A stretch of 64,000 nucleotides of DNA from Lama glama (lineage: Eukaryota). Below the pieces are notes generated by a model. It saw only the letters and a list, made by a program, of their open reading frames with translations, did no database searches and was not told the origin of the DNA. The DNA lies in the NCBI GenBank assembly GCA_028534125.1, contig CM052816.1, positions 6,016,001-6,080,000 on the forward strand. The letters are read 5' to 3'. Every line of letters starts with the position of its first letter. Within the stretch, counting starts at the first letter, position 1. Below are positions 1-64,000 of the stretch, in pieces. Made by a program: the position numbers and the translations under genes.

Positions 1-19
1 TATTATGGATTCCCTAAGC

Positions 20-190
20 GAGTGATCCTTCTTGAGTACTGGACCCCTTTGAGAGGATGACAAAAGCAATGGACCCTCTCCCCGACAAATAAATTAGCAT
101 CTATACCTGTATGCAAAAGTTATGTGTCATCTCTGGTAGTTTTTAGATACCTTGATATCCACACCCAAATCCTCCCCTTAAAGATCCTCC
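20..190. mobile_element. Old hAT-Charlie-type DNA transposon fragment
   Basis: Motif ggacccctttgaga...aaagcaatggaccctctcccc resembles eutherian hAT MITEs; family not resolved. Confidence 0.45.
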
Positions 191-559
191 TCCGAGCCAT
201 ATCAAAAGAAATGCGAGGTTATCTGTTAGCTAAATACCTACTCAATATTATTTTAGCTTTCCAGGGAGATGGTTTCAGAGAACTACAATTCAACAATTAA
301 ACTTCAGCTCTCTTTTTAAGGGTGATGAGTAACACAGTTGACAAGATTTTTAACCTCAGCATTACCAGAATGCAGCATTGCTGTTTTATTTATTCAGGGG
401 GTCACTCCTGTGCAAAATCACAGCTCCACTTTGAAGCACTATAAGATTTCCTCCTTAGGTGCTGTTCACAGACCACTGCGTTACAAGACTCTGAAAACTC
501 CCGTTGGTTTGTTGGTGATCTGTGCATCTATCACGGTGCCCAGGAACATGGGCCTTGGG

Positions 560-745
560 GTCACAAGACCACCAGTGACTTCCTGGGTGACCTTGGGAAA
601 GTTACATAACCTGTTGTAGCCTTAGTTTTCTCATCTCTAAAAGGAAGATAACAGAGAGCACTACAGGGCTCCTGTGAGGATTAAATAAGTAGCACACGAA
701 AAGCAGTTAGGGTACTGCGCGGGCCACAGCGGGAGCTCGGTCGGT
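560..745 (+). mobile_element. MIR SINE
   Basis: MIR core gtgaccttgggaaagttacataacc...ccttagttttctcatctctaaaa...gtgaggattaaat. Confidence 0.8.
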
Positions 746-840
746 GGTGATGAATGTGACAATAATTGCCCCCAGAATACTTATCACAGTTCTTGAAACA
801 CAGTTAGGTCCTCAATAAATGGAATTTGGGATAATTATAA

Positions 841-1325
841 TTCTTTGTTTATTGAAGTATAGTTGATTTACAATGTTTCAGGTGTACAACAAAGTCAGTT
901 TTATATATATATATGTGTGTGTGTGTGTATATATATGTATACACATTTTATTTCAGGTATTATATTTTTAAAATTTTTATTTCCAATTTTATACTTTTCC
1001 AGTATAGATTATTGCAAGATATTAAATATAGATCCCTGTGCTATACAGTAGGATCTTGTTGCTTATCTGTTTTATGTATGGTAATGTGTATCCAGTTATC
1101 CCAGACTCCTAATTTATCCCTCCCCACCCCTTGCCCCTTCGGTAACCACAAGTTTGTTTTCTATGTATGTGAGTCTATTTCAGTTTTGTAAATAAGTTCA
1201 TTTGTACCATTTTTTTAGATATCATATGATATTTGTCTTTGACTTACTTCACTTAGTATGATCATTACTGGGTCCCTCTATGTTGCTGCAAATGGCACTA
1301 TTTCCTTCTTTCTTATGGCTGAGTA
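841..1325 (-). mobile_element. L1 3' end (5'-truncated, cetartiodactyl/camelid type) in GRIA1 intron 2
   Basis: T-rich tail, then ttattgaagtatagttgatttacaatg...ccctgtgctatacagtagg...atgttgctgcaaatggc...tatggctgagta, typical reverse-strand L1 3' sequence. Confidence 0.9.
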
Positions 1326-2417
1326 AGTAATGGGAATAATCATAAGTCCTGGCATTTGTATATACATTATGAGTGGTCCTACGGATAGAGAGCATGCTAA
1401 ATTCTCATTCTGAGCCTTCAAAGCAGATTCAGCTCAAATCACTGAGAGCTCACAATGAGGGGAAAGTGGGAAAGAGATGAAGGAAATACGGTGGATACCT
1501 TCTGCCATCCACACTCAGCAGAACTCACCCAGTCCACAGTGGCACACAAAGCCCCTGGTACCAATTTAATCCAGTTTCCAGTTGTTCATGCCCATTCAGC
1601 TCACGCTTCCACACCATGAATTCCCAGCTGAGCTTAATCCCTGGAGGGAAACTGTCTCCACTGGTTAATGTTTACGCTTTCACCTGTCTTAAGATGACAA
1701 TCATGCAACCAAACACGTTTCCTTTTCAGTCCTAGTTGTCAGAAAAACTCAGAATGCTGCTTGTTGCCCACATTTTATAATGCATTCAGTTCAGACGGCA
1801 GAAATTCGTCTCTCCTTTCTCTTTCTTGAGGTCACCTCTGTTCTTTGTGCTCAAAGGCCATCTTAAAAAAACTGTGCAAGCCATCAATGACTTCCAAGCA
1901 TTTTGGAAATAATCAAGGCATCAATTTTTGAATAACTATTGGTCATTTCTAGAATATGGGAAACCAAATATACACCTTCTCAGGTATCCTTTCTTACCAA
2001 GCCACAGGGACATATTCTCCTTTCAACCATGCACAGGAAAGGCGTCAGCATTTTAAACCACATTCTCCAAGTCAGAACCTTTAATTCTACATCTCTCAGA
2101 AGTTTCCCACGTGGGCAACTCTCTCAGCCAAACCAGAAAACCTCTGTGGGGTAGGGGAGAGGCAGTCCACCCAGTACCCATCGTGCTGGCATTTAAAGTT
2201 AGCTGACAGTGAAAAAGCCAACCCAGTCTATGAAGCATGGCAGGATCTAAAATACCAACTGATGGAATCCCTCAAAAGGCCCTGGAAATTTTTCTTGGAG
2301 GGCTTTCTGTTATGAAGACCGATGACAACTCGTCATTTTGGCAACACCACCACCTACACACAGGCCCTCTCTTTGCTGGTCGATCGCGGAAAGAAATCTC
2401 ACAAAAAGAAGCAATTA

Positions 2418-2594
<177 letters not shown>

Positions 2595-5320
2595 CTAGAG
2601 ACAGGTGTGCTTCCTCCACAACACACCCCAGATGGGCCCTTTTCTTCTCCCCAGACCATATTCCCTGGTTGTTGCCTTTAGCAGCAGGAGTAAGGGTTCA
2701 AATAGACTCAACTGGACACAGAAACTTCAATTTCTACAGATGAGCTTTTATGTGAAAAGGGCCTCTAACATCTGTCGCTCTGCCCAGATATTTGATGGTT
2801 CTTCACCCCTCAACTCAGCCCAGGTCAGAGAAAACAGGACGTTTGTGGCGTTCCTCCTCCCCCCGACCCCTGTGCATACCACCTAGGCGGACTACGCTCT
2901 TGCATGCACATAAACCCTCACTATGTCTAATTTTTCCTGTTCTGGACTTCTTTCTCACCACAGAGCCTTACAGGAAGTAGTGCTAATAAATCTTGCAGAG
3001 TGGCCTCTGGCTCTGGGATCCTGTGAGCTTCTCCAGCATTATAACCCTTTGCTTTGACTTGGACAATGATAGTCTTTGACCTGGCAAGACCTGTGTGCAC
3101 TTTCATTATTCCATGTCCTCTAAGCTTTTTAATTTCCTCTGAAAACTCTTGGTTTTCTGCAAACAGCATTTTGCTTCTCCTTTCACCGCTCATGATCCCG
3201 GATACCTAGGAATGACTTGTTACATAAGGGATGGCCATCGCGTGTATTTGCAGGGGGCAGAACCTTGGGCTTCAGCGATGTGGGGGCTTCAGAATGTCCA
3301 GAGGATGCAAACATTCTCTTCTAGTAAAAAGCACAACAAAGGTAACTGGTGGGGCTCCTGTTCCAAGAAACAAGAGTACACACCTTAGCTTTATACTTCC
3401 TGTGGACATGTAAATCAATTAAAATACACTCCTGTGAATTAAAATGAGCAATTCCTAGACATTGAACTATAATGAATGTTTGCGTAGAAGTTGATCTCAG
3501 ATTCAACAGGAACCACAGCCCCACTGTGATGCATTTCTAACTTCTTACACAGTAGGTAGGTGTTTGTTTTTAAGAACCAATAGGCAGATGATAAGGTTTT
3601 CGTTAGAGACGGTACAAGTAGAATCAAGTACTGTCTGATGGGAGTGATATTTTTAGCATTTGTTCTCCAATCTAATGTCTCAGCCTTATTTGAAAACAAA
3701 AACAATGATTTAATCAGTAGAGCACGCAAATTGGGGCTAAAAATGATGAAAAATCTGCAGAGATACATGAACACATATATCATATACACGTACACACAAC
3801 ACCTCCCCTATATATATATATATCCATGGCAATAGACACAAATACACTTGGGGAGAGCAAGTGCACGTATCTCAAGACACGTATTTCCAATCAGCAAAGT
3901 ATGGGCAATACATATAAGAGGAAGTGATTTATACATGTTCATATGCCTCCATTTTAAAGAGTAAAATCGAAAAAACTCCTTCAGGATTCTGATGCTCCAC
4001 CGTCCCTCCCAGATGACCACACCCCAAACACTTCCCTTTCTCTCTTCCTCCTCCCCTGCAATGAATGAAAGAGAGAGGGTGGGGGTGGGGAGGTAGGTGG
4101 CTATAGGCTGGGCTGTAAGAGAAGAGTCTCCGGAGGCAGGAAGTTTTGTTTTGCGTCGAAGGCACTAATACGCATACACAGACACACTTCAGAATGCGGC
4201 TTAACAGGTGTCAGGAAACAAGGCAAGTTACTCCCTGGCTCTTCCAACCACCCTCAGAGCCAGCACACGGGAGAGGCCAAAAGAAGTCGGTACTGCAGCA
4301 CAGAGGTGCCCAGCAGAATACCACCTGCCCCACATTTCCCCACCAGCACACAGGCACACAAGGAACACAAACTACTAGTAACAGGAACTTTCCTGAGTGG
4401 ACCAATGCCCCTAGTAGGGCACAGAAAACAACCCAAACCCACCAAGATGCCTCCATACAAAGCAGTTTGCTGGATTCCGGGACACAAACAGCACGGAGAT
4501 GCTGGTCACACTGAATCCCCAAACCCTTGTGGACACGCATTGTTATTGGTCTTAATGCTCCTGTTTGTTTTGCTTTCACCCATTATTATAGGAGAAGCAG
4601 GATATATTGGCTGTCCCCAAAATACAGGGAGGGTGGGGGTCCTTTGAGAAGCACGACAGCTAGGAAGGGGAGATAAGGAACAAAAAAAGCAGGCAGGATG
4701 GTGAAACCTGCCTCCAACTTGAGAGGATGGAGCTTAGCGATGGGGGAGGCTCAGAGGAGGGGAGAGGAGCATGTGTTTGTGTGTGCTCCTGTGTGTGTAA
4801 AAGGTAGACAATGTCTGGACTGAAAATCTAGGAGGAGTGGGCAACTGAAGCAATAAAAAAAAAAGACAGACTAGGAAGTTCCGGGATCTCAGAGGAGTGG
4901 GGACCACCCGCCCAGCATGGCAGACAGCAGACAGAAAGCAGCTGGAAGAGTCCAGAGCAGGAGAGAGAGCCCCTCTCACCTAGAGTGGGGGCATTTTTTA
5001 GCATTATTTCAGTGGCTGCAATAAACCCAGCACCCTTCACTCCTTTTACAGGGTCTCTTTCCCCTCCCCCAGCTAAGAAGTCACCGCCTCTCTCAAATAC
5101 TTATGTGCATATTTAATACATAATCACACACGTAAATACACACACCACACATATTTATAGACATAAAGGAAATCGGGCATCGTCTACCAAGGGAAGGAGT
5201 TAACTCCTTAAACACCCACCACCCTTTCCCTGGTTACAGCCTGATTTTTTTTTCCTTCCTCCAAAGCAGTGGTTCCTCCATTTCACATGCTCCTGCCTAG
5301 AGTGTGAGTGGTGTGTGAGG

Positions 5321-5323
<3 letters not shown>

Positions 5324-5358
<35 letters not shown>
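5324..5358. repeat. (TG)17 microsatellite in GRIA1 intron 1
   Basis: Perfect dinucleotide repeat read directly. Confidence 0.95.
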
Positions 5359-5360
<2 letters not shown>

Positions 5361-5571
5361 ACTTCCCTTCTGCCTCTCATCCCATCAAGAGAAGCCCCCT
5401 CCCCATGCCAGTGGCCCAAGTGTTCACATCTCCGGACAGCATCACCGGACAGCTTTGATACACAGCCAAGCACAAGAGCCCGTCGTGGGGGTGGGGGGAA
5501 CACAGACCCCACACACAGACACACAAAAACTGGCCAGACCCAGAAAGTCCCTCCCCAGGCTGCCCCTCTCA

Positions 5572-6400
<829 letters not shown>

Positions 6401-9261
6401 GCTCGAGGGCTGTGCTGGATATATCTCCTGCACTCCACTGGCCCAATTATTCCTACAACTAATTCCTGAGGGGAAGACCCTAGAAATTCCTCCTAGGAGC
6501 TTTAAAGGAAAAAAATACTGAAATAAATAAATAAATAAGCTCCCCCACGTCCACATTGGGAGGAATGATAGAAACACAAACCCAAGGACCCAGACTGACT
6601 GACAAGTGTCTTGACTTGGACCTCTGGCGATCCCTGCTGCCTTTACAAGGGGAATTGGTGGTCTCTTAAATCCTGGGCGTTTCAAACGAGCCCCCTTCCT
6701 CCTTGCCCTGCATTCCACAGGAGTCTACAGCATCAGAACTGTGTGGGTGTACAATAAAAGCTAAGGATACTTACACAGAGCGATGACATGAGTCATTTTG
6801 CAGGGGTTCTAGTGAGAGGATCCGGGCTTCTTTCAGTGATCGCTGGATGCTGGCTGGTCGTGTCTAGTGTAAACTGGAACTCCACGGCCCCTCCTGGAGC
6901 GGGGCTTCTGCTGAAACAACCTGTAAAGAGAACAGCTGTGTTCGGGGAAGTCTGTGGGTTGCAAAGCAACAGTCCAAACAGTCACAGAGCACTTTACAGT
7001 TTCTGAAGCAACTTCACAGGGTTATCTTGCTGTCTCCTCACACCAGCCCTGGGGAGTGGCCACGACCCTTATTTTACAGCTGAGAAAAGCCCAAGGCTCC
7101 AGGGATTAAATCCTAAAGACCCAGGCCTGCTAAAATGGAGTCTGGGCCTTGAGAAACAACATACAGTTCAACCTGTGAAACTGAATGCTCTGGGAATTAC
7201 CAACTGGCCCACTGCCCTGGTCAAAGCTCCCACCCAACAGAAGAAAATCCAAGAAAAGGGAAAGTCCATTTTTTCTCAGTTATAACAGGGGAGAATAGCC
7301 TTTGGACCTGATTTTGCTTTGCCACTTGACTAGGCCATTTTATCAAAACCTCCTCTTTTCTCTCACCAAGATTACATAATCACATACACACGCCGGACAG
7401 CTACAAGGGCTGGTATTTGCAAGGAATACCTGACTGTTTGATGGAGCCCCTAAACTAGGAACAACTTGGCGATCGGGTGCTTTATGATTTCCTGTGCACT
7501 TTCACATATATTAATTAGCTCAAGTGATTTTACAGCTAATGTTTATTCATTTACCACGGGAGGTCCCACGCTAAGCAATGTTACATGCATCATTTACTTA
7601 TGCAATAATGCCTGTGGTGGGTAATCTAATCCCAGTTTTATGGATAAACTGAGGCCTGGTCATTTATCCCAGTTTCCCTGCTAGCAGGGAAGGGACTGGG
7701 GGGTTTGAACACAGGGAACTCTACCATCGGACCCAAGCTATTAATGCTCAGGCTCTCACAGCAGGAAGGACTGGGCAGGGACTTTCTCGAGGTAGTGTCA
7801 CTGTCAGCTCGGGAAGGTGGGAGAACAGATCAGGAAAGATCACTTTTAAGGTCGCTGCCAACATTTAGAGTCTGATACAAGGATTCCATCTTATAATTTC
7901 TTCATCTGCATTTTTTTGTCTCTTACTATTTTGAATGGTACCTGGGGATCTTTTAAGTTCTCTGAGCTTGGTGCCTGGTAATAATAATAATTAGGCTGTC
8001 ACTAAAAGCTTCACACTTCTGTCACCTTTCAGAGCAAGATCTCAAAGCCCTTCACAAGGATTAATTAGCAAAACCTCAGTGCCTACCTCTAATGGGTAAG
8101 AATTGTTTTGCTTACTTTGGAGCAGAGGGACTTACAGGAGTCAAAATGCTACATTTTCTATAATCATTATAAATCATGTAGTCAAACAGATTTTCCTAAA
8201 ATATAGCTCTAACTATGTCATTAACCTGCTCAAATATGGTCAGTGGCTCCCCTTGGCCTATTAAATGCGTAATTATTCAATGATCAAGTAAACGTGGAGC
8301 TTACGTATTTCAAACTTGGACATGTAGGTCAAATTACATTTAGGCTCACCTGTTTATTTTTATTCAAATATTGATGGAGAACCTAACTCCGTATCCGACA
8401 GTGTTGGGTGCGGGGATTCATGGAAAGGAATCGGGCACACTTTCTGCCTTGAGGCAGGTGCATGTGGTTGAAGAGGGATACAGAGGAACCCAGCCAACTG
8501 CCATCCAGGGCTGACCATGGCCCATGCTCTAACAGATGTGGACTCAACGCTGGGGTGCACAGAAGGAAGGAAGCGCCCGATATGTCTGTCTGTGGGAAGC
8601 CAGCAGGGCTCCAAAAGAGCTGAGCCATGAAGGAGGAGACACAGGCTGAAGGTGAGGGCTGAGGGAAGACACTGAACCGAGGGAAGAGCACCTGCAAGGG
8701 TAGAAGCTGGGAGAGGACACGACATGTTCCGTGAGCCTGGAGCCATGCTGCAGACTGGGAAGAGCGGGTAGGGGAATGTGAAACCCACAAGAGGGCAGGG
8801 TCAGGACCTGGAAGCCACCGACTTCCTGGCAGGGAGTGGAGAGCCGTGGGACGTTTTTAGTGTGATAGTCAGTGACCATGAATGTACGTGAGGAAGAAGA
8901 GAACGACCACTGGTGGAAGGTGCTTTTCCTACATCTCAGCCTCAGAGATTGGGACTGCACATCCTTCATTCCCTGAGCAACCTATTCTGATGTCATCCGT
9001 CAGTAGCTGTTTCATGCTGTCCCCTCCCTACAGCTCCCAGGCTTACTTGCCGCCCCCAGTATCGGTCTGGGAAAGCCTGACTGTTCATAGTCTGTTGCAA
9101 ATGATGGCAACCACATTCTCCAGATTCATGCTAACCTGTGATTTACACAGCATCTGGACACCTGGCATCTCATTTCATCCTCCCAACAACCCCACAAGGA
9201 TAGGAATTAGAACCTGCTTTAGAGGTTAAGTAAGGCTTAGAGTGACTAGGTGGTTAGTGGA

Positions 9262-9475
9262 AGACAGTAGTTACCAGCTGGCAGTGGGTTCCTCTCCCAT
9301 GGGATATTTGCCAATGTATGGAGACTTTTCCATTCTCACAACGGGGTGGTGCCCCTCACATCTGGTAGTTAGAGGCAAGGGACACTGCTGAACATCCTAC
9401 GATGTGCAGGACAGCCCTCACAACAAAAAATGACGTGGTCCAAAGTGTCAGTAGAGCTGAGATTGAAACACCTTT
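9262..9475 (+). mobile_element. MER20-like hAT MITE
   Basis: atttgccaatgtatggagac...catctggtagttagaggcaagggacactgctgaacatcctacgatgtgcaggacagccc...ccaaagtgtcagtagagctgagattga. Confidence 0.8.
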
Positions 9476-11559
9476 CTTAGGGCACCTAGGAACTAGCACA
9501 CCAGGGACTAGACGCCAGCACCCCTATCCTAGTCTCCCTGTCCATCATACCACATTGAAGAAAAATAAGATTCATCTTCTTCCAAGACTTTTCCCATCTC
9601 AAAATGGGATACCTGCAGATGGGAGTTCCATAAAGTCCAAACAGATGAGTATCTAATGGAGGGGCTCCAGGCAGTGACTGGCCAGGGGAAAGCTCTTCTA
9701 ATGCAGCTGGAATTGCGCCCTAGAGATGACACGGTACCCACTCCTACAATCACTTGTGACCTATCCTGGTTCGTATCTTTGGCATACTGTCAGTTCGACT
9801 ATCATGGAGCCAAAATAGCCTGAAATTTATTTATTTGGCTTTGGCCTTACACCACAAATCAAGGAGAATGATGTTGGCCAGGGATTTCAAATTCAAATGC
9901 CTCCTTGGGCCAAGCAGGGAGATGAATTAAATGAGCCTCCAAGTTGGGGGGAAGGCAGTGAGGCCAGGGAGAACAGAGGCAATACGGCCTGTCAGAAGGT
10001 GGGAGCAAGGCCTCAGAGAAGGCTGATTGTTGCCGCAAGGAAATGTCGGCTCAGTGCGGCCAGGCCTTCTGATTTTTTTTTTTCCCAAGAGAAAGCAGAA
10101 ACATGGATTGCGTGTGTGCGTGTGCGTTTTTGTTGTTGTTGTTTAATATTAATAATTTTAATATTAATTTATTGCATGGAGCAGAAAATAGAAGGCAGAA
10201 GGGAAATGCCTCTGGGCTTGATCTGGCCCACAGACTGCCACTTCCAGTTCAGCAGAAGGCGAGAGACAAGGGTCCAACCACCGGCCCCAGTATCAATGCG
10301 GGGGACACATCTATTTTGTCTCTGGGCCTCTGTTTCCTCATCTGTAAAGTGACAAGACTACATTTGGTGAAGGCTACAGACTGTTCTGGCTCTGACACTG
10401 AGTGCATTTGATAGCAGAGGCTCACCAAGGGAGGAAAAGGACGAGGAAGCAGGTCTGAGGAGCCCCGTGCTCTCTGCCTCCCCTGTTACCAGGGAGGCAT
10501 TGGCAGGTCCCTTCCTCTCCCTGAGCTCCCATCTCCATCTGTAAAATGTGTGGATTGTACCAAGGTCTCTTCTGGCTAGAATGTTTTGGGCTTCTCGTGT
10601 GAAACAATTCAAGGGTGGGGGAAGCCATCGAATTTATGATCTGAGAACAGATCCCTGACAGCTAACAAATTGGGAAAAATGCAATCAGAGGGTGCCTCTG
10701 TGGCTTTTGAAAGGCTCCATTTTCAAAGATGTAGAAAAAAATAATAATGATAATATTTTTCATGCTTTTAGCACCATTCTTACAGAAGGCTCCCAAAATA
10801 CTCCACAGACTGTGTGTGGCAAGAGCACCACCCCAAGGAATGTAATTACCCACCCTGGAGTTCTGCCAGGTTTGACAGCATTTTCTTTCTGTTGTTTTTT
10901 TTTTCCTTCTTTCAGTCTTCCCTCCCCTTCTCACACAAATGACAGCATTTTCATAAGCCCTCAGCATTACTAGGTAATTAGGGAGCAGTGCAAGTTCTGG
11001 AAAACACCCTGGGGCAGGATCAATGCCTAAAAAAAAAAGGTCTATTCTAGGGGAAAGCTCCTGCACAGAACCACCGTTACTGTAGAAATTGGAGGCCCTG
11101 ACTCTCCCTCCAAACCAGCAGTGCTTTCAGAAATGCCACCCGGGCACTGCTGACAGGGGCGGGTGCCCAGAGCACAGAGCTTTCCGAGGCTCTCCTGAGA
11201 GGCTCTGCAGCTCACCCAGTCCTGGTTTACGGAGGAGAGAGATGGACTCTCAGAGCATCCTCACTGGATGTGTGATTTTGGGTGAGTCATTTAACCCCTT
11301 TGTCTCAGCGTCTCATCTGGGACATGAGGATAAAAGAAGGCCTCTTGCATGGGGCTGGCATGAGGATTAATGGCATGTTGCGTGGGGGTGGGGGAGGGGG
11401 GCCGGCAAGGCTCCGAGCACACATCAGGACTCCGCTGACCATTATTGTGTGGAGGTGTGAACTGTGTCATTCTTGCCTCATGGCTGGAGCCCAGATTCAT
11501 CCTGGCTTTGGGGGGGGCTTTCATGTAGTTCCAATTTGCTTCTGGAATCTTCTCCTAGA

Positions 11560-12410
11560 GTTCAGTTTGCCAGTCTTCTCTTAAGGCTGTGTCACTCCCC
11601 TGCATTCTCAAAACATCTGTCCATCATGAACATACACACTTCTGATCCCCACCCCCAATCCGGCTTCTCCCCTTATTCCTCCCTAAATGGTACCTGTGTT
11701 CATCCAGTCAACAAGCTGAGCACTTCGAATCCAGCCCCTCAGCAAATTCTGTGAGCTTGACTTTTAAAATGCAGCCAGAATCCAATCACTTTACATGACC
11801 TCTCCACCCCAGATCATCCATCCCACTCTCATCTCTCACGGGACCTGTGGCCATGGTGATCTTTACCAACTTTTATTTCCACTCCTTCTTGACCTGCCGC
11901 CTCCCCTGCCCACACCATGGCAACATCATTGGTTCCCTGAAACTGCTGTCACTCTCTAGCTCTAAAATACCCGGAGCTTCACGTCATGTGGCTGCTGGCT
12001 GCCTTTCCAACCCCTCGTCTCTTGCTCATGCTCCTCCAGGCACACTGGCTCTCTTGCTGTACTTTGAATACACTAAACACGATCTCGTCTCTGGACTGTG
12101 CCTTTGTTCTTCTTTCTGCCTAGAAAGCTCCTCCTCCAGAAATCTACATTGCTTCCTCTCGCGCTGAATTCAGGCTTCTGTCCAAAAGTCTCTTACTTAC
12201 TTTACCTGAAATGGCAGCCCACCCCCACCATGATTTTTATTTCCTTGCCCTATTTTATTTCTTTGTTTGCAGTATTTATCACTACCTAAATGCCTTATAT
12301 ATTTGTGTTCATCACTTGACCCATACTAGAACATACCTTGTTCACTCCAGTGCTTTGAAAGTGTCTAACCAAAGTGAAGTTCGCCGTAAACACTTATTGA
12401 AAGAATGAGT
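11560..12410 (+). mobile_element. L2 LINE 3' fragment(s)
   Basis: ccagaatccaatcactt..., ctccaggcacactggctctcttgctgtactttgaa..., ending in an L2-type tail cacttattgaaagaatga. Confidence 0.75.
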
Positions 12411-13034
12411 GTATAGTCCTTATTCTCCCCTGAAATATCCTTACTTTTCTCTGTCACATTCTGACTTTTTTATGACTCAGTTCATTGCCCATTTTCCCCA
12501 TGGTGCCCTCCCATTTTGGCCTCCCTGTTACTTGTTACTTATTACTTACTGGTTTTACTTGATAGTCAACTTAGCCCCTCCCACTTGATTTTCAGCCCCT
12601 TAGGGGACAAGAATCATGCCTGTAATATATTAAGAGATACTTTTTTGGAATATTTCTTATGTGCCAGGCAGAGTTCCAGGCTACACACACAACTCAGGTC
12701 ATGTGATGTCCAAAGCAACTCTGTGAAGTAGCAACCTTTATTATTCCACTTAACAGATGGTGAATGGAGGGCTGGGGTGCTCAAGTTTCTTATCTAAGCT
12801 TATACAACTATTGAGAGGCAAGGCAGGGATTTCAACCTGGATGTGCCTGGTTCCCAAGGCTGGTTCTCCTAACCATTATCCTATACTGTCTCAAGGGCCA
12901 AGCTCATCAATTTGGTTGATTTGTATTAGGCAGGACCTTGTACGAAACTTTCAGAAAGGTAAAGGGCTTTGCCTCAGAGCACACGGCTAGAGATGACCTA
13001 GCCCAGTGAATCCTCATAGTCCAAACCTCATCTT

Positions 13035-13395
13035 AAAAAAAAAAAAAAGACAAACAAATTTATTTACAAAACAGAAACAGACTCACAGACATAGAAAACA
13101 AACTTATGGTTACTGCGGGGGATGTGGGTGGGAAGGGATAAATTGGGAGTTCGAGATTTGCAGATACTAATATATATAAAATAGATAAACAGCAAGTTCA
13201 TACTGTATAGCACAGGGAACTATATTCAATAACTTATAATAACTTATGGTGAAAAAGAATATGAAAACGAATACATGTATGTTCATGTATGACTGAAGCA
13301 TTGTGCTGTGCACCAGAAATTAACACAACATTGTAAACTGACTATACTTCAATTAAGAAATATATATACAAAAAAATAAAAAGAAAAAGAAAAAA
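13035..13395 (+). mobile_element. L1 3' end (young camelid type) with A-rich tail
   Basis: tttacaaaacagaaacagactcacagacatagaaaacaaacttatggttac...gactatacttcaat followed by an A-rich tail. Confidence 0.92.
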
Positions 13396-15170
13396 CCCAT
13401 CCTGTAGAAGCTCTAGTATTACCTGAAAGGGCTCTAAGAAGCCATTGAGAAAGCATGTACAAGACTGGAACTTGCTGTAAAAAGTGAATGTGTCTTAAAA
13501 AACAGATGAAACTCTGTTTCTCTTCCTGCATCTGGTAGCCTTCCTTGAGGCCAACCAGTGATGATGTTGCTTACTGTGGTCCCCACCCACCCTTTGGCCA
13601 AAGGGAGAAGATTTTAATCAATTTTTAGGAGACTCAAAGCATAAGTGATTCTAACTGACTGTCATACTCCTAGTGTTAAATTTTGTTGCTTGCCTAACCT
13701 CTAGCCTCTCCTTTATTACTCCAAGAAAGACAAAATCATGCAGAAGGGGGAAAATAAAAAAAGAGGCTAAGAGCGGGGCATCTCCTTTGTGGAAAGGAAG
13801 CAGATGAAACATTAGGGTTGGAAGGAAACTCTGAGATCATGGAGTCTAACCCCTTCATCTTATAAATAAGCCAGGGTCACCTACCCTAGATCACCCAGTA
13901 GAGAGAGGCGATCAGGGAGGGACTTGAAACCCAAGTTGACTGATTGTTGAGTATTGTGTGTGTCCTGTCACAGTGAGACCTGACGTTCAGGCTCGTTTAA
14001 AGGTGTTCAAGTAACGGCTACAAAGACTACAGCTCACGGAAACACAAGAGAAGGGGCCTATGTTAGATTCATCTTTTAGGAAAGGCAGTTGGAGTCGCTG
14101 GAGGAGGTGATCTGCCCACTAGCCCATAGTTCATGTGGTAGTGTTTCCACTAAAGATTGCTGAGATGGCACACCTTCAGCATACAGACAAGGAAGGTCTC
14201 ACAGTTAGCCTGCATATTACCTGACAGGTGATGGTGGACAGACTCTTATGTGAGAATAAACCCAGGCAAGAGTTTGTATGAACTTATCCAATGTCCTTAA
14301 TGCAATCCCCTAAAGAAGACTTAACTCTCCCCTCCTCTCCTCCTCGCTTTGTATTTATCCCTCTCCTTCTCTGTGTATGCCTTCTGTGGGCCTCTCGGAT
14401 AAAGCATTCCATGACCTCCTCATGTCTGTTTCCACCCTCCTGCCATCCCATGTGATTGCTGGGTTAGATTCACATCCTCACTGACCCAATTCAATACCAC
14501 CTACTCTGAGCTGATCAACTGCTCCACCACCATTTCCATTCCTTAAGCCAAGTAGAAAGAGCATCTTGGCTCTCAAAGAATAGAACAGAGGGCAGGCGTG
14601 GCACATGGAAATCAGCCTCCTTGGGGAAAGTGAGGATGGTGACATGATGATGTCATTAATAGCAGCTCCCACTTGACATCGTATATGGCACACTGAGTTA
14701 AGTACTTAATGCATATTACACCAGTCAACCCTTACAACAACCCTACAGTGTTGTGGTAAGACGCACTTTACAGGTGAGACTCGCCTTGGTCTGCTGGCCT
14801 TCAAAGCCTTTGTCATTCACTCAGCTCCATGTGTGCCCCCAGCAAACCCTTGGGAAATGGTGTTAGTAGGTCTCCTTTATTTAACAAGTGCTAAGACTAA
14901 CTCAGGAAATTAAAGCACTAACCTAAGGACAGACATCTAGAAAGAGGTAGACCCAGGTCTCAAGCCAGATCACTTCCCCTCTACTTAACATTGCCAGTTT
15001 CTGCTTCCCATGATGCTCTTCACTCATTGAGGGTCAAAAATCCCCTCTCCCCCTTTTTCCCTACCCTTAAAATCATGCAAAAAGGCAATGATTCCTGCTT
15101 CTAATTTTTGAGATAAAGCTCTTGGGCAGGTCCAGTGATGCCATGAACTTCATGGACTATAGATCGCATC

Positions 15171-15330
15171 TATTTATTTATTTTATTGAAGTATAGTCAA
15201 TTACAATGTGTCAGTTTCTGGTGTACAGCACAATGTCCCAGCCATGCATATATATACATGTATTCATTTTCATATTTTTTTCATTAAAGGTTATTACAAG
15301 ATACTGAATATAGTTCCCTGTGCTATGCAG
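15171..15330 (-). mobile_element. Short L1 3' end (young camelid type)
   Basis: ttttattgaagtatagtcaattacaatgtgtcagtttctggtgtacagc...gttccctgtgctat; homologous to the copies at 32.8 kb and 54.1 kb. Confidence 0.9.
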
Positions 15331-17569
15331 ACACATTTAAAATGATATGGTTTTTAAAGGAAATTAAACTTGATTCTACAATACTGTCTTCTATTACTTT
15401 CATAGCAAAAGCATAGTATTTCAGCTACAATATGTCAACCTGACTTTGGTGGATTTACCTGGGAAACTAACCACTATTTTCCATTTATAAAATTTTCCAT
15501 GAAAAAACTAACCATGATCTGTGTATAACACTCCATGAAGTTAAACCAACAGTAAGACTTCAATTCATTGGAAACTATTTAGGCCATAAGACTTCTATCG
15601 ATGAGAGGGGTCTCTAGGGTCTCCTTCCTAACACAGGAAGGTACGACAGTTGGTGAGAACAAAGGGGCACTCTGACTCCATAGGGGTGGAATAGGTAAGA
15701 AGGAGTTCCACCAGGGCAAACGGTGTCTGTAAGCACCTAGCAATACCTGTCCTCACTCAGTGCCAAACGCAAGTGCCTGGTTTTGCCCTGGAAGCTACAT
15801 GTGAGGATGTACTTCTCCAATCTCAACTTGCCGGGGCCAGACCAAGAAACACCGTGATGGACTGACCCCTGCCAGCAACACCGCCTAGTCTCCCAGCCCG
15901 CACAGGTTCCCACGGCCAGGCCAGGGGTACTCCTAGAGGGATGGGCCCCCGGTCTGTCTGCCTGTCACCACCACAGGGCCGCCCTGGGATAGGAACAGTC
16001 CTGGGGTATCAGGATGTCCCACTACAGGGCGGAAGTGAGACATAAGAACAGGCAGAGCTGGGGACGCAGTGTCTGAAGGGCAGCCCTAGAGATTTCTATA
16101 CTGCCTCTGACCCTGGGTTTCTGCAAAAGCCCTTGGCAGGACAGGCACCTTGAGAGGCAGAAGCAGTTAAGATCTGTGGTCTAGCGTGTAGGTTCACCTG
16201 GATGTCAGACACTCAGGCGTTTGCCTCAAATCTCCCCAGTGTGGCCCAGGAAACTGTCTACCTCCATCACAGGTGTGCTTTCTCTCCCACGCTTGCTGAG
16301 CTGTGGCTATTGGTGAGTCTATGGTAATTGAGCAGGGTGCTGCAAGCCAAGGCTGGGAAGCCATGGAGGGAGAATGGACATAGAACACAGTTAACTTTCC
16401 CTCCAAACCATTTCACAGTAAACTGGCAGGGGATCCTTCTGCCACAGAGCACTCCCTCCTTCTGTGGGCCCCCAGCTCCTGACCCCACCTTGCCCACAAC
16501 AGAAATAGCCTCATTTGCACCCTGGAAACCTGACCAGTCCCTCCTGATTTGGCATCCCTGCACCGGCCTCCCGCAGGTCTCTTCTCGGATTCAGCCTCAG
16601 CCTCTCAAAACTCTGAAGCCAACTCTCCCAGGGGAAGTCCAAGTGGCAGCTAGGTGCTATGACTTCACCACAGGAAGCAGAAAGGCTTGGCCCAGGATTA
16701 GGCTCTGAAAATGAGAGCCTCAAGGGGACGGCTGGGGAAGTGCAGTCACCACCCAGGCACTGAGCAGCCAGAGGAAGAGCGATGCCTCCTTCCTTTCTGC
16801 CTTCAAAGACAGTGATGACAAGGAGACTAAGGCAAGCAGGTTGTTCAGGAGGGCGCGCTCATCTGGGCTCCACACCGGGCAGAGCCAGGGTCAGAGGCCT
16901 GAACTGTTTCCACCTCAGAACCCCAGGAGAATGTTCTGCCCCAGGGGTGGGGCACTCCTGCTCCAGTTCCCACATATTCCACTTGGATGTCCACCAAGGA
17001 GTGGCAGGGGCAGAAGCAGAAGGAAAAATCCAGAGCCGCAGCCTGGGCACGGGCCTCCAGGATGTCTGCCAGGTGTGAGGAGACAGGACGGCAGCTCCGG
17101 GTCCTTGGTCCTGTGCTCATGACCTGCAGGGAGACGGCTTCCCGGGATGGAGAAGGAGCGATGCTGCAGAGCCGCACGGTGTCCTTGACTCTTCCTCACT
17201 CAGAGATTCAGGGGTAAAATTATAGCACTTTCTGGCCTCTACCCCAAGTACAGTTCTGCACAGTCTTTTCAGGGAGAGCTAGAAGCAATCCCTGAACAGA
17301 AAGCCGGAACCAGAAGAAGCGGATACGACAGGGGCAGGGGCTTTGAAATAAAAAATAGGGAGGTCCCAGGAGGAATGGGCGGCCTCCTGATTTCCACTGG
17401 GGCATCTGGGGTAGCAGTAGTGAGTGTAACCGGACTTATTTCTCAAGGACCCTTTGATCACTATGAAGATGGCCCAGAATTCAGCCTAAAACAGTAGGTA
17501 TGAAAGCCAAGCTTGCCAAAAGGTAACCCAAGTGATTATTAACTGCACATTCGCCCCAATGGTATTTAG

Positions 17570-17770
17570 AACATGAGCTCTGTGCTCAGAAAGCCTGGGT
17601 TTGTGGCTAGTGCCAAGGCTTATTAGCATGAGACCTTAGTCAATGTACTTTAGCTTCCTGAGCCTCCATTTTCCTATCCGTAAAATGGGGATAATAATAC
17701 CTAAGAGAGGTGGTGTGAGGATTAAATGAGATGCTGCATGCATAGTACCTGGCACAATGCTTCATAAACT
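17570..17770 (+). mobile_element. MIR SINE
   Basis: gagaccttagtcaatgtac...gagcctccattttcctatccgtaaaatggggataataatacc...gtgaggattaaatgagat. Confidence 0.85.
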
Positions 17771-18303
17771 GTTGACCTTCAATTTGTGTTCATGGTTAGC
17801 TATGATTTCTTGGCATCTTATTCGGGCCAGCACTGAGATGGATGCATTGTTGAGAAAGGTCATTTCTAGCCTGTTTTCTCTATTGTAATAGTAATAATCT
17901 CATAGTAAATATTCAGGTGTTAGCAATTATTATCAATGCCTCAAATCCTCATAGCCTCTTCCTTCTCCTGACCTTACACTCTCCATTCTTGCCTCTTACT
18001 GTGTTTCACCATCCACTTCCATGCGAGTTTCTGAGAAGGAAATATTTAAGCTGCTCTCCCTTTCCCAGGGTGTACCATCTCCACTTGCAGTAAATAGCTT
18101 TGTTTTTCTGAGCTTGAATTCTTGCCTCGACTCTAACCTAGCTTTTAGCCAATGTAGAGCTCAGCCTCCAGGAATTCAATCCCAGCTTTGGTACTGATCA
18201 CAAGGTGGGGATTCAAGGAGTGACCAGCAGTTCCTTATAGCTTGAAACTCAGATGTGTGCCTATGGGGGTGTTAGACCTGTGGGTGAGGGTTACGGTTTA
18301 GAG

Positions 18304-18543
18304 CAGTGGTTCACTGGTCGGGAGCCAGGGTAGTGGAGGATCTGGGAGGGCTTTGCCCCCTGGGGAGCATTTGGCAATGTCTAGAGACATTCCTGATTAT
18401 CACTGCTTGGGGAGAGGGCTTGCTGCTGGCACCCAGGGGTAGAAAACAAGGATGCTGTTCAACATTCTGTAATGCACAGAACAGCTTCCCACAAAGAATT
18501 ATCTGGCCCAAAATGTCAATAGTGCTGAGGCTGAGAGCCTCTG
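18304..18543 (+). mobile_element. MER20-like hAT MITE with 8-bp TSD
   Basis: CAG...CTG termini; internal ggcaatgtctagagacatt and tggcccaaaatgtcaatagtgctgagg; flanked by gtttagag (18296-18303) and gtctagag (18544-18551). Confidence 0.88.
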
Positions 18544-20989
18544 GTCTAGAGGGAGATGCTCTGAAAAGACAGGCTGAGGACAGATTATTGAAGACCAGTC
18601 TAAATGGGGTGATTGAAGGCTTTTGAGCAGGAAAGGTGACATATTCCATGCTGTGCTTTAGAGAGATATCCAGGAGACCTAAGCAGGAGCCCATTAGGAA
18701 GTCATTGCAATTAGAATTAACTAGGTGAGTTCCAGAATTAGGCCCCAGAGGAGAATGTATAAAGGAAGTGTTAAGTGAGAATTTAGTCTTTATACAACTG
18801 CTCTACCACTCATTGCTTCTTATTCCCCCAAATCTGTATTTGTATTGTGATTAGATAAATACCATCAATTCCTAAACCAAGTAGGATGTTATGAATACAC
18901 CTTCTTACATGTACAGTTTTTTTATTTTTCAAGTTTAATAAATTTCTTGCTTTTCTCTTTATTTAATTACATTGTGGAGGAAAAAATATAAAACAACTTC
19001 AGGCTAGCAGTTATGTTAGGGAGGGGTAAGGGAATCAGATGGCATAGGGTTGTTTCAGCAATACTTGTAATATTTTTGGAGGAAAAAAACTTGACTGTGG
19101 TACAGCAGAAATGTTTATTGCAATATTTTCTGAATTTTATGTGGTTGAGATGTTTCATATTAATTTTTTTATACAAAGAAAGGAGCTGTTATATTAGACT
19201 TTAACAAGGTAGAATTAGCAAACATTTTCAGTTAATGAATGTAAAGTTAGAAAAAGAAAAGTGAAAAATTATATGTTAGTGTTTAGAGCCAAATACATTA
19301 GAAGTATGGGAATGATAACCAAGGCAAGAATTGTAGAAAGTAGAAAAGGCTGTGAGTGTGTGTGGGTGTGTGCATGTGTGTGCATGTTGTGTGTGGGGGG
19401 GTGGGCCAAGAAAGATGAGTAAGCCTTTAGATATGCTAAGCTCGGTTTCTTGCAGTACCTCCTTGTGGAGATTTGGCCACAATCAAGCTAGATCAGGAAT
19501 TCAGGATGAAAAGTCAGGGTGAACCTTGGGGTCTGAGTAGCACCTACTTGGGGAGGGGTGGAGCTGTAGGAGCTGCCAGGGTTTCCAGGAGAGGATGTAG
19601 CCCGAAGAGAGACAAAGTCTACAGATGAAACCTTGGAAACTACCAATATTCTCGGAGCTAAGGGAGAAAAGGAAATGTTAAAGGAAGCTAGGGAGAGATT
19701 CCAGGAGCTAGAAGAGTATAAGACGATTATGTTGTCATGGAAACCAAGGAAGAGAGGATTTCTGAGAAGGAAAAGGTGGACAATGGTGTTAAAGGTTGTG
19801 GAGAAGGAAGAGGGTTGGGCTGAGGGGGAGTCACTGGATTTGATGACAAGGAGTGCAATGAGAAGTCTTCTGAAAGCGATTTCAGTAGAGCAAGAGACTC
19901 TCATTTATTCCTTCAAATCTATCTACTGAGTACATACTATGTCATGATGCGTATGAGTATCTGAGGAAATGAGCTAAAAACAGGGTTCCCTGCCCTCCAG
20001 GAGCTCACAGTCTGGTGCTTAAATGCACAAACCAATAACATGTAATGTGGAACTCATCATTTGTCCAATAGAAGCATGCACGGGATGTGATGGGATCACA
20101 TCAGCAAAGACTTCCTAGAGGAGGTGACAACCAAACTGAATTTTAAAGGATGAAGGATGAATAGGAGTCAGCCATTTGAATCGAGGATGACGGTTGGTAA
20201 AAAGGGGACAATTTTCCAGATAGAACGTTCAGCCTGAGCAGTCATAGTGCCAAGAGAAATCATGGTGAGTCTTCAAGGAGCCAGAGTATTCAGAATGGTT
20301 GTAGCAGCAAAGGATGAGCCCCGGTGAGCCGTGCAGGGACCAGACCAGGAAGGTACAATGTAGCATGTGGACTTGATCCTGAAATTGAGCAGGGACATCT
20401 AGAGTGACCTTTAAAGGACTGCCCCCAACCTATTCAAGTTTACATTTGAACACGGTTGCTTAGGGCAGCCCCCCCCCCATAGCTTCAAATCATGGTCTCC
20501 AGTATTTAGCAAATATTCAGAAATATTTGTTGAATTAATGACAATATGTAAAATCAATGAATCTCAATCATTCATTCAAGAAAGTGAACTTATGAAATAG
20601 CAGTGTAGAGCCAGAACAGGGAGCAAGTAGGATAGTGAGAATTTTTGTCTATTTCCCCTATTTCAAAAAATAGCCACATTTCAAGTTTACATGAATACAT
20701 ACTCCTCATAGCAAATGTTACCACACAAGTCTAAGGAAGTTCAAGTTACCTAAAAGCTTTCCCCCCGAGACCACCACCATCAATGCTTCTGTGACCATTT
20801 TGTTTCTGCTTCACTTTATACGTCGTCGTGGATATCCACACATCTACATTTGTGTGAATGAGATCAAAACTTGTGTGTTGTACCGTGGATACACTTTGCT
20901 TCGCTTTCCTTGGAGTGGAATGGGGAAATACTGAACACGTTCATCAACTGACATGAGTGTCAAATGGAGGAGGACAAATGAAAGCTTTA

Positions 20990-21530
20990 AGACAACAGAC
21001 ATGGAGACATACTCAGCAAAATCTAGAACATGGAAATGTCTTTAGAACAAATTACCAGTTTCTTCAATGACTACATTTCAAGGGAAGCAAAAAAGATGGA
21101 AATAAAAACCTATAGCTCACATAGCAACAAAATACAACATTTGGACCCCGTTGGGGTAGTGAATTAAATAAACAACGAAAAAGAATTTTAGAATCACATG
21201 GATATTTGAACTCTGATAGGATATTTGTGTATAGATAGATAGATAAACTACTGTTGATATTTTATATGTGATAATGGTGTTGTGGTATTTTGATAGGAGT
21301 CCTTTATAAGTGTACTGAAATGTACTGTATATGGATGAAATAATTGTATCTGGGATTTGCTTCAAAATAATCCAGTAAGGGTGTGTTTTTGGGGTGTGCT
21401 GATGAGACAAAAATCAACCATGAATCATGATTGTTGTAATTAGATGATAGGTAGATGGAGGTTCATTGAACTGTTCTCCCTACATTTGTTTATGTTTAAA
21501 TTTTTTCATCATAAAAGTTAAAGAAAAAAG
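20990..21530 (+). mobile_element. Ancient L1 (L1ME/L1MC-type) 3' end
   Basis: tctgggatttgcttcaaaataatccag...ggaggttcattgaactgttctccctacatttgtttatgtttaaattttttcatcataaaa, then an A-rich tail. Confidence 0.75.
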
Positions 21531-22184
21531 AAAAAAAAGAGAAAAGAAAGGAAAAAGAATGAAGAGAAAAAAGAGTCTCAGTAGGAAAAACAGAGATAAA
21601 GAGAGAGAGTCCTTGACTGTGGGGCTGACGAGGAGATGTGCAGCGGGTTTCCGCTTCAGAGAATGGGGATAAAACCTCCTCGGAGACAGGACAGAGGGTG
21701 GACTCTGGGAACTGGAGACAGAGGAGAAGTGGAGGGATCTGGTCTCTCCTGGCTCAGCTGAAGGCTAGGAAGTTCTGTCTGGGAGCTTAAGCAGAGCGGG
21801 CTCAGAGGACCCACTGTAGGGTAAGCAATTAGGCTACCAATTAGGGCCTGGAGGAGAGGGTTGTGGAACAGCACCGGGGGCACCTGCTGAGAGGAGGGAG
21901 CCTGGATTAGACATCGATCTGTGCAGTGCGGTTCGGACTTGAGCACCAAGCCCTAAAGTCAGCAAAGGAAAGTAGAGAAAATAGATTTTCCCAATCTTGT
22001 TTATCCTGATGGCTTTCTCCCTTTCCTCAGTGTCCCAGGATTTAGTCTTAACTGTGCAATTTATTACTAGCGTCTACACTGCTTGTCAAGAAATAGCTGC
22101 AGTTCACTGAATCTGTACCAGGCATTGTGCTAAGTGCATTTTGGCCTTAACTCTGAATCCTCACAGTCACATGAGGGTATCACC

Positions 22185-22830
22185 TTCATTCATTCAAGAA
22201 TAAACTGAAGACCTACTGTGCGCCAGGCCTTGGGTATATTGAGTGTGCTGCCGTAAATAAGACAATTATGAATTTCTGGCTTCATAGAGCTTGCCAACTA
22301 AAGGGTGTAGCAGATTAAAAAATGAAGAACAGAAAAGTGTGTATTTAATGATATTTGTGATAATTGCTGCAAAAGTAAAATAGAAAGTTCTAGGAGAATG
22401 CACAACAAGGAAACGTAAGCTCAGAGACTATTCCCTTGTGAAAATAACATTGAAACAGAGACTTGAAACATAAAGAGTGGTGAGCTGGTGTGTAGAGGCT
22501 GAGGGGAATGAAGGGCATTCTAGACAGAGAAGGGGAAAGACCAGATGTCTCAAAAGCCCTGAGGCAAGACTGATGAGTGTCGGGGCCAGTTGAGACACTA
22601 TTTGTAGTCTTATTTAGGCTGTGGGACTTCAGTCCAAGGGCAAGGGAAGGCCGAGGAGAAAAGTAACATTATCATATTTATGGTGGACAGTAATCCAAGA
22701 GAGAGGGGAAAGAGTGGGCGGAGTCTAAAGATATTCAGGATGCAAATTCAACCAATAGGAATTGGTGTTTGCAAATTGAGGGTGTAAGAAAAAGAGAGAG
22801 GAGTGTTGAGAATGATGCCCAAGTCTGGCG
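22185..22830 (-). mobile_element. L2 LINE fragment
   Basis: Starts with ttcattcattcaa (reverse L2 tail), then acctactgtgcgccagg...gagaatgatgcccaagt. Confidence 0.7.
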
Positions 22831-23779
22831 TGAGAGACAAGAGGGTCAAGCAGTAACATCTCAGGTTGAAGGTCGTGCAGGTAGCTCGTCAGTGAGAGTG
22901 GAGATTGGGAAGCCCAGAATGGTAAGCAGTTTACATTTACTGGCCATCAGTGCACACTTGTGGAATGCTTATGGAAACAGCACGCCACAGTTTTCACTGA
23001 ACCTTATTTTTTCTTCGAGGAAATAATAACAGCCAAGGTCTTTTGAGGTGATCAATTTGAGACTCAGAAGTGACAGCATGCTGTGTTGAATGGATGGCAC
23101 TCACTTGTTTTTCCCTGTTGAGATGGGCCTGCGGCAAATGAGTCATGGTTCATTTGAAGACAACCACTTCCACGCACGGGGAAGAGGCGGCCTGGCGTGG
23201 TGATGTGGCTGGAGTTCAAGAACCCCAGTTTGAATCCTGACTCTTCTGTCAATCAGCTTATCTGCCAAGATAAGATACAGGGTGTGGAGAGGAACCAAAG
23301 ATTTAGCTACGTAAAAAGCTAACGAAGAGCCAAGGCTCAAGTGAGGGTGGCCTGGATTTTGAAGTTGGTCAGCGCAGACAGCCAACTGAAGAGACAAACC
23401 AGGGATAAACATTCAGCTGAATTTTCAGTCTGCCTTACTATAAGCCACAAACCGAAAAGACTGGAAATTTCTAGAGTGTTAAATCCATGCTACAGATTAC
23501 TCTCTTGTTACTTCAGCCCTCATGTTCTGCTGCCTCATGGGCTGAAAGGGACACAGGAGACCATCCAGTCCACGCCACTCATTCTACAGACAAGAAAATA
23601 CACATCTGCAGAGTGGAGGCGATTTGCCCAAGGACACATAGCAAGTCAACAACGGAACAGGAACTAAATTCCTAGTGTCCGAGACTCGTCAGGCAGTGTT
23701 CTTTCTGTTAGGACAACGTATCCTTTCTGGTATACAGTCTGCCTGGTGCACCCAAAGTAATAGTAATGTTCCTGAAAAT

Positions 23780-25500
23780 AATTTATTCGTGCAACAAATA
23801 TACATTGAGAATCCAGTTTCTGCCAGATACTTTTAGCTACTGGAGGAGCAATAATAAACAAAATAGACAAATGTTCCTGACTTCATGAAGCTTATATCCT
23901 AGTAGACGAGTCAATAAACACGATAAATATGGAAATAGTCAAGAGTGTGTTAAATAGTATTTGCAAAAAGGCTGGACCTGGGGAATGAGAGAGTCAAGGA
24001 TTATACTAAGGCAACTGGAGGGATGGAATCGCCATTAATAAAGCATGTTTTTGGGGGGTGGGATGGGGAGAACTTCACCAGCTCGTTTTTAGACATATGT
24101 TTAATTTAAAATGCCTGTGAAACATTCAGGTGGAGATGTCAAGTAGGAAGTTAACTATGTGAATTTGGAGTTTATGGGAGCAATCCAGGCTGGGGATATG
24201 CACTTGGATGGTACTTAAAGCAAGGAGACTGGATGAGATCAACCAGGGAGTGAGCATGGATGTAAAAGAGAAGCAGTACAGGGACTGAGCCCTGGAGCAT
24301 TTCAACACTCAGGTGTCAGGGAGATGCAGATGATCCAGCAAAAGAGGCAAAAAAAGCATCCAGAAGGGTGAGCGAAAGCCAGGTGAGTGTGGCATCCTGG
24401 AAACCAAGTGATCGAAGTACTTCGAAGGAGAACAGAACGGACCTCTGTGTCAGATGCTGCTGGTGGGGAAAAGTACAATTAGGACTGAGACACGTCTCCT
24501 GGATCGATGCAGAGGTCATTCTTCACCTTAATGGGAAGAGGTTTTGCAAAATGGTTGAGAAGAAAGAAACATGATGTGTGTGGGTTGAACAGAGGAGGAA
24601 GGGAGAGAAATTGAAGACTGAGCTGAGACACGTCGTTCAGGAAATGCTACTATAAGGAGAGCTAAAGAAAGGCTGCTGTTGGCAAAGGGGAAGACGGGGA
24701 CAGTGACAGCGGTCTGTATGCTGATGGATCCCCCAGAGAGGGGAAGAGCGGTGCAGGAGAGAAAGGAAGGGCTTGCTGGAATGTGAGAGGACCATGATGT
24801 TCTTTTCTGAATGCCTCATTTTTGTCAAGCCAGGTCAGAAGCTGTGAGAGAAGATGGAGAAGGTGCTGGGGGTTTGAGAAGAAACGAGAACATGTGAAAT
24901 AATTATCGGGGAGAGTGGGAAGGAAAATGGACCGGAGGAAATGTAGTATAATTGCAGCACTGAGATCTTACTTAGTCATCACAGGCTTAAAGAGCAATCA
25001 GCACTTGTGGTGGGAGTTTATTTTGTGGCCTTTCTTGTACAAGTTGTGTCCCTGAGTATGTGAAGGGTTAAATTTAACTGGGATTGTAGTTTAAGAAAGC
25101 CAATACGATGAATGGATATGTATTGGGAGTTCAGAACCTAGGGAGGGGAATTAAGATTTGTCAGAAGAGAATGATTATAATGACTGATCATGTAATTTAA
25201 GCTGGATAAGGAGGTGAGTGAAGCCAAAGGTACAGGGCTCAGGACAGTATAAAGTTGATGGGACCAATGGATTGAACATACAGGTGGAATCAAAGACTGT
25301 TGGAGACATAAAGCCCAGGAAATGAGCTAGAAATTTAGGAGGTGGGAGACAGAATTGGAATTGAGATTCTGGTGGATTTGAAATGAAAAGAGCTGATGAG
25401 GTCTAGGCTTTGACCATGAGAGTGAGTAGATGAGGAAGGATTGGATTCTTAGAAGAGAGGAAGTTAAGACACTGGGAACCAAAGTGCTGGAAGGAGAGCT
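23780..25500 (-). mobile_element. L2 LINE fragments
   Basis: caacaaatatacattgag..., ggtggagatgtcaagtaggaagtt...gagactggatgagatcaaccagggagtgag...ggactgagccctgg..., L2-like; boundaries approximate. Confidence 0.7.
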
Positions 25501-25664
25501 TCTGCCCCTGACTGGGCATTATTCAGAACTGGAGATCCTGGGATGCTGGAATTAGAGTGACATTCCTTACCACGCACAATGCATCCATTCCATAGCAAGG
25601 ACCACTCACTGCTTTCTTCTTTTTTTTTTTTTTATTGAAGTACTTATTTATTCCGGGCTGGAGC

Positions 25665-26060
25665 AGATGTAACTATTGCTTACTGATACCCATTTCACCT
25701 CTATTTCTGGTAGAATAGAATACACACACACACACGTGTAATTTGTCTTCTTGATTTTAGGCATGGCCATATGAATAGCTTTGGCTAATGAAGAGCAGAT
25801 GGGCATGACATAGGTCCCTAGAAGGGAGCATTTTTTTTGCCAGAGTTTGATCTGTCAGTCTTCTGTGTCCCTGCCATGTTGAGCTTGGAAACATGTGTTG
25901 ACACTGGAGTAGTCCTCATGTACCTGACCATGACATGGAGACCTGCTGCCTTGGAGACCAGCACCACTTGCAGTGGACTTGGTGTGAGCAAGAAATAAAC
26001 CGCTGTTGGGATCAGGCTGTCGCTTCCCCACGTAGCGTAGCCTAGCCTAGCCTAATACAG
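25665..26060 (+). mobile_element. MaLR (MLT1-type) solo LTR
   Basis: tttggctaatgaa..., gtgtgagcaagaaataaacc..., and an end cctagcctaataca typical of MLT1. Confidence 0.7.
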
Positions 26061-26334
26061 CTGACTTTTGCATCACCCTGTACCTAGCCCTGTGCCCGTT
26101 GTTGAGGACACAGAGATGAATAAAGCACCTTCGTTGCCCTCAGGTGGAGGGGGTGAGGGACAAGGGGGAAGAGAAGAGATCTCACCGCAGGGGCCATGAA
26201 GAAGAGAGCAGCTGCAGAAGGGGTGCAGGGAAGGCTTTGGAGACAGGCTTTGGCGGCACACGTTTTCTTGCTTTGCCTGGACGTTTGGGGCCATCTGCAA
26301 TTAGGACTTGTTTTCACTTCTCTGACTCTGTTTG

Positions 26335-27200
26335 AGTTCCTGGGTGCCGTTCAACAAATATGTATTGAGTGTCAGGAACCATGCCAAAAGTTAAATCCAG
26401 CAGTAAATGAAACAGACAATCTCTGTCCTCGTGGGATTAACAGTTTAGTGGGAAAGGATGTTAAATAATTAATTTACAACTGGAGTGAGTGTTCTGAAGG
26501 AGCAGTGTACATCAGGAAAGCTAACCTAGATTCACCCAGGAAATGAGCAGCAGATGTTGAGGGGACATATTTTAGTCGCTGGGTACCGTTAGTCATTGAA
26601 TAGCTTATTCAAATAGCCTTATATGAGAGGGAACTTGGCCTGCTCAGGACACTGAAGGTGATGTGTATGGCTGACACGGAGACACAGTGACACAGAGAGT
26701 GAGTGGCAGGAAGTGAGGCTGAGAGGTAAGTGTGGGCAAGGGCCAGTCACTGAAGGCTTGAGAAGCTAAATGGTTTGGATCTTGAGTCTAAAGACAACGG
26801 GAAACATTCTAAAGTCCTATTCCTTGAGAGTGATACTCCCAAATTTTCATTTGTAAGATCGCTTTCGCAATAGACTCCAGAATGGATTTCAAAGAGTAAA
26901 TGTATATATAGTTAGAAATACAAGGAAACCTGTATAACTGGCAGATTAGAGAAGGTGGCAGTTGAAGGATGGCTCGGAAGGGGGCTGAATAGCAGTGGAC
27001 AGCTACAAAATATATTTTGAAAGCAAAATTCAAGTTAACATGTGATGACAGTTGGCACAAGAGGTGAACGAGAGGGAAGATTCAAGGATAATTCCAGTTA
27101 TCTGAACAGCTAAAGGGGACAGTAGTGCCATTGCCAATAAAGGAAGGCAATTCTAGGTGGGTGCAGAAGAAGGACTTTTCAATTTGAGGCTTGAAAAGTC
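26335..27200 (-). mobile_element. L2 LINE fragment
   Basis: ttcaacaaatatgtattgagtg...cagtaaatgaaacagacaa...aaatatattttgaaag...ttcaaggataattccag. Confidence 0.7.
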
Positions 27201-29094
27201 TGCAATATTCAAGTGCACTCATCTCTCATAGGTTAATATATTTCTCTGTACATTGTGTTTGTATCCATGCCTGTTTCTTCCATTTGATTTTTAAAGCTTT
27301 GAGAGCAAAAACCATATCTGATTCATCTCACACACCAGTCTCCTACCACAAGGCATGCAGGGCTGAGCTGTGTATGAGATCAGCACAATCATTCTGACCC
27401 AGTGAGCAAAATGGGCACATCTGGTTCTTGGAGCCCAGGTTGGGAGGAGCGGTTCACCTTGTCTCCCCTCCAGGATCCACGGTTGGTTTCCTGGCCCCTA
27501 CCTCACTGTGGTATCTGTGTAAGTTATCTCCAGGTTTGGTTCACCTGAGGGGAGCACACAAGAAGTGGTTGTTTATTTCTCAACCATCTGAACTACATGT
27601 GCTTCATTGATCTGAAGGATTTGTCTGAAACAAGCACTAAATTTAAAAAAAATTGTCTTCTTGGTAGATTTCTGATACATTCCATTTCAACAAGCTGGAA
27701 GTGTCTACAGTGAGAACTCAGTCTGACAGCAGCTTAACCAAATATACCCTTTGCCTCCTTTAAGGCTTTGGAGGTAAAGAGAAGAGATGGCTAGCTTAAA
27801 ATCAGTGCATTTATCATTATCTGTGCAGTGTAGGGCTTCAGATTGAACTAAGGTCCCTTTGAAAATACATGCACCAAAGGATGACTTAAATATCACCATC
27901 AGTACAGTATTCTTCAGTTTAAGGCTTTGGTTCCTGCTAAAAGATAAATCCATCTCCTCTCCTCTCCTCTCCACTGTCTCAAAAATGCTGGGATAATGCC
28001 TCAAGCTATTTGCATTCATTTACACTTGAGTTCAAATGAGATTTAGAATCTTCTTGAGAACCGGATTGCTTTAGAAAAACCATCTGGCATTCTAGTAAGG
28101 GTAGTGGGGCTCAGAGTCAAAAGTCTGAGGGCCTTGCATTCTGTCTTACACTGTGTGGCTGCAGGAAGTTAAAAGAATTATTCTGGGCTCAAGTTGGTTA
28201 TCTGTGAATGAGAGATTCTAATCTCTGCTCCAAATATCTGGTTGATCTCAACAACTGCCTTGAATGGAGAGTTTTAGAATGTCTGTTCAAATCACCATTT
28301 CTCCTTTTCTCTAAGAAATGTCCTCCCATTTCGCCCTAGCCAAGAAATGAGTCCCAAGCAGCTATGTGTCCTCTAAGTTACTTTCTTCACTTGCTGAAGT
28401 TGAGCAGCAGGGTGGACCCTGTATCTCAGCTGGATCAGTCACATGGTTTCTTCCAGAACATTAGAATTGTGATTGAATGGTGATGGCTCATCTGTGCTGG
28501 CGGACTGCAGCCACCTGGGACCCTTGGGGTGTTCGTTGGTTTTTTGAGTCAACTGTGGACTCCCAAAATTGAATTTGTAGAGACAGAGGATGAAGTAGAG
28601 GTGCCAAGAAGAGCAAGGACTGTAGACTAAGCCATGCGTGGGTTTCTGCGAGCATTTCCGACCTTTGTTCTAGTGTTTTCTCATGTCTACGAGAGACGTT
28701 CCTGGCCTTGGGTTTTCTCAGGCATTCCTGTACCCTTATAATAATTTCCCTCTTTTTGCCTAAGCTAGCACAAGGCTATTTCTATTCCTTGCAAGCAAAA
28801 ATGTTCTTGTGAGATTGATATAGTGGTGTAGGGAGCCACTAGGGCTGAAGAAAGGATGCCCTATCCTGTGGAAATGATTAGGCAGAAAAATAGCCAACTG
28901 GAAATCTTGTTCACCACCCTTGGGTTTCCATCCACTGACTCAGCTAAGGTCCCCAAGTATTTCAAAGCCTTCCAATCTAATGGATATTTTCCATTCTGAC
29001 CCTTTTTTTTTTTAACTTTCTGCAACATTTAATATCTTAACCAAACCTTTATTTTTTCCCCTTTGTTAGCATTTTTATTTGTCCTATGCACTAA

Positions 29095-29390
29095 TATTTT
29101 TATAACTTATTGAGTTATAATTGGTAGACAATAAATGGCAGATGCTTAAAGTATACAATTTGATGTACAATTTGATTTTGGCCCATGTATGCAGCTATGG
29201 AACCATCACACAGACAAGGCAATGAATACATCCATCGCTCCTTAAAGTTTCCCGGTACCCCTTTGCAATCTCTCTCTCTTCCCCTCATCCCAGATTCCCT
29301 AACAACCACAGGTTTGCTTTCTGTCACTATAGAACAGTTGGCATTTTTTAGAATTTCATATAAACAGAATCATATAGTATGTGCTCTTTT
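29095..29390 (-). mobile_element. Old L1 (L1MB/MC-type) 3' end
   Basis: ttattgagttataatt...cttaaagtatacaatttgatg...ctttctgtcactatag...tagaatttcatataaacagaatcatatagtatgt. Confidence 0.8.
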
Positions 29391-30950
29391 CAGAAACCAA
29401 TCCTTCAGTAAATACTGGAGCACTTCAGCCCTGGGGATACAGCCAAGAACTGGATGGACATGGTTCTTGTCATGATGGAGGTTCAGTCTACCAAGAGAGG
29501 CAGATATTGAGTAAATAATTATAGTAAAGCCTGTTGCATGTTTTCATAAGAGGAGGAGCAGTGGAGGAGGTATATACCGGGGTGTCTAACCTTGGGAGTG
29601 ATGAGAGCTCTGAAGGTCTAGTAGGAATAAGACCGATGAAAGGTACAGGGATGGGAGTGGGGTCCAGGCAGAGGGCACAGAATGGGAGAAGATTAAGAGG
29701 AAAAGGGAAACATGGCATATTTAAGGAACAGAAAGTAGGGCAGTTTGGAGGACACCCTCTCCCTCTGGTGTGGGGGGTGGTTGTGAGCCGTAAGAGAGGA
29801 ATGTGTAGAAGTGGGCAAATCACTGTTGGCCTGCTGGCTTAGATTCTCTTTTCTCCTTACTTCTGACCCTCATTCAACCTTTCCAGCAGTCCCTTATCTT
29901 CATTTATTCTTTGCCAGGACAGTAGCTCAATTATGGTGGAGGCAAAGAAAAGTTAACCCTAGAAGAGGAATTGAATTACCTAGAGTCACACGGCTAGCTG
30001 GAACCAAGGTGTGGTTATAACTCAGTCCTCCAAGCTCGAGGTTCGATACTTCCACACATTTGGATGGTAGGACAGAACGTCAGCTCCCCAGGGCTTTTGA
30101 GTCCCTGACATCCTAATAGACTTTGGAATCAGAGTCAAAATCAAGGGTATGTCAACTGTCAAAGACACGAAGCAGAAGGAAGTTGCTTCATTGACACACA
30201 GACAGCCCCACACCACTTAGCATTTGATTATCTACTGGCAGCAAAGCCTGCTTATGCCATCCCTTATATTTTTCTTCAATTTAATGAAGTAATTAATGCT
30301 ATAAAAAGCTATGAAAATATAAATGTAAGAAAGCATGTTGCATAATTAATAATATATGCATATGCATGGAGGGTGTTTCTTTCTGGCATATATATGCATA
30401 TGCCATTAATTGAAACATAGTCACTTTGTTTTACTGCCAGGGTATTGGTATAAGCTGCACTGTCTGTATGCCAGTTTCCAGCCTGATTCCAGGGTATATT
30501 ATGTTGATCCAACGGAGGACCATCAGGGACCTGGGGACTGGGGTGGGGGGAGGTGCTGGGCCGGAGAACTGGGGTGCTAACTGGCTTCTAGATTCAGCTC
30601 TGTATTAACTCATTGTATGACCTCAGTTACTTTCCTCTGGGCCTCAGTTCCCCCACCTGTCAAGTTGAGAGTTGGACCGTATGATAGTTTACATAAAATA
30701 TAGGCAGCACATCTCTTCATTCAAATGAAATCTAAGTGGAAACTGATATAAAAGATGTAGAAGTGGAATCTCCAGTTTAAATTTGCAGCAGGGCCTTCCC
30801 TCTAGTGCAGTGTTTTATTACTCCATGCTCCTCCTGTGTCCTTCAAGGATCTATCCATTAACTTGTAAAACACTGGGCTAGATCATTGGAAGAGTCCCTT
30901 ATGGTACTTTTTAACCTCCTTTCAGGCATTTCAGCTACAGAAGGTCACAT

Positions 30951-33073
30951 CAGGCCTTGTAATATGGTGGGAAAGCTGGATGGCAAGTTGAGAGGCCGAG
31001 TCCACATTTGGGCCCTGTCCCCCGTTAGTGCTGTGACCTCACGTCTATCTTCTCCTCAACTTGCTTGTCTTGACTTCTTGTCTGTCAAGAAAGAAAGTAT
31101 TCCTTGTCTTGTCTTATCACATAGAGGTACCAAATTAGATGCCATATGTCAAGGTGCTTTTAATCTAAGTGTACAATAAGAAGGCAAAAACACTCTTTTC
31201 CTGAGGGTTAAGGCTGTAGGCTCTGACCCCAGTTGCTCTGCCACTTACTAACTATGTGACCATGAATAAGTTAACTTTCTGTATGGTGGTGTCCTCATCT
31301 GTAAAGCCATCATAATATTATCTGTGTATGAGTGGTTTGGTTAATGTATCTATGACAGTGAAAAGCAGTGTCCAAGTGCCATAAATGTTTACCATTATTG
31401 TTGCTTTTTAAAAATTATTATTATCAACAATGTTGGTGGCAATCAGGAGGAGGTCTGCTCTCTTTCTTTCTTTCTTTTTCTTTTTTTCTCTCTTTCTTTT
31501 TATTGAAGTACAGTCAGTTACAATGTGTCAATTTCTGGTATATAGCATAATGTCCCAGTCATGCATATATATATATATACACATATATTTGTTTTCATAA
31601 AGGTTATTACAAGATATTGACTATAGTTCCCTGTGCTATACAGAAGAAATCCAGTTTTTATTTATTTTTATATATACTGGTTAACATTTGCAAATCTCAA
31701 ACACCCAAATTTATTCCTTCCCACCCACTTTCCCCTGGTAACTATAAGATTATTTACTATATCTNNNNNNNNNNNNNNNNNNNNNNNNNNNNNNNNNNNN
31801 NNNNNNNNNNNNNNNNNNNNNNNNNNNNNNNNNNNNNNNNNNNNNNNNNNNNNNNNNNNNNNNNNNNNNNNNNNNNNNNNNNNNNNNNNNNNNNNNNNNN
31901 NNNNNNNNNNNNNNNNNNNNNNNNNNNNNNNNNNNNNNNNNNNNNNNNNNNNNNNNNNNNNNNNNNNNNNNNNNNNNNNNNNNNNNNNNNNNNNNNNNNN
32001 NNNNNNNNNNNNNNNNNNNNNNNNNNNNNNNNNNNNNNNNNNNNNNNNNNNNNNNNNNNNNNNNNNNNNNNNNNNNNNNNNNNNNNNNNNNNNNNNNNNN
32101 NNNNNNNNNNNNNNNNNNNNNNNNNNNNNNNNNNNNNNNNNNNNNNNNNNNNNNNNNNNNNNNNNNNNNNNNNNNNNNNNNNNNNNNNNNNNNNNNNNNN
32201 NNNNNNNNNNNNNNNNNNNNNNNNNNNNNNNNNNNNNNNNNNNNNNNNNNNNNNNNNNNNNNNNCAGGCCTTGTAATATGGTGGGAAAGCTGGATGGCAA
32301 TTGAGAGGCCGAGTCCACATTTGGGCCCTGTCCCCCGTTAGTGCTGTGACCTCACATCTATCTTCTCCTCAACTTGCTTGTCTTGACTTCTTGTCTGTCA
32401 AGAAAGAAAGTATTCCTTGTCTTGTCTTATCACATAGAGGTACCAAATTAGATGCCATATGTCAAGGTGCGTTTAATCTAAGTGTACAATAAGAAGGCAA
32501 AAACACTCTTTTCCTGAGGGTTAAGGCTGTAGGCTCTGACCCCAGTTGCTCTGCCACTTACTAACTATGTGACCATGAATAAGTTAACTTTCTGTATGGT
32601 GGTGTCCTCATCTGTAAAGCCATCATAATATTATCTGTGTCTGAGTGGTTTGGTTAATGTATCTATGACAGTGAAAAGCAGTGTCCAAGTGCCATAAATG
32701 TTTATCATTATTGTTGCTTTTTAAAAATTATTATTATCAACAATGTTGGTGGGAATCAGGAGGAGGTCTGCTCTCTTTCTTTCTTTCTTTTTCTTTTTTT
32801 CTCTCTTTCTTTTTATTGAAGTACAGTCAGTTACAATGTGTCAATTTCTGGTATATAGCATAATGTCCCAGTCATGCATATATATATACACATATATTTG
32901 TTTTCATAAAGGTTATTACAAGATATTGACTATAGTTCCCTGTGCTATACAGAAGAAATCCAGTTTTTATTTATTTTTATATATACTGGTTAACATTTGC
33001 AAATCTCAAACACCCAAATTTATTCCTTCCCACCCACTTTCCCCTGGTAACTATAAGATTATTTACTATATCT
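30951..33073. repeat. ~810-bp direct repeat (30951-31764 and 32265-33073) flanking an assembly gap; probable haplotypic false duplication
   Basis: The two copies abut the N-run and differ by 5 substitutions, a 1-bp indel and a 4-bp (TA)n length difference. Confidence 0.9.
31765..32264. other. Assembly gap (500 N)
   Basis: Run of N read directly. Confidence 1.
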
Positions 33074-33111
33074 GCAATTCTGTTTCTGTTTCCTATATGA
33101 GTTCATTAGGG

Positions 33112-33158
<47 letters not shown>

Positions 33159-33522
33159 CTTCTTTCCTTCCTTCCTTTCTTTTTTAGATTCCATATAAGA
33201 GTGATGTCATATGGTATTTTTCTTTCTCTTTCTGACTTACTTCACTTAGAATGACAATCTCCAGGTCCATCCATGTTGCTGCAAATGGTATTATTTTATT
33301 CTTTTTATGGCTGAGTAGTATTCCATTGTATAAACGTACCACAACTTCTTTATCCAGTCATCTGTCAATGGACATGTAGTTTGCTTCCATGTCTTGGCTA
33401 TTGTGTATAGTGCTGCTATATATTCGGGTGCATGTATCTTTTCGAATTAGAGTTTTCTCTGGATATATGCCCAGGAGTGGGATTGCTGGATCATATGGAA
33501 AGTCTATTTTTAGTTTTTGAGG
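32771..33522 (-). mobile_element. Young camelid-type L1, 5'-truncated, with internal (TTTC)n expansion; its 3' part is duplicated at ~31458-31764
   Basis: ttattgaagtacagtcagttacaatg...ccatccatgttgctgcaaatgg...ggatatatgcccaggagtgggattgctggatcatatgg; aggaggtctg on both sides is a possible TSD. Confidence 0.92.
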
Positions 33523-34249
33523 ACTCAAGGAGGTCTGGATTCTAATCTTGAACCTAATACTCTCTAAATGTGAGTCCTAAGTGAATGAAGAGTCCCACCT
33601 CAGAGAGTTCTGCCAGTCACATCACAGAAGAGCTCAAATGAAACATGGATATTAAAATACTTTGAGAAGATAGCGCATCTTTACAAATATCGAGTTTAGA
33701 TATGCCTTCCAAGACAGACCTAAATGAAGCGCCAGTATTGAAAAATGATTCTGAGGGGGGTTGAACGAAGAAGATAGCAGGTTTAACAGGACATGCAAAT
33801 TTCCCATCACCGTTTTGGCTGAAGCACGAGGGAAATAGGTGGTACATGTTAAAGGAAGACTTGTACGGGATTTGCACAAAGGAGATGGCAGCATAAATCA
33901 TTTACCACCCCGCGTCAACCGCTCACCTCAACCTGTAAAGTTAGAGAGGCTGAAACACAGAGAACAGAGACAGAGTGTTTTCAGAGAGAAATGTTAGTGT
34001 TCTGTGAGCCTGTCAGCAAGGGGGAGGCGTGGGCTGCAGCCTGTCCCTCACCTGAAGCCTGAGTAGAGGGGCTTTAAGGCAAGATGACTTAGAAAGAATC
34101 TCTGTGTTTCTTGGGGTCTGACAGGTGGAGGAGTGGGTGTAGGGGATCATGGCAGCAGACTGGTTATCATTCCTGAGAAACTTGACAGCCAGCTCCTTAA
34201 GTGCCAGAGCAAAGGGGAGGAGACAGAGGTGGAGATCATGGCAGGAGAC

Positions 34250-34728
34250 TGTTACCAAGGGCAAGTTCATGTGCCCGCTGCACCGTGAAGCCAAACAAAC
34301 TGAAACATCTAAGTTTGGAGCAGAGAAAGGTTTATTGCCGGGCTAAGCAAGGAGGGCTGGGTGGCTCATGCCCAGGAAAACCCCAAACTTCCCTAAGGGT
34401 TTCGTCAAAGCGTATTTAAGGGCCAGGTAAGGGAGGGAGGCACTGCAGTGTTCGTGATTAGCTAATGCACAATTCTCTGATTGGTTGATGTTGAGGAAAC
34501 AGGGCGGTCAATACTATCAACCCCTAGGCACCAGAAGGTCTGGGGGCCATGTGCTCATGATCATCAAGTACTTAATGTCTTCCCTCTGGTGGTGGTTTTA
34601 AGCATCTGAAAAACTCAGGAAATACACATGAGATACTGTTATCTGGGTACTTCAGAGAGGAGCTGCAGCAGAGGATGTGAGGGAGGGGTCTGACCTTGGA
34701 AAGCCCCACAGGGTCCTGCTCGGTTACA
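34250..34728 (-). mobile_element. ERV1-class solo LTR
   Basis: TG...CA termini (tgttacc...ggttaca), near-TSD agac/agat, minus-strand AATAAA at 34331-34336; related to the LTR at 43257. Confidence 0.85.
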
Positions 34729-35732
34729 AGATACCTGAACAGTTCCAGTGGACCAGATGTGGGCCATGTGTGAGAGACACTGGAATGGGTCACCTTAGGC
34801 ATTTCCAAGGAGACGTCCTGAAGAAGTGAAAAGGTCTCACCCAGACGGAGTGGAGGTGCACTCCCTGGTTCAGGGATTAAGCAAAGAGCTGTAAGTAATG
34901 AGGCAAAACAGAGCATTAGCCTTTTTACGGGAACTGTAGATACCAGATACACATTTATAAATGCTCATTGAACACCTCCCCACAACACACACACGCGCAC
35001 ACACACACATGCAAACATACACACGCACAAAGAAAAAAGTCAGCTGTGAATGTCTCCCCGGTGCAGGGAGTGCAATATCAGCTCACACAGTTACCAGTCC
35101 AGCCACAACTTCCCTGCTCAGTCCACACTGCACCCTGAATCCTGAAGACTCAGAAATCTTGGTTAGCAAAATGGAGGAAGCACGAGGCGGAGAAAGGGAT
35201 TAGGAACCATCCACAGTCTGTGTCCTTGTTCACCATTTGCTTCTTTCTGCTTATAAGGTGTACACATTCGGTATGGGGAGAAATTGCGCTTTGAGATTTG
35301 AAATATTGACTGTCACATGGGGCTAGGTATTTCACTCTCTGGATTGACGTTGCGCACATTACCTTGGAAAAGCATGAGAGCACCATGGGCACGAGGAGCT
35401 AGTTCCCCCGATTAAATGGACAGAATGAGACAAAAATACAGTCGCTTGATGATAACATCTTACCATGATTTTCAAATTAATGGTTACCAGGTGCTAAACT
35501 ACATGTTATGAAAATCAGATCTTCTTTCATCCAAAGGGATAGAAAAAAATTGTTGTTTTAATCTGAGAAAGAATGAAAAACAAATCAGTTTCAGCCCTTA
35601 AGCTGTGTAAATCGTGAGGCTGCCACCGAGACGGCAAGGACTCAGAATTACGTCGTGAACTCAGGCTTATTCTGGGACAGGGTTAGCCTTGTATACAGGT
35701 TAAGAGGTTAATTACCAAAATTAGGTAATTTT

Positions 35733-36656
35733 ATTTTATTTTTTAACACCTTTATTGTGGTATGGTTCCTGTACGGTAAACTACACATATTTCAGATGAA
35801 TTTTGATAGATGTATACACCCATGAAACCACCACCACGATCAACAGAGCTAACATATCCATCACTCCCCAAGAGGTGCAATTTTCAAATTCCCAGTTTAT
35901 CCCTTCCCACCCCCTTTATCCCCTGGTAACGATAAGTTTGTTCTCTATGTCTGTGAGTCTGTTTCTGTTTTGAGATAAGTTTATTTGTGTCCTTTTTGAA
36001 AGATTCCACATGTAAGTGACATATGATATTTTTCTTTCTCTTTCTGGCTTACTTCATTTAGTATGACAATCTCCAGTTCCATCCATGTTGCTGCAAATGG
36101 CAATATTTTATTCTTTTTTATGGCTGAGTAGTATTCTATCTCTGTGTGTGTACACACACACACACACACACACATCACATCACATCACATCACATCTTCT
36201 TTATCCAGTCATCTTTTGATGGACATTTGGGTTGTTTCCATGTCTTGGCTATTGTAAATAGTGCTGCTGTGAACATAGGGGTGCGTGTGTCTTTTTGAAT
36301 TATATTTTTCTCTAGATATATGCCCAGGAGTGGGATTGCTGGGTCATATGGTAAGTCTATTTTTAGTTTTTTAAGGAACCTCTATTCTGTGGCTGCACCA
36401 CTTTACATTCCCACCGACAGTGTAGGAAAGTTCCTTTTTCTCCTCACCCTCTTCAGTATTATTGTTTGTAGACTTTTGAATGATGGCTATTCTGACTGGT
36501 GTGAGGTGATACCTCATTGTAATTTTGATTTGCATTTTTTAACAATTAGTGACGTTGAGCATCTTTTCATGTACTTGTTGGCCATTTGTATGTCTTCTTT
36601 GGAGAGATGTCTGTTTAGATCTTCTGCCCACTTTTTGCTTTTTTTTTTTTCTGATA
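35733..36656 (-). mobile_element. L1 insertion with a perfect 17-bp TSD; apparently chimeric (old-type 3' tail plus younger body); internal (CA)n and (CACAT)n
   Basis: caaaattaggtaatttt at 35716-35732 and 36657-36673; body has L1 motifs ccatccatgttgctgcaaatggc and gttgagcatcttttcatgtac. Confidence 0.9.
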
Positions 36657-37581
36657 CAAAATTAGGTAATTTTAGAGGGGTCAGATGGTTCCATCATATC
36701 CCCTACCCTCTGCTTAAAAGTATATATTCTTAATATTCCATTTGATGCTTACAACTCGTCCTTTTCTTTCAAATCTTCTGACTCTGAGACAATTAACATT
36801 CCTATGGGTGAATCATGCCTTGTCATTCTCAGTCACTTATCCCCCAGCTAAATGGGTACAAAGCATTTCTGAATTCCGGCTTTGATAGAAGAGAAGGAGT
36901 GGTGGATGGTCCCTGTGCGTTTGGTGGAAGTCAATGAGTGCTCGTAAAGGAGGAAATGCTACAAGGTCTACAAGAAGGTTGTTCAGGCAACCTTGTAACT
37001 GACTCGGATAAGTTCTGCACCAGAAGCTTCTTGTCACTCCCTGTATTATCCTTTGATTTTCTTTAAGCTGTGATAGAGAAGTTGAGCTTAATTGTATCAT
37101 AGCATCAGAATATCAGAGGCAAACCTAAAGATCATCTAGCACTGGGAAGGTAACCACATTCCATCTTGTGTGTTAATTCCCAAAGCATCTGTGATAGCCT
37201 GGCCCACAGGGTGGAGGACGGTAAGGCCTCGTTTTCACTGAGGAAGTCAGGATGGGGTCTGTGGGTGAAAGGGGGCAATGGGCACACACACGCCATTTCT
37301 TTCCCAACCTGGATCTCCACAGTCTGCACCCACCCAGAGTCTTCGCCTTCTGCCTGTGTCTCCCCACAGCCAGGGACACTTGACAGCCTGTGACCTTCTC
37401 TGTAAAATGGAGATGGTAGCATTCATGCCATAGAGTGACTGTGAGATGTAAGTGAGCTAGTGGGTGTAAAGTGTTGACATACACCTAGTTTTTATATAAA
37501 TCAAGTGTCTCAATGGGCTTTCCAAGATGAGATTTATTCCCATATTCCAGGTAATTTTAAGACATTACAAAAAGGATTCCA

Positions 37582-37717
37582 TATATTCAAAAGCTTGTTA
37601 TAACCTATAATGAAAAAGAATATGAAAAAGATCATATAAATGTGTATGGATAACTGAATCACTATGCTGTACACCAGAAACTAGCATTGTAAAGCAACTG
37701 TACTTCAATTAAAACAA
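37582..37717 (+). mobile_element. Short L1 3' end with perfect 13-bp TSD
   Basis: aaaaaggattcca at 37569-37581 and 37718-37730; body tataacctataatgaaaaagaatatgaaaa...tgtacttcaattaaaa. Confidence 0.92.
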
Positions 37718-38249
37718 AAAAAGGATTCCAACTGAGAAGCACATCACTACACAGCTGGAAATTGCCAAGCTGAGGTTCAAATCTAGATCTTTTCTGACTC
37801 CAAAGATTCTGTTTTTTCTAAGAGACCATTCTGCCTTCTAGGAACTGAAATCTTTTTCTTGGAACTGGGACCCCATCACTTGTCTGGCATTTCGTGGATG
37901 ATGTGTGTCTGCACATCAGACACTCGCCTGTTTCTGGAGCTCTCATGCCTTTGATACCCCCTCCCCAATGAGGCTCCCAGGCTTGACCAGTGGCCTGGAC
38001 TAGGAGTTCATGTATGTCCTCATGAGCTCAGATGCCCAACTTCTGCAAGTGGACCTGACCTCCCCACTGCAGTACCAGTGAGGAAATCTGGTGTACTTGT
38101 CACTCACCATTTACAGAGCCCTGACTACGTGCTGGGCATTCTACTCTGCACACACAGTGACAAACAGTTATAGCCCAGACCCTAATGGAGCTTACACTCC
38201 AACGGGAAGGCAGGCACTGGAAGAAGGAAGAAAGTCACCCAAGTATGTA

Positions 38250-39078
38250 CAGTTGTCCTCCTTTATTGGTGATTTTGCTTTCCCTGGTTTCAGTTACTTG
38301 CAGTCAGCCGTGGTCCAAGAATATTCAATGTAATTCCAGAAATAAAAAATTTGTAAGTTTTTAATTTCTCGCCATTCTGAGTATCGTGATGAAATCTCGA
38401 GTCATCCTGCTCTGTCCTGCCCTGGCTGTGAATCACCCCTTTGTCGAGTGCAATCCACCCATTAGTCACGTATAGCTAACTCTGCTCTCAGACCAACATC
38501 CCTGGTATCACAGTACTTGTGTTCAAGTCACCCTTATTTTCTTTAATAATGGCTCGAAAGCCCAAGAGCAGTGATGCCAGCAATTCGAATATGCCAAAGA
38601 GAAGCTGTAAGTGCTTCCTTTAAGTGAAAAGATGAAAGTTCTTGACTTAAATTAAAAAAAAAATGATATCCTGAAGGTGTCAAGATCAATGGTAAGAACA
38701 AATCTTCTATCCATGAAACTGCACAGAAGGAAACAGAAATTCATACTAGTTTTGCTGTTGCACCTCACACTGCAAAATTCCAGCCAGTTTGTGACATGTG
38801 CTTAGTTAAGATGGAAAAGGCATTACATTTGTATAATAAGGTATTTTGAGAGAGAGACCACATTCACATCAGTTTTATTACAGTATATTGTTACAATTTC
38901 CCTATTTTATTATTGTTGTTGTTAATCTCTTACTGTGTCTAATTTATAAATTAAACCTTATCATAGGTATGTATGTATAGAAAAAACATAACATATATGG
39001 GGTTCAGTACTATCCACAGTTTCGGGCAGTCACTGGGGGTCTTGGAACATATCCCCCGTGGATAAGGAGGGACCCCTA
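38250..39078 (+). mobile_element. MER44/Tigger7-type TcMar DNA transposon, inserted in an L2 fragment
   Basis: TA-flanked; cagttgtcctcctttat...ggtttcagttac...gccattctgagtatcgtgatgaaatctc...ggaacatatcccccgtggataagg. Confidence 0.85.
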
Positions 39079-40008
39079 TATTTAAGAGCTGTGTAATAAT
39101 TGATCTGAAGGAGAAGTACAGGGTGTAACAGTGGACCATGACCTAATTTGAGGAGTCAAGTTTTGAACTTCTCTTAAACCACATCTCTTTATTGAGATTT
39201 TGGGGATAGAAGTAGTCAGCTCATGCTGGCGTTACAAGGATTGAGAGATAGAATGATTATAAAGTATGAAGCACAGTGTGTGGCACAAAGAACAATGAGA
39301 CTTCAAAAGTTTGCGATGGCGGCCTTTTCTATCGCTATTCTTATTCCTCTCACCTTCTGTGGAACGGGAATCTGTAGTGACACCTGACGGCGGTGGAGAC
39401 ACTAGTCAGGAATCTCTCACTTCTAACCTGTCTCCTTTTCCCTCTCCTGTCACAGTCAGTGGCCTCGCAGGGCTCAATTTCACTACTATACAAAGTAAGA
39501 TACGATATTGTGCATTTTGAAGAGCCAAGTGAAGTGAGTTTTTCAAGGTCACTAGGAAGGTCATGGCTGAGAAGGAAACAGGTCTGCTCACTCCCTATCT
39601 AAGGCGTTTCTGATGTCTTCACTTCCAGGTGATATCTCAGTCCAAAGCAAATTTCCAAATGTTGACAAAGTAGCCCAAGATGCAACAATCTAGACTCCAA
39701 ATAGGCGACAAGGCTTTAGGATTTTCTGTTTTTCATATTGTTTTCTTTCTGTTACATAACCCAGGGCTCCATTGGCCCGGACTATAATCAGCCAAACTCA
39801 AGTGGAGGAAGAGCTACAGCATCAGACCAGAGCCACCCATGGTCTCTGTGCTTCCATCAGTTGCCTGAACCCGTAAGTCCCTCTCACCTGAATTTTCTCC
39901 GCAGGAATGCCAGCGGGAAAGTCTACGGCAGGTGGAGGAGACTGGCTGTGCCGATAGAAAATACAATCTGATGCTTGTTTTTAAATCCTAGCATCAAAAC
40001 CAAGCAGA

Positions 40009-40077
40009 AGCTTTGCGCAGTGGCAGTATCGTAGCCAATGAGGTTTATCCGAGGCGCGATTATTGCTAATTGAAAAC
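40009..40077 (+). pseudogene. U4 snRNA retropseudogene, 3'-truncated (nt 1-69), no poly(A), with 13-bp TSD
   Basis: agctttgcgcagtggcagtatcgtagccaatgaggtttatccgaggcgcgattattgctaattgaaaac matches the U4 5' half as I recall it. Flanked by aaaaccaagcaga at 39996-40008 and 40073-40085. The Sm site and 3' stem-loops are absent. Confidence 0.95.
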
Positions 40078-42914
40078 CAAGCAGAGCAGAAAACAAAAGT
40101 GAAATGAGAAAGATAAAAGGATGTGGATGAAAACCAGGGGGCCAGGAGGGGAGGAGCTTGGAGCGGTGGGCGGCAACTCACAATGCTTGACAGAGACACC
40201 CTCTGTGCGGTGGCAGCGGTGTTCCCCAGATTCTCTTGCAGACCCGCCAGAGAAACACACACGTGGGCCTCGCCTGCAGTGACTGGTCATGGACATTCTA
40301 ACAGTCAAAGGAACCAAGGCGCTGAATGAGACTTGTTTATTTAAAGAGAAGAGACACCAATTTGTAGCATTTGTAGCAGCTTGAGATCCAGTTCTCTTGT
40401 ATCGTTGCTGTGCTTAAAGAGGCTGAACGAGCCATCAGTAAACTGCACGGTGGGAGAGCCCCTCCCTGCTCCCGGGGCCGCCAGGTGTGAAAACCCACAG
40501 CCTGCCTTTTCTCAAGTTTTGCTCTTGTTCCTTAGATTGGCAAGGAGTTGGGTGCCCTTAAAGAGGGTAGACTTGGCTTTGTCAGTAGATTCTTTACTGT
40601 TTGTTCATTAGTTTGTTTACTCATTCATTCATTCGTTCATTCATTCATTCACTCATTTATTCATAGTGCTATTGAGCATCTACTTTGCCAGCCTCAATTC
40701 TAAGCACAAGGGAGTATAGAGGAACACAAAAGACAGGGTCACTGCTCTGCTACCCTCACGGGGTTTACATTTCAGTGGCCTTGGGCTATGCACCTGTCTT
40801 ACATTCACTGAACATGTTTTATCCATTAGGATTTATGCGAGATGCTAGGAAAACTAAAATGAATGAGAAGGTGGACCCTGTAGTAATACCAAGGACTCAG
40901 GCAGATGATTGTATTTTTAATAATATAGGGGCAGTCTGAGAGCCAGGTCCAAGGAGGGTATCTAACTTAGCAACATGAGGGGAAATGTCTTCAAAAAATT
41001 GTTTCTCAAAAAGGACTTGAATTTATCTTTCTGTTTCGTAGTTATTGTCCAGTAAATAGTTGAATACTCACAATGCTTAGAAGAGTGTGTGCCACACGTA
41101 AGCCCTAGATAAACTCTTGTGCATGTCATTTTTAGCTAGGCATAGTATTAGGGACATCGGAAAGTAACGAGTACTAAACCTAGAGGCAGCTATACCTCTG
41201 GACAATGAGACCAGAGAGAGGAAGGAATTTTTCCAACTGGAATAAGAATGAGAATCTGCAGACACCTAGTCTGGTTTCTCTCCAGTACGATGCTATTGCA
41301 CACACTACGGGCAGCGCCGCGGAATTCATTGCATGGGTCTCTATTTTTAAAAATGAATAATGAGCTCTTAACACGCTCTTTGTAGACAGGCCCAGAGAGC
41401 AAAGGCGGCTGAATTCATCCTTTCTCAGCTGTATCAGACCTAGAAATTTCTCCTGGAGTGATGCTCAGGGAGAGAAAGCTGGGGGTTCTGCCACCATCTG
41501 TTCTAAGTAAATACCACCACTGGTCTTTATTTAGCAATCGCTCTTCCCAAGATCTCCGCGCTCGAGTTTAGAGGGGAAGGATGCTGGACACAGGGCAGTC
41601 AGCCAAACTCAAGTGGAGGAATAGTTACCGCATCAAACCAAGGCCATGCACGGTCTCGGACCAAACCACAGAGGCTGCTGAGTACATCACAGCTGGGGCC
41701 TGGCCAAACCCTGGAGAACGCAATTCCTCAGTCCCTGCAGCAGAGAAGTACAGTTTGGATATTTAAATCCGGGCGTATCTTGCCTGTGGGCTATGTTTCC
41801 AAAGGCAAATATTGTTGAGCGAGTCATTCCGTCATGCTGTGCCGTGGGTGGCAGCAGGTTGAGGGGACTGGGAACAGAGCCAGGACTGGGGTAGGCAGCA
41901 CGGAGGAGACGTGGGGGTGGGGGGAGTGATGGGGTCAGAAGCCAGGCCCGCAAGTCACAAATGTTACAGGATGAAGCTGTGTAGGAAGGTCCAGAGGTTG
42001 TGCAAATGTGAACCCACAGGAAACGAGGTCTGCAAAGTCTGGTAGCTCAACACTCAAGTAAAGAACCTGGAAACTGAGCCAAGGCACAAGCGGCGTTTTG
42101 CCAGCGGCAAGAAAAGGACTGTGACGTGGAGACTTTCTGACCCAGTCTCCTCTGCCTTGTGTTTCTTTTCATCCCCGTCGGAGCCAATTGAAAGCCAGCC
42201 AAACCCAAAGCCCCTGTTACCTTTCTGCCATCACTTGTTTAGATTCCCAGGCAGGACAGGGAACATACCAGGCTCTGGCTGCAGTATATTTATGATGCTC
42301 AGGCTCAATGAAAAACCTGCAGGGAGTGAGTTCTTAGTAAGAAGTGGAAAAGGGAGTATTTGTTCATTCATTCATATATTTATTCAGCGCCTTCCATGTG
42401 CCAAACACTGTGCTAAGTCCTGGAGATAAAACTGACACACAAAGGCAGCCGTGGTCTGTGCGCTCATAGCTTACAGACCTGTTGTGGAGAGTAGACGTTA
42501 ATCAAAGATTTATAAATTGAGAGAGAGAGAGAGAGACAGGCAGAGAGACACCACTGTGGTACATGCTCCAAACGAGAAGTAGCCAGGTCTGTCAGAGAGA
42601 TATGAACTGGTCAGGGTAGTCAGAGGAGACCTCCCGAGAAAGTGACCATTTGAAGTTTGCAAGAAAGAAACTAAAGTTTGGGAGTGGAAGAGAACATTCT
42701 GGTTCTTCTGCTAACGGACCTCAGCAGGAGGGAGCAACGTGAGACTGAATGCTTTATTTATTTCACAATTCAGTTTTACGATTAAGTAATTCAGTCATAC
42801 AGCAGCCCGCCGTGTGCTAGATGTGGGGTAGAATCCAAGTTTAGAAGGTACAGACCCTGTGCTGAAGAAGAGCTATTGTAAGAGGTCCAAACCTACCACA
42901 GGTTTTTATTGAAT

Positions 42915-43090
42915 TCCTCCTGTGTGCCAGGTGCTTTCCATCGGCCATTTAACATTAAGAGGGAGCTACTGTTATTCCCATTTACAGATGGGGAAACTGA
43001 GGCTTAGACAGATAACTTGCAGGATCTAGATCTGAACCTGACAGTAACAGCTCTCTTGACTGCCAAGCCCATGAACTTTTCATATAACCC
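42915..43090 (-). mobile_element. MIR SINE
   Basis: gttattcccatttacagatggggaaactgaggcttaga (reverse MIR core). Confidence 0.8.
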
Positions 43091-43256
43091 AATGCCTCTA
43101 CCCAGAGCCCTATACGGAAACTTACTAGAAGAATTTTGGGTGTCAGCCTACTTTTCCCCCTTCAGCAAGAGTTCTATCTAGACTTGATCTGTGCATCAAC
43201 ACTGGGTTGTGTGTATGAAACCATAAATACGTGCAGTTTAACGTTTTTAGTAAAAG

Positions 43257-43904
43257 TGTTACTGAACCGAACTTGGATGTGCTCGCCCGCGCGCAGTAAA
43301 GCCAATCTACTAACACCAGGTTGTAGTGAAGGAAAGTGCAGTGTTTGTTGCAGGAGGCCAAGCAAGGTGGGCAGATAGCTAAAGCTCAAGACACCCAAAC
43401 TCCCCAGTGGCCTTCAGGGAAAGTTTATTAAAGGTAGGAGGAGGGAGGGGGCTGTGAGGTGTGTGATCAACTCATGGATGTTCTCCTGATTGCTGTGTGG
43501 TGAGGTCATGGGGAGACATCATCAACCTTCTTCTCCACCTGGTCTGGGGTCTCCGTGCTCGTGGGCAGCATGCAGTTAACATGCACTTAACTTCTTCCTC
43601 CTGGTCAGGGTTTCCATGTCTGCAAAACAGCTCAAGGACATGGCTCAGGATATTATCTACAGCCATTGAGGAGGAACTGAAGGTCCTTGACTTTGTTTAA
43701 TGGCTGAACTGTTATTATTTTGTCTTGCTTGACTCTTTTCCTTTCTTTCTGCATTTTCTCACTCCTCTGGTTAAATTTACTCTTTGGAACTCAGGGAAGG
43801 CCTGGGAGGCTAAAGTTTTTCTACAGAAAAGAGTCAGGTGGGAGGACATGGGGGTGGGGGGGGTCTGTTCCGGGAAGGCCCCATGGGGTTCAGGTTGGGT
43901 ACCA
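43257..43904 (-). mobile_element. ERV1-class solo LTR (cetartiodactyl type)
   Basis: Starts tgttactgaacc and ends near gggtacca, with aaag at both flanks. Shares aagcaagg, cccaaact and aag(g)cccca motifs with the LTR at 34250. Confidence 0.82.
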
Positions 43905-46189
43905 AAGTAGGGTGTGTGCAGGTGTGTGCATGTGCGTGCATGCGCACACACACACACACACACGTACGTGGGGCTCATCTTTAAATGATCCAGGTATAAA
44001 AAGACATCCAGTCCTAAACCATGAGGAATATAAATTTAATCTTTCTTCTCTGGCTTTGACTGACCTTAGGATCTTAATGTGCAGGTCATCAAATCCAGCT
44101 CAGTTATCAAAGTACGGCAACTGGCTTGATGTGCTACTTAATGGAGTGTTACCAAGTAATAAATGCCAATATTTTAAACCCACCAAGGTCTTTAACGATC
44201 GTTGTATTAAGGGTTTCTCAAACTATATTCCACAAGAAACTTAGTTCTCAAGAAGTAAAAAATATGGAACCAGAAGAAAAGTAATGTATATTCGGTCAGA
44301 CAAACTTGAGACATATTTCATTTTATTTGAAAGCATCGTCGATCTTCTTAGAGCCTGTAATGGAGTAATGAGGACATGATCCTTGAAAACTTCAGGTTGT
44401 CACCTTCTACAGAAGTGGGGAAGGAATACATAGGTTTTTAAAAAATTATATTTAGCTATGGAATGGAACATACTATCCTCTCCTGGAACACAATTTTGGT
44501 AACAGGGGTTATTCCAGGCTACTTGTTTCACACACAGGTGTATAGGCAAAGAGACGAGCTGTTTTTGTTTTTTTTTTTAACACAGGATTATTGCCAATTT
44601 TTGGCACAGCCAGGACCAGAATCTGAGAACTCAAGAGGGATTTAAGGCATTGCCCTGACCCTGTCACATGTCCTTGCTTGGACTGACAAATCATATTTTT
44701 GAGTGTGTTTGGGGAATCAAAACATATCATGTTTAAATTCAGGTTTTCTTTTCATCCTCGCTTCTTTTTTTCTCTCTGTTGTAGAGTCAGAAATGCAAAT
44801 AATAAAGCTCCGTAAATAATAGCTCTCTCAGGTTTAAAAAAAAATAAAAGGAAGAAAGAGGTCCGATTTTAAGGTTATTCAAAGACATAAATAATTTGTG
44901 ATTATTGCCTGAGTTTTTCAGGCCATAAAAGCTCCCTGGGGCTTTTGTCTCCTGTCTTTTAGATCCTGGGTACTGTTCATGGGTGTCAGAGTGGGTTGAG
45001 CATGGAGGGTGAACAGCCCCATCAAAATCCTTGGTGATTTGTGTGGAAACTCGTGGTTCCTCCAGCTTCGCTACCAGGGCGTTTTTCGCTCCAGACGCTG
45101 TGATTATGAAATGTCATCGTGGAAACAGTTCAATATTCTCTCAAAAATATAAAAGCAACTGAAATGAAAAACTACCCAGAATCTCGAGCTCTCTTAAAGT
45201 CCGAGCTTTCTATAGATCCAAGCAGATTGATTTTTGTGGAGGATGGTGTGCACGCCTGTCCCCTAAAAATCATCTCTCTTCCACTACCCCATGATGTGCC
45301 CAAAGTTCCTCCATTAGGGAGACACAAGGCCCCTATTAGGAGTACAAATATTAGCAAACAACTTAGTGGAGTCTGTTTGACAGAGGATAGCACAGATGTA
45401 GAGAAAGTCAGGTCTGGTGTGTCTAGAAATTTGCTCATTGTCACCTCCATACCTACCACGTGTCGGCAGCGTTCGATATACAGTGGAGTATTTTATCAGA
45501 CTTAAAACTGGACAATCAGAAGGACATGTCTGATGGAATCACATACAGGGGTTTCACTTACTGAATTGAATTATGTCTGTGTTGAACTAGAAAGACTGAG
45601 AGCAACAGGGGATTTAAATGGTTGCCTTTTAAACATGACTCTTCCCTTTACCCTTGACATGTCCAGGAGTCAGTGTGAGCTGGAGCAAGTCCAGGTGATG
45701 CTGCCAGAGTGGGGCTCGGGCCCTCCAGTGCTTTCATGGTGGGGATATCTTGATATACTGGGTAAAAACCCGTATATTTTTGTCCAGCATGGGAAAAAAA
45801 ACAGTGAGAAAACGCCCCTTCTTTATAACTACATTAAAAGATGTTTAAGGGTAATTTTAACAGTTCAAGATTTTCTAACCCACTGATTAGACACTTAGCC
45901 TCATATATGATCTGACTCTACTGAATTGGCCATCATTTGTTTACATATAACCTGATGTCCTGAGTGGTTACTTGTATGGTGTCACACAGTTGACGACATG
46001 AAGAACCAAATTTCCAAGAGGGCCTGCCTCGAAGAGCCAATCCCAGTCTTCTGTAACACACTGATATTGACAGGACAGTCACCAAGGATGGTGGAGATCT
46101 CCCTCTGTCTACCCCATACCCATTCCCCTTTCCTCCCCAGGAAAACATCCCTGTATTGTTCAACGGAAATTTACCTAGCTGTCAGTGAA

Positions 46190-46540
46190 TAGGTATGACT
46201 TATGTGTGGAAGTCATCGGTTAGGACCTGAAATTCTGAATTTGACTTTCCTGGGTGCTACACTCTTTTGTTCTTTTTTGCTCCCTTCTTCCAGCTTTCTG
46301 GAATATTCACTTAATGACTGGAACTTCAGCAGCCATTAAGGACCATGAGGCAACCTAGAGGAGAGCAGTCATTCAGTAGAGTTGGTAAAAGGGAGAAGAG
46401 AGATCCTGAGTCCCTGATGACTGGATGTCCATCTCTCTATGTCTTTAACATGAGAGGAAAATCAATTCATGTCTCACTTAAGGCAGTGTTATTTTGGGTG
46501 TCTGTCACTATCAATTTTAAAGAATTCCTAAATGATATAC
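46190..46540 (+). mobile_element. MaLR (MLT1-type) LTR fragment
   Basis: cagccattaaggaccatgagg...cttaaggcagtgttattttgggtgtctgtcact...cctaaatgata. Confidence 0.6.
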
Positions 46541-48217
46541 TACAGTTTTCATAAACACTTCTATTATAAAATCCTTGAGCAATCATAGAAGAATTCAATT
46601 TTAGAGATAGAACAGACTCTTAATTTGATCCAACTGCCTTATTCTTTGGACTGGAGTAATGAATGCCAGTTATTCATTCATTTAACAAAATTATCAAGTG
46701 GATAAAACATATCAAGTTCAGGGAAACTGAAATAAAGAGACAGCTCTTTCCTTCAAAGAACTTACCATCTAACTCAGGAGGTCAGTAGGGAAGAAAAACT
46801 TAAAATTCAGCCATTTAAGAGCTATAATGGAAGAGTATACTAGGATATTTTAGGAATATAGAAGTAGATTACCTAATTCAACTTTGGAAGGGCTGGGTGA
46901 CCTCAGGAAATTCTTTTAAAAGAAATGAGCCCAGGGGCCAAGGCTCTGAGGAAGAGTAGAAAGTTAAATAGAAGAAAAGCAACTGGCCAACACCACATAA
47001 CAAACTTGTAACAAGGTTAGAGCCTCAACCCCAGGGTCTTAAATCTTCCTGCTTTGTTCTTGCTACCATATCAGCTACTGAAAATGTTCTTTTATAGCCA
47101 TATCTTGACTTTATCCATTTTACTGAAACATCAGATGATTCCTCTTCTCTACAGTGAATAACCACACTGGTGAGCAACTGAGGCTTCAAGACAACTTGGG
47201 GAAAATATTAATGAGACATATTTTTAAAAGTAGAAAATTAGGTAAATTTTGATTTTAAAAAGTGCGCATGTTCATTATAAAAAGGGTGATAATTCAGAAA
47301 AGCATAAGAAAGAAATACCTGAATTGCCATCATCATAGCAGGTCTGGTTTAAAATAACAGAATCTCTTAACTTAGTACTTTTAATGTGTGCTCATGAAAG
47401 GAAGGAAGGAAGGGAGGGAGGAAGAGACTATCCTTACATCTTCTATTACCTGCTTTATTAAACATGCACCATGGAATACCCTCAGGCATCAGGAGAGGTC
47501 AGGCAGATCAGGCTTCACCCACCACCGCCTCAAGGTAATACTCAGACTCCAAACTGAACGATTCAGCTTTTATCTTTTTTATTTGTTTACAAATGAGATT
47601 GAGGGCCATAGTAGCTCAAAACAGGTTAGAGTAGATGAAAAGCCAGAGACAGGTGCACAGGTAGGCAGGCCAGTGAGTTGGTATCTCCCAAAATGATATC
47701 CTCCAAACATCAAAGAGCTGCAGATGCAGGCAGAGCAAAGCAAGAGGAAGGCTGGTGGTGGCGGTGCTCAGTGCCCTTCCATTGTCTGGGGAAATTCAAC
47801 TCTGGGCCAAACCAGCACCCACGACTCAATCACCCTCTTTAGGAAGAACTTGTATTTGGTAGGATGCTTTTGGCTACAGGTAACAGACACTAGTTCATAT
47901 TGGCTTAATAATGAGGACACTTATCACTGTATGTGATAGGAAACCCAGAGGTAGGCAGGGTTCAGAACTAGCTGATTCAATGTAACCCAGCAAGAAAGCA
48001 TCCAAATTCTTTCTTTTTCCATCCTCACTGTTGTCCTCAGGCTGTCCCCTCTTGCTCACTAGATGGCTTCCAATAGCAAATGAGTTATCCCAGCAAAGGT
48101 CAGAAAGAGAAACCTATTTGATGCAAACCTTTCCTTCAGTCTGATCGGGTTAGCATAGGTCATACACACACCTGTTCCAATAACATACTCCTAAGGAATA
48201 GCAAAATCTGGTTAAAC

Positions 48218-48775
48218 CAGAGATTTGCAAACTATTTCTGGAAAGGACCAAATAATAAAAAATTTAGGCTTTGTGGGATGTACAGTCTCTGTCACAAATA
48301 TTGAACCCTGCCATCATAGTGGTATGTAAATGAGCATGGGTATGTTCCAATAAAACTTTATTTATGTATATGAAAAGGTCACAATAGGAAACTCTATAGA
48401 TACAGAAAGTAGATTAGTGGCTGCCTTGGGTTTGAGGGGTTGGGGGCATACACGGAGTTTCTTTTGAGGATAAAGAAAACCTAAAATTGATGGTGGGTGA
48501 TGATTGCACAACCCTGTGAATATACTAAAAGCCATTGAATTATATACTTAAAATGAGTGAATTATACAGTATGTGAATTATACATCAACAAAGCTGTTTA
48601 AAAAAAAACTTCAGGGACACTGAAATTTGAATTTCATATAATTTTCACAAGTCAAGAAATACTATTCTTCTTTGGATTTTTCCCCCCAACCATTTAAAAC
48701 ACAGAAACAGTCGTTAGCTTGCAGGCAGTGGTGGCTGGCCAAATTTGGCCCATTGGCTTGAGCTGACCAATCCTG
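48218..48775 (+). mobile_element. MER58-type hAT MITE interrupted by an L1 3' end (~48366-48608)
   Basis: caaactatttctggaaaggacc...gttccaataaaactttattt; then L1 agatacagaaagtagattagtgg...gtgaatatactaaaa...aaagctgttta; then gacactgaaatttgaatttcatataattttcac...atttggccc. Confidence 0.8.
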
Positions 48776-49559
48776 GCTTGGATCCATCGAAATGCCCTTC
48801 TAGAGGTAGGAAAGGAGTGTACCTCTTCTGAGTCAAATGAGGGGAAATCTCACACTTGAAAAAGTCAGGAGTGCATTAGGGAGGAAGCAAAGAGAAATGG
48901 ATGGCAGGGAGGCAAACAGGTATGCCCCTTGAGACAATTTAGGAAACATCTCTTATTGATCCTGGGGCATGAAACTTTATCTGCAAACACTTTATCAAAA
49001 TATTCTTTCAATCCTTTCTACTACCCTGGAGGAATTCTCATAAATAAAAATTTTCTCCATCTCATTATATTTCCAATGAAACATGAATATCCTCACAGAT
49101 GCTCCCAAGGGGGCCAGAGATCAAGGGTACCTTTCTTATCAGAGGCAGACACGGGGACAAATAAGCCATTTTGAGTCATTCCCCGTGGGTGACGCTACTG
49201 AAACAGAGCTTCTGGGACTTAGGTCACTTGCCTCTGTGGCAAGTAATTTAAGAAAAACTTCTGTTTTATTCCTTTTGCTTCTATTCTGGCTTTGGAATTT
49301 GCCTTCCAGAGTTTGAGAGGAAATGGGATGCATTACAAAGATCACAGACAGAAATTCAAGAGACCTGGCCTCAAATTGCTGCATGCCCTTGGGGCAGTCC
49401 CCTTACCTACTAAATAGACAGTGATGAGTGCAACAAGAACATAAAGGTAAATTGCTCTTCTGAGTCTGAAGGACACGCAGATGATCCCTCGTAGTTTGGA
49501 GGAGAGAAGAGGGTTCTTAGAGCAAGAGCAGGTGAAATAAGTCTTCAGGGAGTGGTGGT

Positions 49560-50250
49560 AATTGAGAGGGCGGCGAAGGGGCCTCAGGTGGCAAGAGTAT
49601 GGGATTGATTGAGGGTTGGGGGAGCCTGCAGGAATGCTGGGAGGGGAGGAGCGTGGAGGTGGAGCTGGGAGGGGGAGTTCTGGATGGATCAGAGGGGGGA
49701 GTGGGCGGTTCTCGGGGGCGGGGCGGGGCGGGGCGGAGCTGCGAGGGCACAGGACGCTCACCCGCCGCTCTGCCCGCTGCCCCCGCTGCGGCCCCAGATC
49801 TCCGCTCTCTGTGGGCAGCTCCCTGCCGCAAGTCCGCCATCTTTGTCTCCTAGCTGCCCTTTCGCTCACGTTCAGTTCCCCGCCCCACGAAGAAGGACGG
49901 AGTCGCCTGCTCCAGTGTGTTGAGGCAAGTGTATTTCACTTAAAGTGAACAAAATTGAGTTCCTTGGCTTTATAAACTCCTGGTGCACACTCCATATGTT
50001 TTCTCATGGCTTTCTGGAAAAAGCTCTGCCGTAACCGTCTCGACCAAGCAGGCAGGTGAACGGAAGGCCGCTCAGTGTTTCCAAAGGGAGTGACCGGTCT
50101 CCTTTCGGGAAAGAGAATTTTCCAGAAGGTAGTTGAGAGCAGAGGACGGTGTCGGGGTGGAGGGTAGGGAGTTCCCTCAGGGACCATCAGCGGGGCCGCT
50201 TTTCAGGCTAACGGAGTTGGGTACTGAGGAACGCGAGCTAAAAAGCTTGC
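49560..50250. promoter_or_regulatory. Orphan CpG-island-like promoter element with tandem GC boxes and a YY1 motif
   Basis: Sharp local rise in GC and CpG; (GGGGC)4 at ~49715-49736; CCGCCATCTT at 49834-49843; TTTATAAA at 49969-49976. Confidence 0.7.
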
Positions 50251-51310
50251 CTTAGAGATTTTTGCAGGGACGCTACCATTTGCAGTAATGGAGCAAGCCC
50301 TCTACTCATCTAATTGGAAAGAACTGTGGGTGGAGTGGGGCAAAGGCAGGGGGAGAGCAGGTGTTACCAGTTACTCAGGCTGACGCCTGATGAGCCTGGA
50401 GGGAGGAGTCAGTGCGCTGCCCTGTGCCTCCAAGAGATTGGGAAGGACACTGTTTCCCTGCTCCGAAAAATGCCCAGGTGAAGACTTGGGAGCTCAGCTT
50501 GAGAATTGAAATAGTTTGGATTCTGTATGCTTTGCAGCATCCTCAGGACGCCAGTGCCTTTTGAGAAACAACGTATGTAAGTGAGTCTCTGTTCAGTAGA
50601 GCCCTATTGAAATCGCTGCGTACGGTTTCTGAACCTCAGTTTTCTCATCTATAAAACGGAATAATTATACTCTACCTCCTGGGTTTGTTGTGAGGATGAT
50701 GTAAGAGATACTGTCTTGATACAGGTCAGCTTATCTAATCCTCACCACGGCCCTAGAAGCAGGGACTATTAGCATGCCCATTTTAAAAGTGAGGACACTC
50801 AGGTACCCGGTTACATGGTAGAGCTGAGATTTGAACCCGGGCAGCTTGACTTCAGAGCCTGAGCCCCGTGTTGTGCGTCTTGGTGCATCATTAGGACTCA
50901 ACAAATAGGGGTTGGATAATGTTGGTGTGCACAATTTTATAAAAATCCCTTTTCTTAGTGTCAAAAGGCTCCCAGACTCTGAAAAACCGTGGGGGCATAA
51001 GAAGAGAAAGGGAGAAAGAAGGGGCACATGCAGGAAGGGCCTGTTGCTTTTCTGGAATTGGGATGGGCTGGACCAGGTGGATGCTCACAGCACTCCTGCC
51101 TGCTGGTGCAGCCAAGTGTCTGTGGAGTTGGGTTCAGGACCGAGAAGGCATGGGTGAGCTGGGTAGCCGCTAGGCTTTATGTCAGATTCTACTCTGATGT
51201 GCTTTGGGAGGTTTGGAAAGACCTTGGGAAAGTCCTCAAACCATTGTGAGTCTCCATCATTCTGTACGAAGGGGATAATCCTTTCTGTTTTCCCTCAGAA
51301 TAAGCTTTTG

Positions 51311-52355
51311 TTTTTGTTTATTATTCATTCATTTATTCATTTCAGTTCATTGAGATGTAATTGACACAGAGCCCTATGTAAGTTTAAGGTGATTTGACTT
51401 ACATATGTTGTGAAGTGATAACCACAGTAAGTTTAGTTAACATCCAACATCTCATACAGTAGATAGGAAAAAAAAAAGGAGAAGAAGAAAAAAATTTGTG
51501 ATGAGAGCTCTTGGGATTTACTCTAACAACTTTCAAATTTCTGGTACAACAGTGTTAACTATAGTTGTCATGTTGCATTCATTCCATCCCTAGTACTTGT
51601 TTATCTTACAAGTGAAAGTTTGTACCTTTTGACCACCTTTATCTATGTTTGCTGCCCCCAAGTCCCTGCTTCTGATAACCTCAGAATCTAATTTCTTTCA
51701 CAGCCTCCCAGGTGTTCTTGGTCAGCTACAGCCAGCAGCGGGCTGCACTGTGACTCAGCTCCCCAGCCTGGGAAGGGGCAGACCAAGCTCCAGGGCGAGC
51801 ACATCTGTGTGTTGAGGAGCCGAATCAGGCAGAAGGACACCTTGCCGAGTTCCCTGGTCAGCCTGCACCACTGTCTTGAATCCGCAGATGAGCAAAGCTG
51901 CCGGTTTGAACAACCACGTGGGTTGTGCAGGTAGGAACTTGATCTGCCAAGATGCAAATGTCGGTTGTTTCAAGTGCCTCCCCACTTCTTTGTCACCATC
52001 AGATTCCTGATGGTCAAGCCTCACAGGTTCCCCCACAATACCTGTGGGGCGAGACCAGTGTACAGGCTCTCAAGAAGACTGGGGAAGCTGGATGTCCACC
52101 CTCTCTTTCCTCGTTGGAGGAACCACAGGGGAAACCTCCCAGTATAGTGCTGTGCTGACCTGGGGGACGGACCAGCTCCTCTTACCTTTCCAGTGTTGTC
52201 TATCTTGGTTTCTGTGATGCAGGGGGTGCTTCAGCCTCACCTCCATGTTCTAGGATTCTCTCAGTGGTGACTTGTCCACGAATAGTTGCTAGTTATTCTT
52301 CCTGTGCTGGGGAGAAAAGTCAGGAACTACCTGTGTTGCCATCCCAGTGACGTCC
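51311..52355 (-). mobile_element. L1 (L1MA9-like) 3' end joined directly to an L1 5'-UTR-like segment; internally deleted element
   Basis: 3' end attgagatgtaattgac...gaaagtttgtaccttttgaccacc (to ~51699). The right end reads ggacgtcactgggatggcaacacagg on the minus strand, like an L1 5' start. Degenerate TSD aataagcttttg / agtaaggttttg. Confidence 0.7.
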
Positions 52356-53519
52356 AGTAAGGTTTTGAATGTCTCATGCCAATACGGAGGTGGGCAGGGT
52401 GGGGGTAGTATTATGTTAGGAAAACACGACATTCATCTGAGTGGTGGAAAGACAGTTGAGTTTAGTTATTCAACTCCTTTAACCATTTATTCGTTCATTC
52501 AGTAAACATTGACCCAATACCCATGTTGTGCCAAGGCTAGTGTTAAGAGCAGTGGAGACATGAGCTAAAGTCCCTGTGCTCAGGAGCATCATTGCAGAGG
52601 CAGATGGGCACACACAGTATGACACACGCCCTCGCAGTCATGGTATAAAGTGCTGTGGGAAGAGAACATGATTCCGACAGCTGGCTGGGTACCGATAAAC
52701 CTAATTCTCGTGACTTCGTCTGGTCACTATTTGTGCTATACACGGAATGAGCTGGGACTCTTAATTAGAACCCATTCCCAAGTTCTTCAGGCAAGAAGCA
52801 GAAAACCAAAGATCAAGATAACACCACGAATTTAATTTAACTTTTAACACTTTATAGAAGGACTGGAGAGCAGTCCACCCTCTCTCACTTTCTCTGATTT
52901 CACACCTGCTTCTGGGAGATGATCATAGACATATTAGTCATTCAAAATGTACCACCTTGGGAGGATCCTGAAGATAAGATAGTCCTCATCTTAAACATAA
53001 GGACCTGGGGTCCACAAGGACATGCCCAGGCTCAGGTGAGAAAGACATACTCACTTCATGCAATGTTGCATTTGATGTTTTAGACAGAATTTTTAACCAG
53101 CAAAAGGGTTCAAAGGGTTTATATTTTATGAACAAAAATAGCTTGTTTTAGTCAAGTTCTGATTCTTCCAGCAAAGTAGTGCTTGAGTCCTGGTGATGTG
53201 TATAAATGACGCCATGACCCTGGGTGGTAGCAGGTCTGGGGAAACAGCCATCACCATGAAGGGGCATGTGGGTCAATGTGAGGGCATCAGGTTAGAGCTT
53301 AATACTGTCTCTTCAACCAGTGACACAGACTCAGGACCTGGGGCCCTACTAGCCTTTGCCCAGAACATGACATCCAGATATGCTTTCCTACCCAGAATGG
53401 CTGCCTGAGTTCCATTCCCTGTTCCATCAACCTTATTGTTGAGTAAATCAAATTAATTATAGTACTCAAAGCCCAGTATAAATTGCTGTATTCAACAAGG
53501 AGAAGGTACAATCATTAAT

Positions 53520-54770
53520 ATTCATTAATTTAACACATTTTTGGATTTCTCTTAGATGAAGGGCACTGTTGGAGGACTGAGGATACAGTAATGAATAAAA
53601 AATGTCCTTGACCTAATGGAACCTGTAGTATAGGGAAGGGAGACAAATGGATAAACATACACTTTGGTTTAAGCCAGTGAATGATAAATATTATTAATGA
53701 AAAATTCAGTAAAAATAGACCTTTAAGAAGGAAGAAAGGGAAGGTGTCACTTTAGATATGTGATATGCAACTGCTTCTTTAAGGAAATATCTTTGAACAG
53801 AATCTGAATGAAACAAAGTATTAGGTAAATATCTGAGAGGAAAGCTTTCCAGGCAGAGAAAACAGTCATTACAAAGGCTCTGATACAAGCTGGATTTCTT
53901 GTTCTGGAAAAGACTAAGGGCAGAGTGGTTAGGATAGAATGAACAGAGGGAAGAGAGGTAGAAAGTGAAGTTGGAAGCATGGTCAAAGGCCAGACCTGGT
54001 AGGGCTTTGAAGTCCATGGTAAGAACTAATATTTATGTATGTGTAAATTAACAAGTCATTAGAGCGCTTGATCTGGGGAATGGCATGATCTGATTTACAT
54101 TAAAAAATTTTTTTTATTGAAGTACAGTTACTTACAATGTGTCAGTTTCTGGTGCACAGCATAACATCCCAGTCATGCATATACATACATATATTTGCTT
54201 TCATATTCTTTTTCATTAAAGGGTACTGCAGTATATTGAATATAGTTACCTGTGCTATACAGAAGAAATTAGGTTTTTATATATAGTGGTTAAGATTTGC
54301 AAATCTCTAACTCCCAGATTTATCCTTTCCCACCCCTAGTAACCATACAATTGTTTACTACGTCTGAGAGTCTGTTCTTGCTTTCTATATGAGTTCATTA
54401 GTGTCCTCTTTTTTCTTTTTAGGTTCCACTTATGAGTGATATATATTTTTCTTTCTCTTTGTAACTTCACTGAGAATGATGATCTCCAGGTCCATCCATG
54501 TTGCTGCAAATGACATTATTTTATTCTTTTTTATGGCTAAGTAGTATTCTATTGTACAAATATACCACAACTTCTTTATCCAGTCGTCTGTCGATGGACA
54601 TGTAGGTTGCTTCCATGTCTTGGCTATTGTATATAGTGCTGCTGTGAACATTGGGATGCAGGTGTCTTTTTGAATTAGAGTTCCCTCTGGGTATATGCCC
54701 GGGTAATTTACTTTTAAAGGATCACTTTAGTTTCTGTGGTGCGAGTAGACTGTACCAGGATTAAAGTGAG
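53520..54770 (-). mobile_element. L2 fragment interrupted by the L1 at 54107-54702
   Basis: ttcattaatttaacac...gatacagtaatgaataaaa...ggcatgatctgatttac [L1] ttttaaaggatcactttag. Confidence 0.7.
54107..54702 (-). mobile_element. Young camelid-type L1, 5'-truncated
   Basis: ttttattgaagtacagttacttacaatg...; reverse-frame peptide FTAALYTIAKTWKQPTCPSTDDWIKKLWYI is the L1 ORF2 C-terminus. Confidence 0.93.
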
Positions 54771-56424
54771 AGGTGTGTAAACTACAGTCTTTCTGGAGTC
54801 AGCCTGAATAAGAGTGCTGAGATGCATAAGTGGGGTCTGCCACGGGTGGGTAGTGGGGGTGGGTGCAGGGAGGTAGGTAGCACCCGTGCCAGTGTCTCCA
54901 CCTTGGAAGAAAGTTCAGGTTTAGCAGTTAAACTACCACTGCCTAGATGTTTCACCAGGTGCAAGTCACTTACCGTGGGTGTCACCTTCTTCCTCTGTCA
55001 AGTGGATAAAAGCATCTCTTAGGGACTTCTAAGTATCACAAGAGACACCATGTTGTCTAACACATCAATGTACCATAGCTGTGAAATGTTGTTTATTGCA
55101 CGTCTAAATTTATGGAGAAGCAAACTGAGTCCCACAGAAGAGCAGGCTTTGTTCAGCCATCTGGCTTGTTACTGACAAGACCTGGAGCAGGCACCTAGCT
55201 TCTCATTCCCTGAGCAGCCTCAGGATAGAAAGGATGGAGAAGACTGAGGGCAAGGAAATTAGGGAAGGCTCAGAGAGGCATCCAAACTTGAATCAGGCCC
55301 CCCCCTTTTTTTTTCCGGTCCTCCTCTCTGAGGATACATCACAAAGCAACTGCTCATTCTCCATGCCTTTTCACTGGTACTACCTAAAGATAACACATCA
55401 ACATGGACCATTTGCTCAGGAGCATCTCCCTTGGGTCTTCCCATCCATCATTTTTCTATATGTTTTTTTCTGCTTACACCAGGCTACCACCTCTGTCCCA
55501 GATTCGAAGGAGAGGTTTGACAGCCCCTTCCATGCTGTGTGGTTGCCTCCTCCCAGGCTGTGTGTGTGTGTGTATATGAGGGGGTTGGTGGAGTTCCTCA
55601 TTACGGAGTCTCTCACTGGTAATGCTTTCTTCTGTCACTGGCTGCCCATATACACTTCCTCGAATCATAGCGTACTTGTCCAGTTGCTCAGTGTACAAAG
55701 GAGGAAGCTGAGGCATAAGGGCCAGGGACCCAGCCAAGGTCACACAGCAAATTGAAGGCAGAGCTAGGACTAGACCTCATGTCTCTTGATTCCTAACCCG
55801 GTGCTCATCCCTTACCCTTTTCTGTTGCAAGATGGATGACTGAGCCCTCTTTTCATCTTCTGCAAAGATGGAACAATATATATACAGGGAAAGCTCTGAG
55901 GAGTGATGAAGTGAGGGTAGTACACGGATAAAGCAGGAGAGAAATCATCTTCAGAAAGCCCGAGGGATGAAATTATTGGCTATCTCAAGTGAGGTTAAGC
56001 CCTGCAGTTTCTCTCAGCCTCCTCTTCCAGTTACCCTCCGTCATTTTGCACTGGTGACACATAGCCCCATGGCGCATCATCTCTCCCCATGAGGGATGGT
56101 ACGGAGAAGGTCATTTATCCTTCTCTCCACTTTGCACCAGGACCAGGTGCAGACAGATCACTAAAAAGGCTTGGAAGGCGAGTCAGTAACACCCCAGTCA
56201 AAGTAGGAATAATATAATGTCTGAAAGGGCAGGACTTTTATCTCAGAGGCTTCCCCTTCCAGCCCTTCCCAGCTGACAAGTCATTTACACGTTTCAAGCT
56301 TCCAGGGGCTCCTGCTACGTCAAGCAGGAATTTCCAGCCTGCCTGAAGCTAGGGGCTGAGTCAGAAACTGTACGTGCCCCCAGGGCAAGGGCTAGGGATG
56401 AAGTGAACATCTTGAAACAGAGGC

Positions 56425-56635
56425 AGTAGAGCAGAAGGAAGAGTGTGGACCCTGGAGCCAGAACTTGTGGCTCAGAATCCAGCTCTGCCCTCCAGTCCAG
56501 TGTTCCTAGGCAAGCCACACAAGCTTCTGTGCCTCAGTTTCCTCGGCTGAAAATGGAGATCACGTAGTATCTACGTCGTAGGGTTTTTGTGAGCTTTGGT
56601 TCGGTGAGAATGATAAACTCTTAGCCACAGTGACC
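56425..56635 (+). mobile_element. MIR SINE
   Basis: gagtgtggaccctggagccaga...cttctgtgcctcagtttcctcggctgaaaatggagat. Confidence 0.82.
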
Positions 56636-59600
56636 ACCACAATTGATGCTTTTGTTATTTTTTTCTTAATACTCAAGAACTCTTGGGGAACGTTCTTCCA
56701 CCTGTGATGGAAATCAGGGAGAAATCTGCTCACTCTTTAGTGCTAATTCAGTGCTGCTTTTTTGAGGTCTGCTGCCTTCACTCTCACTACTGCAAATGAG
56801 AAACAGAAGTTTCCACCCCTGAGTGTCCTTAACACTTGACAACCACAGCCCCGCCACGGACTGTGTGAAATCATGTCACAGATGGTCGTCTCTTTTGGTG
56901 CTTCTTGAGGGCAGGGTGCAGCCTTTCAATCCTAGTCCTGGTTCCCATGAGCCCGAAAGAACTAAGTCTGTGGACTCGGGAGTCAGACCAGCCAGACGGT
57001 ACTCTTTCCCACCTTGATGATTCTTGTGTAAATTATTGTCAAAGTGTAATTTTCTAAAAACAAGAAACCATGATCTTTGTACAAATACATAATGAGCACA
57101 CATTAGAGATTTAATATCTTGTTAAAGAAGGGATCAGCAGGATGATAAAGCTCAGTCAAAGAGGGATCTGAGAACTGGCATCTAGTCACTGAAAAGCAAA
57201 AACACTGAAATAAGATGGCTAAGTTAGATACAAAGGTGGTTCAAACCGTCCAGGGCAAAAAAAAAAAAATTAAGTTTTGGGGTTATCTTTTCTACTGGAC
57301 AGAAATCATTTGCTCTCTGCTAGCCAAAAGTCGTCAGTAACTTGTTCATCTTCTACAAATTAGCATCTAACATGAAAGAGTCTGGGGCCTAATTAGCGAT
57401 GAATCAAAGTGTATTCCCCTTAGGAATCAGAGAAAGCACGGTAAGGTAGGCCCGTTAGACAATGCTCCAGTATAGAAAAGACATGGGGTCACCTTTTCCC
57501 CTCATTTCCAAGTTTTGAGTAATTTTTAATCCTTATTGATCTCTCTAGGTTTCAGCTATTTTATTTGTAAAAAGGAGATAACAGTACTTTAGGTCCCAGA
57601 GCTAATTTTGTGGTGAAATGAGACAAGGTATATGAGGCACCCAGCACACTGTCTGCTGTATTAGGTGTATTCAGTGTGGGCACAGGGCTGGTCACATGAT
57701 AAGGTCCAGGCTTTGGCAGGAAAATGACAATTTGAGCGTCTACGGTGTGTCAGATATGATGCTGTGTGCTTTGCAGGTGCTCACGTTCAGTCTGTTTACC
57801 ATCAGGACAAGCCTGTCAGGTGGGCATTACTTAGTTCCAGTCTGTGTGCAAGGAAACTTGGATTACCAGGAGTTCAGTCACTCGCCTGAAGGTCTCAGAA
57901 CTAAAGAGTACAGAGTAGGGCTGTGATTCCAAAGCTTCTTTCCATCAGTGTTGCTGCCTCTTTAAAAGAAAAAAAAAAGAAAAAGAAAAACCACAACACA
58001 AAGATTTTCAACAGCCTTTGTGTTGAACTCAAATTTGATTTGGATGCATTTATTCATTTTCCTGTTATTCATCCAGATTTTGTTCTTCCCCTCTCCCCAC
58101 CCTCTCCCACCCCTAAGCCAAAACGGTTTTTTTTTTCCCACCCCACCATTCACTTAGCACTTCAAAGTGGGAAGGATATGCCTGGGAGTGAAACGTGCTG
58201 GCGAAATGACACTCCATTTTCCAGAAGCCCTAACAAAGCCTTTTGATTTGAATGTCAGTGCTGTGAGTATGATTAAATGGAAGATTCGCTTTTACATTCC
58301 CCAGCTGCAAAATAAGTTGTACAGTTCAATTAGTTTGCCATGTGGCTAAGGATACATTCCCTAAAAGTTGCTATGGTGACACGACTAATAAGAGTGGTGT
58401 GGAGACTGGGGTTGGAGCCCAGTGAATTTCCAAGGACTGAAGCCGGAAAGGTTACAGGTTGGAAGGATGATGCAATTGATTTTTCTTTAGAGTCCCCTGG
58501 AAATACTGTGTTTCCATTACAGCCGTGATGCCCAGGCTCTCCATACTGACATGTAAAAATCCATCTTTCCTTCTTGGAGGAAGATACAGCCACAGGCAGG
58601 GCTTTTGGTCAGTGTCTCTTATGCTCTCCCTCTCTGCTCTGTCTTAAATCATTTGCTGTCCTGTGACATGAATTGGGACCTGGACAGAATAATCTAGGGA
58701 AAATGTCAAAGCCTTATAATTGATCTATAATGGCCTTAGGACCCAGCCCTCTCTTTTCGGATGTCTCTTGCTGCTAACGAGGAGATCTCCTTTGGTCCTT
58801 GCCCTGTTGATAGCACGCTCCCCCTGCCCCGTTAGGGATTTGCGCAGACACCTGAGTGAAGCCAGGGAGCAAGACTTGTGAACATCTACGGGAAACATGT
58901 TTCCTGTTTATTTCCTTCAGGGTAGTTTTCAGAAAATGTCATCATTCATTTTATTTTCTATTTCCTGTCTCCTTTCACTGAGCTCTAGATCCAGGGTGAC
59001 AGGGACCATATTTATTAGTTTACTGCTGTACTTGCTGTATGGTACCCAGCCTAGAGTTTGGTGGTGGTAGATGTTCACTCAGTACTTGGTCATGGAATGA
59101 ATGACTGTGTCTGAATGTGAATCCTGACTCCTGCTGGATATTTGGGAAGGTCACTTTATTTTTGCTAGACATTCATTCCCTCCTTTGCAAACTAGAGTTG
59201 CCTAGCTTCCTCTGCGTACCTCTGAGGTGGTGGCAGGAAAGAGTTAGTAATGGATGTGGTGGAGCTTTTTAAATGGTAAAGATTAAAGGGCTTTGTAGAA
59301 ATTAAAAGGGCTTTTTGGTTGGGATGGATGGTGACTTTTGGATGTGGGAGTATGTAGAGTGATCACAGAGCCACATAAGATCTTCTCTTGCAGAACTGCC
59401 GTGAAGGCTTGTGCAGCGTGAGGTTATAAATATACTCATTACCGTGGCCCCAGAGAGCCACACTGGCATGATGTTCCCTTAATCTCTTTTGCAGGAGCAT
59501 CCCAAGAATTCATTAAGGTTGGTAGAGTGATTTGATAACCTCGGACAATAGGTGTGACAGGAGTGTAAACTTCTATTATTAAAACATGAATTGGGTTGTT

Positions 59601-61964
59601 TTCTGGATGACTTAAGCAAGCCAGGGGGTGAAGACAATTTCAGAAGGTGCTCTGCGATGCCTGGTGTAGAATGAATGTTGAATTTGGCTGTTTCCCATCC
59701 GCCTTTTTCTGCAGGAAGGTACGGCACAGGCTGTGCAGGGAGGCAGGTGGAAAGCGGTACTGACAGTGAGGAAAGCAGGGTTCCGATCTGACAGGCTGCT
59801 AGCTGGGGAGCATTGGACGGAGCACACACCCTGTTGAGGTCTCTGTTCCCTCCTGGGACAATAGAAACACTTTCAAGTCTATCCCACAGAACCAGATTTA
59901 CAAGCTATCAGTTAGAATGACATGGGAACAATGAAGGAGATTCTTTGGTCCAATAAGACAGGCAGACTTTGGGTTTAAAATTAAACAAGTTTGCCTTAGG
60001 ACCACACTTGTGAAAGCTTTTAATAAGTTCCTGTCTATCTTGTGGGGGAAGAGGTGATGAAAGGCAGATGTATTATGTTTTTTAAAATTATTTTATTACG
60101 GATTGATTTTTTTTTTTTTGCTGTCAACATCTCGACAAGTAGTATTCTTTGACTACTTTGGGAAATTTCAGACCTAAAAATGGTGTCTTAGGTGGCCGTC
60201 TATGTACAAGAGTTGATCAGGGCAACCTCCCAAGACATTGCCATGATTTCAACGAGACAGCATTGTTGTACTTAATAGATCAAGTGTTAAAACACACGCA
60301 AGCAAGCAAAGAAACAAGCAACTGCACAGCCTGAACTGTGCCCTGTAGACATCTTCTTTTGAATGTCTTAAAGGCAGTTAAAATCAGCCTGTCCAGAGAC
60401 TCATTAGCCACAGACCTCTTCCTGTATTCACTTTCTCAGGAAGTGGCTCCATCCCGGCTAATCTGGGACAGCTGCTTCTCCCTCGTCCTCAGCTCTAAAT
60501 CCTCTTAGTCCTATGTGCTTCTCTGAAACCAATCACCTGTCTCCATCTCACTCAAGGTAAATGCCTGCAGACAACCTTTGGTTTTATGTTTTAGCGCATA
60601 CATGATCTCATTTAACCCTTGGGGTGGGTATTTATCCCCCGTGACTAGGTAAGCATATCGAGTCATGCCGAGTTTAGGGAACTTGCCCAAAGTCACACAG
60701 CCAGCCTACTCAGAGTTATGCCGAGAGACAGACACATCCCTCCAGTACCCTTTTGAGAACATCATTACTACTTCTCTGAGAGCAACTCAAGTCCAAGGTT
60801 CCCTATTGTTCACATGTGATTAAAAAAAATTCTACCTTTGCCTACGTTAGAGAGTATAGATATAAGTGTAAAATTCAGGATGGAGATGGAAAGCACTTTA
60901 GAACTGTAAAAATTGCTGTCCAGATGCAAGGTCTTATTACTCTACTGGGCTGCAAGATTCAAACAGACCAGGAGAGTACATCTCAATTGGAATAATCTCG
61001 GTGATAACAGCTTCAGACAATCTTTGGAAAGAAGCTCCTGAGAGCTCTGTCCATTTCCTTGAATAAGAACTCAGAAAATTTGTAAAAGGCAGGCAGCATT
61101 AAGCCATTTGAACTGCCTTTCTAGTTTCTCACATGTGTCAATCCAGAAGCCAAGCCCGATTTTAGAGCCTTTAAGCTGTTAAATAGCGTTTAGCGCATTT
61201 TTCTCATTTTATAGATGTGGAAACTGAGGCCTATAGCAACCTCAGTCAAAGTCAAAACCATCAGGCAAGGCACAATTCTATTTCTCTTTTTCTCACCTAC
61301 AATTCCTGATCTAGGCTGCTTTCCAGAGGTTTTATTCTGCTCTATATGATGTCTAAATTCCTAAAACTGAGACTAACATTCTTCTTTAATAGATAAGAAG
61401 CCCCTGACAGCCTAAGAGGAGAGGGACCTGTGAACGGTTGCCTTGAGGGGAAGGAAAGCTTGGAATGGGGCTGCCAGACACAGCTTGGCTTTCTGCATAT
61501 CCTCTGGGCAGTGTGTAATGTGTGCTCCCAAGGGCCTGACAGCCCAAAGCCTGGGTTGTAAGTCAAGGTCTCAGGGAAATAACATGAGTGAGACACTTTG
61601 CTAGCAGCATCTCCTCCACCTGGGATGCCCCACCTCCACCCTCAAATGCTCAAGCTACAAGCCATCCTTCCAGGTATGGACCAAATAGCATGTGAAGGTT
61701 CTATTTTTCCTCCCCAGCGTTTATAAATTTGTCTTTTTACCTTATAAAAGCAGTACCGCCCTCCATGGAGGTAAGCGATAGGTACGTTTTTTGGAATGAA
61801 CCCTGAAAGCCTGCTCACCAGCACCCCAATCCCCTCTTACCACTCTCCCAACTCACCTTCCCTTCAATGTGCATATTTCTAGGTTTTCTCTGTTGCCTCT
61901 TCTTTAGCAGGGAAGGGAGATGCGACCAAAAGGCCTGGAAGGGTCAGACAGTGATAAAAAATAT

Positions 61965-62280
61965 AGTCAGTCTTCTGTATCCACAGATTCTTGTATCCAC
62001 AGAACGCATCGCAAATGTAGATAAAAATATTTGGGGGAAAAAATTCCAGAAAGTTCCAAAAGCAAAACTTGAATTTGCCGCTCATAGGTGACTATTTACA
62101 TAGCATTTGCATTGTATTTACAACTATTTACATGCCATTTACATTGTATCAAGTATTATAAGTAATCTGAAGGTGATTTAAAGTTATGGGAGAATATGCT
62201 GTAGGTTATATGTGAACACTACACCATTTTGTACAAGGGGATTGAACATCCCATGGACTTTGGTACTGGGGTGGGGGGAG
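61965..62280 (+). mobile_element. MER2/Tigger2-type DNA transposon
   Basis: ctgtatccacagattc...aaattccagaaagttccaaaagcaaaacttgaatttgccgc...agtattataagtaatctgaaggtgatttaaagt...acaccattttgtacaagggg. Confidence 0.8.
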
Positions 62281-64000
62281 TGACACGCTGTGAATACTGT
62301 CCACCAAGTACACCAGATTTGAGAGTGCATATCCCCTCTTTGAGGGGCAGCCATGACCCTGTACCACCTGTTGCTGCCGTGTGAGGCTGTAGACCTCCAA
62401 CATTGTCAGACGTTTCAATTTAAGACCAGCCCAAAATCCAGGTTTTTTGGGTAAAAACTGTCTTTGAGATGTTGGCCATGAATTCTAAAATTTTTGAAAT
62501 GCTGCATAGGCCAGACAAGGCACCAGTAAGCCAGATGCGGCCCATAGATTTCCAGCCTCTGATTTATTCATAGATGGATATAAATGGGGTGTACTTCATG
62601 CGTTGTTCTGTGATGTACTTGTCTTCCCCAATTCCACACTGTCGATAGTTGCCTTTCTGGGTCACTATCTAGGTCAACCCCCATAGATCATGGCATAAAT
62701 ATGGATGGGTGTAAGTATTCTCTGACATGGATGTATTATAGTTTACCTTGCAGTCATCCTATTGATAAACATATAGGTGTTGATGCTTTTTCAGTATCAT
62801 AAAGGGTTTCAACACATCTCTTATTTGTGAATTATGCATGTGTGAGGACCCTTCAGGGCAATCACTGGTCACTTTCCGTCCTGACACTTGCCATCCTGTC
62901 TCATTTCTCCCAGTGGATATAGGGGTCAGGAGCTACCTCTTAATCCTTTGTGTGGTCCCCTCAGTCTTTAACTAAATATGTGACTCCTGAAAGTATGACT
63001 TAGTGAATGAACCAAAAAAATAGGTCATAAAAATAAAACTCATCCAGCTTGATTTTTCCCTTTGATTTTCTGAGTGACTTTTAGGCCAGCTACTTTCTTG
63101 TCCAAGCCTCCATCTCTCCATCTGCAAAATGGGCTTAATTTATTCAACAAATTTTAAATATTTACTAAGTACCTTGTATTAACTGGATATTGTGTTAAGG
63201 GTGAGGAGTACAGCAGTGACATGGAAGTTATCCTCTCCTGGGTCTGCTCCAAGTTCCCTTGCAGTTCTAACGTTTGACGCTACGATATCCTGCCATGCCT
63301 CTCAGCCCCAAGCCCTAAGCAGATTTGAAAGTGGAAGTAGTGTCATCTGTCCCAGGAACAAGAGCTGAGGGCCTTCCACTGAACATGTATACTGTGGATA
63401 TTATTAAATGCTGTGTACCTACAACTGCTAAGGGCAGAAACCTTCCTAAGCAGGTTTTGCTGTTGGAACATGTTATTCTCCGGGTAATTTGCTCTGCTCT
63501 ATGAAAACTCATTGTGGACTTTCTTTTCAAAGAGCATGGCTTCTATCAGTTAAAGTAGTCATAATTGAAAGGCATCTTCCCTTCTTTTTTTTCTGGCTGC
63601 TGGGGAAGGTAGGGGGTCCTAGCTTTGCCAAATCTTATTCCCCAAGGTCAGAAGGAAGTAAAAATAGGAAAAGTGAAAACAAGTAGGACTTCATACAATG
63701 GGGAATAAAGCAATAAACTCATTAACTGTCAAGTAAGGGCACAGGGGAGTCAGCATCCTGTCATAGAAATAAAATCACACTGAAAAGGAAGGCAGTACAG
63801 TGTGGCAGTTTAAATCTCTGAGTTTTGAACCAGCTGTCCTATTTTTTTTTTGTAAGTTGGTGATAATGCCACCTAACTCACTGGACTATTGAAATTCTCA
63901 AAATAAATGTATTATTATCACAGAAGACGCAAAAGGCCTATTGTCTAGTTTTGTTTGTAACTGGACTACAAACATTTACAAATGTTTGTAAATGTAGCAA

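Follow-up and report, generated by a model that had tools for sequence, protein, structure and literature searches.

The region upstream of GRIA1 in Lama glama harbors a solitary CpG island at positions 49700–50271 of the window, i.e., of the whole stretch of 64,000 nt analyzed here, and the layout of the motifs within it appears to fit that of a promoter. The island may be an orphan CpG-island promoter without a TATA box, of the GC-box/YY1 type, directed toward GRIA1 and followed by a first exon that is most likely non-coding, a tentative reading to which a probability of about 0.4 is given. GRIA1 is a central AMPA-receptor subunit gene. A second promoter located 44 kb upstream of it, if true, would change the reading of GRIA1 regulation and of its non-neuronal expression, and could account for regulatory variants in the upstream region of the gene. 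Mammalian genomes hold thousands of orphan CpG islands with promoter-like sequence; judged by its motifs, the llama island is, as it stands, one more of these and ordinary in kind. Its value is that of a marked candidate for RNA-seq, CAGE, or methylome tracks of the species.

A Single-Copy CpG Island Upstream of GRIA1

The window was scanned in 637 sliding windows of 300 bp, with a filter of GC ≥0.55 and CpG observed/expected ratio (o/e) ≥0.6. Three of the 637 passed the filter; they overlapped one another and all lay at 49501–50000, and the segment 49700–50271 is the only CpG island in the 64-kb window. CpG islands are commonly defined by a length of at least 200 bp, a GC content of at least 50%, and a CpG o/e of at least 0.6, and the segment lies within these limits with 572 bp, a GC content of 0.584, and an o/e of 0.74. 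The island is small and weak. Nevertheless, its o/e contrasts with the background value of 0.25 in the rest of the window, and the 36 CpG dinucleotides observed compare with 12.1 expected at the background decay rate (Poisson P ∼2e-8). Five of these CpGs are supplied by a (GGGGC)x4 pentamer run, and the retention of CpG reaches well past this run. TpG and CpA show no excess within the island (o/e of 0.86 and 1.00, respectively, versus 1.18 and 1.25 outside). The simplest account of the retained CpGs would be a lack of methylation in the germ line, of which this retention without a TpG/CpA excess is an indirect sign.

A query of 801 nt covering the island, compared with the 2.35-Gb assembly, gave one match, which was the island itself. 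Similarly, a 30-mer covering the YY1 motif was found at one place in the assembly with up to three mismatches allowed, and its reversed control at none. It follows from this single-copy status that the CpGs of the island do not stem from a young repeat or a recent duplicate. The earlier note had named an L1 or ERV 5′ fragment as the finding that would undo its proposal, and such an origin is excluded since the island is present in a single copy. An L1 5′ UTR or ERV LTR fragment was accordingly rejected as a candidate, as many related genomic copies would be expected, as against the one match found. The promoters of L1 5′ UTRs and ERV LTRs also carry YY1 sites, and the island resembles them in having a YY1 motif near a putative start in GC-rich DNA. 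It differs from them in its single copy and in its surroundings, where no retroelement domains were found within 8 kb on either side.

The coding potential of the surroundings was assessed by a Pfam search with 60 ORFs (stop to stop, ≥70 codons) from 42–58 kb. None of the 60 reached a family cut-off, the MoaF_C match scoring 18 bits against a cut-off of 22.1. The suggestion of the earlier note that the island might have belonged to a relic gene thus gained no support, as the read-through ORF described below also lacks a protein relative. Analysis of 49000–51000 with Rfam gave nothing above threshold and one sub-threshold match (17.2 bits versus 42).

Metagenome contigs were scanned for the YY1 motif followed by a donor at a gap of 55–85 nt, and the 77 loci returned were rejected as orthologues. 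Their alignment with the island extended over no more than 28 nt in any case (best E 0.055; the median GC of the loci was 0.64), and they are therefore considered chance matches in microbial DNA. In 22 sequencing runs, the share of 99 sampled words of 49400–50400 was determined, a measure that carries no weight for expression, tissue, or splicing. With this proviso, the share was 0.13–0.18 in four RNA runs from one study, 0.04–0.10 in other possible RNA runs, and 0.84–0.92 in five runs of organism B, their kind not given.

Organization of the Promoter-Like Motifs

The motifs were analyzed on the minus strand, which is the GRIA1-sense strand. Every sequence feature listed in the earlier note was located at the coordinates given there: the palindromic TTTATAAA at 49976–49969, the segment aaagATGGCGG with its ATG at 49840–49838, and the 79-nt open frame MADLRQGAAHRERRSGAAAGAAGRAA+G, which ends at CGG/GTGAGC with 49762 as the last exonic base. 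Just past this donor lie the GC boxes, in the form of (GGGGC)x4 on the plus strand at 49714–49734. The order in the GRIA1-sense direction is GC box, YY1 motif, donor 49762, (GGGGC)x4, a C/T-rich tract, a second donor-like site at 49407, and AATAAA.

The GC box GGGGCGGGG (49878–49886, minus strand), which we take to be of the Sp1/KLF type, is situated 35 nt upstream of the YY1-type motif AAGATGGCGG (49834–49843, minus strand). The YY1 10-mer is in GRIA1-sense orientation and has one match in the window versus 0.05 expected; at least one match was obtained in 5 of 100 shuffles. From these two motifs we infer a core promoter of the GC-box/YY1 type that lacks a TATA box and is directed to GRIA1, in which transcription would start ∼10–30 nt upstream of the YY1 motif, at ∼49850–49875, with the GC box at 49886–49878 just upstream. 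The arrangement resembles that of the downstream core-promoter motif of YY1 (Xi et al., 2007, described in PMC8384218) in the sense-oriented AAGATGGCGG beside a GC box, in the TATA-less GC-rich setting, and in the motif's own ATG in strong Kozak context. It differs in that the published motif is defined by its place just downstream of the start, and the start considered here is a predicted one. An AG at 49940–49939, preceded by a T-rich run, would also allow an internal rather than a first exon.

The palindrome TTTATAAA (49969–49976), ∼130 nt upstream of the ATG, was considered as a TATA box of the promoter unit and rejected, because it has seven matches in the 64-kb window, an unremarkable number, and because YY1 motifs are virtually absent from TATA promoters according to PMC8384218. 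It also lies ∼100 nt further up than the likely start region, and a start shortly before the YY1 motif argues against its belonging to the promoter unit.

The strength of the donors was expressed in bits on a 5′ splice-site frequency matrix. The donor-like site CGG/GTGAGC (49756–49764, minus strand) scored 8.71 bits, as compared with 8.67 and 8.29 bits for the donors of GRIA1 exon 1 and exon 2, respectively, on the same matrix. Such scores are reached or exceeded by 56 of the 6752 GT sites in the window, which corresponds to 0.44 per kb per strand. The second donor-like site, TAG/GTAAGG (49401–49409, minus strand; last exonic base 49407), is stronger with 9.8 bits and lies beyond the stop of a 107-codon read-through ORF (49517–49840).

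The first AATAAA in the GRIA1-sense direction is present at 49265–49270 (minus strand), 600 nt from position 49870, and a U1-type site at +108 is placed ahead of this signal at +600. In PMC5378174, this order of U1 site and poly(A) signal serves to predict stable transcripts. Because a U1-type donor (49762, or the stronger 49407) precedes the first poly(A) signal at 49270, elongation and splicing would be favored. The most likely product would be a non-coding transcript of low abundance or an untranslated first exon.

An apparently remote intergenic island in single copy, in which GC boxes, a YY1 motif, and a donor follow one another much as in a promoter, is comparable to the orphan CpG-island promoters reported earlier (Illingworth et al., 2010; Deaton and Bird, 2011; both as cited in PMC5378174). 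The published islands are characterized by measured initiation, RNA polymerase II, and non-methylation, and the llama island by its sequence.

The ATG-to-Donor Open Frame Is Probably Incidental

The open frame between the ATG and the donor (49762–49840, minus strand) comprises 79 nt, i.e., 26 codons and 1 nt, and ends in phase 1. The earlier note had regarded it as a first-exon-like coding unit. The features on which this view was based are present; the argument for a coding exon is weaker than the note had it, because the ATG, its Kozak context, and the YY1 motif are the same ten letters and because open frames are usual in GC-rich DNA such as this. The ATG at 49840–49838, with A at −3 and G at +4, is contained in AAGATGGCGG, and the ATG, the strong Kozak context, and the YY1 motif are consequently one observation and not three. 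An in-frame TAG is found four codons upstream of the ATG. A run of 26 codons would be open by chance with a probability of 0.63, as estimated from the local composition and stop frequency, and five stop-free frames of 95–197 codons cross the island on both strands.

The frequency of such units was evaluated in 2000 dinucleotide shuffles of 49500–50400, with a Kozak-ATG, an open frame, and a GTRAG donor as the target. The unit occurred on the GRIA1-sense strand in 59 of the 2000 shuffles (36 of 2000 also in phase 1) and on either strand in 335 of 2000. The real sequence of 49500–50400 contains just one such unit with both strands counted. The unit is mildly unusual and, having been singled out post hoc from 64 kb, makes no compelling case for a coding exon.

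Read without splicing, the ATG frame continues into the 107-codon ORF at 49517–49840, which is proline-rich and of low complexity. A protein search with its 107 residues, covering 320 candidates of near length and 7908 longer ones, returned no protein with E ≤0.01; for the island peptide itself the search is a weak one, as a match of 26 residues may miss this threshold. The 79-nt open frame is probably incidental. The ATG with its Kozak context, the 26 open codons, and the agreement in phase with GRIA1 exon 2 would be by-products of the YY1 motif and of the GC-rich composition. The GC box, the sense-oriented YY1 motif, and a donor as strong as those of GRIA1 itself are the remaining non-trivial features.

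Relation of the Island to GRIA1

The island is located 44.2 kb from the GRIA1 ATG, and none of the 60 ORFs of 42–58 kb around it belongs to a Pfam family at cut-off. The coding part of GRIA1 exon 1 (5577–5658, minus strand, 82 nt) encodes the signal peptide and ends at the donor TCG/GTGAGT. Exon 2 (2423–2560, minus strand, 138 nt, GGLFPNQ...MTYR) starts at 2560, which was proposed as the landing site for the island donor. The distance, the phase, and the in-frame join of 49762 to 2560 were all given correctly in the earlier note, which had suggested that the island could be a distal alternative GRIA1 promoter or else the promoter of an unannotated lncRNA or relic gene. A transcript of the former kind would skip the proximal promoter and exon 1, and its first ATG would lead in frame into a GluA1 devoid of the signal peptide, unless the transcript were merely a regulatory 5′ variant.

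We consider such a promoter very unlikely, even though several observations are in agreement with it. The island is oriented as GRIA1 is, its donor equals GRIA1's own donors in strength (8.71 versus 8.67 and 8.29 bits), and its frame ends in phase 1 as does exon 1, the join reading ...GRAAG-GLFPNQ. The phase match, however, has a 1-in-3 probability by chance, and the ATG and its Kozak context belong to the YY1 motif. The GRIA1 proximal promoter (5800–6300, minus strand) is GC-rich (0.57–0.70), but its CpG o/e of 0.27–0.55 falls below the island limit and none of its windows passed the island filter. The use of distal intergenic islands as alternative promoters, with splicing into genes that have no island at the proximal promoter, has been documented (Sarda et al., 2017; PMC5378174). 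The llama island shares with those islands an upstream sense-oriented position, a proximal promoter outside the island limits, a U1 site ahead of the first poly(A) signal, and a donor compatible in frame. It differs from them in that the junction is putative and in its distance of 44 kb, as compared with an average of 10 kb for the islands used, which in PMC5378174 lie nearer, by several-fold, to the genes concerned than the unused ones, a tendency and not a criterion. The name GRIA1 has no occurrence in the main text of that paper, and no match to it was found in the 11 of 23 supplementary files covered.

The N-terminus encoded in the island was present in none of ten short database proteins that contain the exon 2 peptide, which is weak evidence against the distal promoter. 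Two of the ten had the canonical exon 1, two were predictions with other N-termini, and six were apparent genomic read-throughs of intron 1. As GluA1 follows the topology of type I membrane proteins, a form starting with MADLRQ... in place of the signal peptide would be expected to end up with its large extracellular domains on the wrong membrane face. To our knowledge, no human GRIA1 first exon has been annotated this far upstream. Among the papers listed, the literature search found none on an upstream GRIA1 promoter; PMC12455821 describes a novel exon 2a located within GRIA1 and, in the passages covered, mentions no upstream first exon.

Still more doubtful is a variant in which the island serves as a tissue-restricted distal GRIA1 promoter, e.g., in reproductive or non-neural tissue, where the 79-nt exon would be joined to exon 2 and an Arg/Ala-rich N-terminus would replace the signal peptide. 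If true, this would yield a non-secretory GluA1 with a different intracellular fate or a regulatory transcript that passes through the neuronal promoter and interferes with it.

Among the database entries, a "hypothetical protein" of wild sheep (P0004) has an unrelated upstream peptide, MTQNGLFVCMSNSDRKGRTLLAC, joined directly to GRIA1 exon 2. Gene predictors therefore evidently propose other first exons for the exon 2 acceptor.

Direction of Transcription and Other Possible Roles of the Island

A promoter directed toward GRIA1 is not the only role that would agree with the motifs. The (GGGGC)x4 run (49714–49734, plus strand) forms tandem GC boxes and a G-quadruplex motif of textbook form with one-base loops, and the latter is on the template strand for a GRIA1-sense transcript. 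Downstream of donor 49762, the sense strand is a C/T-rich tract (49480–49750, minus strand), with a plus-strand GC skew of +0.39 to +0.68. Strong CpG-island promoters typically have a G-rich non-template strand, and the sense strand of the island is the opposite of this. The C-rich sense strand past the exon thus stands against the preferred reading, as does the finding of the ATG-to-donor unit in 335 of 2000 either-strand shuffles.

The direction of the promoter is also left unsettled by the plus strand, where donor-like sites occur at 50055, 50477, and 50576/50580 where six U1-type hexamers are present, and where no AATAAA or ATTAAA is found for 3 kb. The island might accordingly promote a plus-strand transcript leading away from GRIA1, or be bidirectional with the minus-strand unit as its short upstream-antisense side. 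Consistent with this, CpGs remain enriched for 400 bp on the plus side of the YY1 motif (to 50271), the plus-strand GC skew is positive over 50000–50400, and the five GGGCGG boxes at 49703–49736 would sit upstream of a plus-strand start. The YY1 motif would, however, be reversed, and the nearest plus-strand donor-like sites score 7.4–7.7 bits against 8.7 and 9.8 on the minus strand, and a plus-strand or bidirectional role is regarded as unlikely. We likewise rate as unlikely that the island belongs to a distal regulatory element without a stable RNA, e.g., a poised enhancer, a target of Polycomb/Trithorax, or a tethering element, which may act on GRIA1 from 44 kb away. A lone island in CpG-poor DNA beside a tissue-specific neuronal gene, with dense GC boxes and a G-quadruplex motif, would suit such an element, and orphan islands with enhancer activity have been described (PMC4989897); the order of GC box, YY1 motif, and donor is, however, that of a promoter. 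The island could also be a GC-rich patch that arose by chance, partly as a (GGGGC)n microsatellite, with no function and with coincidental motifs. Its small size, the five CpGs contributed by the pentamer run, the shuffles on either strand, and the choice of the candidate by a reader after a 64-kb scan all speak for chance. The count of 36 CpG as compared with 12.1 expected (P ∼2e-8), the retention of CpG beyond the pentamer run in conjunction with the absence of a TpG/CpA excess, and the expectation of 0.05 YY1 10-mers per window speak against it, making this explanation decidedly unlikely. The preferred reading continues to be that of an orphan CpG-island promoter directed toward GRIA1.

Other Features of the Neighborhood

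The DNA adjoining the plus side of the island, at 50630–50870 (plus strand), resembles an MIR element by eye. Further to the plus side, a 98-codon open frame at 54430–54726 (minus strand) was assigned to no Pfam family in the search; it bears a resemblance to the C-terminal end of an L1 ORF2 protein. An assembly gap of 500 N (31765–32264) is located between the island and GRIA1 exon 1. The one Rfam match at gathering score was to U4 spliceosomal RNA, at 40009–40083 (plus strand), with 74.8 bits and with model positions 1–138 covered in 75 bases; the desert upstream of GRIA1 thus probably contains a shortened U4 pseudogene at this site. In the same part of the window, the segment 40578–40664 comprises a 23-bp tandem duplication and an adjoining (TCAT)x11 microsatellite.
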